IMG/VR virus record: IMGVR_UViG_3300030380_002303
Location: 1 to 53,013 of that record
Length of the DNA stretch: 53,013 nucleotides
Strand: one strand, 5' to 3'
Source of the DNA: a virus
Lineage: Duplodnaviria; Caudoviricetes
Part shown: positions 1-53,013 of the stretch, in pieces
Layout: every line of letters begins with the position of its first letter
Position numbering within the stretch: position 1 is the stretch's first letter
The notes under the pieces: model-generated
Database searches by the model: none
The model's input: only the letters and a program-made list of their open reading frames with translations
What the model was told of the DNA's origin: nothing
Translations under genes and position numbers: made by a program

Positions 1-50
1 TTCAATCCCGGCTCAAGTAATTTAGCAAATTGCGCTCTATTCATAGACAT
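1..50 (-). CDS. 5' fragment of the major capsid protein gene (redundant copy from the circular overlap)
   Basis: Encodes MSMNRAQFAKLLEPGL, identical to the start of 51544..52455. Confidence 0.9.
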   Translation of the reverse strand, partial: MSMNRAQFAKLLEPGL

Positions 51-608
51 AAATTACTCTCCTTATATTCCTGCAGTAGCTTTTAATAAGTGCTCATTAA
101 TGAGTACTTCAAGCTGTGCATATTGAGCAAAACTATTAGATGGGTCTTCCCATAAACCAATAACTTTGCATGTTGCTGTTCCAGTGCTTGTGGTTCCTGC
201 TAAGTCAAAACCAGATTGACCTGTTGTTGTTGAACCTGCACCAGCTACTACGTCAGCACATGCACCAACATCTGTTTGTGCAGGTGTGCCTTCTGATTGT
301 ATTCTAAACACAATATATGGGTCATCATACACATAAGCCACAATATCTGTAGCCACTGTGCCTGACGGCCAAAATTTTGAATACACATATTCTCCATCAC
401 TTGCAGTGTATGAAACCCCTGCAAATACACCTATATTATTTGTTTCTGCTGCAGTATGAGGTGTGATTACACCATCTGTTGTCAACACACATAGGTCACC
501 AGTAAAAATATTTTCTGCTAGACCTGATGTTATAGTATATTTGTTTGCTCTTGGGGCATTACCACTCATATGACGGACTACCTTAAAACCATAAGGTGCA
601 TTAGGATT
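1..608. repeat. Imperfect terminal direct repeat, copy 1 (matches 52406-53013)
   Basis: 1-77 identical to 52406-52482 and 532-608 identical to 52937-53013; the interior is colinear with many substitutions. Confidence 0.97.
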
Positions 609-614
609 TGCCAT
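63..614 (-). CDS. Putative capsid decoration/minor head protein, allele A
   Basis: 183 aa, rich in Gly/Thr/Ala, immediately upstream of the MCP on the circular map. Confidence 0.65.
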   Translation of the reverse strand: MANPNAPYGFKVVRHMSGNAPRANKYTITSGLAENIFTGDLCVLTTDGVITPHTAAETNNIGVFAGVSYTASDGEYVYSKFWPSGTVATDIVAYVYDDPYIVFRIQSEGTPAQTDVGACADVVAGAGSTTTGQSGFDLAGTTSTGTATCKVIGLWEDPSNSFAQYAQLEVLINEHLLKATAGI

Positions 615-636
615 AATATTTTCCTTCCGTTAGCGG

Positions 637-1122
637 TTAATCCTCCATGGCAGATAAATTTTCTCTACCACGACTACTGCTAGACTGTCTATCTTGGTAG
701 ATAGGTTGTCCAACTTTACGACCTAAAGAATCTAGTTCACCAGTAAGGGCTTCATTTTGGTCATTGCTTTTTCCTTTGTAATAATCCTTCATCGCTTGAT
801 GTTTTTCTTTTGGCATTTCACATAAAAGCATTCCCTCAATACCTATACAACCTGCCCATTGACCATGGTTGATAGTTGGAAATTTTTGGTCTTTTACTGT
901 ACTAGATTTTCTCGGCTCCCAACCTTCTCGCATACGTTTGTATACGTTGTCTGGAGTTTCCTTACCCTGAATCGTGGTACTTACCCATCGTTGAACCATG
1001 CCCGGTCGTGCTTCTGGTGCATCCAACAATGCTGGTGGAGTCCAATTTGTTTGAGGTCTACTTTCCCCATCTCTAACTGATACTCTCAAATCTTCGTTTC
1101 TTACATTTCTATTTATAGACAT
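637..1122 (-). CDS. Conserved head-module protein
   Basis: WTPPALLDAP..RWV..REGWE pattern; lies between scaffold and decoration genes; TAATG-coupled. Confidence 0.6.
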   Translation of the reverse strand: MSINRNVRNEDLRVSVRDGESRPQTNWTPPALLDAPEARPGMVQRWVSTTIQGKETPDNVYKRMREGWEPRKSSTVKDQKFPTINHGQWAGCIGIEGMLLCEMPKEKHQAMKDYYKGKSNDQNEALTGELDSLGRKVGQPIYQDRQSSSSRGRENLSAMED

Positions 1123-2045
1123 TAGCTATTTCTCCCTTTTAATGTTGAGATTTCCTTAGCATATTTTTTTAATGCGTCTGGGTCTGTAATACCTAATTCT
1201 CTAGCCATAGCAAGTTCCTGCGAAGACATAGTTAATCGTTTTCCTTTATAACCAGAGCCACCTGTAGTTGGTGCAACTGTTTGTCTACTTTTTGCTTTTG
1301 GTTGTTCAGAAACGACTTCATCTTGTGATATTAACTCGGGAAATCTTTTTTGTAAACGATTATTTAGTTCTTGATAATATGTTGGAGAATTTTTATCAAA
1401 ACCCTCTATATCTAATTGAACATCTATTGCTCTTGCTAAAGCTGTTTCTTGGTCAAATCCTTTTGCATTAAACCAATTATTTTTTTGCCACCAATCTTGT
1501 GCAAGTGCAGGTGCAGGGTTTTGTTGTACATAATTAGCTTTATCTACTGTTGGTGATACATTTTGTGCTTTGTTTTGTTTTTCTATTCTTTGTAAAGCTA
1601 AACTTGTTTTTAAATCAACTAATTCTTCATTAAATTTAACTTGTGCTTCTGTATCGCCTTCTTCAATTGCTTTTGCAAGAGCTTTTTTAGTTAAATTATA
1701 ATGTTCTGCAAGTTGATTTTGCCCTGCTTTTTCATTATTCTGTTCAATTTTTGCTAATCTTTGTGATACAGATTGCAATTCATTTTGCAGATTATTTGCT
1801 CTTTCTTCAGCTTCATTTTTATCGGCAAGTATTTTTTTTATTCTTTTTTGTACACTTGCACTATATTTTGCATCTTCAATTTTTTTCTTTTCTTTTTTAT
1901 CTTCTTCTTCTTTTACATTAGATTTTTCAACTTCATCTGTAATTTCTAATTCTATTTCATTATTTTTATTTTTTGTTTCTTCAATAGCTTCATTTATTTC
2001 AGCATTAACTTTATCTAATGCTTCATTTTGTTCAACATTTTCCAT
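1122..2045 (-). CDS. Putative capsid scaffolding protein
   Basis: Acidic N-terminus, long coiled coil, C-terminal LTxSQELAMARELGI..KYAKE helix pair; position upstream of the MCP. Confidence 0.7.
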   Translation of the reverse strand: MENVEQNEALDKVNAEINEAIEETKNKNNEIELEITDEVEKSNVKEEEDKKEKKKIEDAKYSASVQKRIKKILADKNEAEERANNLQNELQSVSQRLAKIEQNNEKAGQNQLAEHYNLTKKALAKAIEEGDTEAQVKFNEELVDLKTSLALQRIEKQNKAQNVSPTVDKANYVQQNPAPALAQDWWQKNNWFNAKGFDQETALARAIDVQLDIEGFDKNSPTYYQELNNRLQKRFPELISQDEVVSEQPKAKSRQTVAPTTGGSGYKGKRLTMSSQELAMARELGITDPDALKKYAKEISTLKGRNS

Positions 2046-2058
2046 ATTTATCTCCTAA

Positions 2059-2457
2059 TTATATGTATGCAGTTACTTCAACTTCATCTGGTAATATTGC
2101 AGTTATTTCATCATCATTAAGAAGTAAAAATCTTACATTATTAACAACAATTTTTTGCCCTGCATATTTGCCATAAGTTACTTTATCGCCAATTTGTGGA
2201 ATAATTTCTTGTTTCCACTTAGCACCTGTTTCTCTTTCTCTATAGGCAAGTTCGCCAAGAGCCATAACAGTGCCATGAGCAGTTAGAATTTGCTCATTTT
2301 CTTTAACTTTGTCTGGCAAAAGTATGCCACCTTTTGTTTCTGCTTTGATATCATTAGGTTGTATTAAAACTTTCCAATTCATTGGTCTTGGAAGTTGGTG
2401 AGTACCAATAGATGCCTTTGTAACACTATCAGTAATAATTGCGTGTTGATGACTCAC
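2059..2457 (-). CDS. groES: Co-chaperonin GroES (Cpn10) homolog
   Basis: PMNWKVLI, ETKGGILLP mobile loop, GDKVTYGKYAG, LLNDDEITA motifs. Confidence 0.92.
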   Translation of the reverse strand: MSHQHAIITDSVTKASIGTHQLPRPMNWKVLIQPNDIKAETKGGILLPDKVKENEQILTAHGTVMALGELAYRERETGAKWKQEIIPQIGDKVTYGKYAGQKIVVNNVRFLLLNDDEITAILPDEVEVTAYI

Positions 2458-2459
2458 GA

Positions 2460-2654
2460 TTACATCTCCTTATCTATTTTTTTTAATGTCTCGTCAATGA
2501 TTTCAGATGATTGTTCCAATCCTTCTGCAACACCAACGGCTTTTTGATATTGAATGTGGTCAGACATTCTGCCTAAAACCATGTCATTCGCTATCTGTTG
2601 TTTTCTCTCCTGTAGGTTCTTCTTTATCTGATTTAACAGGTCTATTGTGTTCAT
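2460..2654 (-). CDS. Small helical head-module protein
   Basis: 64 aa with YQKAVGVAEGL; GGGGAGG RBS; directly upstream of groES. Confidence 0.7.
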   Translation of the reverse strand: MNTIDLLNQIKKNLQERKQQIANDMVLGRMSDHIQYQKAVGVAEGLEQSSEIIDETLKKIDKEM

Positions 2655-2716
2655 TTATTTCAGCCTCCCCAGACATAGAAACACCTGTTACATTAACTGT
2701 AACATCTTTTCTTTCT

Positions 2717-2821
2717 TTATGCTCTGCCATAACTTTTCTTGCCTTTTTTCTTCATTGGCTTTTTTTTCATAGCAGTTTTTGTTGTTTTGTTCATGCCTTT
2801 TTTCTTTTTACCATGATACAT
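2717..2821 (-). CDS. Lysine-rich microprotein (34 aa; not in the ORF track)
   Basis: MYHGKKKKGMNKTTKTAMKKKPMKKKGKKSYGRA preceded by a strong AAAGGAGG RBS. Confidence 0.65.
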   Translation of the reverse strand: MYHGKKKKGMNKTTKTAMKKKPMKKKGKKSYGRA

Positions 2822-2918
2822 TTTCTTTCCTCCTTTCAAAAGTTTAGAAAATAATGTTCTGTTTAACATAATTAAATGTAACACTTAATTAAATTAATTA
2901 AAGTATTATTTAAAAAAA

Positions 2919-2961
2919 AACACTTTTTGTGTTGACATATCATAATAAATAATGTTATTAT
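2919..2961 (+). promoter_or_regulatory. Early-type promoter with operator AACAC-N5-GTGTT overlapping TTGACA
   Basis: AACACTTTTTGTGTT at 2919-2933, TTGACA at 2932-2937, TGtTATTAT at 2953-2961. Confidence 0.8.
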
Positions 2962-3009
2962 ATATTTATAAATATAAAATGTATAAACATAAATAAGGGA
3001 GAAAACAAA

Positions 3010-3366
3010 ATGCAGACTACATTAAATACAAATATAACAGGTAAGGGTAATTATAGAGATTATGTTAATAAAGCTCCACACCCTACAAATTCATATTTTA
3101 ATTTTGAAAGACAATCTTCAAAAAAACATATGTTTGGTTGGAATACAGATGTTCCTGCTTGGAATATACAATTTACATTAGATGGTTATAATTATAAGAC
3201 TGTCGGTGTTATAACTGTCTTTTCAGATGGTGTTATGGGTTCTTTAGATGATACAACAAATTCTTTAATGAATGTATCTGGTAAAGACCCTTTTGAGTTA
3301 TTTGTTGAATTAGTAAATAAAGCTAATTTTGATAAATTAGAAGATAAATTTAGTGTTAAATATTAA
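3010..3366 (+). CDS. Hypothetical early protein
   Basis: 118 aa, behind the promoter and a GGGAGAAAACAAAATG leader. Confidence 0.75.
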   Translation: MQTTLNTNITGKGNYRDYVNKAPHPTNSYFNFERQSSKKHMFGWNTDVPAWNIQFTLDGYNYKTVGVITVFSDGVMGSLDDTTNSLMNVSGKDPFELFVELVNKANFDKLEDKFSVKY

Positions 3367-3380
3367 TAGGGAGAAAACAA

Positions 3381-3611
3381 ATGAAAGATAAAATTACAAA
3401 ATCAGAAGCAAAGAAACTCTGTGAGCAACAGGGTTTCACTCTTGATGTGTTAAATCAAATGTTTGATGTTACACGAGAACCTAGAAAATATACATTTACA
3501 GTAGAAAATGAAAGACAATTTGCCATCAAGGTTCTAAATCCAATTTCAAATTTAAATCAAAGAGAAAGGGAAAGAGTATTGCAAAGAGCAATAAAAATGA
3601 ATAGGATTTAA
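3381..3611 (+). CDS. Hypothetical early protein
   Basis: 76 aa with a GGGAGAAAACAAATG leader. Confidence 0.75.
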   Translation: MKDKITKSEAKKLCEQQGFTLDVLNQMFDVTREPRKYTFTVENERQFAIKVLNPISNLNQRERERVLQRAIKMNRI

Positions 3612-3663
3612 TTGTACATATAAATTGTACATTTACGCATCCTCCCTTGAAAGCTCCTGCTAT

Positions 3664-4158
3664 TTATTTAGTAGGAGTTTTTATGTTTTCAATTGGTGTT
3701 ATTTTATTTTTCAAAGATTTTAAAAAATTACGAACAGGTCTTATTGCAACTGCAGTAAATGGAACACCTTCTGCAACACCTAATTGCATATCTAATAATG
3801 GCAATCCCAATTTAGCAATCCCTTGACCTTTGTTAGTAATTAAATCAGCAATTGTCATTCCTGCTATTGTTGGACCTTTTGTCATTGCTAATGTATAAAA
3901 CATTTTTCTTTCTGTTTCATCTGGTATTAATTTTTCTAATTCTCTTTTGCCTTCTTGTCCTGCAAATAAAGTACCCAATGTTGTAAAATCTAATAAACCC
4001 ATTTCTTCTTCTGTTCCAGAAAATGATTGTGCGATATCTTGATTTGTTTTTTCACCTTTTCTTACAGATGGGTCCATCACACCGAAACCCTGCAAATAAT
4101 CAAATACATCTGTTAATGTATCTTCTGTTCCTTTTCTAAATGTTTTATCATGTTCCAT
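3664..4158 (-). CDS. Hypothetical protein, last gene of the portal operon
   Basis: 164 aa, TAATG-coupled, with Gly-rich hydrophobic segments. Confidence 0.7.
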   Translation of the reverse strand: MEHDKTFRKGTEDTLTDVFDYLQGFGVMDPSVRKGEKTNQDIAQSFSGTEEEMGLLDFTTLGTLFAGQEGKRELEKLIPDETERKMFYTLAMTKGPTIAGMTIADLITNKGQGIAKLGLPLLDMQLGVAEGVPFTAVAIRPVRNFLKSLKNKITPIENIKTPTK

Positions 4159-4571
4159 TAAAATCTCTTTTCAAATGTAATATTTGCACCAGTTGGTTTT
4201 GATATGTCATCTTCAAATCTTGTGTCTAATCTTACAGATGATGTGTCATCAATAGGTAAACCTAAATAAGCTCTCATTTGTCTTAAAGACAATCCAGAAC
4301 CAAATTTTTGTGATGCAGGTGCTCCCATTTTTTGTAAATCTTGAGGAAAATTAGTTTCTCCCTCAACAAAAAAAGGTGAAATGCCTCCACCAAATTGAAC
4401 ACCAGATGGTGTTTCAAAATCTAAATCTATATTACCCATAATCAAATCAGTTTCAGTTGTTATTGGATTTGGTGATATTGGTATGTAATCTCTTTGTTTT
4501 AGCTTTTTACCTTCTATTTCTATTCTTGGTATTTTCATATTTAAACTTTTAAGAAATTCATTTACATTCAT
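4158..4571 (-). CDS. Hypothetical beta-rich protein ending in Phe
   Basis: 137 aa; C-terminus ANITFEKRF; coupled to genes on both sides. Confidence 0.7.
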   Translation of the reverse strand: MNVNEFLKSLNMKIPRIEIEGKKLKQRDYIPISPNPITTETDLIMGNIDLDFETPSGVQFGGGISPFFVEGETNFPQDLQKMGAPASQKFGSGLSLRQMRAYLGLPIDDTSSVRLDTRFEDDISKPTGANITFEKRF

Positions 4572-4762
4572 TATACTTGTCCTGCTGATAATGTTTTTGC
4601 TAATATTTTAAGTGTTTCATTAAATGATTTGTCAAGTTTTTTTGCTAATTGAGCAAATTTTTTTGGACTTACATCATCTGTAGTTATTTTTCTTCTTTCT
4701 AAATATTTTTTAGCGGCTCTAATTTCTGCATTTGCCACTTTTTTTATAGCTGTTTTTGCCAT
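4571..4762 (-). CDS. Small basic protein
   Basis: 63 aa, Lys/Ala-rich, AGGAG RBS. Confidence 0.75.
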   Translation of the reverse strand: MAKTAIKKVANAEIRAAKKYLERRKITTDDVSPKKFAQLAKKLDKSFNETLKILAKTLSAGQV

Positions 4763-4764
4763 AT

Positions 4765-5256
4765 TTACTCCTTTGGAAAATAACCAAATTCATTTAGGTC
4801 ATTGCCATCTGAAAACAAATCTTTAACTTTTACTTTCATTGATAATACTTTTCCAGATTGTTGTCCATCTATACCATATCCACTTTGACCATGCATTTCT
4901 GCATAACTTCTACTTAAAGTTACAAAATCTCCATGATTTATTGTATTTATATTATCATCATCAGGCACTGCTCTAAATATAGTTACCTCTGCTTCTGGGT
5001 CTCCTTTTACATTCTGGATGATTTCAAAACTCTCTCTATCAAATATGTTATTAGGATTACCATAATATCTTAATCCTTCTGGCGAATAAATGTCATCTGG
5101 AAAAACTTCTCCACCTTTTGTCATATCATCTAACCTTGCACCATCTGGTCTTGGTTGATGTTGCAATCTATATGATGTATCTAATGCACCAGATTTATCA
5201 GGTAGTTTTTGTACAGCCTTATTTAACATTTGTATCATTTTTCTATATTTAGACAT
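4765..5256 (-). CDS. Putative ADP-ribosyltransferase-fold protein
   Basis: VTIFRAVP / GDFVTLSRSYAEMH / DGNDLNEFGY pattern resembles the R-S-E ART core. Confidence 0.5.
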   Translation of the reverse strand: MSKYRKMIQMLNKAVQKLPDKSGALDTSYRLQHQPRPDGARLDDMTKGGEVFPDDIYSPEGLRYYGNPNNIFDRESFEIIQNVKGDPEAEVTIFRAVPDDDNINTINHGDFVTLSRSYAEMHGQSGYGIDGQQSGKVLSMKVKVKDLFSDGNDLNEFGYFPKE

Positions 5257-8192
5257 TATAAAACTTCATCTTCTACAATATCTTCTTCAGAACCTAATAA
5301 TTTTGATGTAACAACACCTGTTAAACCTGTTCCAATAATTGGTGTATATAATGAAACACCACTATCAATATATTTTTTTGCATTTGTATCTACTTTTTTA
5401 AGTGTGCCATCAATATTATAAGCACCTTCTTTTTTTAAATATATTGTTGGTGAATCTTTAATATAACCTCCATCAGTCTCAATATTCATGCCTTCTTCTA
5501 ACACTTGAATAAAATCATAATCTTCTGGTATATGTTCATCATAATCTAATGAGTCATCTTTATATTTATCTAAAAATGATTTATCTGTAAATATTGTTTC
5601 GTTTTCAATTTCAACACCTGTTTGTTTAAATAAATCATTTAATACTTTTGGTATTGTTTTATCATAATAATCTTTTAATTCAGGACTATTCCATCTTTGA
5701 GCATGTATTAATCCATTTGAAAATGAAACACCATCATATCCATTTTTAGATGCGTATGTTAATGCGTTCTTAATAGCTAATTCAGTAAATCTTTCTGTAG
5801 AACCTACAAATGGTGCTGATGGATATGATTCTGACAATGGATTTATTCTTGTATTGTAACTTACAGCTTTGGATAAATTTGTTTTTAAATTTTTTAATGT
5901 ATCAAAGACTTCTTGTTTTGCATTTGGACTATAATCAAATGTTTTTAATTCATCAGCATCAAATTTATCTGCTTTATTCAAAATACCATCTAATTCACTA
6001 TTATAATACATAGCTTTGAAAGTTTTAAATTTTTCTTGTGCTTTTTGTACAGGCTCATTACTAAATTCATGTACATCTACATCTACATTATCTAAAAAAT
6101 CTTGTTTAGAAATATCTTCTAATCTTAAAAAATTGTCTAATGCATTATTTTCAAGTTCTTTAAATCTTTGTTTTGAATAATATAATTTAAACAAATCTTC
6201 TATCTCATTTGATGAAAGAAATGCTTTTGTATTTCTTAATAAACTATTTAATTCAGAATTAAATGTAGATTTAATAACAGGGTTTTCAGTCTCTCCTCTT
6301 TGAATTTGTCTTTTGTATCTTTCTTGCAATTTTATTAATTCTTGATTATTAGTTTGTTTTTTCAAAAGTTTATCTTTTAATATATCAAAAAACACACCTG
6401 CTTTTAATGTTTCAATTTGTTCCTCTATATATTGTGGCTCTACATAATCATCTACATTTGTGTATAATTTATCTTCGTAACCAATAAGACTTTTTTCTAC
6501 ATCTGCCTGTACCTCTGGTTTATAAACATATGTATTATTTTTTAATAATTTATCTATATTAGCATCTGATACAACTTCTTTGAATTGAGCAACATTATTT
6601 TTAGAAATGCCTTGATTTACTAAATTCTGTAATTGTTTTGGCTTTAATGTTAAATATTTATATTTTGTCATTTGTTTTTTAATTAAATCTTCTAATGAAT
6701 AACCAATATTTTTTAAACCAGATTCATCTAAATATTTTGAACTAATTGGTGCATCTTTATGTCCAACAAATGATTGTCCAATGCCTGTAATCTTTGAATC
6801 TTGTGCATTTGGCATAATTGTTTGTCTTACACCTTTATATTCATCAATGTTTGTTATTTGTTTTAAATTATTAAAATCATCCAATATATCACCATAAATT
6901 ACAGAATTTTTTGTATTTATAAAATTCTTTTTTTCTGATTGTCCCATTAACAATTTACCACGACCTCTTTGTGATAAATCTGATTGTATTTCTTCAACAT
7001 ATAATATTTTATTACCATCAATATCTGTTCTATCTTTTGTTCTTAACCATGTTAAAACATTCGGTTCATAAAAATGTGTTGAATTTACATATTCAGGTTT
7101 TATTCTCATTATTTCTTTTGTTTCAGGATTCATCTGAAATTTGCCGGGTTCACCAGAATATGCTTCTACAACATTACCATCTTCTAATGCTTTTACTCTA
7201 TCTGCATCAAAGATAATTTCTTTATCACCAAATTTAACAGACCTCATTCCTGTTTCTGTTGTACTGTAAGTTGCATCTTTGGGAATAATTTTTGCTTTTG
7301 ACATTATTTCTTTTGTATCTGTTAATTTACCTAAATTTTCAGAATATTTGTCTGGCAAACTTTCCATTGATAATACAATTTCTTGATAATTATCACCACC
7401 GGGCAAAGTATAAGCCTCATGTCTTGGCGATAAATCATATCTTGATTGTTGTATTGGATTATTTTTCCTAAATTTTTCTTCTCTTAATGAATTAACAATC
7501 AAACCTGATTCATTTAATGATGGGAAAAGACTATTTTGTCCATCAGGAACAAACAATTTACCATTTTCATAGACCTCATAACCATAATCGTCACTTCCTC
7601 TTATATCATATATATCTTTGCCTTCTTGAAATCTATATTGTACCAATTCTGGTCTTATATTAAATTCACCACCCATAAATTTCACATTGTCTGGATTTAA
7701 TTCTTCAATCTCAATTGCTGATATTGTTTCTTTTAAATCATCTGTATGTGGTAATAATTTTGGTTTATCTATCAAAGATTGATATAATTCTGGTTCAGTA
7801 AAATCAGAAGCTCCTATATCACTAAAATCAATTTTATAAAATGCATAATCACCTTGACCTGCTTCTTTCATTTTCTTTTCAGATTTAACAATTTGGTCTA
7901 TTTCTGTTTTATTATCTGATAGATAATTTAATAATTCTTCTTTTGTAACTTTTGGTGTTGTTGCAAAAGCATCTTCAACACCTGTAAATAACATTTCTTC
8001 TTTAACAGATTTGCCACCAATTTTTTTCATTTGTGAAAACATTTGTTCTGGTGTGCCTTTTTTTTGTTCCATTATGTCCAAAACTTTTTCTGTAGGTGAA
8101 AAAAAGCCTTCTGGATTTAATGCACCAAAACCTTTTTCTTCTGGTTTTAATGCACGAGCACCAAATTTCAATATGTTTAATAATTTACTCAT
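5256..8192 (-). CDS. Large putative virion-packaged (polyvalent-type) protein
   Basis: 978 aa; LPGGDNYQEIVL..HF..RTDIDGNKILYVEEIQSD..APF..ELAIKNALTYASKNGYDGV blocks typical of large phage polyvalent proteins. Confidence 0.6.
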   Translation of the reverse strand: MSKLLNILKFGARALKPEEKGFGALNPEGFFSPTEKVLDIMEQKKGTPEQMFSQMKKIGGKSVKEEMLFTGVEDAFATTPKVTKEELLNYLSDNKTEIDQIVKSEKKMKEAGQGDYAFYKIDFSDIGASDFTEPELYQSLIDKPKLLPHTDDLKETISAIEIEELNPDNVKFMGGEFNIRPELVQYRFQEGKDIYDIRGSDDYGYEVYENGKLFVPDGQNSLFPSLNESGLIVNSLREEKFRKNNPIQQSRYDLSPRHEAYTLPGGDNYQEIVLSMESLPDKYSENLGKLTDTKEIMSKAKIIPKDATYSTTETGMRSVKFGDKEIIFDADRVKALEDGNVVEAYSGEPGKFQMNPETKEIMRIKPEYVNSTHFYEPNVLTWLRTKDRTDIDGNKILYVEEIQSDLSQRGRGKLLMGQSEKKNFINTKNSVIYGDILDDFNNLKQITNIDEYKGVRQTIMPNAQDSKITGIGQSFVGHKDAPISSKYLDESGLKNIGYSLEDLIKKQMTKYKYLTLKPKQLQNLVNQGISKNNVAQFKEVVSDANIDKLLKNNTYVYKPEVQADVEKSLIGYEDKLYTNVDDYVEPQYIEEQIETLKAGVFFDILKDKLLKKQTNNQELIKLQERYKRQIQRGETENPVIKSTFNSELNSLLRNTKAFLSSNEIEDLFKLYYSKQRFKELENNALDNFLRLEDISKQDFLDNVDVDVHEFSNEPVQKAQEKFKTFKAMYYNSELDGILNKADKFDADELKTFDYSPNAKQEVFDTLKNLKTNLSKAVSYNTRINPLSESYPSAPFVGSTERFTELAIKNALTYASKNGYDGVSFSNGLIHAQRWNSPELKDYYDKTIPKVLNDLFKQTGVEIENETIFTDKSFLDKYKDDSLDYDEHIPEDYDFIQVLEEGMNIETDGGYIKDSPTIYLKKEGAYNIDGTLKKVDTNAKKYIDSGVSLYTPIIGTGLTGVVTSKLLGSEEDIVEDEVL

Positions 8193-8848
8193 GTATCTTT
8201 TTTTGCCTGTAAACTAATATTTGCAGAAAATGACCTTCTTTCACCTTCACCAAAAAATGGATATACTGTATGAAATAAATGAGCAGGAAAAATAAATATA
8301 TCTCCTACAATTGGCATACAACATAGATTGCCCGGTGTTACAACAGAACTTGAGCCAAATATAAAATCAATATATCCTTCTGTTGCATATTTTTCTTTGA
8401 CATTTCTTGAGTTTTTATGACTTATTCCCTCTGGTACTTTTAAATATGCAACACATGAGAAAGTGCCATTTGTGTGTATATGAGTAGGATTATAATCTCC
8501 TTCAAATGACCTTACAAACCATGAACTGTGTATTAATATTTCTTGTGCTGTCTTTTCATCTGACCTTACATGATTTTCTTTCATAAATTCATCATGTAAT
8601 CCTCTTGTAAGATTACCAAGAAAACCACCAAATGCATGTAATTCTGGGTCTTTTATATTACATCTTAATTCTTCTGCAACATGACCTACTAATTCATGTG
8701 ATTCATCTAATTCTTCTCTTTTATTGTCATCTTCTAAAATTTTGTCGCATTGTTTGTTTAATGCATCAACAAATTGTTTTGGCATTTTTGCATGTAATAT
8801 ACGAGGTCCAAATGGTCTTAATATATTAACTTCAAGTTGTTCTGACAT
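8189..8848 (-). CDS. 2OG-Fe(II) oxygenase (TIGR02466/2OG-FeII_Oxy_5-like)
   Basis: YNPTHIH, FSCVAYLKVP, GDIFIFPAHLFHTVYP, RRSFSAN motifs. Confidence 0.85.
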   Translation of the reverse strand: MSEQLEVNILRPFGPRILHAKMPKQFVDALNKQCDKILEDDNKREELDESHELVGHVAEELRCNIKDPELHAFGGFLGNLTRGLHDEFMKENHVRSDEKTAQEILIHSSWFVRSFEGDYNPTHIHTNGTFSCVAYLKVPEGISHKNSRNVKEKYATEGYIDFIFGSSSVVTPGNLCCMPIVGDIFIFPAHLFHTVYPFFGEGERRSFSANISLQAKKDT

Positions 8849-8861
8849 AGATATTCCTCCT

Positions 8862-9119
8862 TTACCATGCCTTACAAGACCAATATCTAGCTTTTGTTTT
8901 AGGTCCCGGATTGTCGCAATTGTGTCTTGCTCTAAAATTCTTTCTACGACCTTTTTGATTTTTCTTAATTCTCATATTAGGGTCACCAAAAGTTACTCTT
9001 TTTACTTTATCTCCATCCATCACATAGACAACTGACTTCTTTTTACCATATGATGTTTCACCTTTTGCAATTCTTCTAGGTTTATTTAATGTAACTTTTC
9101 TGCCTTTATATGTTGCCAT
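8862..9119 (-). CDS. Small basic protein with RARHNC..YWSCKAW motif
   Basis: 85 aa, Lys/Arg-rich; this motif is common in environmental phages. Confidence 0.8.
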   Translation of the reverse strand: MATYKGRKVTLNKPRRIAKGETSYGKKKSVVYVMDGDKVKRVTFGDPNMRIKKNQKGRRKNFRARHNCDNPGPKTKARYWSCKAW

Positions 9120-9574
9120 TACATACCTTCCATAAACACTTCTTCTAATACAGTTTCAATAAGATTAGTTGCTTCTGAATCACCTGCACCAAAATCTTCA
9201 TATTTATCTTGAATTGTATTCATATATTTTCTTGCATCATCATAATTATTCATTTCAATTGCTTTAGATAATTCATTCATCAATGTTTTATTAACAAATT
9301 GATAACCTTCAACTTCTTCAAATAATTGAAATGGATTTGCCTCTGATAAATCTATCATTTTCATTGCTTCATTAGTAATGTCTATTTTCTTTTGAGTTGG
9401 CAAACCACCTGTTTGAATATTTACATTTGCAGGTGGTTGAAATGGTGTATTTCTGGCATCTTCTATCTTTTTATCCATAAATTCGCCTAATGCACCTCTA
9501 TCAAGGTCTGATTCAGATAAAAATTTACCCCCTAATGAACCTAACATTTCAATTAATTTAGGTATCTTTGCCAT
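9119..9574 (-). CDS. Hypothetical protein (GAL-tagged)
   Basis: 151 aa, coupled to genes on both sides. Confidence 0.75.
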   Translation of the reverse strand: MAKIPKLIEMLGSLGGKFLSESDLDRGALGEFMDKKIEDARNTPFQPPANVNIQTGGLPTQKKIDITNEAMKMIDLSEANPFQLFEEVEGYQFVNKTLMNELSKAIEMNNYDDARKYMNTIQDKYEDFGAGDSEATNLIETVLEEVFMEGM

Positions 9575-9735
9575 TACTTTTTCTTTTGAGCAGGTGTATG
9601 AACTTTTTGTATTTCAAATGATGCTTTTTTAACTGCACCTTTGTGTGGTTTATAATCACCTTTCATCAATTTAAAACCTTGACCAGATTTCATCCAATGA
9701 AAACCTTTTGGTGCTTCAACTGATTTTTTTGCCAT
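9574..9735 (-). CDS. Small basic protein (probable start 9735, MAKKSVEAPKGFHWM)
   Basis: AGGAG RBS upstream of the ATG at 9735. Confidence 0.75.
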   Translation of the reverse strand: MAKKSVEAPKGFHWMKSGQGFKLMKGDYKPHKGAVKKASFEIQKVHTPAQKKK

Positions 9736-10030
9736 CTTTTTTCTCCTTTTGTTTTTTAAGAGTTTGTTTTGCTTTTTTAAATATATCAGCAACTTGATTT
9801 TTTTTCATCACTTTTGCTCTTTGTTCACCAACTGTTAATATCTGTATCTTTCTTGCATATGGTTTTTTTAATTTTCTTACCTTTGTTACTGTATTTCTTG
9901 CATCTGTTGGTGTTTTAAATTTTATAGATACAGTATCTTTTGGGTTTTCATCTGTATATAATCTTCTATCACTTCCTTTTGGTTTTTTGCCTGTTCCTTT
10001 TTTTGGGTCAGGTTTTCTTTTTGGTGCCAT
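9716..10030 (-). CDS. Small basic protein (RRLYTDENPKDT motif)
   Basis: 104 aa, very Lys-rich. Confidence 0.8.
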   Translation of the reverse strand: MAPKRKPDPKKGTGKKPKGSDRRLYTDENPKDTVSIKFKTPTDARNTVTKVRKLKKPYARKIQILTVGEQRAKVMKKNQVADIFKKAKQTLKKQKEKKDGKKIS

Positions 10031-10289
10031 TGTTTTTCTTTTTAATAATTGTTTTTACTTTTTTCAAAGGATTTGCTCGTTTTCTTTTTACAGCAGATTT
10101 TATTTGAGATTTTGTCATTTTGTTGGCTTTAGCTTGAGGTACACATTTTGGATATCCTCTCTTGCTTTTTTTTGCAGATTTTCTTCCACATTTTTCATAG
10201 CCACCACCTTTTTTAGGTGCAGATATATCTACCCATTTTTCTTTTTTAAACCAATTGTGTAATGTACCTTTACCTCTTGGTTTAGCCAT
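10008..10289 (-). CDS. Small basic protein (WFKKEKWVD..CGR..YPKCVP; DUF5872-like)
   Basis: 93 aa; motif recognition only. Confidence 0.75.
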   Translation of the reverse strand: MAKPRGKGTLHNWFKKEKWVDISAPKKGGGYEKCGRKSAKKSKRGYPKCVPQAKANKMTKSQIKSAVKRKRANPLKKVKTIIKKKNNGTKKKT

Positions 10290-10291
10290 GA

Positions 10292-10477
10292 TTATGTCTT
10301 TTTAGTTCTGTAGCCACCACCAGCTTTTTTGTATTCTCTAACAAGATAGGCATTTGCATATGCTGATGGATATACATCAAATTTAGCCTTTGTCTTTGCT
10401 TTTATTCTTGCATATAACTTAGGATTTGTAGGTACAGCTTTTGATTTTTTAGACTTTGATTTTTTTGGTTTTGCCAT
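10292..10477 (-). CDS. Small basic protein (YPSAYANAYLVREYKKAGGGY)
   Basis: 61 aa, Lys-rich. Confidence 0.8.
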   Translation of the reverse strand: MAKPKKSKSKKSKAVPTNPKLYARIKAKTKAKFDVYPSAYANAYLVREYKKAGGGYRTKKT

Positions 10478-10595
10478 TTTTCTTCTTCTTTTTATTTTTT
10501 GCTAATTTTTTAAAATCAGCGCCTGTTATTTTATTTCTTGGCTTTGCAACTCTTGCTATTGCCTTTTGTTTAGATGAATATTTGCTAAATGGCAT
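10449..10595 (-). CDS. Basic microprotein (48 aa; not in the ORF track)
   Basis: MPFSKYSSKQKAIARVAKPRNKITGADFKKLAK...; start overlaps the upstream stop (TAATG). Confidence 0.7.
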   Translation of the reverse strand: MPFSKYSSKQKAIARVAKPRNKITGADFKKLAKNKKKKKNGKTKKIKV

Positions 10596-10894
10596 TACAT
10601 CATCTCTGGCTTTGATGAACCTAACATATCATTCATCATTTCATGTACATTAGAACTGTCCATTTTAATAATTTTAACCTTTACATTATCATCATGTTCC
10701 ATTTCTTGCATATCTTCTGTTTCTTCCATATCTTCTGGTGGTAACATTTTACCTTGATAACATAACAATAGAAAATTAACTAATTGTTCATCGCTTAGTT
10801 CTAGGCCTTCCGCGTCCCTTGGAAACCCCATCTTTTCCATAAACAACTCTTCGTTTTTCTCCATGTTGCTTATTTCTATCATTTGCTCTGCCAT
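10595..10894 (-). CDS. Small acidic Met/Glu-rich protein
   Basis: 99 aa; an AAAGGAG RBS favours the ATG at 10885. Confidence 0.7.
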   Translation of the reverse strand: MAEQMIEISNMEKNEELFMEKMGFPRDAEGLELSDEQLVNFLLLCYQGKMLPPEDMEETEDMQEMEHDDNVKVKIIKMDSSNVHEMMNDMLGSSKPEMM

Positions 10895-11967
10895 TTGATT
10901 CTCCTTTCACTAATCCAACCAACTGAGTAACTAATTTTTTCGCCAATTGTTTTACATAATTTAATAAAAATATTATTTTTGCCATATTTTCCTCCAGAAA
11001 TTTCATATGCCATTTGGTTAGACCATTTGACAAAGATTGGATAAAAAGCATTGTAAATTGTTTTATTTGTTTCAATCTTTTTAGCAAACCATTTACCCCA
11101 TATTTCATAACCTTTATATGTATAAAAATTAATTTTTCTACCATAGATTACATCACATAGATATATTTTTCTAGGTAATAATCCTTTTTTGTATAATGCA
11201 GTACAAATAAATGTGCTTTCTGCATCTGCAGTATCGCCTTGTTGTTCTAATGTAACCGCTCTAGAAAATGCAGGGTCATAAATGTTTTTACCTTCTTTGT
11301 CAACTGCACCTTTAATATTTGATTGAGTTATTGAATCGCCTGCAAATTGGTCTGTAGATTTTAATTCATCATCATAGAAACCACCTTTGATAGCATCTTG
11401 TATATTACTGAAACCATACATTCCAATATCTTCTTCTATTTGCGCTTTATCTTCAGCACTTATACCACTTTTAAAACCAGTGCCTGATATATTTTGTGCA
11501 GTTCTACCACTACGAAATGGTTGAGTTGTGTATACTTGTTTTAATTCTGAGTCATCTTCTAATTCTTGTTTATCATACATTTTATTCATCAACGGTGCTA
11601 AATCTAATTTAGGAAAATTTTTCATGCCAAATTCTTGAACATCTGCTCTTGTATAATTTGGACCATAATTATCAACTAATTGTTGTTGCAATTGTTTTGT
11701 CGCTGAAAAATCACCTGTTGTAAATGCATCAAATGTACTTCTTGGTTTTTCACCTAATGCTTTTCTTGCAATTTGGTTTACCTGTTGTTGATTAATTATA
11801 TCTCCAATTTGACCAAATTGTCCAACAAATGGTAGTGTGCCAAAAATTGCACTTTTTGGTGTTAATGTAAAATCAATACCAAATCTTGATAAAGGTTTTA
11901 CACCTTGTCTTTGTGATAGTAGACCTTCTTTTAATACACCAAATTCATTTGTGGTAATAGGAGCCAT
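10879..11967 (-). CDS. Putative virion cargo protein with Cys-led C-terminal domain
   Basis: 362 aa; C-terminal TFICTALY..GY..W domain paralogous to that of 36779..38164. Confidence 0.7.
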   Translation of the reverse strand: MAPITTNEFGVLKEGLLSQRQGVKPLSRFGIDFTLTPKSAIFGTLPFVGQFGQIGDIINQQQVNQIARKALGEKPRSTFDAFTTGDFSATKQLQQQLVDNYGPNYTRADVQEFGMKNFPKLDLAPLMNKMYDKQELEDDSELKQVYTTQPFRSGRTAQNISGTGFKSGISAEDKAQIEEDIGMYGFSNIQDAIKGGFYDDELKSTDQFAGDSITQSNIKGAVDKEGKNIYDPAFSRAVTLEQQGDTADAESTFICTALYKKGLLPRKIYLCDVIYGRKINFYTYKGYEIWGKWFAKKIETNKTIYNAFYPIFVKWSNQMAYEISGGKYGKNNIFIKLCKTIGEKISYSVGWISERRIKWQSK

Positions 11968-12540
11968 TTACATATTTCTTTGTTTATTTCTTGTTCGCAT
12001 CATTTCTTTGACATCTTCAGCAGGTCTCATTGGTATTTCTCCACCCAATGCACCTAAAGCGCCTTTTGTAGCGCCTTTTGTTTCTGGTGTTACCATGCCA
12101 CCAACAGGTCTTCCCATCATGTTCATAATTGCATCTGCAGGACCGCCTGTTCCTTTCGCATTCATAGATTCGCCTTCTCTTACAACACTTCTTGGGTCTA
12201 ATTGTTTCATCAATTCAAATTGTTTTCTTCTTAATTCTTTTTCAATATCACCAGACAAAGCCTCGGTTGCTTGTTCTTCTGTAAGACCCATTGAAATCAA
12301 CATATTCATTTCATCTATTAATTCATCAGATAAAAGGCCTTTCATTCTCATTGATGGTAAATCTGCACCCATTAAAGCTCTTAAATTACCTTCTGAATCT
12401 CTTAAATTTTTAGTAACTGTTGTTTGTTCTGGATTACCCATTGGATTACCCATTCCTCTAGCTTCCATTGATGCCACTCCAACATCTGATGCTCTTGTTT
12501 CTGGTGTAGGTCTATCTCCTACTTGTGGTTCCATTGCCAT
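11968..12540 (-). CDS. Met/Gly-rich protein downstream of the portal
   Basis: 190 aa; contains LDPRSVVREGE and GALGALG. Confidence 0.75.
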   Translation of the reverse strand: MAMEPQVGDRPTPETRASDVGVASMEARGMGNPMGNPEQTTVTKNLRDSEGNLRALMGADLPSMRMKGLLSDELIDEMNMLISMGLTEEQATEALSGDIEKELRRKQFELMKQLDPRSVVREGESMNAKGTGGPADAIMNMMGRPVGGMVTPETKGATKGALGALGGEIPMRPAEDVKEMMRTRNKQRNM

Positions 12541-12541
12541 T

Positions 12542-14965
12542 TTAGCCTCCTTTTGCTAAATTTTTTTGTTGTAATATTTGTATTTCTGCTTCTAATTTCT
12601 TCATTTTTGCCATCAAATCTTGTTGTAATTTAGCATTATCAATTGCCATATCTTGTTTTGCTTCTGCATCTTTTATAGCCATATCTTGTTGTGCTTTTGC
12701 AGTTTCTATTTGCATATCTGTTTGCGCTCTCATCTGTGCAATTTGTGCTTCTAATTGTGCAAGTTGTTGTGCATATTGTAAAGGGTTACCTTGTTGTTGT
12801 TGTTGTCCCATATTTGTTATGGCTTTAATTTGTTCCATTTGTGGTGATTGTTGTACAACTTCTGATGCTCTTTGAGATATTTCCATATCTAATTGTGGTG
12901 ATATATCATCAAATTTAAATTTAGGGTCACGAATATCTGGTAATTTTGCTAATTCAAGACCAATTGCTGATTGCATTCGTTGTCTATACAATAATGCAAC
13001 ATGTTCTGCAATATGAGCAATTAATATTGGTTGCAAATTTCTAGCACCGGGATTACCACCTAAAGATGGGTCTGATAGAAATTGCATATGTACAGAAATA
13101 TGAGCATCATGGTCTTGTTCTGGAAATGCTCTTATTGGTTTTCCATACATTACACTCATGTTCTCATCAACTGGGTCTATTCTTGATGCCTGTTCTGGTT
13201 CTTTTAATATTTCATCAATGTTAGGTATTCTAATCGCTTCTAACATTCTTTTATGTGCTTCATATTGGTCATAAAGATTTGGTGCAGATTGCATCAATTG
13301 TAATACGGATTGTCCTTGTGCAATTCTTTGTGCTGTAGAAAATACATTAGGGTCTGAAACTGGTAAAATATCTATTTTTGCATCAAAATCTGTAGAATTA
13401 ATAAATTGTGTTACACCAGATAATGCAAATTCAAATTGTGCAGGTAAAAATTTAGAATTGTTTTTTGCAATTAATTTAAATTCTTGTCCTTGTGAATAAT
13501 GTAATCTTTTATGTATTGCAGAAAATGATTTAGCACCTTGTTCTATTAATGCAACTGTTGAACCTACTGGTGCATTTGGATTTACATCGCCAACATTTAA
13601 ATCGGCAGTACTTGCAAATCTTCTTCCTGCTTCTACAATTGCGTTCATAAGATTAAATAATGTACCAGATGGTTCTTTAAATGGTAGTGGCATTATTGCC
13701 TTGTTAACATCATCTACTGTCGCATCTAAATCAGCAAACTCACCGGGATTTACCTGTAAATCACCACCTGTAACACGACCTTTTAATTTAAAACCACCCT
13801 GCATGTTAGAAAAAGCGGCACTATCTAATAATGCTCTCAATGAACCTGTGGCGGCTCTGCCTAATCCACCTATTAAATGATAAAGACCAAAACCATAAAA
13901 GCCTGTGCCGGGCAAAAATCTATATGAAACAAAATAATCTTGTTTTAATTTTTTATCATCATCTTCTTCATAATTACGTCTTATTGATACTATCTTTTGT
14001 GAATCATAATCTATCGTAACAACATAAGGAAATGCCACTATGTCATTGTTTTCTTCTGTATCTGAATAACCATCTACACCATCAAATGTTTCATACACAT
14101 GCATTTCTATTAATGTTACTTGTTCATTGTATTCTGTATCTTCATATGTAGATAAACCTTCTATTTCAGAACCAATATTTTCAACAGGGTCATCTTCTGA
14201 ACCTACAAATTTTATTGGCAAATAAAATCCATTATCCACATATTTATTGTAATCATTTCTTGGTATCCTAATTACATGTGAATATCTAATAGAAGTTTGT
14301 AAATCTTTACTATCTGGCGCAACAATAAAATCTTCTGCTTTTACAAATTGTGAACATTGTCTACCAAGATTAGCATCATAATATACTTTTTTAAATGCAT
14401 GTCCTATTAATGGTAATTGAAATAACATTGTATCTAAATCAGGAAAGTATTCAGGCATTTCCTGTGTTATCTGATAATTCATGTAATCACGAACTCGTCG
14501 TGCTTGGTCTTCTAATTCTTCTGTAGGTTCACCAATAATAGTTGTTTTTACAGGACCACCAGATGGATATAATTCTGCAATTGCTCTAGCATTAAATTGT
14601 GTGGCTGATTCTGCAATCATAGGATGTACAACAGTGGATAATCCTCTTGTTGCTCTTTGTTCTTCTTCTTCTGTTAATCCACCATCTGGCTCTAATGATT
14701 GCAAACCTTCTTTATATCTTTCTTCCCATTCACTTCTTGCTTCTTTATCACTTTCAAATGCATCTAATAGATGTTGCGCTTTTCTATTTAATTCATTTTC
14801 ATCTATTTCTTCTGCAAGATTGCTATCATGTTCTGATGTTATCTCTACAATATCATCTAATGATTTATCGCCAATTGCTACTTGGTCATCGCCAATATTT
14901 TCAACTTCAAGATTATCGGCAGGTGCGCCTTCTTGAAATGGTATTACATTAGGTTCTTTAGCCAT
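12542..14965 (-). CDS. Portal protein
   Basis: 807 aa following terL; HPMIAES..FNARA..EL, FKKVYYD, GFYGFGLYHLIGG motifs; Gln-rich coiled-coil C-terminus as in P22-like portals. Confidence 0.88.
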   Translation of the reverse strand: MAKEPNVIPFQEGAPADNLEVENIGDDQVAIGDKSLDDIVEITSEHDSNLAEEIDENELNRKAQHLLDAFESDKEARSEWEERYKEGLQSLEPDGGLTEEEEQRATRGLSTVVHPMIAESATQFNARAIAELYPSGGPVKTTIIGEPTEELEDQARRVRDYMNYQITQEMPEYFPDLDTMLFQLPLIGHAFKKVYYDANLGRQCSQFVKAEDFIVAPDSKDLQTSIRYSHVIRIPRNDYNKYVDNGFYLPIKFVGSEDDPVENIGSEIEGLSTYEDTEYNEQVTLIEMHVYETFDGVDGYSDTEENNDIVAFPYVVTIDYDSQKIVSIRRNYEEDDDKKLKQDYFVSYRFLPGTGFYGFGLYHLIGGLGRAATGSLRALLDSAAFSNMQGGFKLKGRVTGGDLQVNPGEFADLDATVDDVNKAIMPLPFKEPSGTLFNLMNAIVEAGRRFASTADLNVGDVNPNAPVGSTVALIEQGAKSFSAIHKRLHYSQGQEFKLIAKNNSKFLPAQFEFALSGVTQFINSTDFDAKIDILPVSDPNVFSTAQRIAQGQSVLQLMQSAPNLYDQYEAHKRMLEAIRIPNIDEILKEPEQASRIDPVDENMSVMYGKPIRAFPEQDHDAHISVHMQFLSDPSLGGNPGARNLQPILIAHIAEHVALLYRQRMQSAIGLELAKLPDIRDPKFKFDDISPQLDMEISQRASEVVQQSPQMEQIKAITNMGQQQQQGNPLQYAQQLAQLEAQIAQMRAQTDMQIETAKAQQDMAIKDAEAKQDMAIDNAKLQQDLMAKMKKLEAEIQILQQKNLAKGG

Positions 14966-14974
14966 ATTTTACCT

Positions 14975-15424
14975 TTATTGAAATTTATTCATTTCTGTTA
15001 TAATTCTATTTAATTCTTCATCTACTTCAATAGGATAAGTTGTTTTTACTTTATCAACATCAGTAGGCATTTCTTCCATTCCAACAGGTGATGCCATGTT
15101 TTCATATACATTATAATCATTAAAATAATTTTTCATTATTTGTCCGACCTTTTTTGTTTCTATATCATCACTTCTTAAAAAATCATCAGCAATTTCAACA
15201 ACTTCATCAAATGGCATTTCTGCATTTAATTCATTTATTATCATATTTGCGACATCATCTCGTGATGAAATCTCTAATAATTTATCTATATTTGTTTCAT
15301 TGTTGACAATTTTAATGTCTTTAACTATTGCTTCTGGAGCGAACCCATCATCTGACATTATTCTTTGGTTAGATAAAAGTTCTCCTAATGCACCAATGCC
15401 TTGTTTAAATATTTTACTAACCAT
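14975..15424 (-). CDS. Hypothetical acidic protein between terL and portal (GAL-tagged)
   Basis: 149 aa; start overlaps the end of terL. Confidence 0.7.
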   Translation of the reverse strand: MVSKIFKQGIGALGELLSNQRIMSDDGFAPEAIVKDIKIVNNETNIDKLLEISSRDDVANMIINELNAEMPFDEVVEIADDFLRSDDIETKKVGQIMKNYFNDYNVYENMASPVGMEEMPTDVDKVKTTYPIEVDEELNRIITEMNKFQ

Positions 15425-16922
15425 ATAGTGTTAATCTCTTTCTTTCTACAATTTCATCTTCATCATAATCTGTAGAATGTGTAATAAACCAACCTTTTCT
15501 CAACCTTAACCATGCTTGAGTACATGTGTCAACTATATCATCATTATCTCCAGTTGGAAAGGCTGAACATATATCAATTAAATTTTTAGCCCATTTTCTT
15601 CCTGCAGGATAAAATATACGACCATCTTCTAACAAGGCTGAACATGCGTGTGCTCTTGCTTGTTTATCTCTATCTGGCATATATTCTAATACTGGTACTC
15701 CTGCCATTCTTAAATCTTGTAATAAACTTTGACCACTTGCCTTTTTCTCTATTAATACAACATCTGGTTCGTAATCTTCATATGCTTCTTGAGCAATCCT
15801 TCTTAAATCTGGATAATTAACTCTATCATACCACATTTCAATTACAATCGCATTATAATATCCATTTCTTTTAAAAACTCCCCATGTTGTTCTTGCAGAA
15901 TAACTAGATGCTTCTTTTGTAGAATATGCTGTATCATATGATTGTATTAGATATTCTATGTTTGGTAAATCTTCTTCCCATGGTTCCCACCATTCTGCTT
16001 TTAATATACCACCACCTTTTGGCATTGGTCTTTGTTGCAATTGACCAGATGCACCATAAGAACCTAAACTTGTTTCTAAATTCTTTAATGTTTTTTCATC
16101 TATTCTTGATGACCATAATAATTCACCTTCTTTTTTTCTAGGGTCAATAAAGCCAAGACTTGATTTTACTGGTGTAGGGTGTGTTTCTTCATATCTTGCA
16201 GGTAAACATAAATGGTCCCAATCTTTGTATTCATTGGATAATATATGACCTGTTAAATCATTTTCATGTACACGTTGCATTATAATTATAAATGCACCAT
16301 TTTTAGGGTCATTTAATCTTGTTTGCATAGCTTGGTCCCACCAATCTAATACACCTTGTCTTACAACACCAGATTCTGCTTCTCTTACATTGTGTGGGTC
16401 ATCTATTAATATTATATCACCACCTTCACCTGTTAATGCACCATCAACTGATGTAGCTATTCTTTGTCCTGTTTTATCATTTTCAAATCTTTGTTTTTGA
16501 TTTTGGTCGGTTGTAAGACTAAATATTTCACCAAAATATTCTTTATACCATTGGCTTTCTATTAATCTTCTACATTTAACACTATCTCTTATTGATAAAG
16601 ATAAGGCATAACTTGCAAATAAAAACTTTTTTGTAGGGTCTATTGTCCATGTCCAAGCAGGTAATGCTACCGAAACAGATATAGATTTCATATGCCTAGG
16701 TGGTATATTTATAATTAATCTTTTTATATCTCCATTAACAACAGCTTGTAAATGGTCAGATATTGCATCTATGTGCCAATTATCATTATAAATTCTGTTA
16801 GGCTCAATTGTTTGCCATGCTTCTTTGATGAACAATTTGAGGGAGCGCCTCATTTTCTCGGCTCTCACTTGGTTCAACGATAGCATGTTTAAGCACTCGT
16901 TCAATGGTGTTGAGGTCATCAT
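15417..16922 (-). CDS. terL: Terminase large subunit
   Basis: IPPRHMKS Walker A variant, ILIDDP Walker B, IIIMQR coupling motif, SYDTAY and DDIVD RNase H-like nuclease; the true start may be about 16886. Confidence 0.95.
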   Translation of the reverse strand: MMTSTPLNECLNMLSLNQVRAEKMRRSLKLFIKEAWQTIEPNRIYNDNWHIDAISDHLQAVVNGDIKRLIINIPPRHMKSISVSVALPAWTWTIDPTKKFLFASYALSLSIRDSVKCRRLIESQWYKEYFGEIFSLTTDQNQKQRFENDKTGQRIATSVDGALTGEGGDIILIDDPHNVREAESGVVRQGVLDWWDQAMQTRLNDPKNGAFIIIMQRVHENDLTGHILSNEYKDWDHLCLPARYEETHPTPVKSSLGFIDPRKKEGELLWSSRIDEKTLKNLETSLGSYGASGQLQQRPMPKGGGILKAEWWEPWEEDLPNIEYLIQSYDTAYSTKEASSYSARTTWGVFKRNGYYNAIVIEMWYDRVNYPDLRRIAQEAYEDYEPDVVLIEKKASGQSLLQDLRMAGVPVLEYMPDRDKQARAHACSALLEDGRIFYPAGRKWAKNLIDICSAFPTGDNDDIVDTCTQAWLRLRKGWFITHSTDYDEDEIVERKRLTLYG

Positions 16923-17298
16923 CTGTTAATTTACTAATGTCTAGCACCTTTCTTTCTTCAATATTTATGTCCTGTGTAATCTCATGTCTATCTCGTTGAC
17001 CAAGAATTTGTTTGCCAAGCCATATTGCCATTGGTGTTGAATTTGTTTCTTCCATTATCTGTATTTGTTTTCTTCTTAATGACAACATACCTGTTGCACG
17101 ACCTTTTAGTATTGATTCTCTTACTTCATTATCATTTGTAAATTTATCTTCTAATGTTCTTAATGGTATATTGAAATAAAAAGCTATTTCTGGCATTGTA
17201 CAATTTAATCGTGACAATTTTTCTAATTCATTTAAATTTAGCTCTGTTTTTGGTCTTCCTACTTTTTTCTGAATTTTTTTAGCCTTTGTTTTTTTCAT
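16804..17298 (-). CDS. terS: Terminase small subunit
   Basis: GRPK, HTH-like CTMPEIAFYFNI, MAIWLGKQILGQRD; directly upstream of and overlapping terL. Confidence 0.8.
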   Translation of the reverse strand: MKKTKAKKIQKKVGRPKTELNLNELEKLSRLNCTMPEIAFYFNIPLRTLEDKFTNDNEVRESILKGRATGMLSLRRKQIQIMEETNSTPMAIWLGKQILGQRDRHEITQDINIEERKVLDISKLTDDDLNTIERVLKHAIVEPSESRENEALPQIVHQRSMANN

Positions 17299-17397
17299 CT
17301 TCTTTTCATTCTTTCATTTATGTATTTTTGATAAAAATAGTTACTTATTTTGCTAAATATTCCATGTAATTTTAAATAAAATTTTTCCACCTTTTTT

Positions 17398-17440
17398 TAT
17401 ATACCACGAAAATTATTTATTTATCAACACAAAAAATGTC
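17398..17440 (-). promoter_or_regulatory. Candidate promoter for the terS-terL-portal operon with a degenerate operator
   Basis: Minus strand reads GACATTTTTTGTGTTGATA...TGGTATATA; plus strand AACAC-AAAAA-ATGTC at 17426-17440. Confidence 0.5.
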
Positions 17441-18794
17441 ATTGTTTTTGCCAGAAAGCCTTATTTTTATAGAATCTTTGTATATATCCTAATTCATATA
17501 AAGCTAAATTAGCCTTAAACATTGGCATTGATTGAGTTTTACTTAATCCACAATCTCTTATCATTTTTTCTACATCAGATAATTCTAATTGTTTTCTATT
17601 GTTGATTACTTTAAGAAAACCCTGTTTGTTATGTTCTTTCATGCCTGTGAATACATTTTTTCTAATTAAAGATGAAAACAATTCATGTAATTTATCTACA
17701 TAATCATCAACATTAAATGTTTTTGCTCTTTCTTGATTTTTATAACCATAATTTTTATTTACATCTTTGTTCTTAATTAAATGTATTAATTTTTCTTTCT
17801 GTTCATTTTCAGAATTAAATAATTGCCAATTATCTTTACCTAATAATTCTGGCATTGTTGTTCTATTAGGAACTATTGTAGATAATCCATAAAACATGCT
17901 CTCTAATATAGATATACAAAATGTTTCATGTTGTGAATTAAATGTATTTGAATGACATTTAGGTATTTCATTTAGATATAATTCTTTTGTAGGTAAATCT
18001 TTAACCATTACATATGGCTTTTCATTAATAATATTAATTCTATCGCCACCTGCTTTAGTTACCAATACATTGAATTTATATCCTTCATCATATAATTGGT
18101 CAAATACCTCAAATGTCGTTCTCCAATTTTTATAATCTTGAAATCTATGATTAAATAAGAATGTAAATTTATCGTATTTTTCTACGTTTTTATATTTATA
18201 ATTTTTATCAAAGAAACCAAATTTTAATATTTTTCTCTTTTCACTGATTTTATTCTCAAGATTAGGTAAATATTCTCTTATATTATCTAATGTCATGTTC
18301 CAACAATGGTCAGAATTAAATAAATTGACATCAGCACAATAATCTCCACACAATTGCATAAATACAAAATGTAAATTAGGTTCTAATGGATATGGTAAAC
18401 TCTCATGTAAGATATAATGATGTTGATTAACAACAGTTGGCACCATATGAAAATTTGCCATAAAATATTTTAACTGTGGTGCTAATTCTGGTATCTGATT
18501 CCATATTAAATAAGGTCCATATGTATCATATATTTTTTTAATAAAGAATGTATCAAAATGGATATTATTTTGTTTTTTACCCTGTGGTATTGCCTGTGGT
18601 ATTCTTAATATGTTTGGTAATCTAAAAAAGCCATCATCATAATATCTAAAACCTTTTGATGCAGGAAATGGCATTAAGAATGAATATTGAGGATATTTTT
18701 CTTCAAATTTAGTTATTACAGAAGAAAGAAACACATAATTACTATCAGAATTGATTGTTTGAACAGACCACATTGGGTTTACAAATATAATCAT
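17439..18794 (-). CDS. GT-B fold (GT4-like) glycosyltransferase
   Basis: FLFNHRFQDYKN and SQHETFCISILESMFYG (E-x7-E) motifs, PELLG. Confidence 0.85.
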   Translation of the reverse strand: MIIFVNPMWSVQTINSDSNYVFLSSVITKFEEKYPQYSFLMPFPASKGFRYYDDGFFRLPNILRIPQAIPQGKKQNNIHFDTFFIKKIYDTYGPYLIWNQIPELAPQLKYFMANFHMVPTVVNQHHYILHESLPYPLEPNLHFVFMQLCGDYCADVNLFNSDHCWNMTLDNIREYLPNLENKISEKRKILKFGFFDKNYKYKNVEKYDKFTFLFNHRFQDYKNWRTTFEVFDQLYDEGYKFNVLVTKAGGDRINIINEKPYVMVKDLPTKELYLNEIPKCHSNTFNSQHETFCISILESMFYGLSTIVPNRTTMPELLGKDNWQLFNSENEQKEKLIHLIKNKDVNKNYGYKNQERAKTFNVDDYVDKLHELFSSLIRKNVFTGMKEHNKQGFLKVINNRKQLELSDVEKMIRDCGLSKTQSMPMFKANLALYELGYIQRFYKNKAFWQKQ

Positions 18795-18795
18795 A

Positions 18796-19386
18796 TCACA
18801 TGCCTTGATTTGTATTTAATAATTTTTCTAATGCTTGTTCATTTGAATTTACATCAGAATGATTATCTACATATTTATTTAATAATCCCACTACATGTTG
18901 ATATTTATCTAAATCTTCATATGAAAACACTATTGATTTTGTATATTTATCTTGTTCAACAACTAAATCATTAAATTGCAAATCATCATTTTCTGTATCA
19001 AAATCTAATAAATTTTCTAATTCTGTTTTCTCAAAACCTGTTAATTGTAAATCAAATTTAAGATTTAATAATTCTTTCAATTCATCACCTAATAAAAAAT
19101 AATCCCATTCTGAATCTTCATTTAATCTATTATCAGCTATTCTTAAGGCTTTTGTTTGTTCATCAGTTAATTTTTGTTTTAAAACTGGAACTTTTTTTAA
19201 TCCTAATTCTTTTGATGCCATTAATCTTGTATGACCAATTATTACAACATCATCTTCATCAACAACTATTGGTTGTGTAAAACCATATTCTTTTATTGAT
19301 TGAGCAATTTTACCTACTTTTTGGTTTTTTCTTGGGTTTTTTTCAAATGGTATTAAATCATTTATTGGTCGCATTTCTACTTGCAT
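18796..19386 (-). CDS. ParB/Srx-like N-terminal domain protein
   Basis: NPRKN, SIKEYGFTQPIVVD, IIGHTRL, RIADNRL; no methylase domain attached. Confidence 0.9.
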   Translation of the reverse strand: MQVEMRPINDLIPFEKNPRKNQKVGKIAQSIKEYGFTQPIVVDEDDVVIIGHTRLMASKELGLKKVPVLKQKLTDEQTKALRIADNRLNEDSEWDYFLLGDELKELLNLKFDLQLTGFEKTELENLLDFDTENDDLQFNDLVVEQDKYTKSIVFSYEDLDKYQHVVGLLNKYVDNHSDVNSNEQALEKLLNTNQGM

Positions 19387-19394
19387 TATTCCTC

Positions 19395-19694
19395 CTAAAA
19401 TAAATTTATCTGATTATCTTCATCTACTATAACACCTTTTTCCTCTATCTGTTTGTTTTTCATAAATTTTTCATATGTTATAGTTTCTGATTGCATTTTG
19501 TCATATAATTTTTTATCTACAGATTTAACCCAATCCATTAATTCTTCAAATGCCTTATCTACTTGTTCTTGCTGTTTTTTTGTAAGACCATTATCAAATA
19601 TATCGTGCATTGTTTTACTCATATTTTGATAACCTTTTACAATTACATTTTGATTTGAAACCATATCCCCAAAATGGAAACCAAATGTATTCAT
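19395..19694 (-). CDS. Hypothetical protein
   Basis: ORF in operon orientation; start uncertain; ends QINLF. Confidence 0.6.
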   Translation of the reverse strand: MNTFGFHFGDMVSNQNVIVKGYQNMSKTMHDIFDNGLTKKQQEQVDKAFEELMDWVKSVDKKLYDKMQSETITYEKFMKNKQIEEKGVIVDEDNQINLF

Positions 19695-19759
19695 TACAAT
19701 TATAACATTGTAGTGATGTATTATATGGTGGTTTAATTTTAACAGTATATTTTATTGTT

Positions 19760-21487
19760 TTATTCATAACATCTTGTTCTATAATTAAAATTAAATTCTC
19801 TTTGACCTATTTCTCCATAAATACCTTGTTCTCTAATTTTTCTTGTAATAATTTTGGTTATATTTTCTTCAAAATCTCTATGAATAACTAATCCTACATC
19901 ACACATATTAGCCCAATGTGCAGAGCCACTTACTTGATACAAATCTGGTGGTGGTAAAACTCCTGCATCATTTCTTTGTAATTTATGTGGGTGAGCAACC
20001 ATCCAAACTACAACTTGATGATTTCTAGCAAATCGCTGACATTTTGCAATTATGTCCCTAATGTGTTCATCTTCTCTTTTATTATTTTCTCTATCTGCAC
20101 TAATTTGATTAAAAGGGTCAATGACAAGACCTTTGATACCATATCTTTGTTTTGCTGATTTTGCCTTTTGCAAAATATAATCTATTGTTGGTATTACATC
20201 AGATGTTTCTAAAAATTTGAAATGATTATTTAGAAAATCCATACCATCAATTAATTCTTTCTGTGAAATTCTATCATAGGGTCCAATATCAAATGGTTTT
20301 CTACATCTTTTTTCTAACAATCTTCTAATGTGATTTGGTGTTGAATGTTCTGGTGAAAACACAAATAATTTCCAATTTTGTTGTTCTGCTAAATTCATTA
20401 GTATTTGGTCAAGAAAATTAGATTTACCATGATTTGGTATACCTGTTATAAGATTAAATGTAGATGGCATAATTTTGTATATTTCATCTAATTTATCAAA
20501 ACCTGTTGATATGGCTTTCTGTACATTGCCATCATACATATTTTGAATTGTATCTTTATATTCAAATGCAGTATGTAAATCTTCAATTGGAAATTCTTTT
20601 GCATTATAAATACATTCTTTTAATTTATCTTTACCAAATCTTACAAGGCACTCATTTGCATCTTTAACTTGTTTCTCATCTTCTAATGCACTATCTTTGT
20701 ACAGAGGAAAATGGACAACTTTACATATATCCCTGCCAAATCTATGCAACAATTCAAGTTTAAGGGAATTTCCTGCTTCATCATTATCTGTAGCAATGAT
20801 TACTTCTTCAGCATCAAATATCCATTCGCTCTGTTCAAAAGCAGAAAACCTTTTATCTTGCATATCAAATTTTGGTTCTTTCGGTGCACCATCTGGTAAA
20901 CTTACTGTATTTGTAAATCCTGCTTCAATCATTGACAAAACATCAATTTCACCTTCTACAAATATAATTTGTTTCTTTATTGGTGTATCTTCATTTTTAA
21001 GCCAATGTTCATACAAACCATCAATGTTATATAATGTTTTTAATGCATCTTTAGATTGATGAAATCTTTTATCTTTTGTTCTAAATTTTATATTTATAAT
21101 TTCTTTGTTGTAAAAATATGGAAAACATAATTTGTCATTTTGTGTATATAATCCCATAAAATGAGTGGTTGAATGTGTTATTCCTCTTTTTTCTAACCAA
21201 TTTTGTGCTTCATCAGATAATTTTTTATTTTCTGGAACAAATGGAATTACATTCTTTTTTGTTTCATGTGAAACATTTTTTTTCTTAAAATTAGGTGAAT
21301 CATATACAGAACCTTTCCAATCGCAATGATGACAATGCCATATTGCAATATCATGTTCTACATTTATTGATAAACATGCATCATATTTATTTTTTCTAGT
21401 ATGTGAACATTTAGGACAAATTGTTTTTTGTTGTCCATAACTTTGTATCTTAATATTTTCTTGTAATAATTTTTCGTGAATATTCAT
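19760..21487 (-). CDS. Primase-helicase (T7 gp4/Twinkle-like)
   Basis: CPKC..CHHC zinc domain, VEGEIDVLS and ATDNDEAG TOPRIM motifs, GIPNHGKS Walker A, VIDPFN, VAHP. Confidence 0.93.
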   Translation of the reverse strand: MNIHEKLLQENIKIQSYGQQKTICPKCSHTRKNKYDACLSINVEHDIAIWHCHHCDWKGSVYDSPNFKKKNVSHETKKNVIPFVPENKKLSDEAQNWLEKRGITHSTTHFMGLYTQNDKLCFPYFYNKEIINIKFRTKDKRFHQSKDALKTLYNIDGLYEHWLKNEDTPIKKQIIFVEGEIDVLSMIEAGFTNTVSLPDGAPKEPKFDMQDKRFSAFEQSEWIFDAEEVIIATDNDEAGNSLKLELLHRFGRDICKVVHFPLYKDSALEDEKQVKDANECLVRFGKDKLKECIYNAKEFPIEDLHTAFEYKDTIQNMYDGNVQKAISTGFDKLDEIYKIMPSTFNLITGIPNHGKSNFLDQILMNLAEQQNWKLFVFSPEHSTPNHIRRLLEKRCRKPFDIGPYDRISQKELIDGMDFLNNHFKFLETSDVIPTIDYILQKAKSAKQRYGIKGLVIDPFNQISADRENNKREDEHIRDIIAKCQRFARNHQVVVWMVAHPHKLQRNDAGVLPPPDLYQVSGSAHWANMCDVGLVIHRDFEENITKIITRKIREQGIYGEIGQREFNFNYRTRCYE

Positions 21488-21499
21488 TGTTTTCTCCCA

Positions 21500-22159
21500 T
21501 TAACCTACTAATTTATTTAAATTCATTTTTGTTTTTTCGTCAACTGTTTCCCATCTTCTTTGATTTAACCATGTTGTAGCATGAGGTATAAATTTATGGT
21601 CTTTGTCTTTTACACTCTGTTTATATTTAACAGTAAAACTATACAATTCATCAAAATTTAAAATTTTGTCAGTTATCTTTTCAAATAAATCAAATGCCTT
21701 TTTCTTTGAACCATCTTTTCTTGGATAAAGATTCCACCATTCATTAAAATCATCTGTATATACAATATGTTTATTATTAATGGTTACATGGCGTTTCGGT
21801 GTGATACTCACGTGAGTGTCATTCTGATACTGATGAGTGTCAATCTGACACCCTACCTGTAAATAATACATATTTGATGTTTGTCTTTGAGAATCATTTA
21901 AATAATTTTCATATCTTTCTTTTACATTTATAAAATTGTTTTCTTTCAATGATTTAATGCATCTTATAATTGTTGAACGACTTAATTCTGTTATCTGCAT
22001 TAGTGTTTTAAAACTTGGGAAACATTTATTTTCATCATCACAAAAATTAGCTAATGTTAGTAATACTAATTTATTATTACCAGAACCTGTTTTTTGTTTA
22101 GATGCCCAATCTAATGCAGACCAACTCATAAAATCTCCGTGATGATAATTGGTGGACAA
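21500..22159 (-). CDS. Replication initiator (HTH_36/lambda O-like); probable start 22129
   Basis: MSWSALDWA..KLVLLTLANF..CFPS..LSRSTIIRCIKSL; C-terminal FNEWWNLYPRK..ATTWLNQRRWE; internal iterons. Confidence 0.85.
   Translation of the reverse strand: MSTNYHHGDFMSWSALDWASKQKTGSGNNKLVLLTLANFCDDENKCFPSFKTLMQITELSRSTIIRCIKSLKENNFINVKERYENYLNDSQRQTSNMYYLQVGCQIDTHQYQNDTHVSITPKRHVTINNKHIVYTDDFNEWWNLYPRKDGSKKKAFDLFEKITDKILNFDELYSFTVKYKQSVKDKDHKFIPHATTWLNQRRWETVDEKTKMNLNKLVG
21801..21852. repeat. Iteron-like repeats, putative replication origin
   Basis: TGAGTGTCAnTCTGAyAC twice plus additional TGATAC/CTCACGTGAG half-sites inside the initiator gene, next to an AT-rich tract. Confidence 0.75.
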
Positions 22160-22449
22160 TATGTTGCTAATATTTTTTTTCTTAAAATATAATCTCTAGT
22201 TTTAGTTATTTTTGATTTAACATCTTCAACAACAACATCACCTTTCCTTGTTTTGTATCTAAAATCGGCAGTATATCTACCTATCTTTTTCCCATTTACC
22301 ATTAAAGGAAATTGTGGTTGTAATTCTAAATTAAAAATCATCCTCTGCATCTCCATTTTTTCAAGAATTAAATATCTTTGTAATTCTTTTTTGCTATCAA
22401 ATTTTTTCCCTTTGTAAATTTGTTTCTTTGCGTTGTATTTGTTCTTCAT
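22126..22449 (-). CDS. DUF1064-like PD-(D/E)xK nuclease
   Basis: NKYNAKK..FDSKKE..LELQPQF..YTADFRY..VVEDVKS. Confidence 0.85.
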   Translation of the reverse strand: MKNKYNAKKQIYKGKKFDSKKELQRYLILEKMEMQRMIFNLELQPQFPLMVNGKKIGRYTADFRYKTRKGDVVVEDVKSKITKTRDYILRKKILATYCPPIIITEIL

Positions 22450-22627
22450 ACAAATCCTGTCCTGTTACTTGTCCATTTGTAAAATCAAATATTTTTTTTG
22501 CATCATCACTTCTTGGCAATCTATCGCCTTTAGCCCATGCTTCTACACTTCTTGGTTTAGTTCCTAATGCCTCTGCAAAGGTTTTATAATTATAATTATT
22601 TGTTTTAATATATTGTTTTAATCTCAT
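22397..22627 (-). CDS. Cro/XRE-like HTH regulator
   Basis: MRLKQYI..FAEALG..SVEAWAKGDRLP..TNGQVTGQDL; divergent from the early operon. Confidence 0.85.
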   Translation of the reverse strand: MRLKQYIKTNNYNYKTFAEALGTKPRSVEAWAKGDRLPRSDDAKKIFDFTNGQVTGQDLYEEQIQRKETNLQREKI

Positions 22628-22635
22628 TCTTTATT

Positions 22636-22700
22636 ATTATACCATTTTTTTTTATTTGTAAACACATTTTGTGTTGACATATTGGTTTAAATGTATAAAA
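22636..22700. promoter_or_regulatory. Back-to-back promoters sharing one operator
   Basis: AACACATTTTGTGTT at 22661-22675; rightward TTGACA at 22674-22679; leftward TTTACA at 22662-22657 and TGGTATAAT at 22644-22636. Confidence 0.8.
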
Positions 22701-22719
22701 ATAAATTAACATAAAGTCC

Positions 22720-22768
22720 GTGGCAACTTAAAGAATTTCGCCTTAACAATTGTTCCTTAGGTTGCCAC
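22720..22768 (+). promoter_or_regulatory. Long stem-loop in the 5' UTR of the recombination operon
   Basis: GTGGCAACTTAAAGAA pairs with TTCCTTAGGTTGCCAC (16 positions, one G-U, one mismatch). Confidence 0.6.
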
Positions 22769-22786
22769 ATTAACAAAGAAAGAAGA

Positions 22787-23551
22787 ATGAAGATGAAAAG
22801 CAACAATCCATTTTTTAATCACGATATTTTTTGGTTATCTCATAGTTCTATATCTACATGGATTAGTTCACCATCAAAATTTATTGCTCAAAAATTGTTT
22901 AAAATAGATGATTATGGTTCTGCATCAATGCATAGAGGAACAGCATCTGAATATGCATTACATAAAAAATATGAAGAAGGCATATTTGATATACAACATG
23001 CAGAAAATAAATTTACTGAATTATGTAATTTTGGAGGTATAGATTGGGGAGATGCCACAAGATATAAAGAAAATATACAATTAAAAGAATATGGGAATAT
23101 TCTTAACAAAAACTTTAATTATAAAAATTTAGAAACATATCAAGAAAAAATTGAAATACAATTTGATGAATTACCAATACCAATTATTGGCTATATAGAT
23201 TTTGTATTTGATGATGTTGTTGTAGATTTAAAAACAACTGCAAGAATGCCATCAAAAGCAACCGAGTCCAATAAAAGACAAATGGCAATTTATAAAATGC
23301 ATTACAAAGATAAAAAATCAGAAGTGTTTTATGCAACACCAAAAGATTTTAAAGTTTTTAAATTGGATAATTTAGAGATTTACCAAGAACAAATAAAACA
23401 GATTGCTCTTGGCATAATGAAATTCTTATCTATCAGTGATGATAAAGAAGAATTAGCTTCCATGGTTTACCCAGATGTAGATGATTGGAGGTGGTCAGAA
23501 GAAATGATAAATGAAGTAAAACAAAAAGTTCAAGCATGGAGGAATATATGA
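22787..23551 (+). CDS. PD-(D/E)xK exonuclease (PDDEXK_1-like)
   Basis: LSHSSI, RGTASE, GYIDF..VVDLKT, RQMAIY. Confidence 0.88.
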   Translation: MKMKSNNPFFNHDIFWLSHSSISTWISSPSKFIAQKLFKIDDYGSASMHRGTASEYALHKKYEEGIFDIQHAENKFTELCNFGGIDWGDATRYKENIQLKEYGNILNKNFNYKNLETYQEKIEIQFDELPIPIIGYIDFVFDDVVVDLKTTARMPSKATESNKRQMAIYKMHYKDKKSEVFYATPKDFKVFKLDNLEIYQEQIKQIALGIMKFLSISDDKEELASMVYPDVDDWRWSEEMINEVKQKVQAWRNI

Positions 23552-24117
23552 AGAACGAAGAAAAATTAGCAAAAGACCAAACTATTATTGAAGAAGATGT
23601 AAAAGATGATGCAGATGTTATTGGTATGCCATCAACATTAAATTTATCTCAAGCAATGAATTTGTTTCAACAAAAAAATATTCAAGCAGTAAAAGATAAA
23701 AACAATCCGTTTTTTAAATCTACATATGCTGATTTAACATCTATTATAAATGCAGTAAATCAAGGTGCAGAATATGGATTAGCTTTTTCACAAAGTGTCC
23801 ATTATGAAAGAGTTATTTTAGATAGAAAAAGGGAAGATACACATAAAGATGGAACTGTATCTGTAACAACTGGTCAAGCAATTGAAAGAGATATATATGT
23901 TGAAACATTTGTTTGGCATAAAAGTGATGTTCACAAAGAAGATATACTTACTTGTAGAGTTCCTGTTCTTATAAAAGGTACAGACAAGGATGACCCACAA
24001 AAAATGGGTTCTGCCATCACATATGCAAAAAGATATGGTCTACAAGCATTATTTGGACTCGGTCAAGATGATGATGGAAATTTAGCAAGTGGAAAGGGCA
24101 AAAAAGATGAACAGTAA
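23548..24117 (+). CDS. erf: ERF-family single-strand annealing protein
   Basis: KNNPFFKSTYADL, QKMGSAITYAKRYGLQALFGL..DDDGN; GGAGG RBS favours the start at 23548. Confidence 0.9.
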   Translation: MKNEEKLAKDQTIIEEDVKDDADVIGMPSTLNLSQAMNLFQQKNIQAVKDKNNPFFKSTYADLTSIINAVNQGAEYGLAFSQSVHYERVILDRKREDTHKDGTVSVTTGQAIERDIYVETFVWHKSDVHKEDILTCRVPVLIKGTDKDDPQKMGSAITYAKRYGLQALFGLGQDDDGNLASGKGKKDEQ

Positions 24118-24544
24118 AACATATGATAATACCAATAGTGGTGTTTTATGGTCAATACCGAAAGATAATGAAAATAAACCAGAAATGTCATTGATACAAC
24201 AAGGTAAATTAAACATAAATGGTAATGAAATGAGAATTGTTGGCATAAAAAGATTAAATAAAGATGGTCAAGAAATGGTTGGATTATATCGTGAAATTGG
24301 CACAATAAAAGAAAATGCTAAAAAATTTTCAGACAAAGACCCAGATGCTAAAGGTGTTGTTAATAATATTGTTGATGATGGTGGATTTACTTGTTCTGCA
24401 TGGAAAAGTGTATCTGAAAAAAACAATCATTATGTAAGTCTTAAAATAAGAGCATTTGATGAAAGACCAGAACAACAAGAAACCACAGAATCAGAAGATA
24501 AAGAAATAGACACGTCTAATTTAGATGATGATATACCATTTTAA
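24107..24544 (+). CDS. Single-stranded DNA binding-like protein
   Basis: YDNTNSGVLW..SAW..YVSLKI with an acidic tail ending DDDIPF; follows exonuclease and erf. Confidence 0.75.
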   Translation: MNSKTYDNTNSGVLWSIPKDNENKPEMSLIQQGKLNINGNEMRIVGIKRLNKDGQEMVGLYREIGTIKENAKKFSDKDPDAKGVVNNIVDDGGFTCSAWKSVSEKNNHYVSLKIRAFDERPEQQETTESEDKEIDTSNLDDDIPF

Positions 24545-24555
24545 AGGAGGAAATT

Positions 24556-24867
24556 ATGCAGATAAAAGACTTAATTTTAAGTGAAGTGCAATCACACCCA
24601 CGAAGTACAAGGTCTGATGCACCAATAGGTTCTGAAAATCTTTCACAAGAAGAAAATGTAAAAAGATATTTAGAACAAATGAACATGATAACACCTTATT
24701 ATGCCTTAAATGTCTATGGTGCATTTAGATTAAGTGCCATTATTTTTAATTTAAGAAAAGAAGGTTTAGATATAATTACTGAATTAGTTACATCAAAAGG
24801 TAAAACATTTGCCTGTTACATGTTAAAGGCAAGATATGAAGAATTACAAACACAAGCCAATTCGTAA
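24556..24867 (+). CDS. Winged-helix protein (HTH_39-like)
   Basis: ITPYYALNVYGAFRLSAIIFNLRKEGLDIIT..FACY. Confidence 0.7.
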   Translation: MQIKDLILSEVQSHPRSTRSDAPIGSENLSQEENVKRYLEQMNMITPYYALNVYGAFRLSAIIFNLRKEGLDIITELVTSKGKTFACYMLKARYEELQTQANS

Positions 24868-25285
24868 TAAAAATTTTATGATATTTGTAGCGAATAAACC
24901 ATGTTCGTTACAAAATCATTCTTCTTATAGATGTAGTGGTGGTGTACAAGCACATCATCTTTTAAAACCATGGGACGGATATCGTGGTATGGGATTAAAA
25001 GCAGGTGATAATAATTGTATGCCACTATGTCAAAGGCATCATGCTCATTTACATGACAAACATGGCAATGAGGACACATTTTGGAGAATATTTAAATTAC
25101 CAGAAGATTATGGTCGTATTGTATCTAAATCTTTATGGCAATCTTTTAATATAGGAGTATCTATGCAAGAAAAATTAGAAAAATTTAGAGAATTAATAAC
25201 TGAAATTGACATATCACAATATAAACAAAGAGAATATGTAATCATTGTAAATTCTATTTATAAAAGTATTTTTGAGGATAAATAA
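24836..25285 (+). CDS. DUF968-like Cys/His (HNH-type) protein
   Basis: PC..C..AHHL..GMGLKAGD..PLCQRHHAHLH. Confidence 0.75.
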   Translation: MKNYKHKPIRNKNFMIFVANKPCSLQNHSSYRCSGGVQAHHLLKPWDGYRGMGLKAGDNNCMPLCQRHHAHLHDKHGNEDTFWRIFKLPEDYGRIVSKSLWQSFNIGVSMQEKLEKFRELITEIDISQYKQREYVIIVNSIYKSIFEDK

Positions 25286-25617
25286 TGCAAGAAATTATTT
25301 CAGAAGAAGATATCCATAAAGCTATGGATTGGTTACAAAAGAGTGCTAATGAATGTGCAAAGGATAAAGCCACATTAGATTATTTAAATGCCTATACAAA
25401 ACCATGTAAGGCTTTATTGATGAAAAAATTTAGTCATTTACCAATTTCAGCACAAACTAGAGAAGCAGAAGCACATGAAGATTATATTAAACATATTGAA
25501 TCAGTAAAAATTGCATCTGAAAAACATTATAAAAATCAATACTTTAGAGAAACTGCACTTGCAAAAATTGAGATATGGAGGACTCAAAATGCAAATTTTC
25601 GTGCAATGAAAATATAA
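25285..25617 (+). CDS. Hypothetical helical protein
   Basis: 110 aa, REAEA..IEIWRT pattern; TAATG-coupled. Confidence 0.7.
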   Translation: MQEIISEEDIHKAMDWLQKSANECAKDKATLDYLNAYTKPCKALLMKKFSHLPISAQTREAEAHEDYIKHIESVKIASEKHYKNQYFRETALAKIEIWRTQNANFRAMKI

Positions 25618-25650
25618 TAAAAAAAACTTTTATAAATATAAAAAAAAGAG

Positions 25651-25715
25651 TTGACCTATCTCCTACCTATGTAATTATATAATTATCATTAATTCAAATT
25701 GGGAGAAAACAAATG
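25651..25715 (+). promoter_or_regulatory. Early-type promoter lacking the operator, with the shared leader
   Basis: A-tract, TTGACC at 25651, AT-rich -10 region, TTGGGAGAAAACAAATG at 25699-25715. Confidence 0.6.
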
Positions 25716-25934
25716 ATAATAGAACTTTACGAAGACGTTAAACAATTAGATAAAGCTAAACATAATTTAATTTTAGCTCTAAATAATCATAATTCAAATA
25801 CAACTAAAGAAGATATCAAAAATGCTTTTGATATTATTGCTTATATGATTTCTACAAAAGAATCAGAAATTACAAAGATACAAGATGAACATAATAGACG
25901 TTCATTAGAAGATTTATTAGGGAGGAAAATCTAA
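25713..25934 (+). CDS. Hypothetical early protein
   Basis: 73 aa with the shared leader. Confidence 0.75.
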   Translation: MIIELYEDVKQLDKAKHNLILALNNHNSNTTKEDIKNAFDIIAYMISTKESEITKIQDEHNRRSLEDLLGRKI

Positions 25935-26152
25935 TGAGTATGTTTAATTATTTAGAAGAACAAGGCAATAAATTTCTTAACAAAAAAGTTCCTAATATAG
26001 TTGCTAATTCTGATTGTATTGAGGAAGCAATTGATAAATCATATAAATTATATCAATCACAATATAGTGGTTGTCCTAATTTAAGTCATTGTGGCTTTGA
26101 TGAAAAAATTACAGAAATATGGAATGAATATTGGGAGAATTACAATGAATAA
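25934..26152 (+). CDS. Hypothetical early protein
   Basis: 72 aa, GGGAGG RBS, coupled. Confidence 0.7.
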   Translation: MSMFNYLEEQGNKFLNKKVPNIVANSDCIEEAIDKSYKLYQSQYSGCPNLSHCGFDEKITEIWNEYWENYNE

Positions 26153-27404
26153 GCCAATTTTATGTTCAGAAATATTATCTGCACTTACACAACCAAAAAG
26201 AGCAATAGCCCTCTATCAAGGAGGGCGAACTGCAGATACTATGATAAGACAAAAACAAACTGAATTTGTTAATGCCAAGAAATTTGTAATAGATGCAAAT
26301 ATGATAGAACATGCTTGGAATATGTCATTGTCAAAACCATCTGTTTTATTAGAAATCTTTGAAGATGCAAAAATACCATTTGATAATTTATGGATAGAAT
26401 GGAATGAGCATATAAGACAGGATATTATGAAGAATTATTTTGAAAAAAATAATATGAAATATAAAAATCACAATGAATATCCAGATAATGTCGGTTATCA
26501 TATTTATAAACATAAAAATAAATTAGATGAAGAATATTTTATTTATGAAAATTGGTGGTTTACAGGTGGTAAATTTAAACATTTATCTATGCAAGAAACT
26601 GGGTTGAAAGATAAATTCTTTACTCCAACTATGGCTTTTACAATTACTGATTTCATTACAAATTGGCAAGATGAGCTTGCCAGAATTGATATATTAGATG
26701 AATTGCCAAAAACAGGAAGATGTAAAGATGAAGATGAATTAAAAATACAAGCATTTTCAATAGGTACATCTTTGTTAGGTAGAAGTTATAGTTTTAAATA
26801 TATACCTAAAAAATTTATTTTGAAACTAGAAGAAAAACAAAGACTTGCTGATAATGATGAATATGTAAAATACATTAAGAAAATAATTAAATATGATAAT
26901 AATCACGAATTTAATTGTTTTAAAGAATTATGTTACACATTAGCTTTAGCACAAAGTGCATCAATGCATTGGTCAATACCAGAGTGGAAATTTAAAGAAG
27001 GTTATACTCCTGAAGAAATCGCTCAACATCAAGGACATGCCATGATTACTATGGAGGGCGATGCAAGATTTTTAATTTCATTATTTGCACTCATGAATCA
27101 AAATATCCATGATAAAACTTTAATTGAACCTAGTAATAAAATTATACATACAAAATTGGGTAAAAGAGTGCCTAGAAATGATTATTACGTTCTAAATGTA
27201 AATATATCAGATTACAAAGTAAGAAAGATTTATAAATCTAAATTTACAGGCAAAGGTAATCCTAAAAGAGAACATGACAGGAGAGGTCATTTCAGACATT
27301 TAACAGATAATCAAGGTAATCTGAAAAAGAAGATATGGATTAAACATCAAACTGTCGGCAATAAAGAATTAGGCAGAATAGATAAAGATTATAAATTAAC
27401 TTAA
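26145..27404 (+). CDS. Hypothetical protein with C-terminal HxRRGHxR motif
   Basis: REHDRRGHFR..KKIWIKHQTVG; start at 26145 after TGGGAGAATTACA. Confidence 0.75.
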   Translation: MNKPILCSEILSALTQPKRAIALYQGGRTADTMIRQKQTEFVNAKKFVIDANMIEHAWNMSLSKPSVLLEIFEDAKIPFDNLWIEWNEHIRQDIMKNYFEKNNMKYKNHNEYPDNVGYHIYKHKNKLDEEYFIYENWWFTGGKFKHLSMQETGLKDKFFTPTMAFTITDFITNWQDELARIDILDELPKTGRCKDEDELKIQAFSIGTSLLGRSYSFKYIPKKFILKLEEKQRLADNDEYVKYIKKIIKYDNNHEFNCFKELCYTLALAQSASMHWSIPEWKFKEGYTPEEIAQHQGHAMITMEGDARFLISLFALMNQNIHDKTLIEPSNKIIHTKLGKRVPRNDYYVLNVNISDYKVRKIYKSKFTGKGNPKREHDRRGHFRHLTDNQGNLKKKIWIKHQTVGNKELGRIDKDYKLT

Positions 27405-27419
27405 AATAGTTAAAAAAAC

Positions 27420-27462
27420 TACACATTATGTGTTGACATATATGTATTTATAATTATATAAT
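27420..27462 (+). promoter_or_regulatory. Early promoter with operator
   Basis: TACACATTATGTGTT; TTGACA at 27433; TATAAT at 27457. Confidence 0.85.
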
Positions 27463-27492
27463 ATATATATAATGTTTTTAGGGAGAAAACGA

Positions 27493-27849
27493 ATGTTAAA
27501 AATAACTTTAAAATATATAGAAGAAGATAAAGGATATCCTTTAACAGATTGGGAAAAGGAATATTGTTATCAAAATATAACTTCAATTATGCAATATCGA
27601 AAAGAGATGGTGTATCAATCTATATCAGATATTTCAAAAGAATTAACTGGTTGTAGACATAGACTTGATATTGATAAATATACTCTTGTAGAATTACAAT
27701 CTATTCTTGATGATTATATTCAACAGAATAAAAAAATAAATCAAAGAATTGCAGACAAACAAGCTGAAAATTTTGTTAAGAATAAATTATTAGCAAAAAG
27801 TATTGGTGTTTCAATTGAGGATTTAATCAAATGGGAAGTGGCTTATTAA
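27493..27849 (+). CDS. Hypothetical early protein
   Basis: Start follows GGGAGAAAACGA. Confidence 0.75.
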   Translation: MLKITLKYIEEDKGYPLTDWEKEYCYQNITSIMQYRKEMVYQSISDISKELTGCRHRLDIDKYTLVELQSILDDYIQQNKKINQRIADKQAENFVKNKLLAKSIGVSIEDLIKWEVAY

Positions 27850-27894
27850 CCACTTCCCCTATAACCAAACGGAGGAATGTAAGGTTATTCCTCT
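27833..27894 (+). promoter_or_regulatory. Two tandem hairpins (terminator or processing site)
   Basis: GGGAAGTGG-8nt-CCACTTCCC and GAGGAAT-8nt-ATTCCTC. Confidence 0.55.
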
Positions 27895-27925
27895 TAAGTA
27901 TCATAAAATAAAAAAGGAGACAATT

Positions 27926-28828
27926 ATGTTAGATACTAAACTTTACGAAGAACAACTTGAGAAAATTAATTTTCAAGTGAATATTGAAGAAATAGATGGC
28001 ATACCTACAGATATGGCACAAAAGATTGTTAGAACTGATACCAATCAGCCATTAGGAATTGTTAAATCTAAATATAAGCCAATTAATCATAAAGAAGCAT
28101 TTTTAGGTGCCTTAATGCAAATGGATAAAGGCGGTGTATCTTTTAAAAATTCAGAAATCAAAATAGATGCATATGAAAATGGTGCTATGGCTAAAATGGA
28201 AGTCTTATTAAAAGACCATAACACAAAGATAGGTGAACATGATTTATCTTTAAAATTCATTGCAAGAAATTCTTACAATGGCAGATGGAAATTTCAATCA
28301 TTCTTTGGTTGGTTAAATCATGTTTGTTTCAATACATTAGTTACTGGTCAAAAATTAGCATATACATCAAATAGACATACAAAATCTTTTGATATTAGTA
28401 TGGCTAATAATAAGATTTCAAATGCAATTGAAGCAGTTACAAAAGAAACTGATAGATTTCAAAAATGGTGGGATACACCTGTTGAAGATAATGCAATTAA
28501 AGATATGTTTACAAAGACAATTGCAAAACAAAAATTATCAAAAGGTAGTCAACTAGCAGGTATCAATCAAACAAATAAGAAACAATTAGCAGTTCTTATG
28601 GGTTTATATGATGAAGAAGTAACACAAATACATGGTAGAGGTGATTATGGCAGAAATAATGCTAAAGGCTCTCTATGGTGTGCTTATCAATCAGCAACAG
28701 CATGGTCTACTCATCTTAATGATATTGTTAAAGATGAAACAAAAAAATACATTGTTGAAGTTGATAGACAAAATTCAGTATCAGATATGATAAATTCTGA
28801 TGCTTGGAAGCAATTAGAAACTGTTTAG
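27926..28828 (+). CDS. DUF932-family protein
   Basis: VRTDTNQPLGIV..YKPINH, RNSYNG, VCFNTL..RHT, SLWCAYQSATAW. Confidence 0.85.
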   Translation: MLDTKLYEEQLEKINFQVNIEEIDGIPTDMAQKIVRTDTNQPLGIVKSKYKPINHKEAFLGALMQMDKGGVSFKNSEIKIDAYENGAMAKMEVLLKDHNTKIGEHDLSLKFIARNSYNGRWKFQSFFGWLNHVCFNTLVTGQKLAYTSNRHTKSFDISMANNKISNAIEAVTKETDRFQKWWDTPVEDNAIKDMFTKTIAKQKLSKGSQLAGINQTNKKQLAVLMGLYDEEVTQIHGRGDYGRNNAKGSLWCAYQSATAWSTHLNDIVKDETKKYIVEVDRQNSVSDMINSDAWKQLETV

Positions 28829-28837
28829 GAGGAAAAT

Positions 28838-29113
28838 ATGAGAATATTGCTTTTAATTATAATTATGGGAATTGCATCTTGCAGTTCCCCTAAACATAAA
28901 ACAGTAACTTTAGGTTCTGAAGTGCCACAAGGTAAAGCTGAATTGATACATGAAAAACATATGTTTCAAATGTCTAGGCAAGAAACAATAAATGCCATCA
29001 ATGATTGTCATTCTGCAAATTTAAGAGCAATCATTTATCATAGTAGATTAAAAGTAACTGGTAGATTTATACCAATACCTGTATCTATTCAATGTGCGCC
29101 TAAAATTCAATAA
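28838..29113 (+). CDS. Predicted lipoprotein
   Basis: MRILLLIIIMGIAS-C lipobox. Confidence 0.75.
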   Translation: MRILLLIIIMGIASCSSPKHKTVTLGSEVPQGKAELIHEKHMFQMSRQETINAINDCHSANLRAIIYHSRLKVTGRFIPIPVSIQCAPKIQ

Positions 29114-29120
29114 TAAGGAG

Positions 29121-29146
29121 AGGGAGAAACTTTAAAATTTCTCCCT
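29121..29146 (+). terminator. Hairpin, probable terminator
   Basis: AGGGAGAAA-8nt-TTTCTCCCT directly after the lipoprotein stop. Confidence 0.55.
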
Positions 29147-29239
29147 TAATTATGCAGATTCTAAATTATTTAATTAATTAAGATTCATAACTAGAATTTT
29201 ATATTAAAATAAAAAAATTTATTTGTCCATATTTTTTTA

Positions 29240-29302
29240 GGACTGGCACTGAGTTCGATTTGGATTCCAGAAGCAGTTCGAATCCAATTCCAGACTGAGT
29301 CC
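29240..29302. other. GC-richer structured/repeated intergenic element
   Basis: Two AGTTCGA-N6-TTCCAGA units 23 bp apart; TTGGATTC/GAATCCAA stem; GGACT/AGTCC closing pair. Confidence 0.6.
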
Positions 29303-29328
29303 AACTAATAAAAAATAGTTTAAAAAAG

Positions 29329-29370
29329 AACACATTATGTGTTGACTTTTATAATTATAAATATTATAAT
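29329..29370 (+). promoter_or_regulatory. Early promoter with operator
   Basis: AACACATTATGTGTT; TTGACT-17bp-TATAAT. Confidence 0.9.
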
Positions 29371-29404
29371 ATATGTATAATCATTAAGAAAGGGAGAAAA
29401 CAAT

Positions 29405-29629
29405 ATGATTTATTCTTATGATGCAATTGATAAAATTGAAAATTTTTCTGATGAACAAGTAATACAATTTTATCATAATGCTTATGAAACATTCGTTTTT
29501 GCTTTAGGACATTCTAAAGGACAACGTAATGAATTTGCGAAGAATTTTTACAAAGAAGAACTCGCAAAAAGAGGTATTAAAAACATACCTGATAGAAAAG
29601 GTGTTTTTAATGGTAGTGGAACTTCTTAA
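29405..29629 (+). CDS. Hypothetical early protein
   Basis: 74 aa with its own promoter, shared leader and terminator. Confidence 0.8.
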   Translation: MIYSYDAIDKIENFSDEQVIQFYHNAYETFVFALGHSKGQRNEFAKNFYKEELAKRGIKNIPDRKGVFNGSGTS

Positions 29630-29645
29630 CAAACAGAATAAAATT

Positions 29646-29669
29646 GAGGGATTAATTTCCCTCTTTTTT
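29646..29669 (+). terminator. Intrinsic terminator
   Basis: GAGGGA-6nt-TCCCTC followed by TTTTTT. Confidence 0.8.
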
Positions 29670-29678
29670 ATATTTTTT

Positions 29679-29720
29679 AACACAATATGTGTTGACATTT
29701 AGAATTATAAATATTATAAT
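29679..29720 (+). promoter_or_regulatory. Early promoter with operator
   Basis: AACACAATATGTGTT; perfect TTGACA-17bp-TATAAT. Confidence 0.92.
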
Positions 29721-29752
29721 CTATATATAAAGATTTTCATGGGAGAAAACAA

Positions 29753-30193
29753 ATGACAATAAAAATAACAAAAAAAATAAACAAAATAAAAATTGATGAT
29801 ATACCATTAATTCAAACTGTTTTTGCAAAAAGATGGTATTGTGGAAAGTATGAATATCATAGTTTAGCAGGAGGAGCACCAGACAAATGCAAACCTATTG
29901 GAATATTTACAAGTCCAAAAAATAATAAACAATACATGATATTAAAAGGATTTGATAAAGGTTGCATGGTTAGATTTGCAACATATTATAATGTTGTTGA
30001 ATTACATTCTGAAATTCATACTAATGAGATTGAATATAATAAATTCAATAACCCATTGGAGAAATTACAATTTGATACAATTTTAGATGAAAATATTGGT
30101 TTGTATTCCCAAAAAAGATTTCCTAATCTTAATGAAATTAAATATTATTTTGAAAATACAGAACAATTTAAATTTTTTGAATCTAAATTATAA
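29753..30193 (+). CDS. Hypothetical early protein
   Basis: 146 aa with the shared leader. Confidence 0.8.
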   Translation: MTIKITKKINKIKIDDIPLIQTVFAKRWYCGKYEYHSLAGGAPDKCKPIGIFTSPKNNKQYMILKGFDKGCMVRFATYYNVVELHSEIHTNEIEYNKFNNPLEKLQFDTILDENIGLYSQKRFPNLNEIKYYFENTEQFKFFESKL

Positions 30194-30236
30194 ACACAAA
30201 ATGTGTTGACTTATTAACCAATTAATATAATATAAT
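30193..30236 (+). promoter_or_regulatory. Early promoter with operator
   Basis: AACACAAAATGTGTT; TTGACT at 30206; TAATAT/TATAAT at 30228-30236. Confidence 0.85.
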
Positions 30237-30262
30237 AATATAACGTTTTATGGGAGAAACAA

Positions 30263-30508
30263 ATGACACCACAAGAAAAAGAATATAATCAATATCTTAA
30301 AGATAACATTACACATTATCTTGTAAGTGAATTTCTAGGCAGAGGTCAATACAGAAAGACAAAATTTATCTCTTTTAACAAAGCAAAATGTTTTTATTTT
30401 TCTTTGAAAGAAGATAATCCTATTTGTCAATGTGCATTATATGGCATATCAGAGCCTAAAGACAAATTATATCCTATCAATGTATTGATGGAGAATTTAG
30501 ATGTATAA
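30263..30508 (+). CDS. Hypothetical early protein
   Basis: 81 aa with a TGGGAGAAACAAATG leader. Confidence 0.75.
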   Translation: MTPQEKEYNQYLKDNITHYLVSEFLGRGQYRKTKFISFNKAKCFYFSLKEDNPICQCALYGISEPKDKLYPINVLMENLDV

Positions 30509-30692
30509 ATTAGAATTATCAAAAGAAGAATTACATTGTATAATTATGGCAAATATGGATTATGCTGAAAAATTATGTACTCAACACAATGATAAACCAT
30601 TTGATGCTCAAAAAAGGTATGAATTGGTTGTTAATTTAGAAACAAAATTACAAGGTGTTTGGAATAAAGGAGATAAGATTGATGGAAAATAG
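30501..30692 (+). CDS. Hypothetical early protein
   Basis: 63 aa, GGAG RBS, overlaps the upstream stop. Confidence 0.7.
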   Translation: MYKLELSKEELHCIIMANMDYAEKLCTQHNDKPFDAQKRYELVVNLETKLQGVWNKGDKIDGK

Positions 30693-30846
30693 ATATTATG
30701 TTAAGATAAGATTATATGATAATTTACCAGATATGCCACAACATGGAAAATATTTACAATTTATGATTGAAGCAGATTCAGAAGAAGAAATAAAAATGAT
30801 GATTTCAACAAAGCATACTATAACATTGCTACAACTTGTTGATTAA
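30682..30846 (+). CDS. Hypothetical early protein
   Basis: AAGGAG RBS supports MENRYY start at 30682. Confidence 0.65.
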   Translation: MENRYYVKIRLYDNLPDMPQHGKYLQFMIEADSEEEIKMMISTKHTITLLQLVD

Positions 30847-30850
30847 AGAA

Positions 30851-30927
30851 TTGGGCTCCGTGGAAAGCATTTGTTTTCTCCCAACCCCACTATAAATAGG
30901 CATGCTAAGGTCGGAGATAGGTATGCC
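30851..30927 (+). ncRNA. Candidate regulatory small RNA antisense to the shared early-gene leader
   Basis: Non-coding, GC-richer than its surroundings, two stem-loops; 30868-30884 is the reverse complement of TTGGGAGAAAACAAATG. Confidence 0.45.
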
Positions 30928-31002
30928 ACCGTTAATAGAAATATCCAAATAAGAAAGAATATCCCCAAACACCTAAAGTTAAATATATAAAATCTTCGTT
31001 AT

Positions 31003-31485
31003 TCATGTATTTTTCTGTTTGTACAAATATAAAAGTAAAAATATAAAACCAATGATTGTTAATGTTAATAAACCAATAGCAAAACCATTTATGATTTTAT
31101 GTAATCTTTCTTTTCTTTTATAAAAATTTTCCTGTCTTTCTTTTCTTATTTTACCTTCCATAGCAAGTAATTCATTCCATGCTTGTGGTCCAAATGAAAG
31201 ACTTAAATATTGTTTTAATTCATATCTTTGTTGTTCTAATTTTTTTTTAGCGGCAAAAGCTTCAAGTGCTTGTTGTTCTATAGAACTTGCATACATAAGT
31301 TTTTTAAATAATGGTGGATTTTTTGCTTCTTTTTCTGCTTGGTCAACATCTGATACTGCACTCATCCATTTTCCAATTTGTGATGCCATCTGGTCTATAT
31401 CTTGACCAATTGCAAATCCTTGTTTTATGGTATTAAATGCTTTAGTGGCAACACCAATAGCACCTGCAATTGTTAATGGGTCCAT
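31003..31485 (-). CDS. Conserved membrane-anchored protein
   Basis: MDPLTI.. amphipathic N-terminus, coiled coil, C-terminal transmembrane helix. Confidence 0.75.
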   Translation of the reverse strand: MDPLTIAGAIGVATKAFNTIKQGFAIGQDIDQMASQIGKWMSAVSDVDQAEKEAKNPPLFKKLMYASSIEQQALEAFAAKKKLEQQRYELKQYLSLSFGPQAWNELLAMEGKIRKERQENFYKRKERLHKIINGFAIGLLTLTIIGFIFLLLYLYKQKNT

Positions 31486-31486
31486 T

Positions 31487-31654
31487 TTACCTCACAAGCA
31501 AACCTATTAATAAGACAATAGTTGTACCTGCTGTTCCTATCATAATATGTTCTATTCGTTTAATTCTCAATATAGTTTCTTTCCATCTTTCAGCACAAAC
31601 TGCTTCATGTGTGTCTATTTGAGATTTTACCTCTTGTGTACTTAATTTTGGCAT
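31487..31654 (-). CDS. Small membrane protein (HEAVCAERW; XhlA/holin-like)
   Basis: Coiled coil plus C-terminal transmembrane helix; GGGGAG RBS favours start 31654. Confidence 0.65.
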   Translation of the reverse strand: MPKLSTQEVKSQIDTHEAVCAERWKETILRIKRIEHIMIGTAGTTIVLLIGLLVR

Positions 31655-31677
31655 ATAATATTGTATTACTCCCCACA

Positions 31678-33699
31678 TTATGTTGAATCTAAAGTTTGCA
31701 TAATTTTTCGTTTTGCAGATGTAGATAAACCTTTTACAAACTCAGGCACTGCATCATTTTGTTCTGATGCTAAAGCACCAAGTGAAAAATTAATGTTTGG
31801 CTCATCAAATGAAACATTTGTTGCAGTTGTTTGTCCACTTGCCGATGCAGTTCCACCTCTTACAACATTAATAATTGTATTTAGTTTTTGTAATGCTAAT
31901 TGCCTTGAATTAATATCAGTAAGAGCTTTTTTTAACAATTCTGCATCTTCTGTAACAATTAATTGTACAACTTGTTCTAATTGTTTGTCTGATAAACCTT
32001 TTGTTTTTTCTGGTAAAAATTTTTTAATTAAAGGAATTCCAGATAAAAAATTTCCACTTATCACACTTGCTAAATTACTTGCATCTTCAACAGTTCCAAT
32101 ATTTTTTACTCGTTCTTGTGTAATTGCAGTTGGACTTCCACCTAAAATTTTACCTTTTGCCATAATAGAACCTTCAGCAATTTCGCCTTTTGTTAATAGG
32201 TCATCTAATTGATTTTTTGGAAAAATTTTAGTTAATATTATTCTTTCTTTACTATCAGGACGATTTAAATCTCTTATAAATGTATTTTTCGCTGTCCTAG
32301 ATTTTGATATCTTGTTTTTTATTGAACGAGCTATACCTTCTCTAAATGAATTTAATAACTCTGAATCATTTAAATTTATTACTTCATTAATTCTTATTTC
32401 TGCTTCATCAACATTTTTACCTAATAATTTATTTCCTTCTTCAAATAAATCACTTCCTAATTCTATTTTAGCCCAATTTGCTCTTGTATTTTTTAATTCT
32501 GGTGATATTTCATCTAATTTATTTTTTAAAGACATTGCTAAATTAGTAACAACATCTGCCTCTTCATTTTTTGGCATTCTTCTTAATTCTAAAGCTTTAT
32601 CTCTGATAATTCTATATATGCTTTCTCCAGTTTCTAAATTAATATCTTTGGATAATATATAGCCATCTTTTGTTTTTTCAAACAATGTTGGCAACCCTTT
32701 TGCTTTTAAAATTCTGTTTACATCTTTTGTCAATCTTTGTGGCTCATAACTATTTACAATGTTTAAAACTAAATTATTTAAATTTTCATCACTTAAATTA
32801 TCATATTGTTGAAAAATTTTATTGTATGCTTCTGACTCTAATTTTTTTACTTCTTTTGTTGATTTTTGAACTAAATCTAAAATATTTGCAGAACCTTTTT
32901 TTGGTGCTAATCCTTTTATTGTTGTATCTACAACTGATTTAATATTTTTATCCTCTCTTTTAGTCAATGAATCTCTTAATTGACCTGCACCAGCAGTTCC
33001 TTTAGAATAAATAGCTCTTATTTCAGTAGCAACTTCAGGACTTAATTCAGGAAATGTTTTACCTTTTCCAACTTCTTCAATTACTTCTTCTATTGGTATT
33101 CCTGCAGTATTGGCTATTCTTACAATTTCATCTTCTGCTTTTTTGCCTATTTGTCCTAAAATTGCTCTTTTTAATTTCCCTGTAGTTCCTTTTATAACTT
33201 TTCCACCTACATCAACAGTTTTTGAAAAAATTGGACCTGCTATTGCTGATAATGTTGTATCTACTGCAACATTAATTGGATTTTCAACAATTCTTTCTAC
33301 AACATCACCTTCTTTTTCTCCAACAGAAGAAACTAAACCACTTGTTCCTGCAATAGCCATCGCTCTAGCACCTGTTACAGGTAAACTTGCGCCAAATGTA
33401 AATGGCATAGTTAAAATTCCAGTAGTCAAGGCTCCACCAATCTCATATTTTAATGAACCATCTTTTGTTCTAGCTTTTTCAATTAAATCTCGTTCAATCT
33501 TTATTAATTCATCATAAGATTTATCAGAATATAATGATTGAAAACCAGCAATTGCTTCATCACTAAAATTCATAGATAAACCTTGAGAAAATAACCTTAT
33601 TCTATCAAAATTATTTAAACCTTCTTCTTTTGTAGGTGCATTTTTGATATTTAATTTTTTTGCTTTATCTTCTATTCTTTTTATTTGTTCTTCACTCAT
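31678..33699 (-). CDS. Putative DNA ejection/internal virion protein
   Basis: 673 aa, helical; QGLSMNFSDE motif then a Gly/Ala hydrophobic segment; third gene after the GNAT. Confidence 0.65.
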   Translation of the reverse strand: MSEEQIKRIEDKAKKLNIKNAPTKEEGLNNFDRIRLFSQGLSMNFSDEAIAGFQSLYSDKSYDELIKIERDLIEKARTKDGSLKYEIGGALTTGILTMPFTFGASLPVTGARAMAIAGTSGLVSSVGEKEGDVVERIVENPINVAVDTTLSAIAGPIFSKTVDVGGKVIKGTTGKLKRAILGQIGKKAEDEIVRIANTAGIPIEEVIEEVGKGKTFPELSPEVATEIRAIYSKGTAGAGQLRDSLTKREDKNIKSVVDTTIKGLAPKKGSANILDLVQKSTKEVKKLESEAYNKIFQQYDNLSDENLNNLVLNIVNSYEPQRLTKDVNRILKAKGLPTLFEKTKDGYILSKDINLETGESIYRIIRDKALELRRMPKNEEADVVTNLAMSLKNKLDEISPELKNTRANWAKIELGSDLFEEGNKLLGKNVDEAEIRINEVINLNDSELLNSFREGIARSIKNKISKSRTAKNTFIRDLNRPDSKERIILTKIFPKNQLDDLLTKGEIAEGSIMAKGKILGGSPTAITQERVKNIGTVEDASNLASVISGNFLSGIPLIKKFLPEKTKGLSDKQLEQVVQLIVTEDAELLKKALTDINSRQLALQKLNTIINVVRGGTASASGQTTATNVSFDEPNINFSLGALASEQNDAVPEFVKGLSTSAKRKIMQTLDST

Positions 33700-35087
33700 C
33701 TATTCTCCAATAAATCATCAATTCTTCGTTCTATTGCAAATAAAATTACAGGATTACTTTTTACATTTTTTGCTCTTAGCATAAATTGCAATTGTGAAAG
33801 ATTTAAATTGTTTACAAAATCTTTTAATTTCTTATCTACATCTTCTGGTATTGGTTTAAGTGTTCCAATATCATCTGCATCTTCTTTTTGTATATATAAA
33901 TCATAATTTATATTTCTTGGTATTCTTACATTATATCCTGTTACATCATATTTTTTTGGCTTAATTAAATATAAATCAGAATCTATACCAAATGCTTTAC
34001 TAAATAATTTTTCTTTTGTATTTTTATTATCCAATAAACTAATTTGTTTATCGTAATATGCATAAGCACCATCTCTAAAACTTTTTCTTTGTGTATCAGT
34101 TAAACGACCTTCACCTAAAAGACTATTATATACATTAGCTAAATAATTAAACATACTTGATGTTGATTGAGCTTGTTGTTGTTCACCTTCTCTAACAACA
34201 GAACGAGGGTCTAACATTTTCATGTATGCAAATATCATACTTAAATCAGCAACTTTTGGTTCATCTAAAGTATATGCTTGGTCATATGACACTAATACTT
34301 TATTAAATGTTTGTTCTAATTCTTGAAAATCTTTAACTTCTTTTGATTTTAGATATTCTTTTGATAATTTCATTAAATTATCTTTTTGAATTTTATTTAA
34401 TTCTACAACTGGTTTTGTGTCTGTTTCTGAAATTGTAACTGTAGATACATTATCATTTTTAGATTGAGCATTAATACTGTAATCAATAAATTTATTGTTA
34501 TCATCAAATACTCTTTTACCTGCTTGTGGTCCATCTTTGTAAATCTTTCTACCAAAAGGGTCATCAATTATCTTTATGTCTGTTGTTTTTGGTATTTGAG
34601 TAGTTAATTTATTTTGAGCATCAGGTTGTAATACACTAAATTGTTTTTGTGTAAGAAAAAGATTATCACCTTTTTTGTATGTAACACCATTAATAGTAAC
34701 AGGTTCTTGTGCAATATATTCTTTAGAAGCACTTGTTTTTCCAAATTTATCAAATAGTTGTAATCCTAAAGTTGCTCGTGTCATATCTCGTTTTTCTTGA
34801 GCCTCTTTATCAGCTAAATATTGTCTTGCACCTGTTACAACACCACTACTTATAGCGCCAACTGCTGTTGCACCGGGTTGTGATGCTTTTTGAGCAATAT
34901 CTGCTGATGCAATTAAAGTAATTAAAGCTGGGTCAATAGGTTTTCTTCTAGGTGCTAATTGATTAATAATATTTTGTAATGCACCACCTTGAACTTGATT
35001 CATGTTAGTGGCTGAAACACCTCTTACATTACCCATAGATTTGAGTAAATTTAATATGTTGTCTGAACCTGTACTTTCAATTGCCAT
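33696..35087 (-). CDS. Putative DNA ejection protein
   Basis: 463 aa; DLSMIFAYMKMLDPRSVVREGE motif; position in the ejection module. Confidence 0.65.
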   Translation of the reverse strand: MAIESTGSDNILNLLKSMGNVRGVSATNMNQVQGGALQNIINQLAPRRKPIDPALITLIASADIAQKASQPGATAVGAISSGVVTGARQYLADKEAQEKRDMTRATLGLQLFDKFGKTSASKEYIAQEPVTINGVTYKKGDNLFLTQKQFSVLQPDAQNKLTTQIPKTTDIKIIDDPFGRKIYKDGPQAGKRVFDDNNKFIDYSINAQSKNDNVSTVTISETDTKPVVELNKIQKDNLMKLSKEYLKSKEVKDFQELEQTFNKVLVSYDQAYTLDEPKVADLSMIFAYMKMLDPRSVVREGEQQQAQSTSSMFNYLANVYNSLLGEGRLTDTQRKSFRDGAYAYYDKQISLLDNKNTKEKLFSKAFGIDSDLYLIKPKKYDVTGYNVRIPRNINYDLYIQKEDADDIGTLKPIPEDVDKKLKDFVNNLNLSQLQFMLRAKNVKSNPVILFAIERRIDDLLENR

Positions 35088-36055
35088 TATGATTTTCTCG
35101 TTCCTAATGCATATAGACTTGCAAGAGTGCCTAAACCACCTAATGTTTGTCCATAAATACTTGGTTGTTGTAAATATTGTGTGCCAGATGCCATTTGTTT
35201 TGTTAATGTATCATAAGGAATACCTTGTAAAGCACCTAAAGCAAAATTCAACATTTCAAATGGATATGAAGATTGTGCTAAAAAATCACCATAAGCTGTA
35301 TCTAATGCTCTCTGGTCTAATTCTCTTTCTGCTTGTCCTGCAGTTAACAATCCACTTGCTTCTTGTTCTTGTAATGCCTGTGTTAATGGTGCTAATGCAG
35401 ATAATTCCTGTGTAGCTCTTAATCTTGATGCTTCATCTGTTTCAAAATCTGTTCTATCTGCCATTCTATCAGAATCAAATCTTTGTGATGCAAATTCTAA
35501 TGCTTCTCGTCCTGCTTGTCTGCGTAAATCTGAACCTGCTCTGGCTATTTCTGCATCTGTTAATGCTTCTCTTACACCTAATCTTGAACCACCAAATGCA
35601 CCTGCTCTTATAGCATCTGCACTATTTTGTGTTTGTCTTTGTTGTCGTTCTCTCTCTAATTGTTCCAATGCAGGGTCAATAGCTGTTTGATATACATCTT
35701 GATATTGTCTGGCTGTGTCCATATCAAATGGTCCAAAACCTTCATATCCTTGACCTAATGTTCCTGCCATTGCAGTTGCATCATCTAACACACCTTGATA
35801 GGCTGTATTGTCTGCTAATAAATCTAAACCTGCTCTTTCTCTTTCTGTTAATCTTAATGGATTACCTTCTGCATCTGTTCCATAAGTTGCAAATCTAGGA
35901 CCCTCAAATTGTGGCATTTCACTTGATGCTAATTCCCTAGCTTGTTCATAGATTTCTTTTCCACCTGCCGCTACAAAACCGGGCAATTGTGTTGTGCCGA
36001 CAGTTTCTTTATAATCTGGTAATGGTGTTGCTGATGTAGTACACAAACCACCCAT
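35087..36055 (-). CDS. Putative DNA ejection/pilot protein
   Basis: 322 aa, Gln/Ala-rich, AGAFGGSRLG motif, hydrophobic Gly-rich C-terminus. Confidence 0.7.
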   Translation of the reverse strand: MGGLCTTSATPLPDYKETVGTTQLPGFVAAGGKEIYEQARELASSEMPQFEGPRFATYGTDAEGNPLRLTERERAGLDLLADNTAYQGVLDDATAMAGTLGQGYEGFGPFDMDTARQYQDVYQTAIDPALEQLERERQQRQTQNSADAIRAGAFGGSRLGVREALTDAEIARAGSDLRRQAGREALEFASQRFDSDRMADRTDFETDEASRLRATQELSALAPLTQALQEQEASGLLTAGQAERELDQRALDTAYGDFLAQSSYPFEMLNFALGALQGIPYDTLTKQMASGTQYLQQPSIYGQTLGGLGTLASLYALGTRKS

Positions 36056-36493
36056 TTAAACCTCCATAAATGTTGAGCCTACTTTTTGTAGACCTATTTT
36101 TGTAAAAAATTTATCTTTTCTATCCATATCTCCAGAAAAAATGTGTCCTAATCTTAATTTTAATTTTGCTTCTTTTGTTATTTTCATAAAACTTTTTAAT
36201 AATCTTATAGCAATTGTACTCTTTCTATTGTTTTTATAAACATAAAACCATGCATCAGCTATATATTTTTCATCTGACCACCAATCCTCAACAATTTGAC
36301 CACCAATACTACCAACAATCGTTTTATCTTTCTCAGCAACTAATATTAAACCATTATGTATTAAATGACTGATTTTATTGATTAATTTAACAGAATTTAT
36401 ATTTGGTATATTAATAATTGTCTCCTTGTGCATTGTGTACAATAAATGAATTAATGCAGAAATATCTAAAATTGTAGCTTTTCTTATAATCAT
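36056..36493 (-). CDS. GNAT-family acyltransferase
   Basis: IRKATILD, ILVAEKDKTIVG, WFYVYKNNRKSTIAIRLLKSF, KFFTKIGL. Confidence 0.85.
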   Translation of the reverse strand: MIIRKATILDISALIHLLYTMHKETIINIPNINSVKLINKISHLIHNGLILVAEKDKTIVGSIGGQIVEDWWSDEKYIADAWFYVYKNNRKSTIAIRLLKSFMKITKEAKLKLRLGHIFSGDMDRKDKFFTKIGLQKVGSTFMEV

Positions 36494-36789
36494 GTAACAT
36501 TAGCCAAAGCACCCATATTATCTTCTGGCATTGATTGTCTTTGTGGTTCTTCTTGCATCTGATTTTCTTCCATGCCACCAATCTGTTCAATCAATTGTGC
36601 TAATTCTGGTAATAATTTAATTAAAACACTCATAACATCTGGTGTAATTGCAGAATCTAATTTTTGCAATTCTTCTGGTGTCATTTCTGCTAATCTTGAC
36701 ATTAAAACAATCTGTATACTTTCAGATGGTTTTTTTAAATTTTCTTTTGCTTCTTCTGGCATATTTATACCCATATCTTCAAGTGCCAT
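36490..36789 (-). CDS. Small acidic protein (C-terminal GAL)
   Basis: 99 aa, GGAG RBS, coupled. Confidence 0.75.
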   Translation of the reverse strand: MALEDMGINMPEEAKENLKKPSESIQIVLMSRLAEMTPEELQKLDSAITPDVMSVLIKLLPELAQLIEQIGGMEENQMQEEPQRQSMPEDNMGALANVT

Positions 36790-38164
36790 TATTTTCTCCT
36801 GTATATAAAATAGAATAATCTTTTGGTTTATTAAAATAACCTATTACATAACAAAATGGTTCAAATATCTTTCTGTAGATTTTACCAAGATAATCTGGTT
36901 TATTAGATAATCCCATTATGTATTTGATTTCATTGCATCTATGTTGAGCAACATGCTTCCACAACTTTACATATTTACCTTTTCTCATCTTTTGAACAAC
37001 ATTAATTGACCATGTATGATAACCAATCACATGCTGTTTTGATAAATGTTTAAAAGTATATTGATAATCTATTAAAACATCTTCTTTTGTCATTAGATTT
37101 TGTCTGTATAATTCATTACAAATAACACGACCACCAATTGCTCTACCTAATGTTCCACCTACAATCGCACCGATAGGACCACCTAATGATGCACCGATAT
37201 ATGTACCTAATCCTGTTCCAACAGCAGATTTAGCCGCAGTTTCTGGGTCATCCCCTCCAATTAAATCTACAAAAAATGATGTAACACCTGCACCAACACC
37301 TGCACCAATATTTTTTCTATCCGTAAATCTTGAACCAAAACTTCTTTCTGATGGTTGACCTTTTGATTCAAAACCAGAATCTGCTATTTCTTTATATCTA
37401 TTTTGTTGTGTTTCATCTAAACCACCTACCATATTAGTGTCTGTTGTTTGTTTAGAAGTGGCAAATGCATCACCTACTTTCATACCTGCATCTGATTTTG
37501 TGGTTGTTGTTTGTGGTTTAAATGCAAAAACACCATCTTGTATTTCTTGTGCGTTTCCTGATTTAACAGCTTGGTCAAATAAATCACCATAACCTAATTT
37601 ATCTGCTGTTTCTTTTGTTGCTATTTTAGGATTAAAAATTAAATTTTGTTTTGATTCTGCAAATTTAGAAAAACCTTTATCTGATAAATCACCTAATGTA
37701 AATGTTTTTGTTCCAAAACCTACACCTGATTTTAAACCTTCTGTTAATTTTTCTGTAGTTGTAAGACCTGTTTGACTGCCTGTTGGTAATATATCAAAAG
37801 TGGTATCAAACATTGCAGAACCTACATTAGCGCCTAATTGTGTTCCTATCGCACCAACTGTATCTTTAATTAATTGTTTTTCTATCTGGTCTGGAGATAA
37901 GAAATCTGGTGATTGTCCTTGTTGGTTAACTAAATTTTTATATTGGTCTAAAGCTGTTTTATCAAATTCATCATTTGGATTATATGTTCTTTCGCCAGTT
38001 TGTATTGTTTTAACCCAATTTAAAACTGGCATATATTGTGTGCCATAATATTTTAAATCAAATGGTTGTTCTGGCTTTTGTGATTCTAATTGATAAACAC
38101 CATATGAAAATTCTTCATTAGGATTTACATTAGAATTTAAAGCACCATATGTGTTTACTGACAT
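36779..38164 (-). CDS. Putative virion/ejected protein with glycine zipper and Cys-led C-terminal domain
   Basis: GTGLGTYIGASLGGPIGAIVGGTLGRAIG followed by GRVICNELY..GYHTW. Confidence 0.7.
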   Translation of the reverse strand: MSVNTYGALNSNVNPNEEFSYGVYQLESQKPEQPFDLKYYGTQYMPVLNWVKTIQTGERTYNPNDEFDKTALDQYKNLVNQQGQSPDFLSPDQIEKQLIKDTVGAIGTQLGANVGSAMFDTTFDILPTGSQTGLTTTEKLTEGLKSGVGFGTKTFTLGDLSDKGFSKFAESKQNLIFNPKIATKETADKLGYGDLFDQAVKSGNAQEIQDGVFAFKPQTTTTKSDAGMKVGDAFATSKQTTDTNMVGGLDETQQNRYKEIADSGFESKGQPSERSFGSRFTDRKNIGAGVGAGVTSFFVDLIGGDDPETAAKSAVGTGLGTYIGASLGGPIGAIVGGTLGRAIGGRVICNELYRQNLMTKEDVLIDYQYTFKHLSKQHVIGYHTWSINVVQKMRKGKYVKLWKHVAQHRCNEIKYIMGLSNKPDYLGKIYRKIFEPFCYVIGYFNKPKDYSILYTGENNGT

Positions 38165-38484
38165 TAACTTACCTCCAATAAACTTACAATAACATGTAAT
38201 CTATTAGCATTTCCTGCTTGACTTTTTAAAATCTCGCTTTCTTGTATTATAAGTGGTTGTGTTAATAATTCAACCGTAGAATTTGCAGATACAGATTTAG
38301 TTTTATAAATAGAAAAAACATCAGAGCCAGATGTTAATGTAACATCTATTGTTGAGCCACTTCCACTATCATCATTGACAAGAATACTTTTAACAATTGT
38401 TTGAGTTGCAGTAGGACAAGTATATATTGTTGTATTGTCTGTAGTTGTTAAATCTGCTTTTGCATTTTTATAATTATTAGGCAA
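38164..38484 (-). CDS. Small beta-rich tail-associated protein
   Basis: TTIYTCP..IVKSILV..ELLTQPLII..LHVIVSLLE. Confidence 0.65.
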   Translation of the reverse strand: MPNNYKNAKADLTTTDNTTIYTCPTATQTIVKSILVNDDSGSGSTIDVTLTSGSDVFSIYKTKSVSANSTVELLTQPLIIQESEILKSQAGNANRLHVIVSLLEVS

Positions 38485-38686
38485 AGAAAAATCCTTTTGC
38501 AGATGCTCTGTCTTCAGTTTCTTGATTAGCAGTTAATATTTGATTGCTATTTTGTAATTCTTTTAATTCTAATGCAGATATTAAATTTTGATTGAAAACA
38601 ATTGTTGCATTGAATTTACCCAAAAAAGCTTCTGCAGGTGCAGGTGCTGATATTGGTGTGGGTGGTGTTGGTAATCTTATTGTCAT
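38477..38686 (-). CDS. Small tail-associated protein
   Basis: RLPTPP N-terminus; coupled to the nozzle gene. Confidence 0.65.
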   Translation of the reverse strand: MTIRLPTPPTPISAPAPAEAFLGKFNATIVFNQNLISALELKELQNSNQILTANQETEDRASAKGFFFA

Positions 38687-40569
38687 CTTAAACTGTCCTC
38701 TCTAGCATTAATTCTAAAATCTCCAATAGACCAATCATCATCTGTTCCTGTGCTTGAATATTTTATTGCTATTTGTCTACCTTTTGCTCTTGTACTTACT
38801 TTTCTTGTTGATGATGTTACTGTAAATGGACCTTTTGTTATTTCTGTAGCCTGTGGATATTTTCTTGATTTAAATTCTACTAACAAATTTGTTTCTGAAG
38901 TCATTGATGCATCAGGCACAATTTTGTCAATCATGTATAATCTACTACCAGTTTCATCTATTTCTACTTCTGACGTTTCAATATGACAATTCATTGCAGA
39001 ACCATTATCACTTGTTCCTGTTTCATGATTATACAATCTACCATCTTTATCAAATGCAAATGGCACTGTTCTAAATCCTGTAGCATCTAACCAAGTATTT
39101 CTTTGTAAAGAACCAATAGACCATACATTTTCTTGATAATTATATGTTACATAACTATCTGGCTCTGGATTTGATTCCTCTTCATTAGCTGTACTTACAT
39201 AATACCATGTTAATTCACTAAATTTTTTATTATGTCCTACATGAATTTTGTCTTGATATCTAATTTGCATCCTATCAAATACAAATTGTTTTACAGGACA
39301 AGGTAACTCTTGCACATTACCATTATAGAAATAAAAATTACTTTTACCAATCCAATAGACACTGCCATCAACACTAATCGTTCCATTAATCGCAACAGCA
39401 CCACAATTTACAGCTAATAATCTAAATGAAAATGTAAATGGTGGACCTGTAAATGTCATGCCATAAACTGCTTCATCTGTATTTATAAAAGTTTCATCTT
39501 TAGTAGGTGTAATGGCAATAATTTTATTTCCAACTTCTAATCTTTGGTCACCTGCTGTATTTGTGGCTGTTACAGTAAAATTTGTAAAATCTTCTTGGTC
39601 AGAAAATCTTACTAACATAGGGTCAAAAACACCATCAATTATATTATTTGTTCCTGCTAATATTAAATGTCTGTCTGGAAAAGATATACTCATCATTCTA
39701 TTTTGAGTAGGTACACCTGATGCACCACCTAAACTAGAAGCTAAAACTGCTCTTTGATTTTCTCCACCAGATGTATCCCAATAATATAATCTACCTAATC
39801 TATTTAATGCTAATAAATCATCTCCCCATATTTGTAATGACCATTGAGTTGCTTCCAATGACACATCAGATGTTGCAGTTGACCTTGCAGTTCCCCAAGT
39901 ATCATCTCCCCATGCACCAACACCCCAACCTAAAGCAGGGTCTGAACTTTCAATGCCAACATTTTCTGCGTTGCCTATAAGATATTTTATATTCATTGTT
40001 CCACCACCAGAAGAAACTGTACTTGATGCAGTATCTGGAGACACAAAAGAATAACTGTTATCAGTAATTTTTGTGATTTGATAACCTTCAATACGATTTA
40101 ATGTATCAGCAGATATGCCACCTATAGCAGTTGCACTATCCAAAACAACAAAATCTCCTGTAACTGCGCCATGTGATGTATCTGTTACAGTAATTGTTGT
40201 TGAACCATCTGTTGTTGCTAACGGATTTGATAATGAAGATGATGTTTTTCTCAGTGGTGTTATATCAAATAAAACATCTGCTTTTAAAATATATAAATGT
40301 GATGATGTGCCTAAAGCAATTCTATCTGCACCATCATCAAGACTTCTCCAAAATATCATTTTTTTTGGTTTGCCTTGCACAAGTGTTGTTGTTGAAGTTG
40401 ATGTTGTTCTAAAATAATTTTCCTCTTGCCAACCACCTATTTTTTTTGGATAGCCATTTACAAATCTAACAAGATTTGAATCAACATAGAATGGACCATT
40501 TTTACCTGCTGAATATTCTGTAATATCTTTTACAACACCGGGTCTAAATTTTAACAATCTTAAACTCAA
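38683..40569 (-). CDS. Tail nozzle/stabilisation protein (tail tubular B or P22 gp10-like)
   Basis: 628 aa, beta-propeller-like; VRFSDQED, FYFYNGNVQELPCPV, RAKGRQIAIK; position before the ejection genes. Confidence 0.7.
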   Translation of the reverse strand: MSLRLLKFRPGVVKDITEYSAGKNGPFYVDSNLVRFVNGYPKKIGGWQEENYFRTTSTSTTTLVQGKPKKMIFWRSLDDGADRIALGTSSHLYILKADVLFDITPLRKTSSSLSNPLATTDGSTTITVTDTSHGAVTGDFVVLDSATAIGGISADTLNRIEGYQITKITDNSYSFVSPDTASSTVSSGGGTMNIKYLIGNAENVGIESSDPALGWGVGAWGDDTWGTARSTATSDVSLEATQWSLQIWGDDLLALNRLGRLYYWDTSGGENQRAVLASSLGGASGVPTQNRMMSISFPDRHLILAGTNNIIDGVFDPMLVRFSDQEDFTNFTVTATNTAGDQRLEVGNKIIAITPTKDETFINTDEAVYGMTFTGPPFTFSFRLLAVNCGAVAINGTISVDGSVYWIGKSNFYFYNGNVQELPCPVKQFVFDRMQIRYQDKIHVGHNKKFSELTWYYVSTANEEESNPEPDSYVTYNYQENVWSIGSLQRNTWLDATGFRTVPFAFDKDGRLYNHETGTSDNGSAMNCHIETSEVEIDETGSRLYMIDKIVPDASMTSETNLLVEFKSRKYPQATEITKGPFTVTSSTRKVSTRAKGRQIAIKYSSTGTDDDWSIGDFRINAREDSLR

Positions 40570-41009
40570 ATTATATCCTTCATTCTTTGTACTAATCTAT
40601 CTGCTCTGTTAGTTACTTGTCTATACCACTTGGAATTTTTCATCTCCTCGCTTGCAGAAACAAAATCCCTGTTATCAACATGTTTTTTCATTTTCAAAAA
40701 TCTGCTTAAACGAGGACGACCAAGATTAAACATCATATTGGCAATAATCAATTGTGCTTCTTCTGGTAAATCATAAAAATCATCATATAGATATGTACAT
40801 TCTTGTAATGTAACTTTTATATCTTCATCAAATAATTCATTAACTCTTTCTTCATCTATTTTAGTGCCTACTTCTAAATCATATTCTGGGTCTGTTTCTT
40901 TTATCAAATGTCCCACTCCACAAGTCGGTAGGGAAAGGTGGTCTAAATATATTTCATATTTTACACCTTCATCAATTTTTAATTCTTCTCGTAATTGTTC
41001 TATATTCAC
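40566..41009 (-). CDS. Endolysin, T4-lysozyme-like (GH24)
   Basis: DEG..IYLDHL..TCGVGHLI (E-x8-D-x5-T), NMMFNLG, SKWYRQVTNRA. Confidence 0.92.
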   Translation of the reverse strand: MNIEQLREELKIDEGVKYEIYLDHLSLPTCGVGHLIKETDPEYDLEVGTKIDEERVNELFDEDIKVTLQECTYLYDDFYDLPEEAQLIIANMMFNLGRPRLSRFLKMKKHVDNRDFVSASEEMKNSKWYRQVTNRADRLVQRMKDII

Positions 41010-41110
41010 TTTTTTAGCCTATCATTATCTATTACACCACAAATAGGGCATTTATACACACCTTTTATTTCTGTTTCATTCATGTTTACTTTACATCTTT
41101 CACACATCAT
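41006..41110 (-). CDS. Zinc-ribbon microprotein (34 aa; not in the ORF track)
   Basis: MMCERCKVNMNETEIKGVYKCPICGVIDNDRLKK; ATGA overlap with the holin and GTGA overlap with the endolysin. Confidence 0.75.
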   Translation of the reverse strand: MMCERCKVNMNETEIKGVYKCPICGVIDNDRLKK

Positions 41111-41484
41111 TTTTTTGTGTCCGTTTTTTTCATCTTATCATAAGACCTCATTCCACCAATCCCTAACATGCCAAACATTAATGGCATCATTACTGACATA
41201 TCTGCTTGAGGTATATTAACACCAAATCCTGCACAAATTGGTGCCACCATGTAATTTATGCCAAGAGATAGACCAGAAATCCAGCCAATAAGTGGGCGCC
41301 ATGATGATTGAAACCAATTTCCTCTAGCATCTTCTTTAAGAACCTCAATTTGAGCAAGTGCTAATTCTTGACCATGTTTTTCAGCCATTGTAGCAATATC
41401 ATGTGCTAATTTATTTTTTGTGTCCTTATCTTCAATAAATTTGCCTAATAATTTAGTGGCAGGACCTATTAATGCTTGTATCAT
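41107..41484 (-). CDS. Holin (GTA 3-TM holin-like)
   Basis: WFQSSWRPLIGW, GMLGIGGMRSYDK. Confidence 0.85.
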   Translation of the reverse strand: MIQALIGPATKLLGKFIEDKDTKNKLAHDIATMAEKHGQELALAQIEVLKEDARGNWFQSSWRPLIGWISGLSLGINYMVAPICAGFGVNIPQADMSVMMPLMFGMLGIGGMRSYDKMKKTDTKK

Positions 41485-41678
41485 TAGTATAACCTCATAT
41501 TTTCATTAACATTGACAAGTTTGCAATAACAATTATAGTTTTTGTTTTCTTCACCAATTTTAATAGTTTGATTTGATAAAAATTTTTTAAAATATACACA
41601 ATTATTTATATTTGCTAAATGCATTATACCTGCAGGATTTCCTGCTAAATAACATAATAAAACAAATGCAGGTTTCAT
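41484..41678 (-). CDS. Small Cys-containing protein
   Basis: 64 aa, coupled to genes on both sides. Confidence 0.65.
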   Translation of the reverse strand: MKPAFVLLCYLAGNPAGIMHLANINNCVYFKKFLSNQTIKIGEENKNYNCYCKLVNVNENMRLY

Positions 41679-41995
41679 TTGCCATTCCTATTCATTAAAG
41701 CAGATGCACCCATATAGGCACCAACAATACCAGCACCAGAAATATAAAAAAGGTTAGAAACATCTGAAAGGGCTTTAACTCTATCAATATCCACCAAAAA
41801 GAGAGCAAGAGTAAAAACACCCATACCAACCAAACTGGCAGTTGCCATTCTTCTTTGCGCTCTTTGTTTTCGTAAATCATGTTCTAATTTTTTTATTTCA
41901 GTAACATGATTTAACTCTTCATCAGAAACTATCCCATCTCCATCTTCATCATATTCTGCATAAATAGATTGTTTCTGTAATTTTTTTTGAGGCAT
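41675..41995 (-). CDS. Two-TM membrane protein with EF-hand-like loop
   Basis: DEDGDGIVSDEE followed by two hydrophobic helices. Confidence 0.7.
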   Translation of the reverse strand: MPQKKLQKQSIYAEYDEDGDGIVSDEELNHVTEIKKLEHDLRKQRAQRRMATASLVGMGVFTLALFLVDIDRVKALSDVSNLFYISGAGIVGAYMGASALMNRNGK

Positions 41996-41997
41996 TA

Positions 41998-42555
41998 TTA
42001 AATCTCATCTGGAAAATCATTTATAGGTGGATTATTGCCATCTGAAGGTGTATCAAATAATTTAGTAAAATCTGCAAGATTACTACAATTATTAATAGCT
42101 GTTTCAATAGATGCACATTTTGTCCTAATGGTATCTCTATATGTTGTTATATCATTAGGAATAGCTGTAGATTTTTCTGCATTTCTTACAATCATCCAAT
42201 CATGTTTAGATAATTTTTCTTGTGCTGTTTTTTTTGTTTGAGTTATCCAAATAGATTTCAAACCTAATGTTATGACTTGATTTCCATTTGCGTCTAAAAC
42301 AGCTTTTCCATCTTCATCAACTTCTTTTATATCTGTAAGACTGCGTTCTATTAGAGAACCATCTGTTTTTCTCCCAAAATAAAATCTATTATCAAAAGGT
42401 TCTTGAGATTTAGGTGCTTCTTCCCATGTTAAACCTTTGGCTTTTTTATCATCATCTGACCATCTTGACCATTGTGCAGGATGTTGAGTGCCATCATCAG
42501 ATACCCATGTTTTACCCTCTGTGATATAAGTTCCATCTTTTTTCTTCCAAGGCAT
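41998..42555 (-). CDS. Tail fibre-associated/assembly protein
   Basis: HPAQW..W, DWMIVRNAE..IP..YRDTIR; directly downstream of the fibre gene. Confidence 0.65.
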   Translation of the reverse strand: MPWKKKDGTYITEGKTWVSDDGTQHPAQWSRWSDDDKKAKGLTWEEAPKSQEPFDNRFYFGRKTDGSLIERSLTDIKEVDEDGKAVLDANGNQVITLGLKSIWITQTKKTAQEKLSKHDWMIVRNAEKSTAIPNDITTYRDTIRTKCASIETAINNCSNLADFTKLFDTPSDGNNPPINDFPDEI

Positions 42556-42564
42556 TATTATCTC

Positions 42565-45500
42565 CTATCTTGCATTACTAAATTTAAATGGCTGTTCGGC
42601 GAAAGCCAAATATAAGAATGTTCCACCACTACTATTATAAACTGCTTCTGTTGACCTAATTTTAAATCCTTGAGATAAAAAATCTACATTAATTGAAGGA
42701 CTTAAAGTTGAGCCATCTATTTCAACATGATTTCCATTAGCAGAAAGATATCTATCTACTGCATTAAATGTATTTCTTTTATTATCTAACATTTGCCACC
42801 CACCACTATCATTACTTCTTTTTAGCATAATGAAGGCCGGTCTAAATCCAAGATATGCATAGGGTCCGTCAGTTGAGCCGTTTCCCGTATAACTGCCAAC
42901 CGCCGAATATCCCTCTACGTTGGCAAAGCAATACATAACATAAGTTTTTGTGCTTTGATTTACTGTGCTATCTGTATTAATTGTAACAACACTACTTGTA
43001 GGTGCTGTATTATTAAATGAACCACTATTTGAGCTAAATGCATTTCCATCAAAATACAATTGACCAGTAAAACCACTTTGGTCTTGCCCTATAACCCAAT
43101 TTGGAACACTACCACCTGTTCTATTTTTTAAAATGACCATGCTTGGTGCTACATTTAATCCATGTCCTAATGTAGCTAAAGAACCAGTACCAGTATAAGT
43201 TATAATACTAAATCCAGATGTTTCGTTTGTTTGTGTAACACATAGAAGTGAACCATCAAAGTTTGTTGAGCCAAAAGATGTGTTAGTGTTTATTTGACCA
43301 CCCATGCCTGAATGATAATGACACCAATAGTATAAAGTTGGTGCTGAACTGGCTACAGTAATTATAATTTGTCTTGTTGTTGCACTATTAAATTCACTAA
43401 CATAATCACTTTCAGTTTTTGTTACTCCATCCAATTTGTAAACAACACCTGTTGAATATGTACTTCCACCACCATGAGAACCATTTGATGTTGTACTAAA
43501 TTTCATAGGATGTCCATCTACAGAACTATCAGATAAGTCAAACGTATATGTTCCAAGTTCTTGCAAATCTAAAGTAACTGCACTTTGAGCAAATGTTGCA
43601 TTATCTGCTGAATTTCTAAATCTATATTTGTTTCCCCCATCAGAAACAACGACAACTTTATATGTTTTGGCAGGTGTTGAGCCACCACACTTCCAAGTCC
43701 AAACAACAAAAGTTGTTCCATTATTATTATCTAATCCTCCTGATACTTGAATACCATTTGTTACAATCTTAGGATGAGTGTCATTTGCTTCTGCATCTGT
43801 AGTGTTTGTATGCAGATTTGGAAAATTATCACCATTTCTTCTTGAACTATCTATTAAAGTATGTTGAGTTACTTGACTTCTGCCCTTATTCCAACTCCAA
43901 TCTGGTGTAAATGTATTCAAAGCAATATTTCTATCGCTTGTACCATCACCAGTATATAAAAATGTATTAAAATGGTCATCGGCTTGTGTGTCTTGTGCAG
44001 GACTGATAGTTAAATCTGGTAAATTTTGAGAACTCAAAGCTAAAAAACCACTAGGAGGTTCATACTGAAATTTACCAATGCCGTTAGAATCCGTATTTCC
44101 TGCTGTAGTTTCATTACCTGCAAATGTATCATCTGAACCAAAATTAACATTCAATGTATTATTAGATGTTTGTCTTACAAAAGAAGGTGTCAATCTACCA
44201 GTAACACCTGTAAATGCCGCATTTGTTGTTGTTCCTGCTTCTATCTGTGCTTTAACTGTAGCAGAATTATCACTTGTTCCTTTATTAAACCAACTGCCTT
44301 GTTTACCAAACCATATAGCACCATTATCTACATCAAGAGCAACCATTACAACATGTCCGTCTGCTACAGTTCCTCCATAACCACTTGTGTAGTTACTATT
44401 ATTGACTAATTGTGCCGCACCACTGTTATCATTTGTAACAAGAACCCACTCATATTGGTCAACACCACCATCTTCATTTGCCATAATATATTTTTCAGTA
44501 TCAAATACACCCATTGCAAATCTATTTGAACTGCTTTGTCTTACTTCCCAATACCATTTTCCACTATTAACAGCAAAAGTTGCAGGTGTCCTCCCACTAT
44601 TACTACCACTTGTGATTATTGCTTTTAAATTACCTTCTGACAGTGCAGACGCACTTTGTTTTCCTCCAGCATTTAAAACACAGAAACTATTTTCAGGACT
44701 ATCTAATACAAAATCAGTTGATAAAATATTTGTTGTTTTTGTTAAATGATTGCCAGAACCAGATGCATCTGCAATTGTATTATTAGGTTGGTCTGTTCCA
44801 GAACCATATGGGTCTGTTCTTGAACTACCAGTTGTGTTTAAATCAGATGCATTAAAATCTAATCTAAATCCACCAGTGCCAAAATGAGTATTGCCATCTT
44901 CATAAAATTCTATCTGACCAACATGTACAGATTCAGATGTATTTGGTGTTATCACAACCCAATGATAAGTGAAAGCTGTTGTTGTAAAACTGCTAATAGT
45001 TTCTTCAGATGTAATAGTAGTATCTGCAAAATATTTAATTGCACCTCTTTCACCATTCGTGCTTATTAGATTGTCATTTACAGATGAAGAAGTAAATAAA
45101 AGAGTTCCATCTGTAGCATTAGATGGTGCTCCATTTTTACCATAAAGTTTAACTGTAAATGTACTTCCACCACTGCCAACAAATCCAAAATTAGTTGGAG
45201 AATACAAAATAAAACCTGTTACTGTTTTTGAACTTCCCCAATTTTTACCTATGTAACCTGTAGCTTGACTGCCAGTTGTTGCCGCACCACTAGCATATGC
45301 TTGAAATCTTGTGCCATTAAAAGCACCTGCTAATCCACCTTGACCTGTTAAATCACCAATAGCTGTTCCTGTGCCTTGTGCTATTAAAGATGGTTTGGTT
45401 TCATAATTTTTAGGAATCCAAACTCCGTCTTTCGTCTCACCAAAAGCTGTTGGGTCTAAAGCAAATCCATTTACATAACAAGCATAAGATGAATAACCTG

Positions 45501-46038
45501 TTACATAACTATCTGAACCTCCTCCGGGTGGATAATAATTAGCTAAAAAATTGTGTTGAAAATTACCACCATAACCTAATTCTTGACGAACACCACTTCG
45601 TGTGCCACTACCCATAGATGTTAATTCAACACCATTAATATATCCCCTTTGTCTTTTATTTTGTGTGCCATTTGTAGTGTCCCAAGTCCATAACAAATTA
45701 TAATAATTACTTTCATCACGTAAAACAGCATTACTTGCAAAATAATTTACACCATAACCACCAAAAGCCATATTACCAGTGTTGTTGATTTGAATAAAAC
45801 TAAATTGTGATTCACTTCCACCACCATAATTCTGAAAAAAATATCTTCCATATGCTGTATCACTAAGATTTTGTCCTTTTAGCCATATACTAAAAGACCC
45901 ATTCATTCTATCACCTGCACTTGGAGTGTAATAAAAATAATTTGAATCACCATATTCTGTTCTTAATGATTGTGTTGCCACATCATTATAAAATCCAGTG
46001 CTTACTTCTCCAACACCAGATGCAGGAAGTATACTCAT
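42565..46038 (-). CDS. Multidomain tail fibre/receptor-binding protein
   Basis: 1157 aa; LamG/ConA-like N-terminus, SGKWYWEV SPRY-like domain, repeated YTGxG..PDW/PSM/PAF modules. Confidence 0.85.
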   Translation of the reverse strand: MSILPASGVGEVSTGFYNDVATQSLRTEYGDSNYFYYTPSAGDRMNGSFSIWLKGQNLSDTAYGRYFFQNYGGGSESQFSFIQINNTGNMAFGGYGVNYFASNAVLRDESNYYNLLWTWDTTNGTQNKRQRGYINGVELTSMGSGTRSGVRQELGYGGNFQHNFLANYYPPGGGSDSYVTGYSSYACYVNGFALDPTAFGETKDGVWIPKNYETKPSLIAQGTGTAIGDLTGQGGLAGAFNGTRFQAYASGAATTGSQATGYIGKNWGSSKTVTGFILYSPTNFGFVGSGGSTFTVKLYGKNGAPSNATDGTLLFTSSSVNDNLISTNGERGAIKYFADTTITSEETISSFTTTAFTYHWVVITPNTSESVHVGQIEFYEDGNTHFGTGGFRLDFNASDLNTTGSSRTDPYGSGTDQPNNTIADASGSGNHLTKTTNILSTDFVLDSPENSFCVLNAGGKQSASALSEGNLKAIITSGSNSGRTPATFAVNSGKWYWEVRQSSSNRFAMGVFDTEKYIMANEDGGVDQYEWVLVTNDNSGAAQLVNNSNYTSGYGGTVADGHVVMVALDVDNGAIWFGKQGSWFNKGTSDNSATVKAQIEAGTTTNAAFTGVTGRLTPSFVRQTSNNTLNVNFGSDDTFAGNETTAGNTDSNGIGKFQYEPPSGFLALSSQNLPDLTISPAQDTQADDHFNTFLYTGDGTSDRNIALNTFTPDWSWNKGRSQVTQHTLIDSSRRNGDNFPNLHTNTTDAEANDTHPKIVTNGIQVSGGLDNNNGTTFVVWTWKCGGSTPAKTYKVVVVSDGGNKYRFRNSADNATFAQSAVTLDLQELGTYTFDLSDSSVDGHPMKFSTTSNGSHGGGSTYSTGVVYKLDGVTKTESDYVSEFNSATTRQIIITVASSAPTLYYWCHYHSGMGGQINTNTSFGSTNFDGSLLCVTQTNETSGFSIITYTGTGSLATLGHGLNVAPSMVILKNRTGGSVPNWVIGQDQSGFTGQLYFDGNAFSSNSGSFNNTAPTSSVVTINTDSTVNQSTKTYVMYCFANVEGYSAVGSYTGNGSTDGPYAYLGFRPAFIMLKRSNDSGGWQMLDNKRNTFNAVDRYLSANGNHVEIDGSTLSPSINVDFLSQGFKIRSTEAVYNSSGGTFLYLAFAEQPFKFSNAR

Positions 46039-46039
46039 T

Positions 46040-47275
46040 TTATGTCAAAGCTCCTGTAGCACCTACTAATATTGTATTATCACCACTTGATGCAGAACAA
46101 TAATAATTAAGCATATATGTTCCTGCAGTTGTTAATGTTGTTAATATATCTGCATTAATAGCCACACTTGCATGTGCTGATATAGTATGACCACCACTAT
46201 TTACTAACATAACAGTTCCAGATTGTCCTTCTGCAGGATTGCTAAATGTTAATGTGATATTACCAGATGGTGTACATTTAAAAAAGTTACTTACACTTAA
46301 ATCAAAATCACCATCATTATCTGTTGTTTGAGTACCTGTGCCTCTACCTGCAACTGTAACATCATTATTTATAGCCAATGAAACATTATCTTCAACTGTC
46401 ATTACTGCAGTGCCATCATATTGTTGAAATATAATATCTTTTGCATCAGTAAGTGGTTTAATGATTACATCACTTGATGAATTAGCAATATTTAATTTAT
46501 TACCAACTAATCCAAGACTTGCATTATCTTCTATTCTGATAACTTCTGTACCATCATATTGTGATATAACTAAATCATCAGAATCTACTGCAGGTTTCAT
46601 TATAACTTCACCTGCTGTTCCATCTAAATCAAAAGTAATTTGGTCAGTTCCACCATCTTGTAATTTAATATCACCAGTAGTTGAATTAAGATGTAATTCA
46701 CCAGTTGCATCAATAGATATTGGTTCTGCCGATATAGTTAATCCTGTTGTGCCATCATGTGTAAATGTAACATCATTACCTGCACCCATATTAATTACAG
46801 AACTATCAGATGTAAGACTTAAATCATCTTCAACACTTAAATCTGTAGTGGACAGATGTGTAAAAGCATCAACAACTGCACCACCAGAACCTGCACCATC
46901 AAGATAAACAACTTTTGTTTTACCATTTGGTATTGTTACAGTGCTACCAGAACCTTGTTTTATAATAATATCTTGAGAACCAGAACTTGCGTTCTCAATA
47001 ATATGCACTCTTTTTATTGTATTTGGTGCAATAGTTAAAGTTCTAGTAGCTGTGAGAGTTGCTGAAGTAACTTTAATATACATGGCTCTAGCATTATCTG
47101 CTGAACCATCTGCAACAGTTTCTGTAGCATTAGCATCAGATGCTATATTAACAGTGGCAAAACCTAATCCTTCACCAATTAGTTCAAGATTAGTGTTTGT
47201 AGAAGTTCCCCAAGTGCCAGATTCAGCACCTGTGGCTATTTCTTTTAGCCTTAAATTGTTTACATATGTTGCCAT
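46040..47275 (-). CDS. Tail fibre, proximal
   Basis: SGTWGTSTNTNL N-terminal anchor, Ser/Thr/Gly-rich, internal duplication VIxKP..D..QYDGT. Confidence 0.75.
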   Translation of the reverse strand: MATYVNNLRLKEIATGAESGTWGTSTNTNLELIGEGLGFATVNIASDANATETVADGSADNARAMYIKVTSATLTATRTLTIAPNTIKRVHIIENASSGSQDIIIKQGSGSTVTIPNGKTKVVYLDGAGSGGAVVDAFTHLSTTDLSVEDDLSLTSDSSVINMGAGNDVTFTHDGTTGLTISAEPISIDATGELHLNSTTGDIKLQDGGTDQITFDLDGTAGEVIMKPAVDSDDLVISQYDGTEVIRIEDNASLGLVGNKLNIANSSSDVIIKPLTDAKDIIFQQYDGTAVMTVEDNVSLAINNDVTVAGRGTGTQTTDNDGDFDLSVSNFFKCTPSGNITLTFSNPAEGQSGTVMLVNSGGHTISAHASVAINADILTTLTTAGTYMLNYYCSASSGDNTILVGATGALT

Positions 47276-47691
47276 TAGTCAATCCTTATAATTGCATTAG
47301 CTCCTGCCGCTGGAAAAACTATCTTAAAAGTTCCTGATGATACTGTAAAATCACCACCAAAATCTAAAACTGCGATAGCTTTATTACTATTAGATGAATT
47401 ATATATCAAAGCACCTCTAGCTGTAAATGATGCACTTGTAAATTCTGGGTCTGCCGCATCAAAAAAAGCTGTTGTACCTGATGTTGAAACAGTTGTACTT
47501 GTTAAAGTAACACCACCTGCTGTATAACCAGTTCCAGATACTTCGTTACTGGTAGAATAAGCTGTAGTTCCTTCTCCTAAACTTGCACTGCTTGTAAACA
47601 ATGCTAATTTTATTGTGTCAGTAGCCATCTGATGTCCTTCTTGAAGAATCTCAGATTTAAAACTGGTGCACATTGCTTGTGTGATAGCCAT
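47275..47691 (-). CDS. Conserved virion structural protein
   Basis: TSFKSEIL..KLALFTS..SGTGYTAGG..VLDFGGD. Confidence 0.7.
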   Translation of the reverse strand: MAITQAMCTSFKSEILQEGHQMATDTIKLALFTSSASLGEGTTAYSTSNEVSGTGYTAGGVTLTSTTVSTSGTTAFFDAADPEFTSASFTARGALIYNSSNSNKAIAVLDFGGDFTVSSGTFKIVFPAAGANAIIRID

Positions 47692-48317
47692 TATATGCCT
47701 CCTTCGTATTCACTCGCATAGTTTCGTTGCATTTCTTGTTGAAACAATGCTATTGCTTCATCAAATTGCTGTTTATACAAGTTTACAGTATCTGGAGCCT
47801 TAAGAAAAGTAGAAGTTTCATAAAGACACGCAGATAATAAAACTTGCTCTGCATTATCACCTATCCAACTATTTGCGTTCAAGGTGGATAATCCTGTTTC
47901 TAAACCTATAAAATCAATCTCAAATGCCAAAGTTGCAGATGGCACAGGACTTACTAACACTTGTATTCCAGAAGTTGTAGCTTTTTTTGTAGCATAAAAT
48001 TCTGGTTCTCCTTGTGTTGTAACATTAGGTCTAAAATCTTTTATATAACTGTCTGTTCTATGTTTTAAATACACAACATTGCTTGATGATGTTGTTATTT
48101 GTACTTGTCTAATCATTCTAGCATTTGCTACATTTATTGTGGCAGTGCCAATAGAAAAATTACCAGTATTTGTTTGTCTATAACATGGTAAATTAGGCAA
48201 TCTAGCAAATATCATATTTTCTGATTGTTTAATTATTTCTGGTATAGATGTATCTAATTCTGTGGAATCATCTTCTATAAAATTTTTTATGTTTGTTTCT
48301 AATTGTGTAAAATTCAT
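47691..48317 (-). CDS. Head-tail adaptor/tail tubular A-like protein
   Basis: MNFTQLETNIKNF..GEPEFY..VSPVP..VLLSACLYE. Confidence 0.65.
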   Translation of the reverse strand: MNFTQLETNIKNFIEDDSTELDTSIPEIIKQSENMIFARLPNLPCYRQTNTGNFSIGTATINVANARMIRQVQITTSSSNVVYLKHRTDSYIKDFRPNVTTQGEPEFYATKKATTSGIQVLVSPVPSATLAFEIDFIGLETGLSTLNANSWIGDNAEQVLLSACLYETSTFLKAPDTVNLYKQQFDEAIALFQQEMQRNYASEYEGGI

Positions 48318-49856
48318 TTAATTACCCCATGTTCCATCACCCCAAGTGCCACTACCCCACTCTTGGTTTACAGTAATACTTTCAGTTCCAATAGCACCAG
48401 TACCTGCTACTCCAGTTTCAATTACTTGTGAGGATGATACTTCATTTCCTATTTCACCAGTACCTGCTACACCTGATGTGCCAGTGACGTTGATTTGAAC
48501 ATTACCATTACCAGATACTCCAAATCCTTCAACTGCACCTGTACCTGCTACTCCAGTTTCAACTGCATTAATTTCCAATGCCTCTGTTCCAATAGAACCA
48601 TCACCTGCTACACCTGTCTCAGTAATAGATGCTTCTGGTGTTTCTGTGCCTATTGCACCAGAACCTGCGACACCAGTTTCTGTAATTGTACAATCAACAA
48701 TTATACTTTCTGAACCAACAGCACCAGTACCTGCTACTCCAGTCTCAGTTAGTGATGCGACTGGCACTTCTGTACCAATTGCTCCTGTACCTGCCAATCC
48801 TGTTTCTGTTATAGATGCAAGTGGTATTTCTGTGCCTGTAGTTCCTGTTCCTGCCACTCCTGTAACACCTATGTCAGTGCCAGAGAATGTAATAAAATCA
48901 CCTATTGCACCTGTTCCTGAAACACCAGTTTCTGTTATAGTAACATCTGCTTCAATACTTTCTGTTCCTGTAGCACCAGTGCCTGCTACACCAACCTCTA
49001 TTATAGATGATTCTGGTGTAATTGTGCCTATGTTTCCTGTTGCCTCAACACCTGTTTCATCTATAGATGCTAATGGTACTTCTGTTCCTATAGCTCCTGT
49101 ACCAGATACACCAGTTTCATCAAACACAGCATCTGATTCAACACTTTCAACACCTGTTCCACCTGTACCTGCAACACCTGTTGCTACGACTTGAGAAGAT
49201 GGTATTTCTGCACCTGCAACACCAGTACCTGCAACACCAGAAGTTCCTGTTACTTTAAGTTGTACATTGCCATTACCTGATACACCAAATGGCTCAATAG
49301 CACCTGTTCCTGCAACACCTACTTCTGTAATACTTGCTTCTAATATTTCTGTTCCTATTGCACCTGTGCCTGTTACACCAGAGGATGTTACATCTGCATC
49401 AAATTGTATGGTTTCTGTGCCTATTGCACCTGTACCTGCAACACCTTGTTCTTCAATTTGTGCTTGAATTTCAGAAGTACCAATATTACCAATTCCATTT
49501 TGACCAGATGGACTTGGTGTTGAGTCTTGGTTTATTTCTGGTGTAAAACCCCCTATTCTACCAAATGCAGGTATTCCAATAGATGTTTGACTTCTCTCTA
49601 ATCTTGAAACAAAAGGATTTTTTGTAAAACCAATTTGTATTTCTACATTATCTGGGTCATTATCTGGTCTTGGATTAAATAATGCAGTAGCATCTACAAC
49701 ATTTTTTGCAGGTGTTAATTGTGGATGTTTAGGGCTATATTCTTCTGGCTCTACTCTTAAATTATCCCAAGTTGTTTTAAGTTGAGTATAACGTACCTTA
49801 AAACCAGATATATCACTGATTGCTTTAGATTTTTTACCTGAAGCAAACCTAGCCAT
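48318..49856 (-). CDS. Virion protein with degenerate Zn-ribbon N-terminus and long tandem G-V-A-G-T-G repeat
   Basis: 512 aa; roughly 17-18 units of about 21-23 aa; C-terminal WGSGTWGDGTWGN. Confidence 0.75.
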   Translation of the reverse strand: MARFASGKKSKAISDISGFKVRYTQLKTTWDNLRVEPEEYSPKHPQLTPAKNVVDATALFNPRPDNDPDNVEIQIGFTKNPFVSRLERSQTSIGIPAFGRIGGFTPEINQDSTPSPSGQNGIGNIGTSEIQAQIEEQGVAGTGAIGTETIQFDADVTSSGVTGTGAIGTEILEASITEVGVAGTGAIEPFGVSGNGNVQLKVTGTSGVAGTGVAGAEIPSSQVVATGVAGTGGTGVESVESDAVFDETGVSGTGAIGTEVPLASIDETGVEATGNIGTITPESSIIEVGVAGTGATGTESIEADVTITETGVSGTGAIGDFITFSGTDIGVTGVAGTGTTGTEIPLASITETGLAGTGAIGTEVPVASLTETGVAGTGAVGSESIIVDCTITETGVAGSGAIGTETPEASITETGVAGDGSIGTEALEINAVETGVAGTGAVEGFGVSGNGNVQINVTGTSGVAGTGEIGNEVSSSQVIETGVAGTGAIGTESITVNQEWGSGTWGDGTWGN

Positions 49857-50554
49857 TATCTTAAATTTAATCCTGTAGGTTGTAGTTTTAGACTTACACC
49901 ATCATTATCATTTGTTGATGCATATTCAAATGCTTCGTTGTAAATCTGTTTAAGTAATGCATATTTGTCTGGTGCATATTTAATAGATAATTTACTAGCT
50001 AATCCTGCACAAATACATTCTGACCATGTATAAGGAATATCTGTATCTTCATTAGATGCAGTTATATCTTCTAATTGATTCATTGACCAATAATTTAATC
50101 TATATGTGTTTCTATCTGGTGTTTGCCATACAAACAATTTATAAATATTGTTTGAGCCTGATTGTCTACCTTTATCTAACATATATTGATTTGGTTTACC
50201 TGTATCTGATTTATTTGGTATTTGATTGTATTCGGATATTGTAACTCTATTTATTATAGTATCTGTTCTTGTTGCATCAGCACTATCAAAAATAACAACA
50301 TCTAATAAATCAGTAATACCTGCAGGCAAATCATAAGAAGATGTGTCTGCTGTTAGATTTAAAGTTCTTTGTGTTACAGTCCAATAATTTATGCCTCTAT
50401 TAGCCCATTCAGAAAATAATAAATTAAGACTTCTTCTGGCAGATATGGCTTGATATCCAGTTCTTGTTTGAATATCAATACCACATCTTTCATATGCTTC
50501 TGTAATTATCTCTTCAACATTTGGTCTAAATGCAACTGTTCCTGATGTTGCCAT
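49856..50554 (-). CDS. Head-tail connector/adaptor protein
   Basis: EEIITEAYERCG, ARRSLNLLFSEWANRGINYW, EYNQIPNKS..GKP. Confidence 0.7.
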   Translation of the reverse strand: MATSGTVAFRPNVEEIITEAYERCGIDIQTRTGYQAISARRSLNLLFSEWANRGINYWTVTQRTLNLTADTSSYDLPAGITDLLDVVIFDSADATRTDTIINRVTISEYNQIPNKSDTGKPNQYMLDKGRQSGSNNIYKLFVWQTPDRNTYRLNYWSMNQLEDITASNEDTDIPYTWSECICAGLASKLSIKYAPDKYALLKQIYNEAFEYASTNDNDGVSLKLQPTGLNLR

Positions 50555-50563
50555 TTTTTATCC

Positions 50564-50974
50564 CTAATATTTTTTCTTCATTGTTAAAACAATCTGATAC
50601 GAATCGCCTGCACCTGCACCAGTGGTGGTAAATTTAATATCACCAGTTGGACTTGTGCCAGTTTGTTTGGTATTTGGTAAACCCCCAACATCAGTATAAT
50701 CAACTTCACCAGATTGTCCTTCATCAAGATTAAGCATAATTATATTTGTACTAGCACCTGCCAAGACTTGTACAGTCATGCCTTTAACAACCCATGTGCA
50801 TTTAAGTATTTTCACTCCTGTACATGAGTCACCATTTGCGTTTGCTTGTAATGTTGAAACATCAACTTTAGTTACTGCAGATTCATTTCCAGTATCTACA
50901 TATTGATATTGAAATGCCATTACAATTTCTCTAGTGTTTTCAGAAAGAATAGTGCTTGATGTAATATCAGCCAT
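50564..50974 (-). CDS. Conserved virion protein
   Basis: 136 aa, beta-rich, GGGAGG RBS. Confidence 0.65.
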   Translation of the reverse strand: MADITSSTILSENTREIVMAFQYQYVDTGNESAVTKVDVSTLQANANGDSCTGVKILKCTWVVKGMTVQVLAGASTNIIMLNLDEGQSGEVDYTDVGGLPNTKQTGTSPTGDIKFTTTGAGAGDSYQIVLTMKKKY

Positions 50975-50987
50975 TTAATCCTCCCTA

Positions 50988-51455
50988 TTAACTGTCAGCA
51001 AATGGTGTTGCTACTGAACCAGAACCAATTAAAAGACCTTGCACCATGTATTCAGCAGTTGCTAATGCAGTTATTTCTACATAAGAACCTACTTTACCAC
51101 CTTTAGTGCCATTATTCATATCAATAACATCATTTGTTGCACCGGGTACAAATGCTTTTTTTGCGTCATCATCTACTGCAACCATTATTGAGCCTACATA
51201 TTTGTCTGTTCCATCTGTTTTGATTTTACCTGTCATATTAGTGCCAATAAAAAAGGTGTATTTAGCACCTAATTCTGCTGATTTAATTGATGGTAGTGTA
51301 ATGACACCATTTGCATCATTGACTTCAATAATACGACCTGCATGGTCATTAAATGTTAATGTTGTATCTACTGTAATATCTACAATATTATTTGAACCTG
51401 CTTGTATAAAACCATTGTTTGATACAATCGGTCCTGAAAATGTTGATTTAGCCAT
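50988..51455 (-). CDS. Putative head fibre/decoration protein
   Basis: MAKSTFSGPIVSNNGF N-terminus; first gene after the MCP. Confidence 0.65.
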   Translation of the reverse strand: MAKSTFSGPIVSNNGFIQAGSNNIVDITVDTTLTFNDHAGRIIEVNDANGVITLPSIKSAELGAKYTFFIGTNMTGKIKTDGTDKYVGSIMVAVDDDAKKAFVPGATNDVIDMNNGTKGGKVGSYVEITALATAEYMVQGLLIGSGSVATPFADS

Positions 51456-51464
51456 GTTAATTCT

Positions 51465-51500
51465 CCTTGTCTTGGCTATTGTCTACTTTCGTAGTCAAGG
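51465..51500 (-). promoter_or_regulatory. Structured leader (GAAA tetraloop) overlapping an RBS
   Basis: Minus strand CCUUGA-CUAC-GAAA-GUAG-...-CAAGG AG. Confidence 0.5.
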
Positions 51501-51511
51501 TTAATTATTAT

Positions 51512-51533
51512 GGGTGGGCTGTTAAACCCACCC
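51512..51533 (-). terminator. Hairpin after the MCP
   Basis: GGGTGGG-8nt-CCCACCC, weak U-tract. Confidence 0.65.
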
Positions 51534-51543
51534 TGTATTGCGA

Positions 51544-52455
51544 TTATGCCGCACCTTCTGTTCCAAAAAGACCTCTCCAGTCTGTAAAACCAAAAGAATA
51601 TCTTTCACGAACTTTGTAACGAACATTGCCTGTTTCAAAATCTCCTTCAACACCTCTTTTAAGTGGTGAACGTTGAAACATTTTCATTCCATCAGGCACA
51701 TCTGTCTTGATAAAAAATGCATCACTATCAGTTAATCTTCTCATAATGTGATAACCTCTTGGCATATATCCACCATTATTTAATGCATTAATATCATTAT
51801 CTGAAGTACCACTTCTCAATTGTGAATCTAATATTCTTTGAGCAGTAAAGGTATAGGCAGTTGGAATAATTAACATTGTTCCTTGTGCCGCTATTCTTAA
51901 ACCTTTATCGTCTTTCATATCAGCAATTTGAATTAAAAGTGATTCAATAGATGTTTCTGATAAATCAGCCGCTGTAGCCAAAGTATTACTTTGATTACCA
52001 CTTGCAGTTGGATGTGATGTACTTAATAAAGCGACACCATCACCACCTGCATGAACTCCTGCTGATGTTGAATTGTTTAAAATGTTAGCCGCTTTAATTT
52101 CTTTAGTTGCTGACATACTTCTAGCTAATGCTTTAGTATATCTTGAAGCGATAGAACCATATAATCCATCTTCTTCTGCTTCCTCAGTAATTGAAAAGGC
52201 TAATGCGATAGTTTCATGCTGATATCTGGCAGTAAAACCTTGTGAAGCTGAATCATAAGATATTGGTGCACCTTCGTCTTTTGTTGGTGCATTACCAAAA
52301 CCTGTTAATAATACATCTTCTTCAAAAGCTTTATTTGAAGTGTTAGCATCAAATACAGCCTGATATTCAGCAGGATATGAGTCGTACTCAAGACCAAAGA
52401 GAGTATTCAATCCCGGCTCAAGTAATTTAGCAAATTGCGCTCTATTCATAGACAT
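51544..52455 (-). CDS. Major capsid protein (Mu gpT-like environmental family)
   Basis: 303 aa; LEPGLNTLFGLEY, ARYQHETIALAFSITEEA.ED, RYKVRERYSFG.TDWRG; followed by a hairpin. Confidence 0.9.
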   Translation of the reverse strand: MSMNRAQFAKLLEPGLNTLFGLEYDSYPAEYQAVFDANTSNKAFEEDVLLTGFGNAPTKDEGAPISYDSASQGFTARYQHETIALAFSITEEAEEDGLYGSIASRYTKALARSMSATKEIKAANILNNSTSAGVHAGGDGVALLSTSHPTASGNQSNTLATAADLSETSIESLLIQIADMKDDKGLRIAAQGTMLIIPTAYTFTAQRILDSQLRSGTSDNDINALNNGGYMPRGYHIMRRLTDSDAFFIKTDVPDGMKMFQRSPLKRGVEGDFETGNVRYKVRERYSFGFTDWRGLFGTEGAA

Positions 52456-53013
52456 AAATTACTCTCCTTATATTCCTGCAGTTTGCTTGAGGATATGCTC
52501 ATTAATGAGTACTTCAAGCTGTGCATATTGAGCAAAACTATTTGATGGGTCTTCCCACAATCCAATAATTTTACATGTTGCTGTTCCATTAGACATAGTT
52601 CCACTTAAATCAAAGCCAGATTGACCTGTTGTTGTAGAACCTGCTCCTGCTACGACATCAGCATTTGAGCCAACATCTGTTTGTGCAGGAGTGCCTGCTG
52701 ATTGTATTCTAAAAACAGTGTATGGGTCATCATACACATAAGCCACAATATCTGTAGCAACTGTGCCTGATGGCCAAAATTTTGAATACACATATTCTCC
52801 ATCACTTGCAGTGTATGAAACCCCTGCAAATACACCTATATTATTAACTTCTGTTGCAGTATGCGGTGTGATTACACCATCTGCAGTAAGAATTACAAGG
52901 TCTCCAGTAAAAATGTTTTCTGCTAGACCTGATGTAATAGTATATTTGTTTGCTCTTGGGGCATTACCACTCATATGACGGACTACCTTAAAACCATAAG
53001 GTGCATTAGGATT
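52406..53013. repeat. Imperfect terminal direct repeat, copy 2
   Basis: Colinear with 1-608 at offset 52405. Confidence 0.97.
52468..53013 (-). CDS. Putative capsid decoration protein, allele B (5'-truncated by the window end)
   Basis: 15 amino-acid differences from 63..614 over the shared 168 aa. Confidence 0.7.
   Translation of the reverse strand, partial: NPNAPYGFKVVRHMSGNAPRANKYTITSGLAENIFTGDLVILTADGVITPHTATEVNNIGVFAGVSYTASDGEYVYSKFWPSGTVATDIVAYVYDDPYTVFRIQSAGTPAQTDVGSNADVVAGAGSTTTGQSGFDLSGTMSNGTATCKIIGLWEDPSNSFAQYAQLEVLINEHILKQTAGI

Follow-up and report, generated by a model that had tools for sequence, protein, structure and literature searches.

The DNA analysed here (the window, a complete virus record of 53,013 bp with about 30% G+C) carries, in the gap where early and late genes converge, an element of about 76 nt on the + strand that is very probably a real and new structured phage RNA. 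Its four helices, a pseudoknot among them, are kept through compensatory changes in 19 homologues, as is expected of a structured non-coding RNA, and ten invariant nucleotides within it, UUUUCUCCCA, are the exact complement of UGGGAGAAAA, the invariant Shine-Dalgarno core of the leaders of a class of early genes. It can be proposed, tentatively and at somewhat less than even confidence, that the element acts as an anti-leader repressor by pairing with these leaders. The main rival to this reading is a purely structural element at the 3' end of the early transcripts.

The window belongs to a podovirus-like marine phage. Judged by the large terminase, the nearest isolates are two Roseobacter phages, CRP-901 and CRP-902, with 75% identical amino acids; according to the paper that describes them, neither encodes an RNA polymerase (PMC10149686). 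A megablast search of positions 29500-32500 against phage records gave no match, and ARAGORN found no tRNA or tmRNA gene in the window. The + strand genes from 22787 to 30846 form an early module of the recombination type, including an exonuclease, Erf, an SSB-like protein, an HNH nuclease and many small ORFs, and this module converges on the structural and late module of the - strand; several helix-turn-helix proteins are encoded as well. The element lies in the gap between the two modules, bounded by the following ORFs:

30655-30846, + strand: last early ORF, 63 aa as listed, with its stop 5 nt before the element
30932-31006, - strand: last late gene, a conserved hydrophobic 24-aa ORF, with its stop 4 nt from hairpin H1 of the element

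An earlier note on this DNA had placed a candidate antisense RNA directly after the last early ORF, and the start of the element 5 nt past that stop agrees with this. The 24-aa ORF on the other side (MNNEDFIYLTLGVWGYSFLFGYFY) overlaps the stop of a 160-aa late gene through ATGA, and the same frame is found with conservative changes at the related loci L002, L003, L004 and L005; judging from this sequence pattern, it is probably a real small membrane protein, easily missed by gene callers.

The feature that drew attention to the site is the 17-mer CATTTGTTTTCTCCCAA on the + strand at 30868-30884, which is complementary over 17 of 17 positions to a leader and its ATG at 25699-25715, just as the earlier note had claimed. 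In a both-strand search allowing up to two mismatches there were five matches, against 0.06 expected, and none of 100 shuffles reached five; a match this far from random speaks for an anti-leader repressor. The five were the 17-mer itself at 30868 (+) and, on the - strand, 25699-25715 (no mismatch), 29739-29755 (one), 3367-3383 (one) and 27479-27495 (two, one being a G.U position). The shorter complements that had been listed were likewise recovered, over 16 of 16 nt at 29740, 15 of 15 nt at 3369 and with one G-U at 27481 (27481-27495), as were the bulged ones at 2997, 29392, 30252 and the primase-helicase leader at 21498(-). The leaders concerned are these:

25699-25715, + strand: leader and ATG of gene 25713-25934, perfect 17-nt complement
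29740-29755, + strand: leader and ATG of gene 29753-30193, 16-nt complement, behind a perfect TTGACA-17-TATAAT promoter
3369-3383, + strand: leader and ATG of gene 3381-3611, 15-nt complement
27481-27495, + strand: leader and ATG of gene 27493-27849, complement with one G.U position, behind a perfect sigma-70-type promoter
2997-3012, + strand: leader and ATG of gene 3010-3366, 13-nt complement with one extra A
29392-29407, + strand: leader and ATG of gene 29405-29629, 12-nt complement
30252-30265, + strand: leader and ATG of gene 30263-30508, which opens the operon ending at the element, with one A fewer in the leader
21485-21499, - strand: leader and ATG of the primase-helicase gene 19760-21487, 13-nt complement

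In front of eight genes (3010, 3381, 19760(-), 25713, 27493, 29405, 29753 and 30263) stands GGGAGAAAAC, with a short A-rich stretch between it and the ATG. This word is the most frequent 10-mer with at least four G or C in the window genome (G000) and in its relative G001, with 8 and 9 copies, respectively, counted on both strands and including one copy that is the element's own; its prominence is a further point in favour of an anti-leader repressor. Several of the leader-bearing genes lie behind sigma-70-type promoters with perfect or near-perfect hexamers, and a palindrome, ACAC-W4-TGTG, overlaps the -35 hexamer of those promoters, occurring six times on the + strand.

Some further observations concern these leaders and their promoters. 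The palindrome, a candidate operator, is fused to TTGAC at 2920, 22662, 27421, 29330, 29680 and 30194 (+), and the operator-bearing promoters at 27433, 29342 and 29692 match the TTGACA/TATAAT hexamers at 11 or 12 of 12 positions. In most leaders (for example, 29728-29755 and 27470-27495), UUUU(C) stands just 5' of GGGAG and AAAA(C) just 3' of it, so a small leader hairpin could present the Shine-Dalgarno sequence in its loop. A perfect hairpin at 29122-29146, after gene 28838-29113, joins a leader-like word to its complement (AGGGAGAAA, loop, TTTCTCCCT) and is terminator-like on the - strand only. The consensus 3' end of the unrelated Rfam family RF02980 (freshwater-2), AAGGAGAAAAcAAAUG, equals the phage leader over 14 nt (compared with 30868-30885 on the - strand), which suggests that the leader is close to a ribosome binding site common in some aquatic bacteria.

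Homologues of the element were gathered in several ways. With the 160-aa neighbouring late gene as query, 45 related loci were found, and in three of these (L004, L007 and L008) a similar element occupies the equivalent position between convergent genes. Scanning viral contigs for the conserved core returned 82 stretches, with the element in 9, and a stricter pattern applied to metagenome contigs returned 95, with the element in 19. Combined, these gave 19 distinct homologues of four main types from marine phage and metagenome contigs. All of them were gathered with patterns or models containing the core; scans anchored on H1 instead found the same nine viral contigs and no others. The 19 sequences represent only about five lineages, with about five haplotypes per helix, so that the invariance of the core rests on few lineages.

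The position of the element is conserved along with its sequence. In all six fetched genomes it runs in the same direction as the leader-bearing early genes and stands at their downstream end, as would suit an anti-leader repressor. In G000 to G004 only 5-7 nt lie between the last early stop codon and the start of the element, and its end is no more than a few nt from where the convergent late ORF stops. In the G005 type the homologous early ORF is set apart from the element by a spacer of about 75 nt. This spacer (G005 48171-48245, also seen in G014, L164 and L172) is AT-rich and holds a conserved block, GATATAATTTAACAAAATCTA; it includes TTGACT-16-TATAAG by regular expression and a conserved TATAAT block, and the promoter scan lists no + strand promoter there. 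On this sequence pattern, the G005-type element might have its own promoter. Contigs of three public runs (X2, X3 and X4) have a 5-nt insertion, AACTC, after 30865, within the 5' arm of hairpin H3; natural variants with a different H3 therefore exist. Four public runs were compared, all of them as assembled contigs; the one contig from an RNA library (one of five runs being on record as RNA) spans 30565-30817, in a relative, and does not reach the element.

The proposed fold has two hairpin domains, an outer helix (Px') and a pseudoknot, arranged as follows:

30852-30927, + strand: whole structured element, about 76 nt, defined by covariance-model matches in the window and relatives, pair counts, the strand test and the flanking ORFs
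30852-30855, + strand: 5' strand of Px', UGGG, pairing with 30886-30889 (76/76 cells; covarying pair GC 14, UA 3, UG 2)
30856-30860, + strand: 5' strand of the pseudoknot, CUCCG, pairing with 30912-30916 in the H1 loop (113/127 cells; five haplotypes)
30862-30879, + strand: hairpin H3, GGAAAGC, loop AUUU, GUUUUCU (131/133 cells paired)
30868-30884, + strand: 17-mer anti-leader, running from the C that closes H3 through its loop and 3' arm to CCCAA in the internal loop
30880-30885, + strand: 3' side of the internal loop, CCCAAC, the C-rich anti-Shine-Dalgarno part, unpaired in the Px' model
30886-30889, + strand: 3' strand of Px', CCCA, pairing with 30852-30855
30899-30927, + strand: hairpin H1, GGCAUGC, 15-nt loop, GUAUGCC (133/133 cells; 4 of 7 pairs changed on both sides; five haplotypes)

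The 15-nt loop of H1 holds the 3' strand of the pseudoknot (CGGAG, 30912-30916) between conserved A-rich flanks, AAG upstream and AUA downstream. The pairings were counted in an alignment (A6) of the 19 sequences made with a covariance model (R2) built from the window alone with three nested helices; this model was used because the MAFFT alignments (A2 and A3) were out of register. An alignment made with another model, R1 (A4), had several rows one column out of register and was set aside for A6, in which L007 and L212 are one column off in H3 and account for two of the non-pairs. Counting the pseudoknot, 95.5% of the 488 cells of A6 are paired, compared with 84.6% in shuffled alignments (0 of 500 reaching the observed value) and 47-55% when slid; with Px' as outer stem the figure is 96.6% of 469 cells, compared with 84.5% shuffled (0 of 500) and 49-53% slid. 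Ten pairs change on both sides, and the covariation score is 0.351 as against 0.130 for shuffled alignments (0 of 500) and at most 0.098 for slid ones. In the pseudoknot itself, 4 of 7 pairs have changed on both sides, and its 113 paired cells of 127 compare with 33-55% when slid. Neither the pseudoknot nor Px' was part of the aligning model, so the support for these two helices was not produced by fitting.

Px' was first suggested by single-sequence folds, as UGGN at 30852-30855 with NCCA at 30886-30889. The earlier note had put the 17-mer in a stem of either GTGG/CCAC or TTGGG/CCCAA. The former pairing is not kept in relatives; the latter, adjacent to Px', pairs in 89 of 95 cells and is possible, but Px', with all its cells paired and a covarying pair, is the best supported of the three. 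H3 is predicted by single-sequence folds in 10 of 10 homologues, and its 5' arm varies, giving G.U or A-U pairs, against an unchanging 3' arm. One separate idea, that the fold stimulates read-through of the preceding stop codon, was rejected: the frame is open for 48 codons past the stop in the window, but in G001 it stops after 19 and in G005 after 6.

The alignment also tells the strand of the RNA. Read in the + sense, its 488 cells comprise 419 Watson-Crick pairs, 47 G.U pairs and 22 non-pairs; in the - sense these become 419, 2 and 67. Because the wobbles are G.U in the + sense, the folded RNA runs in the sense of the early genes and carries the anti-leader, and the + strand, 3'-UTR sense assigned by the earlier note is thus borne out for a conserved structured RNA. 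Conservation of this fold on this strand (96.6% of cells, as given above) favours an anti-leader repressor.

Within the element, UUUUCUCCCA is identical in 19 of 19 homologues and CCCA is invariant in the same 19, in searches that required this core. The first part of UUUUCUCCCA is the 3' arm of H3, its C-rich half lies in the internal loop, and it lies 27 nt past the last early stop codon. The one-sided invariance of H3, with a fixed 3' arm and a varying 5' arm, and the coincidence of the fixed ten nucleotides of the element with the fixed ten of the leaders argue for an anti-leader repressor. When each of seven genomes was searched in full for exact complements of the element, early leaders were the longest (12-17 nt) in six, always at nucleotides 25-41 of the element; the exception is G014, whose best complement is only 11 nt. 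The H3 loop follows the leader spacer of its own clade, CAAATG in the window, CAAT(A) in G001-G004 and TTAT in G005, so that in three of four clades the complementarity extends 4-6 nt into the hairpin loop. Both this tracking and the rank of the leaders as longest complements count in favour of an anti-leader repressor. As to the co-variation of leader and anti-leader that the earlier note had asked for in relatives, the loop tracks the leaders in those three clades and not in the fourth, L007/G014, which has only 11 contiguous nt and a loop mismatched to its leaders (GGGAGAAAATTATG vs element ..AAAAAAATG). Ranking by duplex energy, also put forward in that note, did place leaders as the seven top targets (-24 to -28 kcal/mol, median -14), but the controls reached -22.7 kcal/mol (reversed) and -28.3 kcal/mol (- sense), and the ranking adds little.

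Two further relations between element and leaders can be read in more than one way. The word GGGAGAAAA has 3-10 copies in all seven genomes with the element and 0-2 in all ten without it (absence being checked with model R1). This co-occurrence gives no independent support, because element and leaders are inherited in one early module: G006, the closest late-gene relative lacking the element, has none of the eight leader-bearing early genes. An analogous repeated leader was looked for in G006, and its top 10-mer is a coding repeat. In the window there is, in addition, a second block: ACCTATCTCCTACCT, at 25654-25668 within the gene 25713 promoter, agrees at 14 of 15 positions with the complement of 30907-30921 (H1 loop and pseudoknot strand), a score reached in 1 of 2000 shuffles. 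It was absent from G001-G005, where it was looked for, and is found in the window only. From its sequence this block could be an extended second target or a trace of descent from an inverted promoter-leader cassette.

How such a repressor would work can be outlined as follows; from the sequence, fold, strand and complementarity observed above we infer its transcription, pairing, repression and timing. Early transcripts would carry the element as their 3' UTR, or it would be cut out of them. First contact would be made by the unpaired H3 loop and the CCCA internal loop, after which the RNA would pair with early mRNAs from the Shine-Dalgarno sequence to the AUG, acting in trans or between the 3' and 5' ends of one mRNA. 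Pairing would block ribosome loading and probably yield a duplex that is cleaved, while the pseudoknotted fold may give the RNA stability and set its 3' end. Precedents for such action are found in the icaR 3' UTR (PMC3868564) and in P1 c4 (PMC12197685). A broader 'master' riboregulator is a doubtful extension of this model: a single pseudoknotted RNA would act through the shared leader to silence, as a class, all the genes that open early operons, with the primase-helicase gene among them, and a switch of UGGG between CCCA, which would expose the anti-Shine-Dalgarno loop, and the adjacent CCCAA, which would hide it, could time the early-to-late transition alongside the DNA operator.

Several findings weigh against an anti-leader repressor. 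About half of the anti-leader is base-paired in the fold, and in single-sequence ensembles of ten homologues the 10-nt core has a mean unpaired probability of 0.31-0.40, being about two-thirds paired. In the L007/G014 clade the match between element and leaders is poor. The unrelated freshwater-2 family likewise has GGAGAAAACAAAUG as its 3' consensus; the leader may in part be a generic strong ribosome binding site. The element would be co-produced with its proposed targets, and late shut-off then needs added assumptions such as accumulation or processing; moreover, a pseudoknotted fold of two domains is more elaborate than antisense action requires.

The purely structural alternative is possible while on balance improbable. 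The compact pseudoknotted RNA would end, insulate or stabilise the early transcripts at the place where early and late transcription collide, as a non-canonical terminator or an exonuclease block, and its likeness to the leaders would be a by-product, for example of descent from an inverted promoter-leader cassette. The position between convergent stop codons and the U-rich sequence that follows H1 in several relatives would suit this role, and an inverted-cassette origin fits the second block, ACCTATCTCC(T/G)ACCT, common to the complement of the element and the promoter of gene 25713 (14/15), as well as the hairpin at 29122-29146, which likewise joins GGGAGAAA with its complement. A terminator role is less easily reconciled with the lack of a U-tract after H1 in the window, and of the nine terminator-like sites found in 24000-34000, none falls in 30847-31002 on either strand, nor is there one around the G005 copy. 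Tracts of 10-17 nt are also short for gene conversion. A structural role leaves unexplained why exactly UUUUCUCCCA is fixed while its partner varies and why the H3 loop tracks the leader spacer in three of four clades. An RNA that binds a ligand or a protein or cleaves itself, with the leader likeness incidental or secondary, is rather unlikely. The invariant internal loop, the A-rich flanks of the pseudoknot strand and the covarying loop-to-bulge pseudoknot are features such an RNA might have, but there is no downstream + strand gene to control, nothing indicates a ligand or a cleavage site, and the Rfam matches obtained at E up to 10 are at chance level and differ between homologues.

Other explanations place the function on the - strand or in the DNA. 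It is quite improbable that the functional RNA is a - strand copy made by late read-through, a leader mimic titrating a leader-binding factor or the 30S subunit, as the earlier note had offered in the alternative: a full leader-like UUGGGAGAAAACAAAUG does stand directly after the last late ORF, but the strand test disfavours the idea, with 67 cells unpaired compared with 22 in the + sense and the 47 wobble cells turned into A.C mismatches, and the AUG is not conserved. A - strand sigma-70 promoter upstream of the motif was considered and rejected, the would-be -10 lying in a variable linker (L050, for example, has CACGGTTGG). Very improbable, too, is the suggestion that TGGGAGAAAA acts as DNA, a phage protein binding each early leader and, in inverted orientation, the convergent junction as a roadblock or operator. 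The 10-mer occurs at 8 or more places per genome in either orientation, and the phage has several helix-turn-helix proteins, but compensatory changes in four helices and strand-specific wobbles are left unexplained, and the early promoters already have a separate palindromic operator. Least credible of all, and hardly to be entertained, is that the motif is the remnant of a lost - strand gene start. The - strand does read a perfect ribosome binding site and ATG opening a 13-codon ORF, as the earlier note had pointed out, but the ATG is absent from L004-type and L047-type elements (two of four clades), the short ORFs of 10-19 codons differ in start and length and are not alignable, and the compensatory changes are unlike those of coding sequence. 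No longer - strand gene starts at the motif in any relative, so the finding that the note had said would count against its proposal, namely relatives with an intact - strand gene at this place, was not made.

Comparison with described RNAs places the element outside the known families. No Rfam model matched at its gathering score over the whole window, and at E up to 10 (30780-31010, 30846-30940 and four homologous loci) only chance-level matches appeared. Of the known riboswitch and self-cleaving ribozyme classes, SAM_alpha alone gave a match, of 10.7 bits (gathering score 36, E 2-5); it was rejected, because it depends on the GTGG/CCAC pairing found only in the window and is not seen again in homologues. 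The strand order also differs from that of pistol, twister and HDV-like ribozymes, to which Rfam gave no match, and these were set aside. A limited search of the literature on phage sRNAs and anti-Shine-Dalgarno RNAs found no such system described for phage early genes.

The closest described parallel is the 3' UTR of icaR in Staphylococcus aureus, which pairs with its own Shine-Dalgarno region through UCCCCUG, blocks the initiation complex and makes an RNase III substrate (PMC3868564). Like that UTR, the element has a stretch rich in C and U where an operon ends, and this stretch complements Shine-Dalgarno leaders, among them the leader of the gene that opens the operon (30252, imperfectly); UUUUCUCCCA/UGGGAGAAAA are a C-rich motif and its Shine-Dalgarno complement within what would be a 3' UTR. 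Unlike icaR, it matches eight leaders, reaches the AUG, sits in a conserved pseudoknotted fold and is encoded by a phage. The c4 RNA of phage P1 is reported to block a ribosome binding site, with its complementary sequences likely in loops, and to share its transcript region with its target (PMC12197685, PMC8546580). The element resembles c4 of P1 and P7 in being a structured, phage-encoded RNA with complementarity around the ribosome binding site, and differs from it in that c4 controls one operon (ant) in the immunity of temperate phages. C4-type RNAs have two loop sequences complementary to two target sites, one of which covers a ribosome binding site. In the element, one block (H3 loop, 3' arm and internal loop) complements ribosome binding sites in all genomes; a second, in the H1 loop, matches only the sequence upstream of gene 25713, in the window, at 14 of 15 positions, and is absent from G001-G005. 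The described c4 fold is not known to have a pseudoknot. The Rfam family C4, among the 4227 Rfam models, represents c4; no match to it was found, neither in the whole window at the gathering score nor, with E allowed up to 10, at the locus and four homologous loci.

The Rsa sRNAs of Staphylococcus reportedly carry an unpaired C-rich (UCCC) motif, and for this motif pairing to the Shine-Dalgarno sequences of a number of mRNAs has been proposed. Unlike these chromosomal, stand-alone sRNA genes, the element is a phage 3'-end element with a single invariant CUCCCA in internal loop and stem, and the two have no sequence or Rfam relation. It is like intrinsic (Rho-independent) terminators in lying between convergent genes and placing hairpins at a transcript's 3' end, and unlike them in that no G+C-rich stem followed by a U-tract is seen; it has instead two domains with a covarying pseudoknot and an invariant single-stranded core. 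By sequence and predicted fold, then, the element belongs to none of the icaR, c4 and Rsa families, from which it differs in its pseudoknot, its phage origin and its complementarity to a whole class of leaders.

RNA-level control in phages is known mainly for single operons of temperate phages (c4, sar, OOP). If the pairing proposed here is true, a virulent-type marine phage controls the translation of a whole temporal gene class by one small structured RNA, and with an element of about 76 nt and leaders of 15-17 nt the hypothesis is testable without the natural host. Whatever its function, the element adds to the known RNAs a new and compact motif, not in Rfam, whose loop-to-bulge pseudoknot is well supported, and it occurs in abundant, little-studied marine podophages related to the CRP-901 type.

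Follow-up and report, generated by a model that had tools for sequence, protein, structure and literature searches.

The hairpin at 30899-30927 is not free-standing. It is helix P2 of a conserved element of 85 nt. We give about an even chance to the reading that this element is a compact, pseudoknotted RNA, likely the + strand 3' end of the last early operon, with an anti-leader function as the likeliest one and with its match to an early promoter as a lineage-specific trait. The analysis shows the promoter match and its absence from relatives, conservation of the element with covariation in its helices and pseudoknot, and leader complementarity. The transcribed strand and the whole of the function are what we infer; an anti-leader function is placed first because one invariant segment of the element runs antisense to the early operon leaders from the Shine-Dalgarno sequence to the AUG.

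The window analysed was a complete viral record of 53,013 bases with about 30% G+C. The early block occupies the + strand at 22787-30846, flanked by − strand blocks, and carries exonuclease-, Erf-, and SSB-like genes along with many small ORFs of unknown function. Proteins of the window were about 55% identical to those of CRP-901 (OQ401623.1), with no match at the DNA level. Phages with a gene layout like that of the window are described in PMC10149686. The group is one of abundant but uncultured marine phages. The region of the element had no DNA match among 50,697 phage records in near and distant mode, and a 673-aa neighbour protein used as query gave no relatives.

The palindrome ACACAnnnTGTGT overlaps the −35 TTGAC at six + strand promoters and had nine matches over the two strands of the window together, against 0.5 expected. 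It is absent from the promoter at 25651, which follows the upstream operon (22787-25617), and the description of this promoter as the only operator-less early one was confirmed. About 20 nt after each operator-bearing promoter the sequence reads GGGAGAAAAC(A/G)AATG. The leader spacer varies by lineage (…AAAACAAATG versus …AAAATTATG), and the leaders of the L134/L138 lineage read GGGAGAAAATTATG. The operator-like motif was also visible in L134, L138, L181, and L188, and in the L134-type homologue of the 25651 promoter the spacer has CAC-GAATT-GTG instead of ACACAnnnTGTGT. Coordinates of all features are collected in Table 1.

Table 1. Features of the element, its neighbouring genes, and the early promoters and leaders in the window.
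Feature	Position	Strand	Remarks
Whole conserved element, 85 nt	30848-30932	+	Covariance model R1 90.6 bits; 92-104 bits in the five other versions
P1' 5' arm UGGG	30852-30855	+	Pairs with 30886-30889 CCCA; RNAfold and RNAalifold
P1' 3' arm CCCA	30886-30889	+	RNAfold, RNAalifold, covariation counts
Pseudoknot 5' strand CUCCG	30856-30860	+	5' side of hairpin 1 internal loop; pairs with 30912-30916
P1b hairpin: GGAAAGC, loop AUUU, GUUUUCU	30862-30879	+	Arms 30862-30868/30873-30879; two G.U pairs in the window
Anti-leader, complement of TTGGGAGAAAACAAATG	30868-30884	+	Spans P1b loop, P1b 3' arm, and unpaired CCCAA of the internal loop
Hairpin 2 (P2)	30899-30927	+	Arms 30899-30905/30921-30927, loop 30906-30920; 7 pairs
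15-mer AGGTCGGAGATAGGT	30908-30922	+	30912-30916 is the pseudoknot 3' strand
54-aa early gene p54	30682-30846	+	Always precedes the element
24-aa ORF	30932-31006	−	Hydrophobic, MNNEDFIYLTLGVWGYSFLFGYFY; ATGA overlap with 160-aa gene stop; − strand operon end; conserved in L132-L135
Last early operon: operator, promoter, leader	30194-30262	+	Drives 81-, 63-, and 54-aa genes
Operator-bearing promoters	2920-2936, 22662-22678, 27421-27437, 29330-29346, 29680-29696, 30194-30210	+	ACACAnnnTGTGT fused to TTGAC
Operator-less promoter-like site	25651-25678	+	TTGACC, 16 nt, AATTAT, TG upstream; no operator motif
73-aa gene leader, Shine-Dalgarno and AUG	25699-25715	+	17-mer complementary to the element
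Promoter-side 15-mer ACCTATCTCCTACCT	25654-25668	+	15/15 in L131; missing in the L189, L190, and L191 promoter homologues

Relatives were gathered through the adjacent 160-aa gene, which gave 45 loci. In L134 and L137/L138 the stretch after this gene aligned with 30848-30932, the window's sequence that separates the 54-aa gene stop (30844-30846) from that of the − strand 24-aa ORF (30932-30934). A pattern scan of metagenomes added L181, L184/L186, L185/L188, and L183, the last identical to the window; three of its nine matches (L180, L182, and L187) were judged to be chance and dropped. The collection contained six distinct versions of the element, from the window, three viral contigs, and six metagenome contigs. 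Stricter and hairpin-2-only pattern scans of the viral contigs returned the same three contigs only. The covariance model R1 found one copy per whole record in G000, G001, and G002, no further copies in 54 loci (569 kb), and no element in the whole records of seven other relatives, five of them at least 90% complete. A pattern scan of genome contigs gave a single match, in L196, an archaeal MAG (R1 22.4 bits); it falls within a 327-aa ORF and was set aside as a chance match. The element was absent from L132, L133, and L135, the closest loci by the 160-aa protein (88-94% identity), where a different convergent gene abuts.

The presence of the element followed p54. All 12 loci with a p54 copy of at least 64% identity carried the element (tblastn; some of these loci overlap on the same contigs), and the 40% identical copy in L155 had no element. 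The − strand neighbour varied, being the 24-aa ORF in the window and L134 and a 60-aa ORF in L137, L181, and L184. The 24-aa ORF (30932-31006) was missing from an ORF scan at 40 aa, and the 160-aa protein is membrane-anchored. The last early operon would transcribe the element as its own 3' end.

Read from the + strand, the element would fold into three helices (P1', P1b, and P2) and a pseudoknot, in which the loop core of hairpin 2 pairs with the 5' side of the hairpin 1 internal loop. RNAalifold recovered P1', P1b, and P2 without guidance. P2 showed 100% of cells paired in the six versions, with one pair changed on both sides (U-A/C-G) and + strand G.U in every version. The P1' pair at alignment columns 8-46 appeared as G-C, U-A, and U.G, again with 100% of cells paired. 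The pseudoknot pairing was CUCCG/CGGAG in the window type, UCUUCAU/AUGAAGA in L134, and UCUCUAU/AUAGAGA in L137, and three of its six pairs changed on both sides. Over the whole model-based alignment 95.1% of 144 cells were paired and both-side changes occurred in 6 of 24 pairs, three in the pseudoknot and one in each other helix. As a control, the partners were slid by 1-3 columns, giving 37-59% paired cells and 0-1 both-side changes; none of 500 shuffles reached the observed covariation score. The P1b cells of L137 and L184 (two) counted as unpaired reflect a one-column register slip, and they pair by hand. Single-sequence folds were unremarkable on either strand and did not exceed shuffles in stability (z −0.6 to −1.4, with the pseudoknot unscored).

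By the general comparative criterion of compensatory changes the element is supported as a structured RNA, judged from six sequences of about three to four lineages, with each covariation resting on one or two events. Pairing within the molecule, in the pseudoknot, explains the variable letters of the 15-mer in the hairpin 2 loop; the rest of this 15-mer (AGG…AGAUA.GU) is conserved across the element family.

The segment UUUUCUCCCA was invariant in all six versions and is the complement of the Shine-Dalgarno region of the leaders; in the revised fold the bases CCCA(A/C)C within it do not pair. The window's anti-leader fitted the leader at 25699-25715 exactly and the leaders at 29740 and 3369 over 15-16 nt. 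In both complete genomes the longest complementarity elsewhere fell on promoter-proximal early leaders (in the window over 17, 16, and 15 nt, in G001 over 14 and 13 nt), and the early leaders matched by the element lie on the + strand. The sequence-only reading had named the leader at 25699 as the best target of hairpin 1. The exact match stood, with TTGGGAGAAAACAAATG at 25699-25715 (+) and 30868-30884 (−), but it is not specific to that promoter, as one mismatch separates it from the leaders at 29739 and 3367 and two from that at 27479.

The element follows the leader spacer of its lineage in the window type and in L134, where it reads GGGAGAAAATTATA on the corresponding strand and so follows that phage's own leaders. 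In L137 it reads GGGAGAAAAAAATG and fits the leaders more poorly, with two mismatches directly after GGGAGAAAA. Predicted net hybrid energies were −12.3 to −16.0 kcal/mol for the window leaders and −21.5 kcal/mol for G001, compared with a mean of −2.7 kcal/mol and a minimum of −11.5 kcal/mol in about 150 random windows; the leader hybrids of the window and G001 lie beyond almost all random windows. In the DNA covered, five of seven element-bearing loci had at least two promoter-leader cassettes. A cassette occurred in 2 of 43 loci without the element, one of which (L189) ends before the element position. The element and the GGGAGAAA-leader promoters occur together as one early module, and linkage by itself could account for part of this co-occurrence. 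The first early message of G001, a genome of the L134 type, carries UGAAGAC about 20 nt after its AUG (G001:C1, ~44212-44260), complementary to the 5' pseudoknot strand of this phage's own element; a 7-mer of this kind is within chance, and G002 showed nothing similar.

In the anti-leader reading, the last early operon would be transcribed from the + strand and its RNA would finish, directly after p54, with the element. UUUUCUCCCA and its lineage-specific extensions would pair with the Shine-Dalgarno-to-AUG leaders after each early promoter, and the RNA would damp translation of the genes that come first in these operons. The fold would be supplied by hairpin 2 and the pseudoknot, or these would gate access to the anti-leader. 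If the element is such an RNA, the early genes would be shut down at two levels, by a repressor at the operator promoters and by the RNA against the shared leader, and the regulator would sit at an operon 3' end in a pseudoknotted fold not represented in Rfam.

The element might instead be only a structure of the transcript end, acting as a stabiliser against 3' exonucleases or as a stop of an unconventional kind where the early and late operons converge, with its leader likeness due to a purine-rich Shine-Dalgarno-like arm. Its position, exactly between convergent operons in every version, is as such a role would have it, and a U-rich run follows hairpin 2 in L137 and L184. However, these U-runs are absent in the window and L181, and the three loci closest by late genes (L132, L133, and L135) join the same operons without the element, which is also lacking from the seven other whole records. 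Neither the invariant 10-nt arm opposite a variable partner nor the lineage-specific tracking of the leader spacer would be expected from an end structure, and we consider this alternative unlikely. An intrinsic terminator in particular was rejected, with no terminator-like site on either strand in 30780-31010 and a hairpin 2 loop of 15 nt, where the criterion asks for a G+C-rich stem, a loop of 3-8 nt, and then a U-run.

The sequence-only reading had centred on the likeness between the hairpin 2 loop and the spacer of the 25651 promoter, and all of its sequence statements on this match were verified. The arms GGCATGC (30899-30905) and GTATGCC (30921-30927) mostly enclose the 15-mer as it had described, except that the last two bases of the 15-mer already lie in the 3' arm. 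The reverse complement of 30908-30922, ACCTATCTCCGACCT, matches the promoter-side copy at 14 of 15 positions. That copy does overlap the −35 box, since it takes in the last three bases of TTGACC (25651-25656) and 12 spacer bases. At two mismatches or fewer these two sites were alone in the window, and two sites were seen in none of 100 shuffles. The 15-mer pair and the TTGGGAGAAAACAAATG pair are colinear, with start-to-start distances of 45 versus 38 nt and gaps of 30 versus 23 nt between the two blocks; the distances of 47 versus 40 nt given earlier contain the same 7-nt difference. The sequence between the blocks is unrelated, as had been stated, with an alignment score no better than 83% of 3000 shuffles.

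Estimates from shuffles differed with the setting. Genome-wide the match was weak, because a 14/15 match of any 15-mer from the 48-nt hairpin-2-plus-linker elsewhere in the window arose in 7.3% of 300 dinucleotide shuffles. In the colinear setting it was unusual: a match at most 100 nt upstream of any of 13 other GGGAGAAA sites, in the same orientation, arose in 6 of 11,428 shuffles, a test framed post hoc after the data had been seen. The match with its colinearity is unlikely to be pure chance in that setting.

The promoter match was then sought in relatives, where the gene before it and a common A-tract upstream identified the homologous promoter. Exact scans of viral contigs for both motifs gave 94 and 34 stretches with one match each, and the single relative was L131 (L068), which has 94% identity on the neighbouring 437-aa protein. 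L131 keeps the promoter 15-mer at 15/15 although nearby bases differ, and its contig stops short of the element; within this lineage the two loci were seen together in the window only. In L131 about 60 extra bases (L131:209-275) follow the 110-aa gene stop and precede the A-tract, with the 25651-type promoter itself and the 15-mer unaltered. The promoter 15-mer was found only in the window and L131. The homologous promoter of L189, L190 (G001), and L191 (G002) has the spacer TCACGAATTGTGTAACT.

Absence of the match from close relatives that retain both loci had been set beforehand as the refuting outcome. G001, a complete genome of 52.9 kb, and G002 are the relatives with both loci, and both lack the match. 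On this comparison, which covers relatives outside the window's own lineage, a conserved role for the match is refuted. The hairpin-2 loop 15-mers of L134 and L137 also had no second copy at two mismatches or fewer in the whole records G001, G002, and G003. The promoter match is thus specific to the window's lineage and not part of the mechanism of the element family; it may be a chance match, a neutral patch of shared sequence, a product of local selection, or a second site of pairing in this lineage. What looked like a striking intragenomic match would be explained mainly by an intramolecular pairing constraint that is visible only in relatives.

The idea that the element evolved from an inverted copy of the promoter runs contrary to the distribution, as the element occurs in six versions across several lineages and the promoter 15-mer only in the window and L131. 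As candidates, an inverted copy of a sigma-70 promoter was rejected on the count of promoter-like sites in 30780-31010 (none, where −35 and −10 hexamers 16-18 nt apart would be needed on the − strand) and on the unrelated region holding the −10 of 25651, and a contiguous promoter-plus-leader duplication on its unrelated middle part.

A bipartite guide had also been proposed. It fails as a property of the family, given the absence of the match in G001 and G002 with both loci present, and is open to the window lineage alone. There the loop would pair with ACCUAUCUCCUACCU on read-through RNA from the 22787-25617 operon, open the pseudoknot, and free the anti-leader for the leader 30 nt on; read-through transcripts would be repressed more than those initiated at 25651. 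The matched block 30908-30922 nearly coincides with the apical loop 30906-30920 and not with arbitrary flanks, and the blocks are colinear around unrelated sequence at the low chance frequency given above. Inclusion of the 15-mer improved the predicted hybrid from −16.0 to −20.1 kcal/mol, and no terminator-like site between 25617 and 25651 would block read-through. L131 conserves the promoter 15-mer amid differing bases, and this 15-mer fits the window's own loop best (14/15, compared with 13/15 for L181 and 11/15 for L134 and L137). However, transcription from 25651 is predicted to start downstream of the 15-mer, so only read-through RNA could carry it, the pseudoknot already accounts for the loop core, and the genome-wide chance frequency is appreciable at 7.3%. 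Such a guide is conceivable in this lineage, although we would not expect it. In a gated two-site version, the read-through 15-mer would mimic the pseudoknot partner and, by strand displacement, open the anti-leader that the pseudoknot otherwise closes, silencing the ribosome-binding site of that transcript. This version seems to us quite improbable; if it were true, the phage could distinguish read-through from promoter-initiated messages at the sole promoter that escapes the repressor.

As to the strand, the four helices contain 10 cells that are G.U on the + strand and would be A.C if the − strand were the RNA, with none in the reverse case. The RNAalifold consensus energy was −16.87 kcal/mol with a negative covariation term for the + strand, and −14.53 kcal/mol with a positive term for the − strand. 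The linkage of the element is also to the + strand p54 gene. From these comparisons the element is probably read from the + strand; this call is a lean and not proof, because the − strand fold has a few extra pairs, including its own G.U.

If the − strand were functional, the late-side operon would end in an RNA that copies the early leader, and here also the promoter-spacer block, as a decoy for the ribosome or for a translational repressor. The − strand reads GGGAGAAAACAAAUG, a complete initiation region, its operon ends at 30932, at the edge of the element, and some G.U pairs occur in its RNAalifold fold. Against this stand the A.C mismatches and poorer consensus values described above, the linkage to p54 with a − strand neighbour that differs between versions, and the short ORFs after the AUG, which differ in frame and length, with AUA in place of AUG in L134. 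We regard a − strand decoy as rather improbable. A small − strand ORF within the element was rejected as a candidate on the same differing frames and lengths and the missing AUG of L134.

The further proposal of a second protein-binding site, in which one protein would bind both 15-mers as double-stranded DNA and the hairpin would be incidental, is very improbable: the promoter copy does have a direct repeat ACCTAT-N5-ACCTAT of one helical turn next to the −35, but the element does not keep the second half-repeat (ACCTTA), G001-G003 have no second site, and the variable core of the 15-mer covaries with a same-strand partner 50 nt away in the hairpin 1 internal loop, which is a base-pairing constraint of the RNA type.

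Searches against known families gave no assignment. With 4227 Rfam models at gathering thresholds the whole window had no match, and ARAGORN found no tRNA or tmRNA gene in it. At E up to 10, the regions 30780-31000, 30840-30940, and L134:4540-4655 showed chance-level matches only, none of them to C4 (RF01695); those to snoRNAs, mir-4899, and freshwater-2 (Shine-Dalgarno tail only) were rejected. The SAM-II riboswitch (RF00521, SAM_alpha) resembles the element in length and pseudoknot topology, with a very weak full-length + strand match at 30850-30926. It was rejected at 10.7 bits against a gathering threshold of 36 and with no match in L134, and the element differs from it in having no downstream gene to control on either strand.

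In function the element would come closest to phage antisense RNAs that act on ribosome-binding sites, C4 above all. C4 recognises its target at two sites. Like C4 of P1/P7 (RF01695) and the CI RNA of P4, the element would be a small folded phage RNA from the system of a controlled transcription unit that pairs at a ribosome-binding region. According to PMC8198154, C4 antisense RNA is needed for full ant repression and has its binding site in the immI operon. The element differs from C4 in its position at an operon 3' end and not in a leader, in its bulge-to-loop pseudoknot, and in its candidate trans targets, which are the leaders of several operons. Membership in the C4 family was rejected, as the covariance model was unmatched; the leader complementarity is a likeness to C4 in possible working, not in family.

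P22 sar and lambda OOP are short phage antisense RNAs against the start regions of early or regulatory genes, made from the opposite strand of their target (cis-antisense). The element shares with them its complementarity to an early gene start, but it lies 0.6-28 kb from its candidate targets and has only 13-17 nt of complementarity. Bacterial regulatory RNAs derived from 3' UTRs are embedded at the 3' end of coding transcripts and have their seed in a conserved single-stranded or weakly paired stretch. The element is like them in its placement at the 3' end of a coding transcript and in its conserved seed of that kind, and differs in lacking a terminator hairpin and U-tail. The titles and abstract openings examined from the antisense literature on roseophages and pelagiphages named no such element.

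The p54 protein had only four clusters of relatives among 5.8 billion proteins. Its predicted fold is strand-strand-helix-strand (pLDDT 92.4), and the best Foldseek match had an E of 0.1. Its likeness to many small inhibitor folds of phages and to RNA polymerase epsilon/Gp2 stays below a meaningful level (Z 4.4-5.9). A role as RNA-binding protein was rejected, as the matches to eL20 (Z 5.9), RNA polymerase epsilon (Z 5.0), phage p56 (Z 4.5), and T7 Gp2 (Z 4.4) were all sub-threshold for a common arrangement.

The leader of the first early operon contains a strong hairpin at 22720-22768 on the + strand (GUGGCAAC…GUUGCCAC, −20.1 kcal/mol, z −3.85), and none of 200 shuffles was equally stable. 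This hairpin is nearly identical in L191 and L192, so its covariation is not readable. An A+T-rich spacer of 75-105 nt separates the p54 stop from the element in L134:4638-4715, L137:8755-8830, and L181:2060-2165 (− strand of each); the window and L185/L188 have no such spacer. It holds an inverted repeat GATATAATT…AATTATATC with a conserved loop, which in L181 reaches 15 bp with one U.G, and could belong to a larger RNA as an additional hairpin or serve a separate start as its −10-like box.
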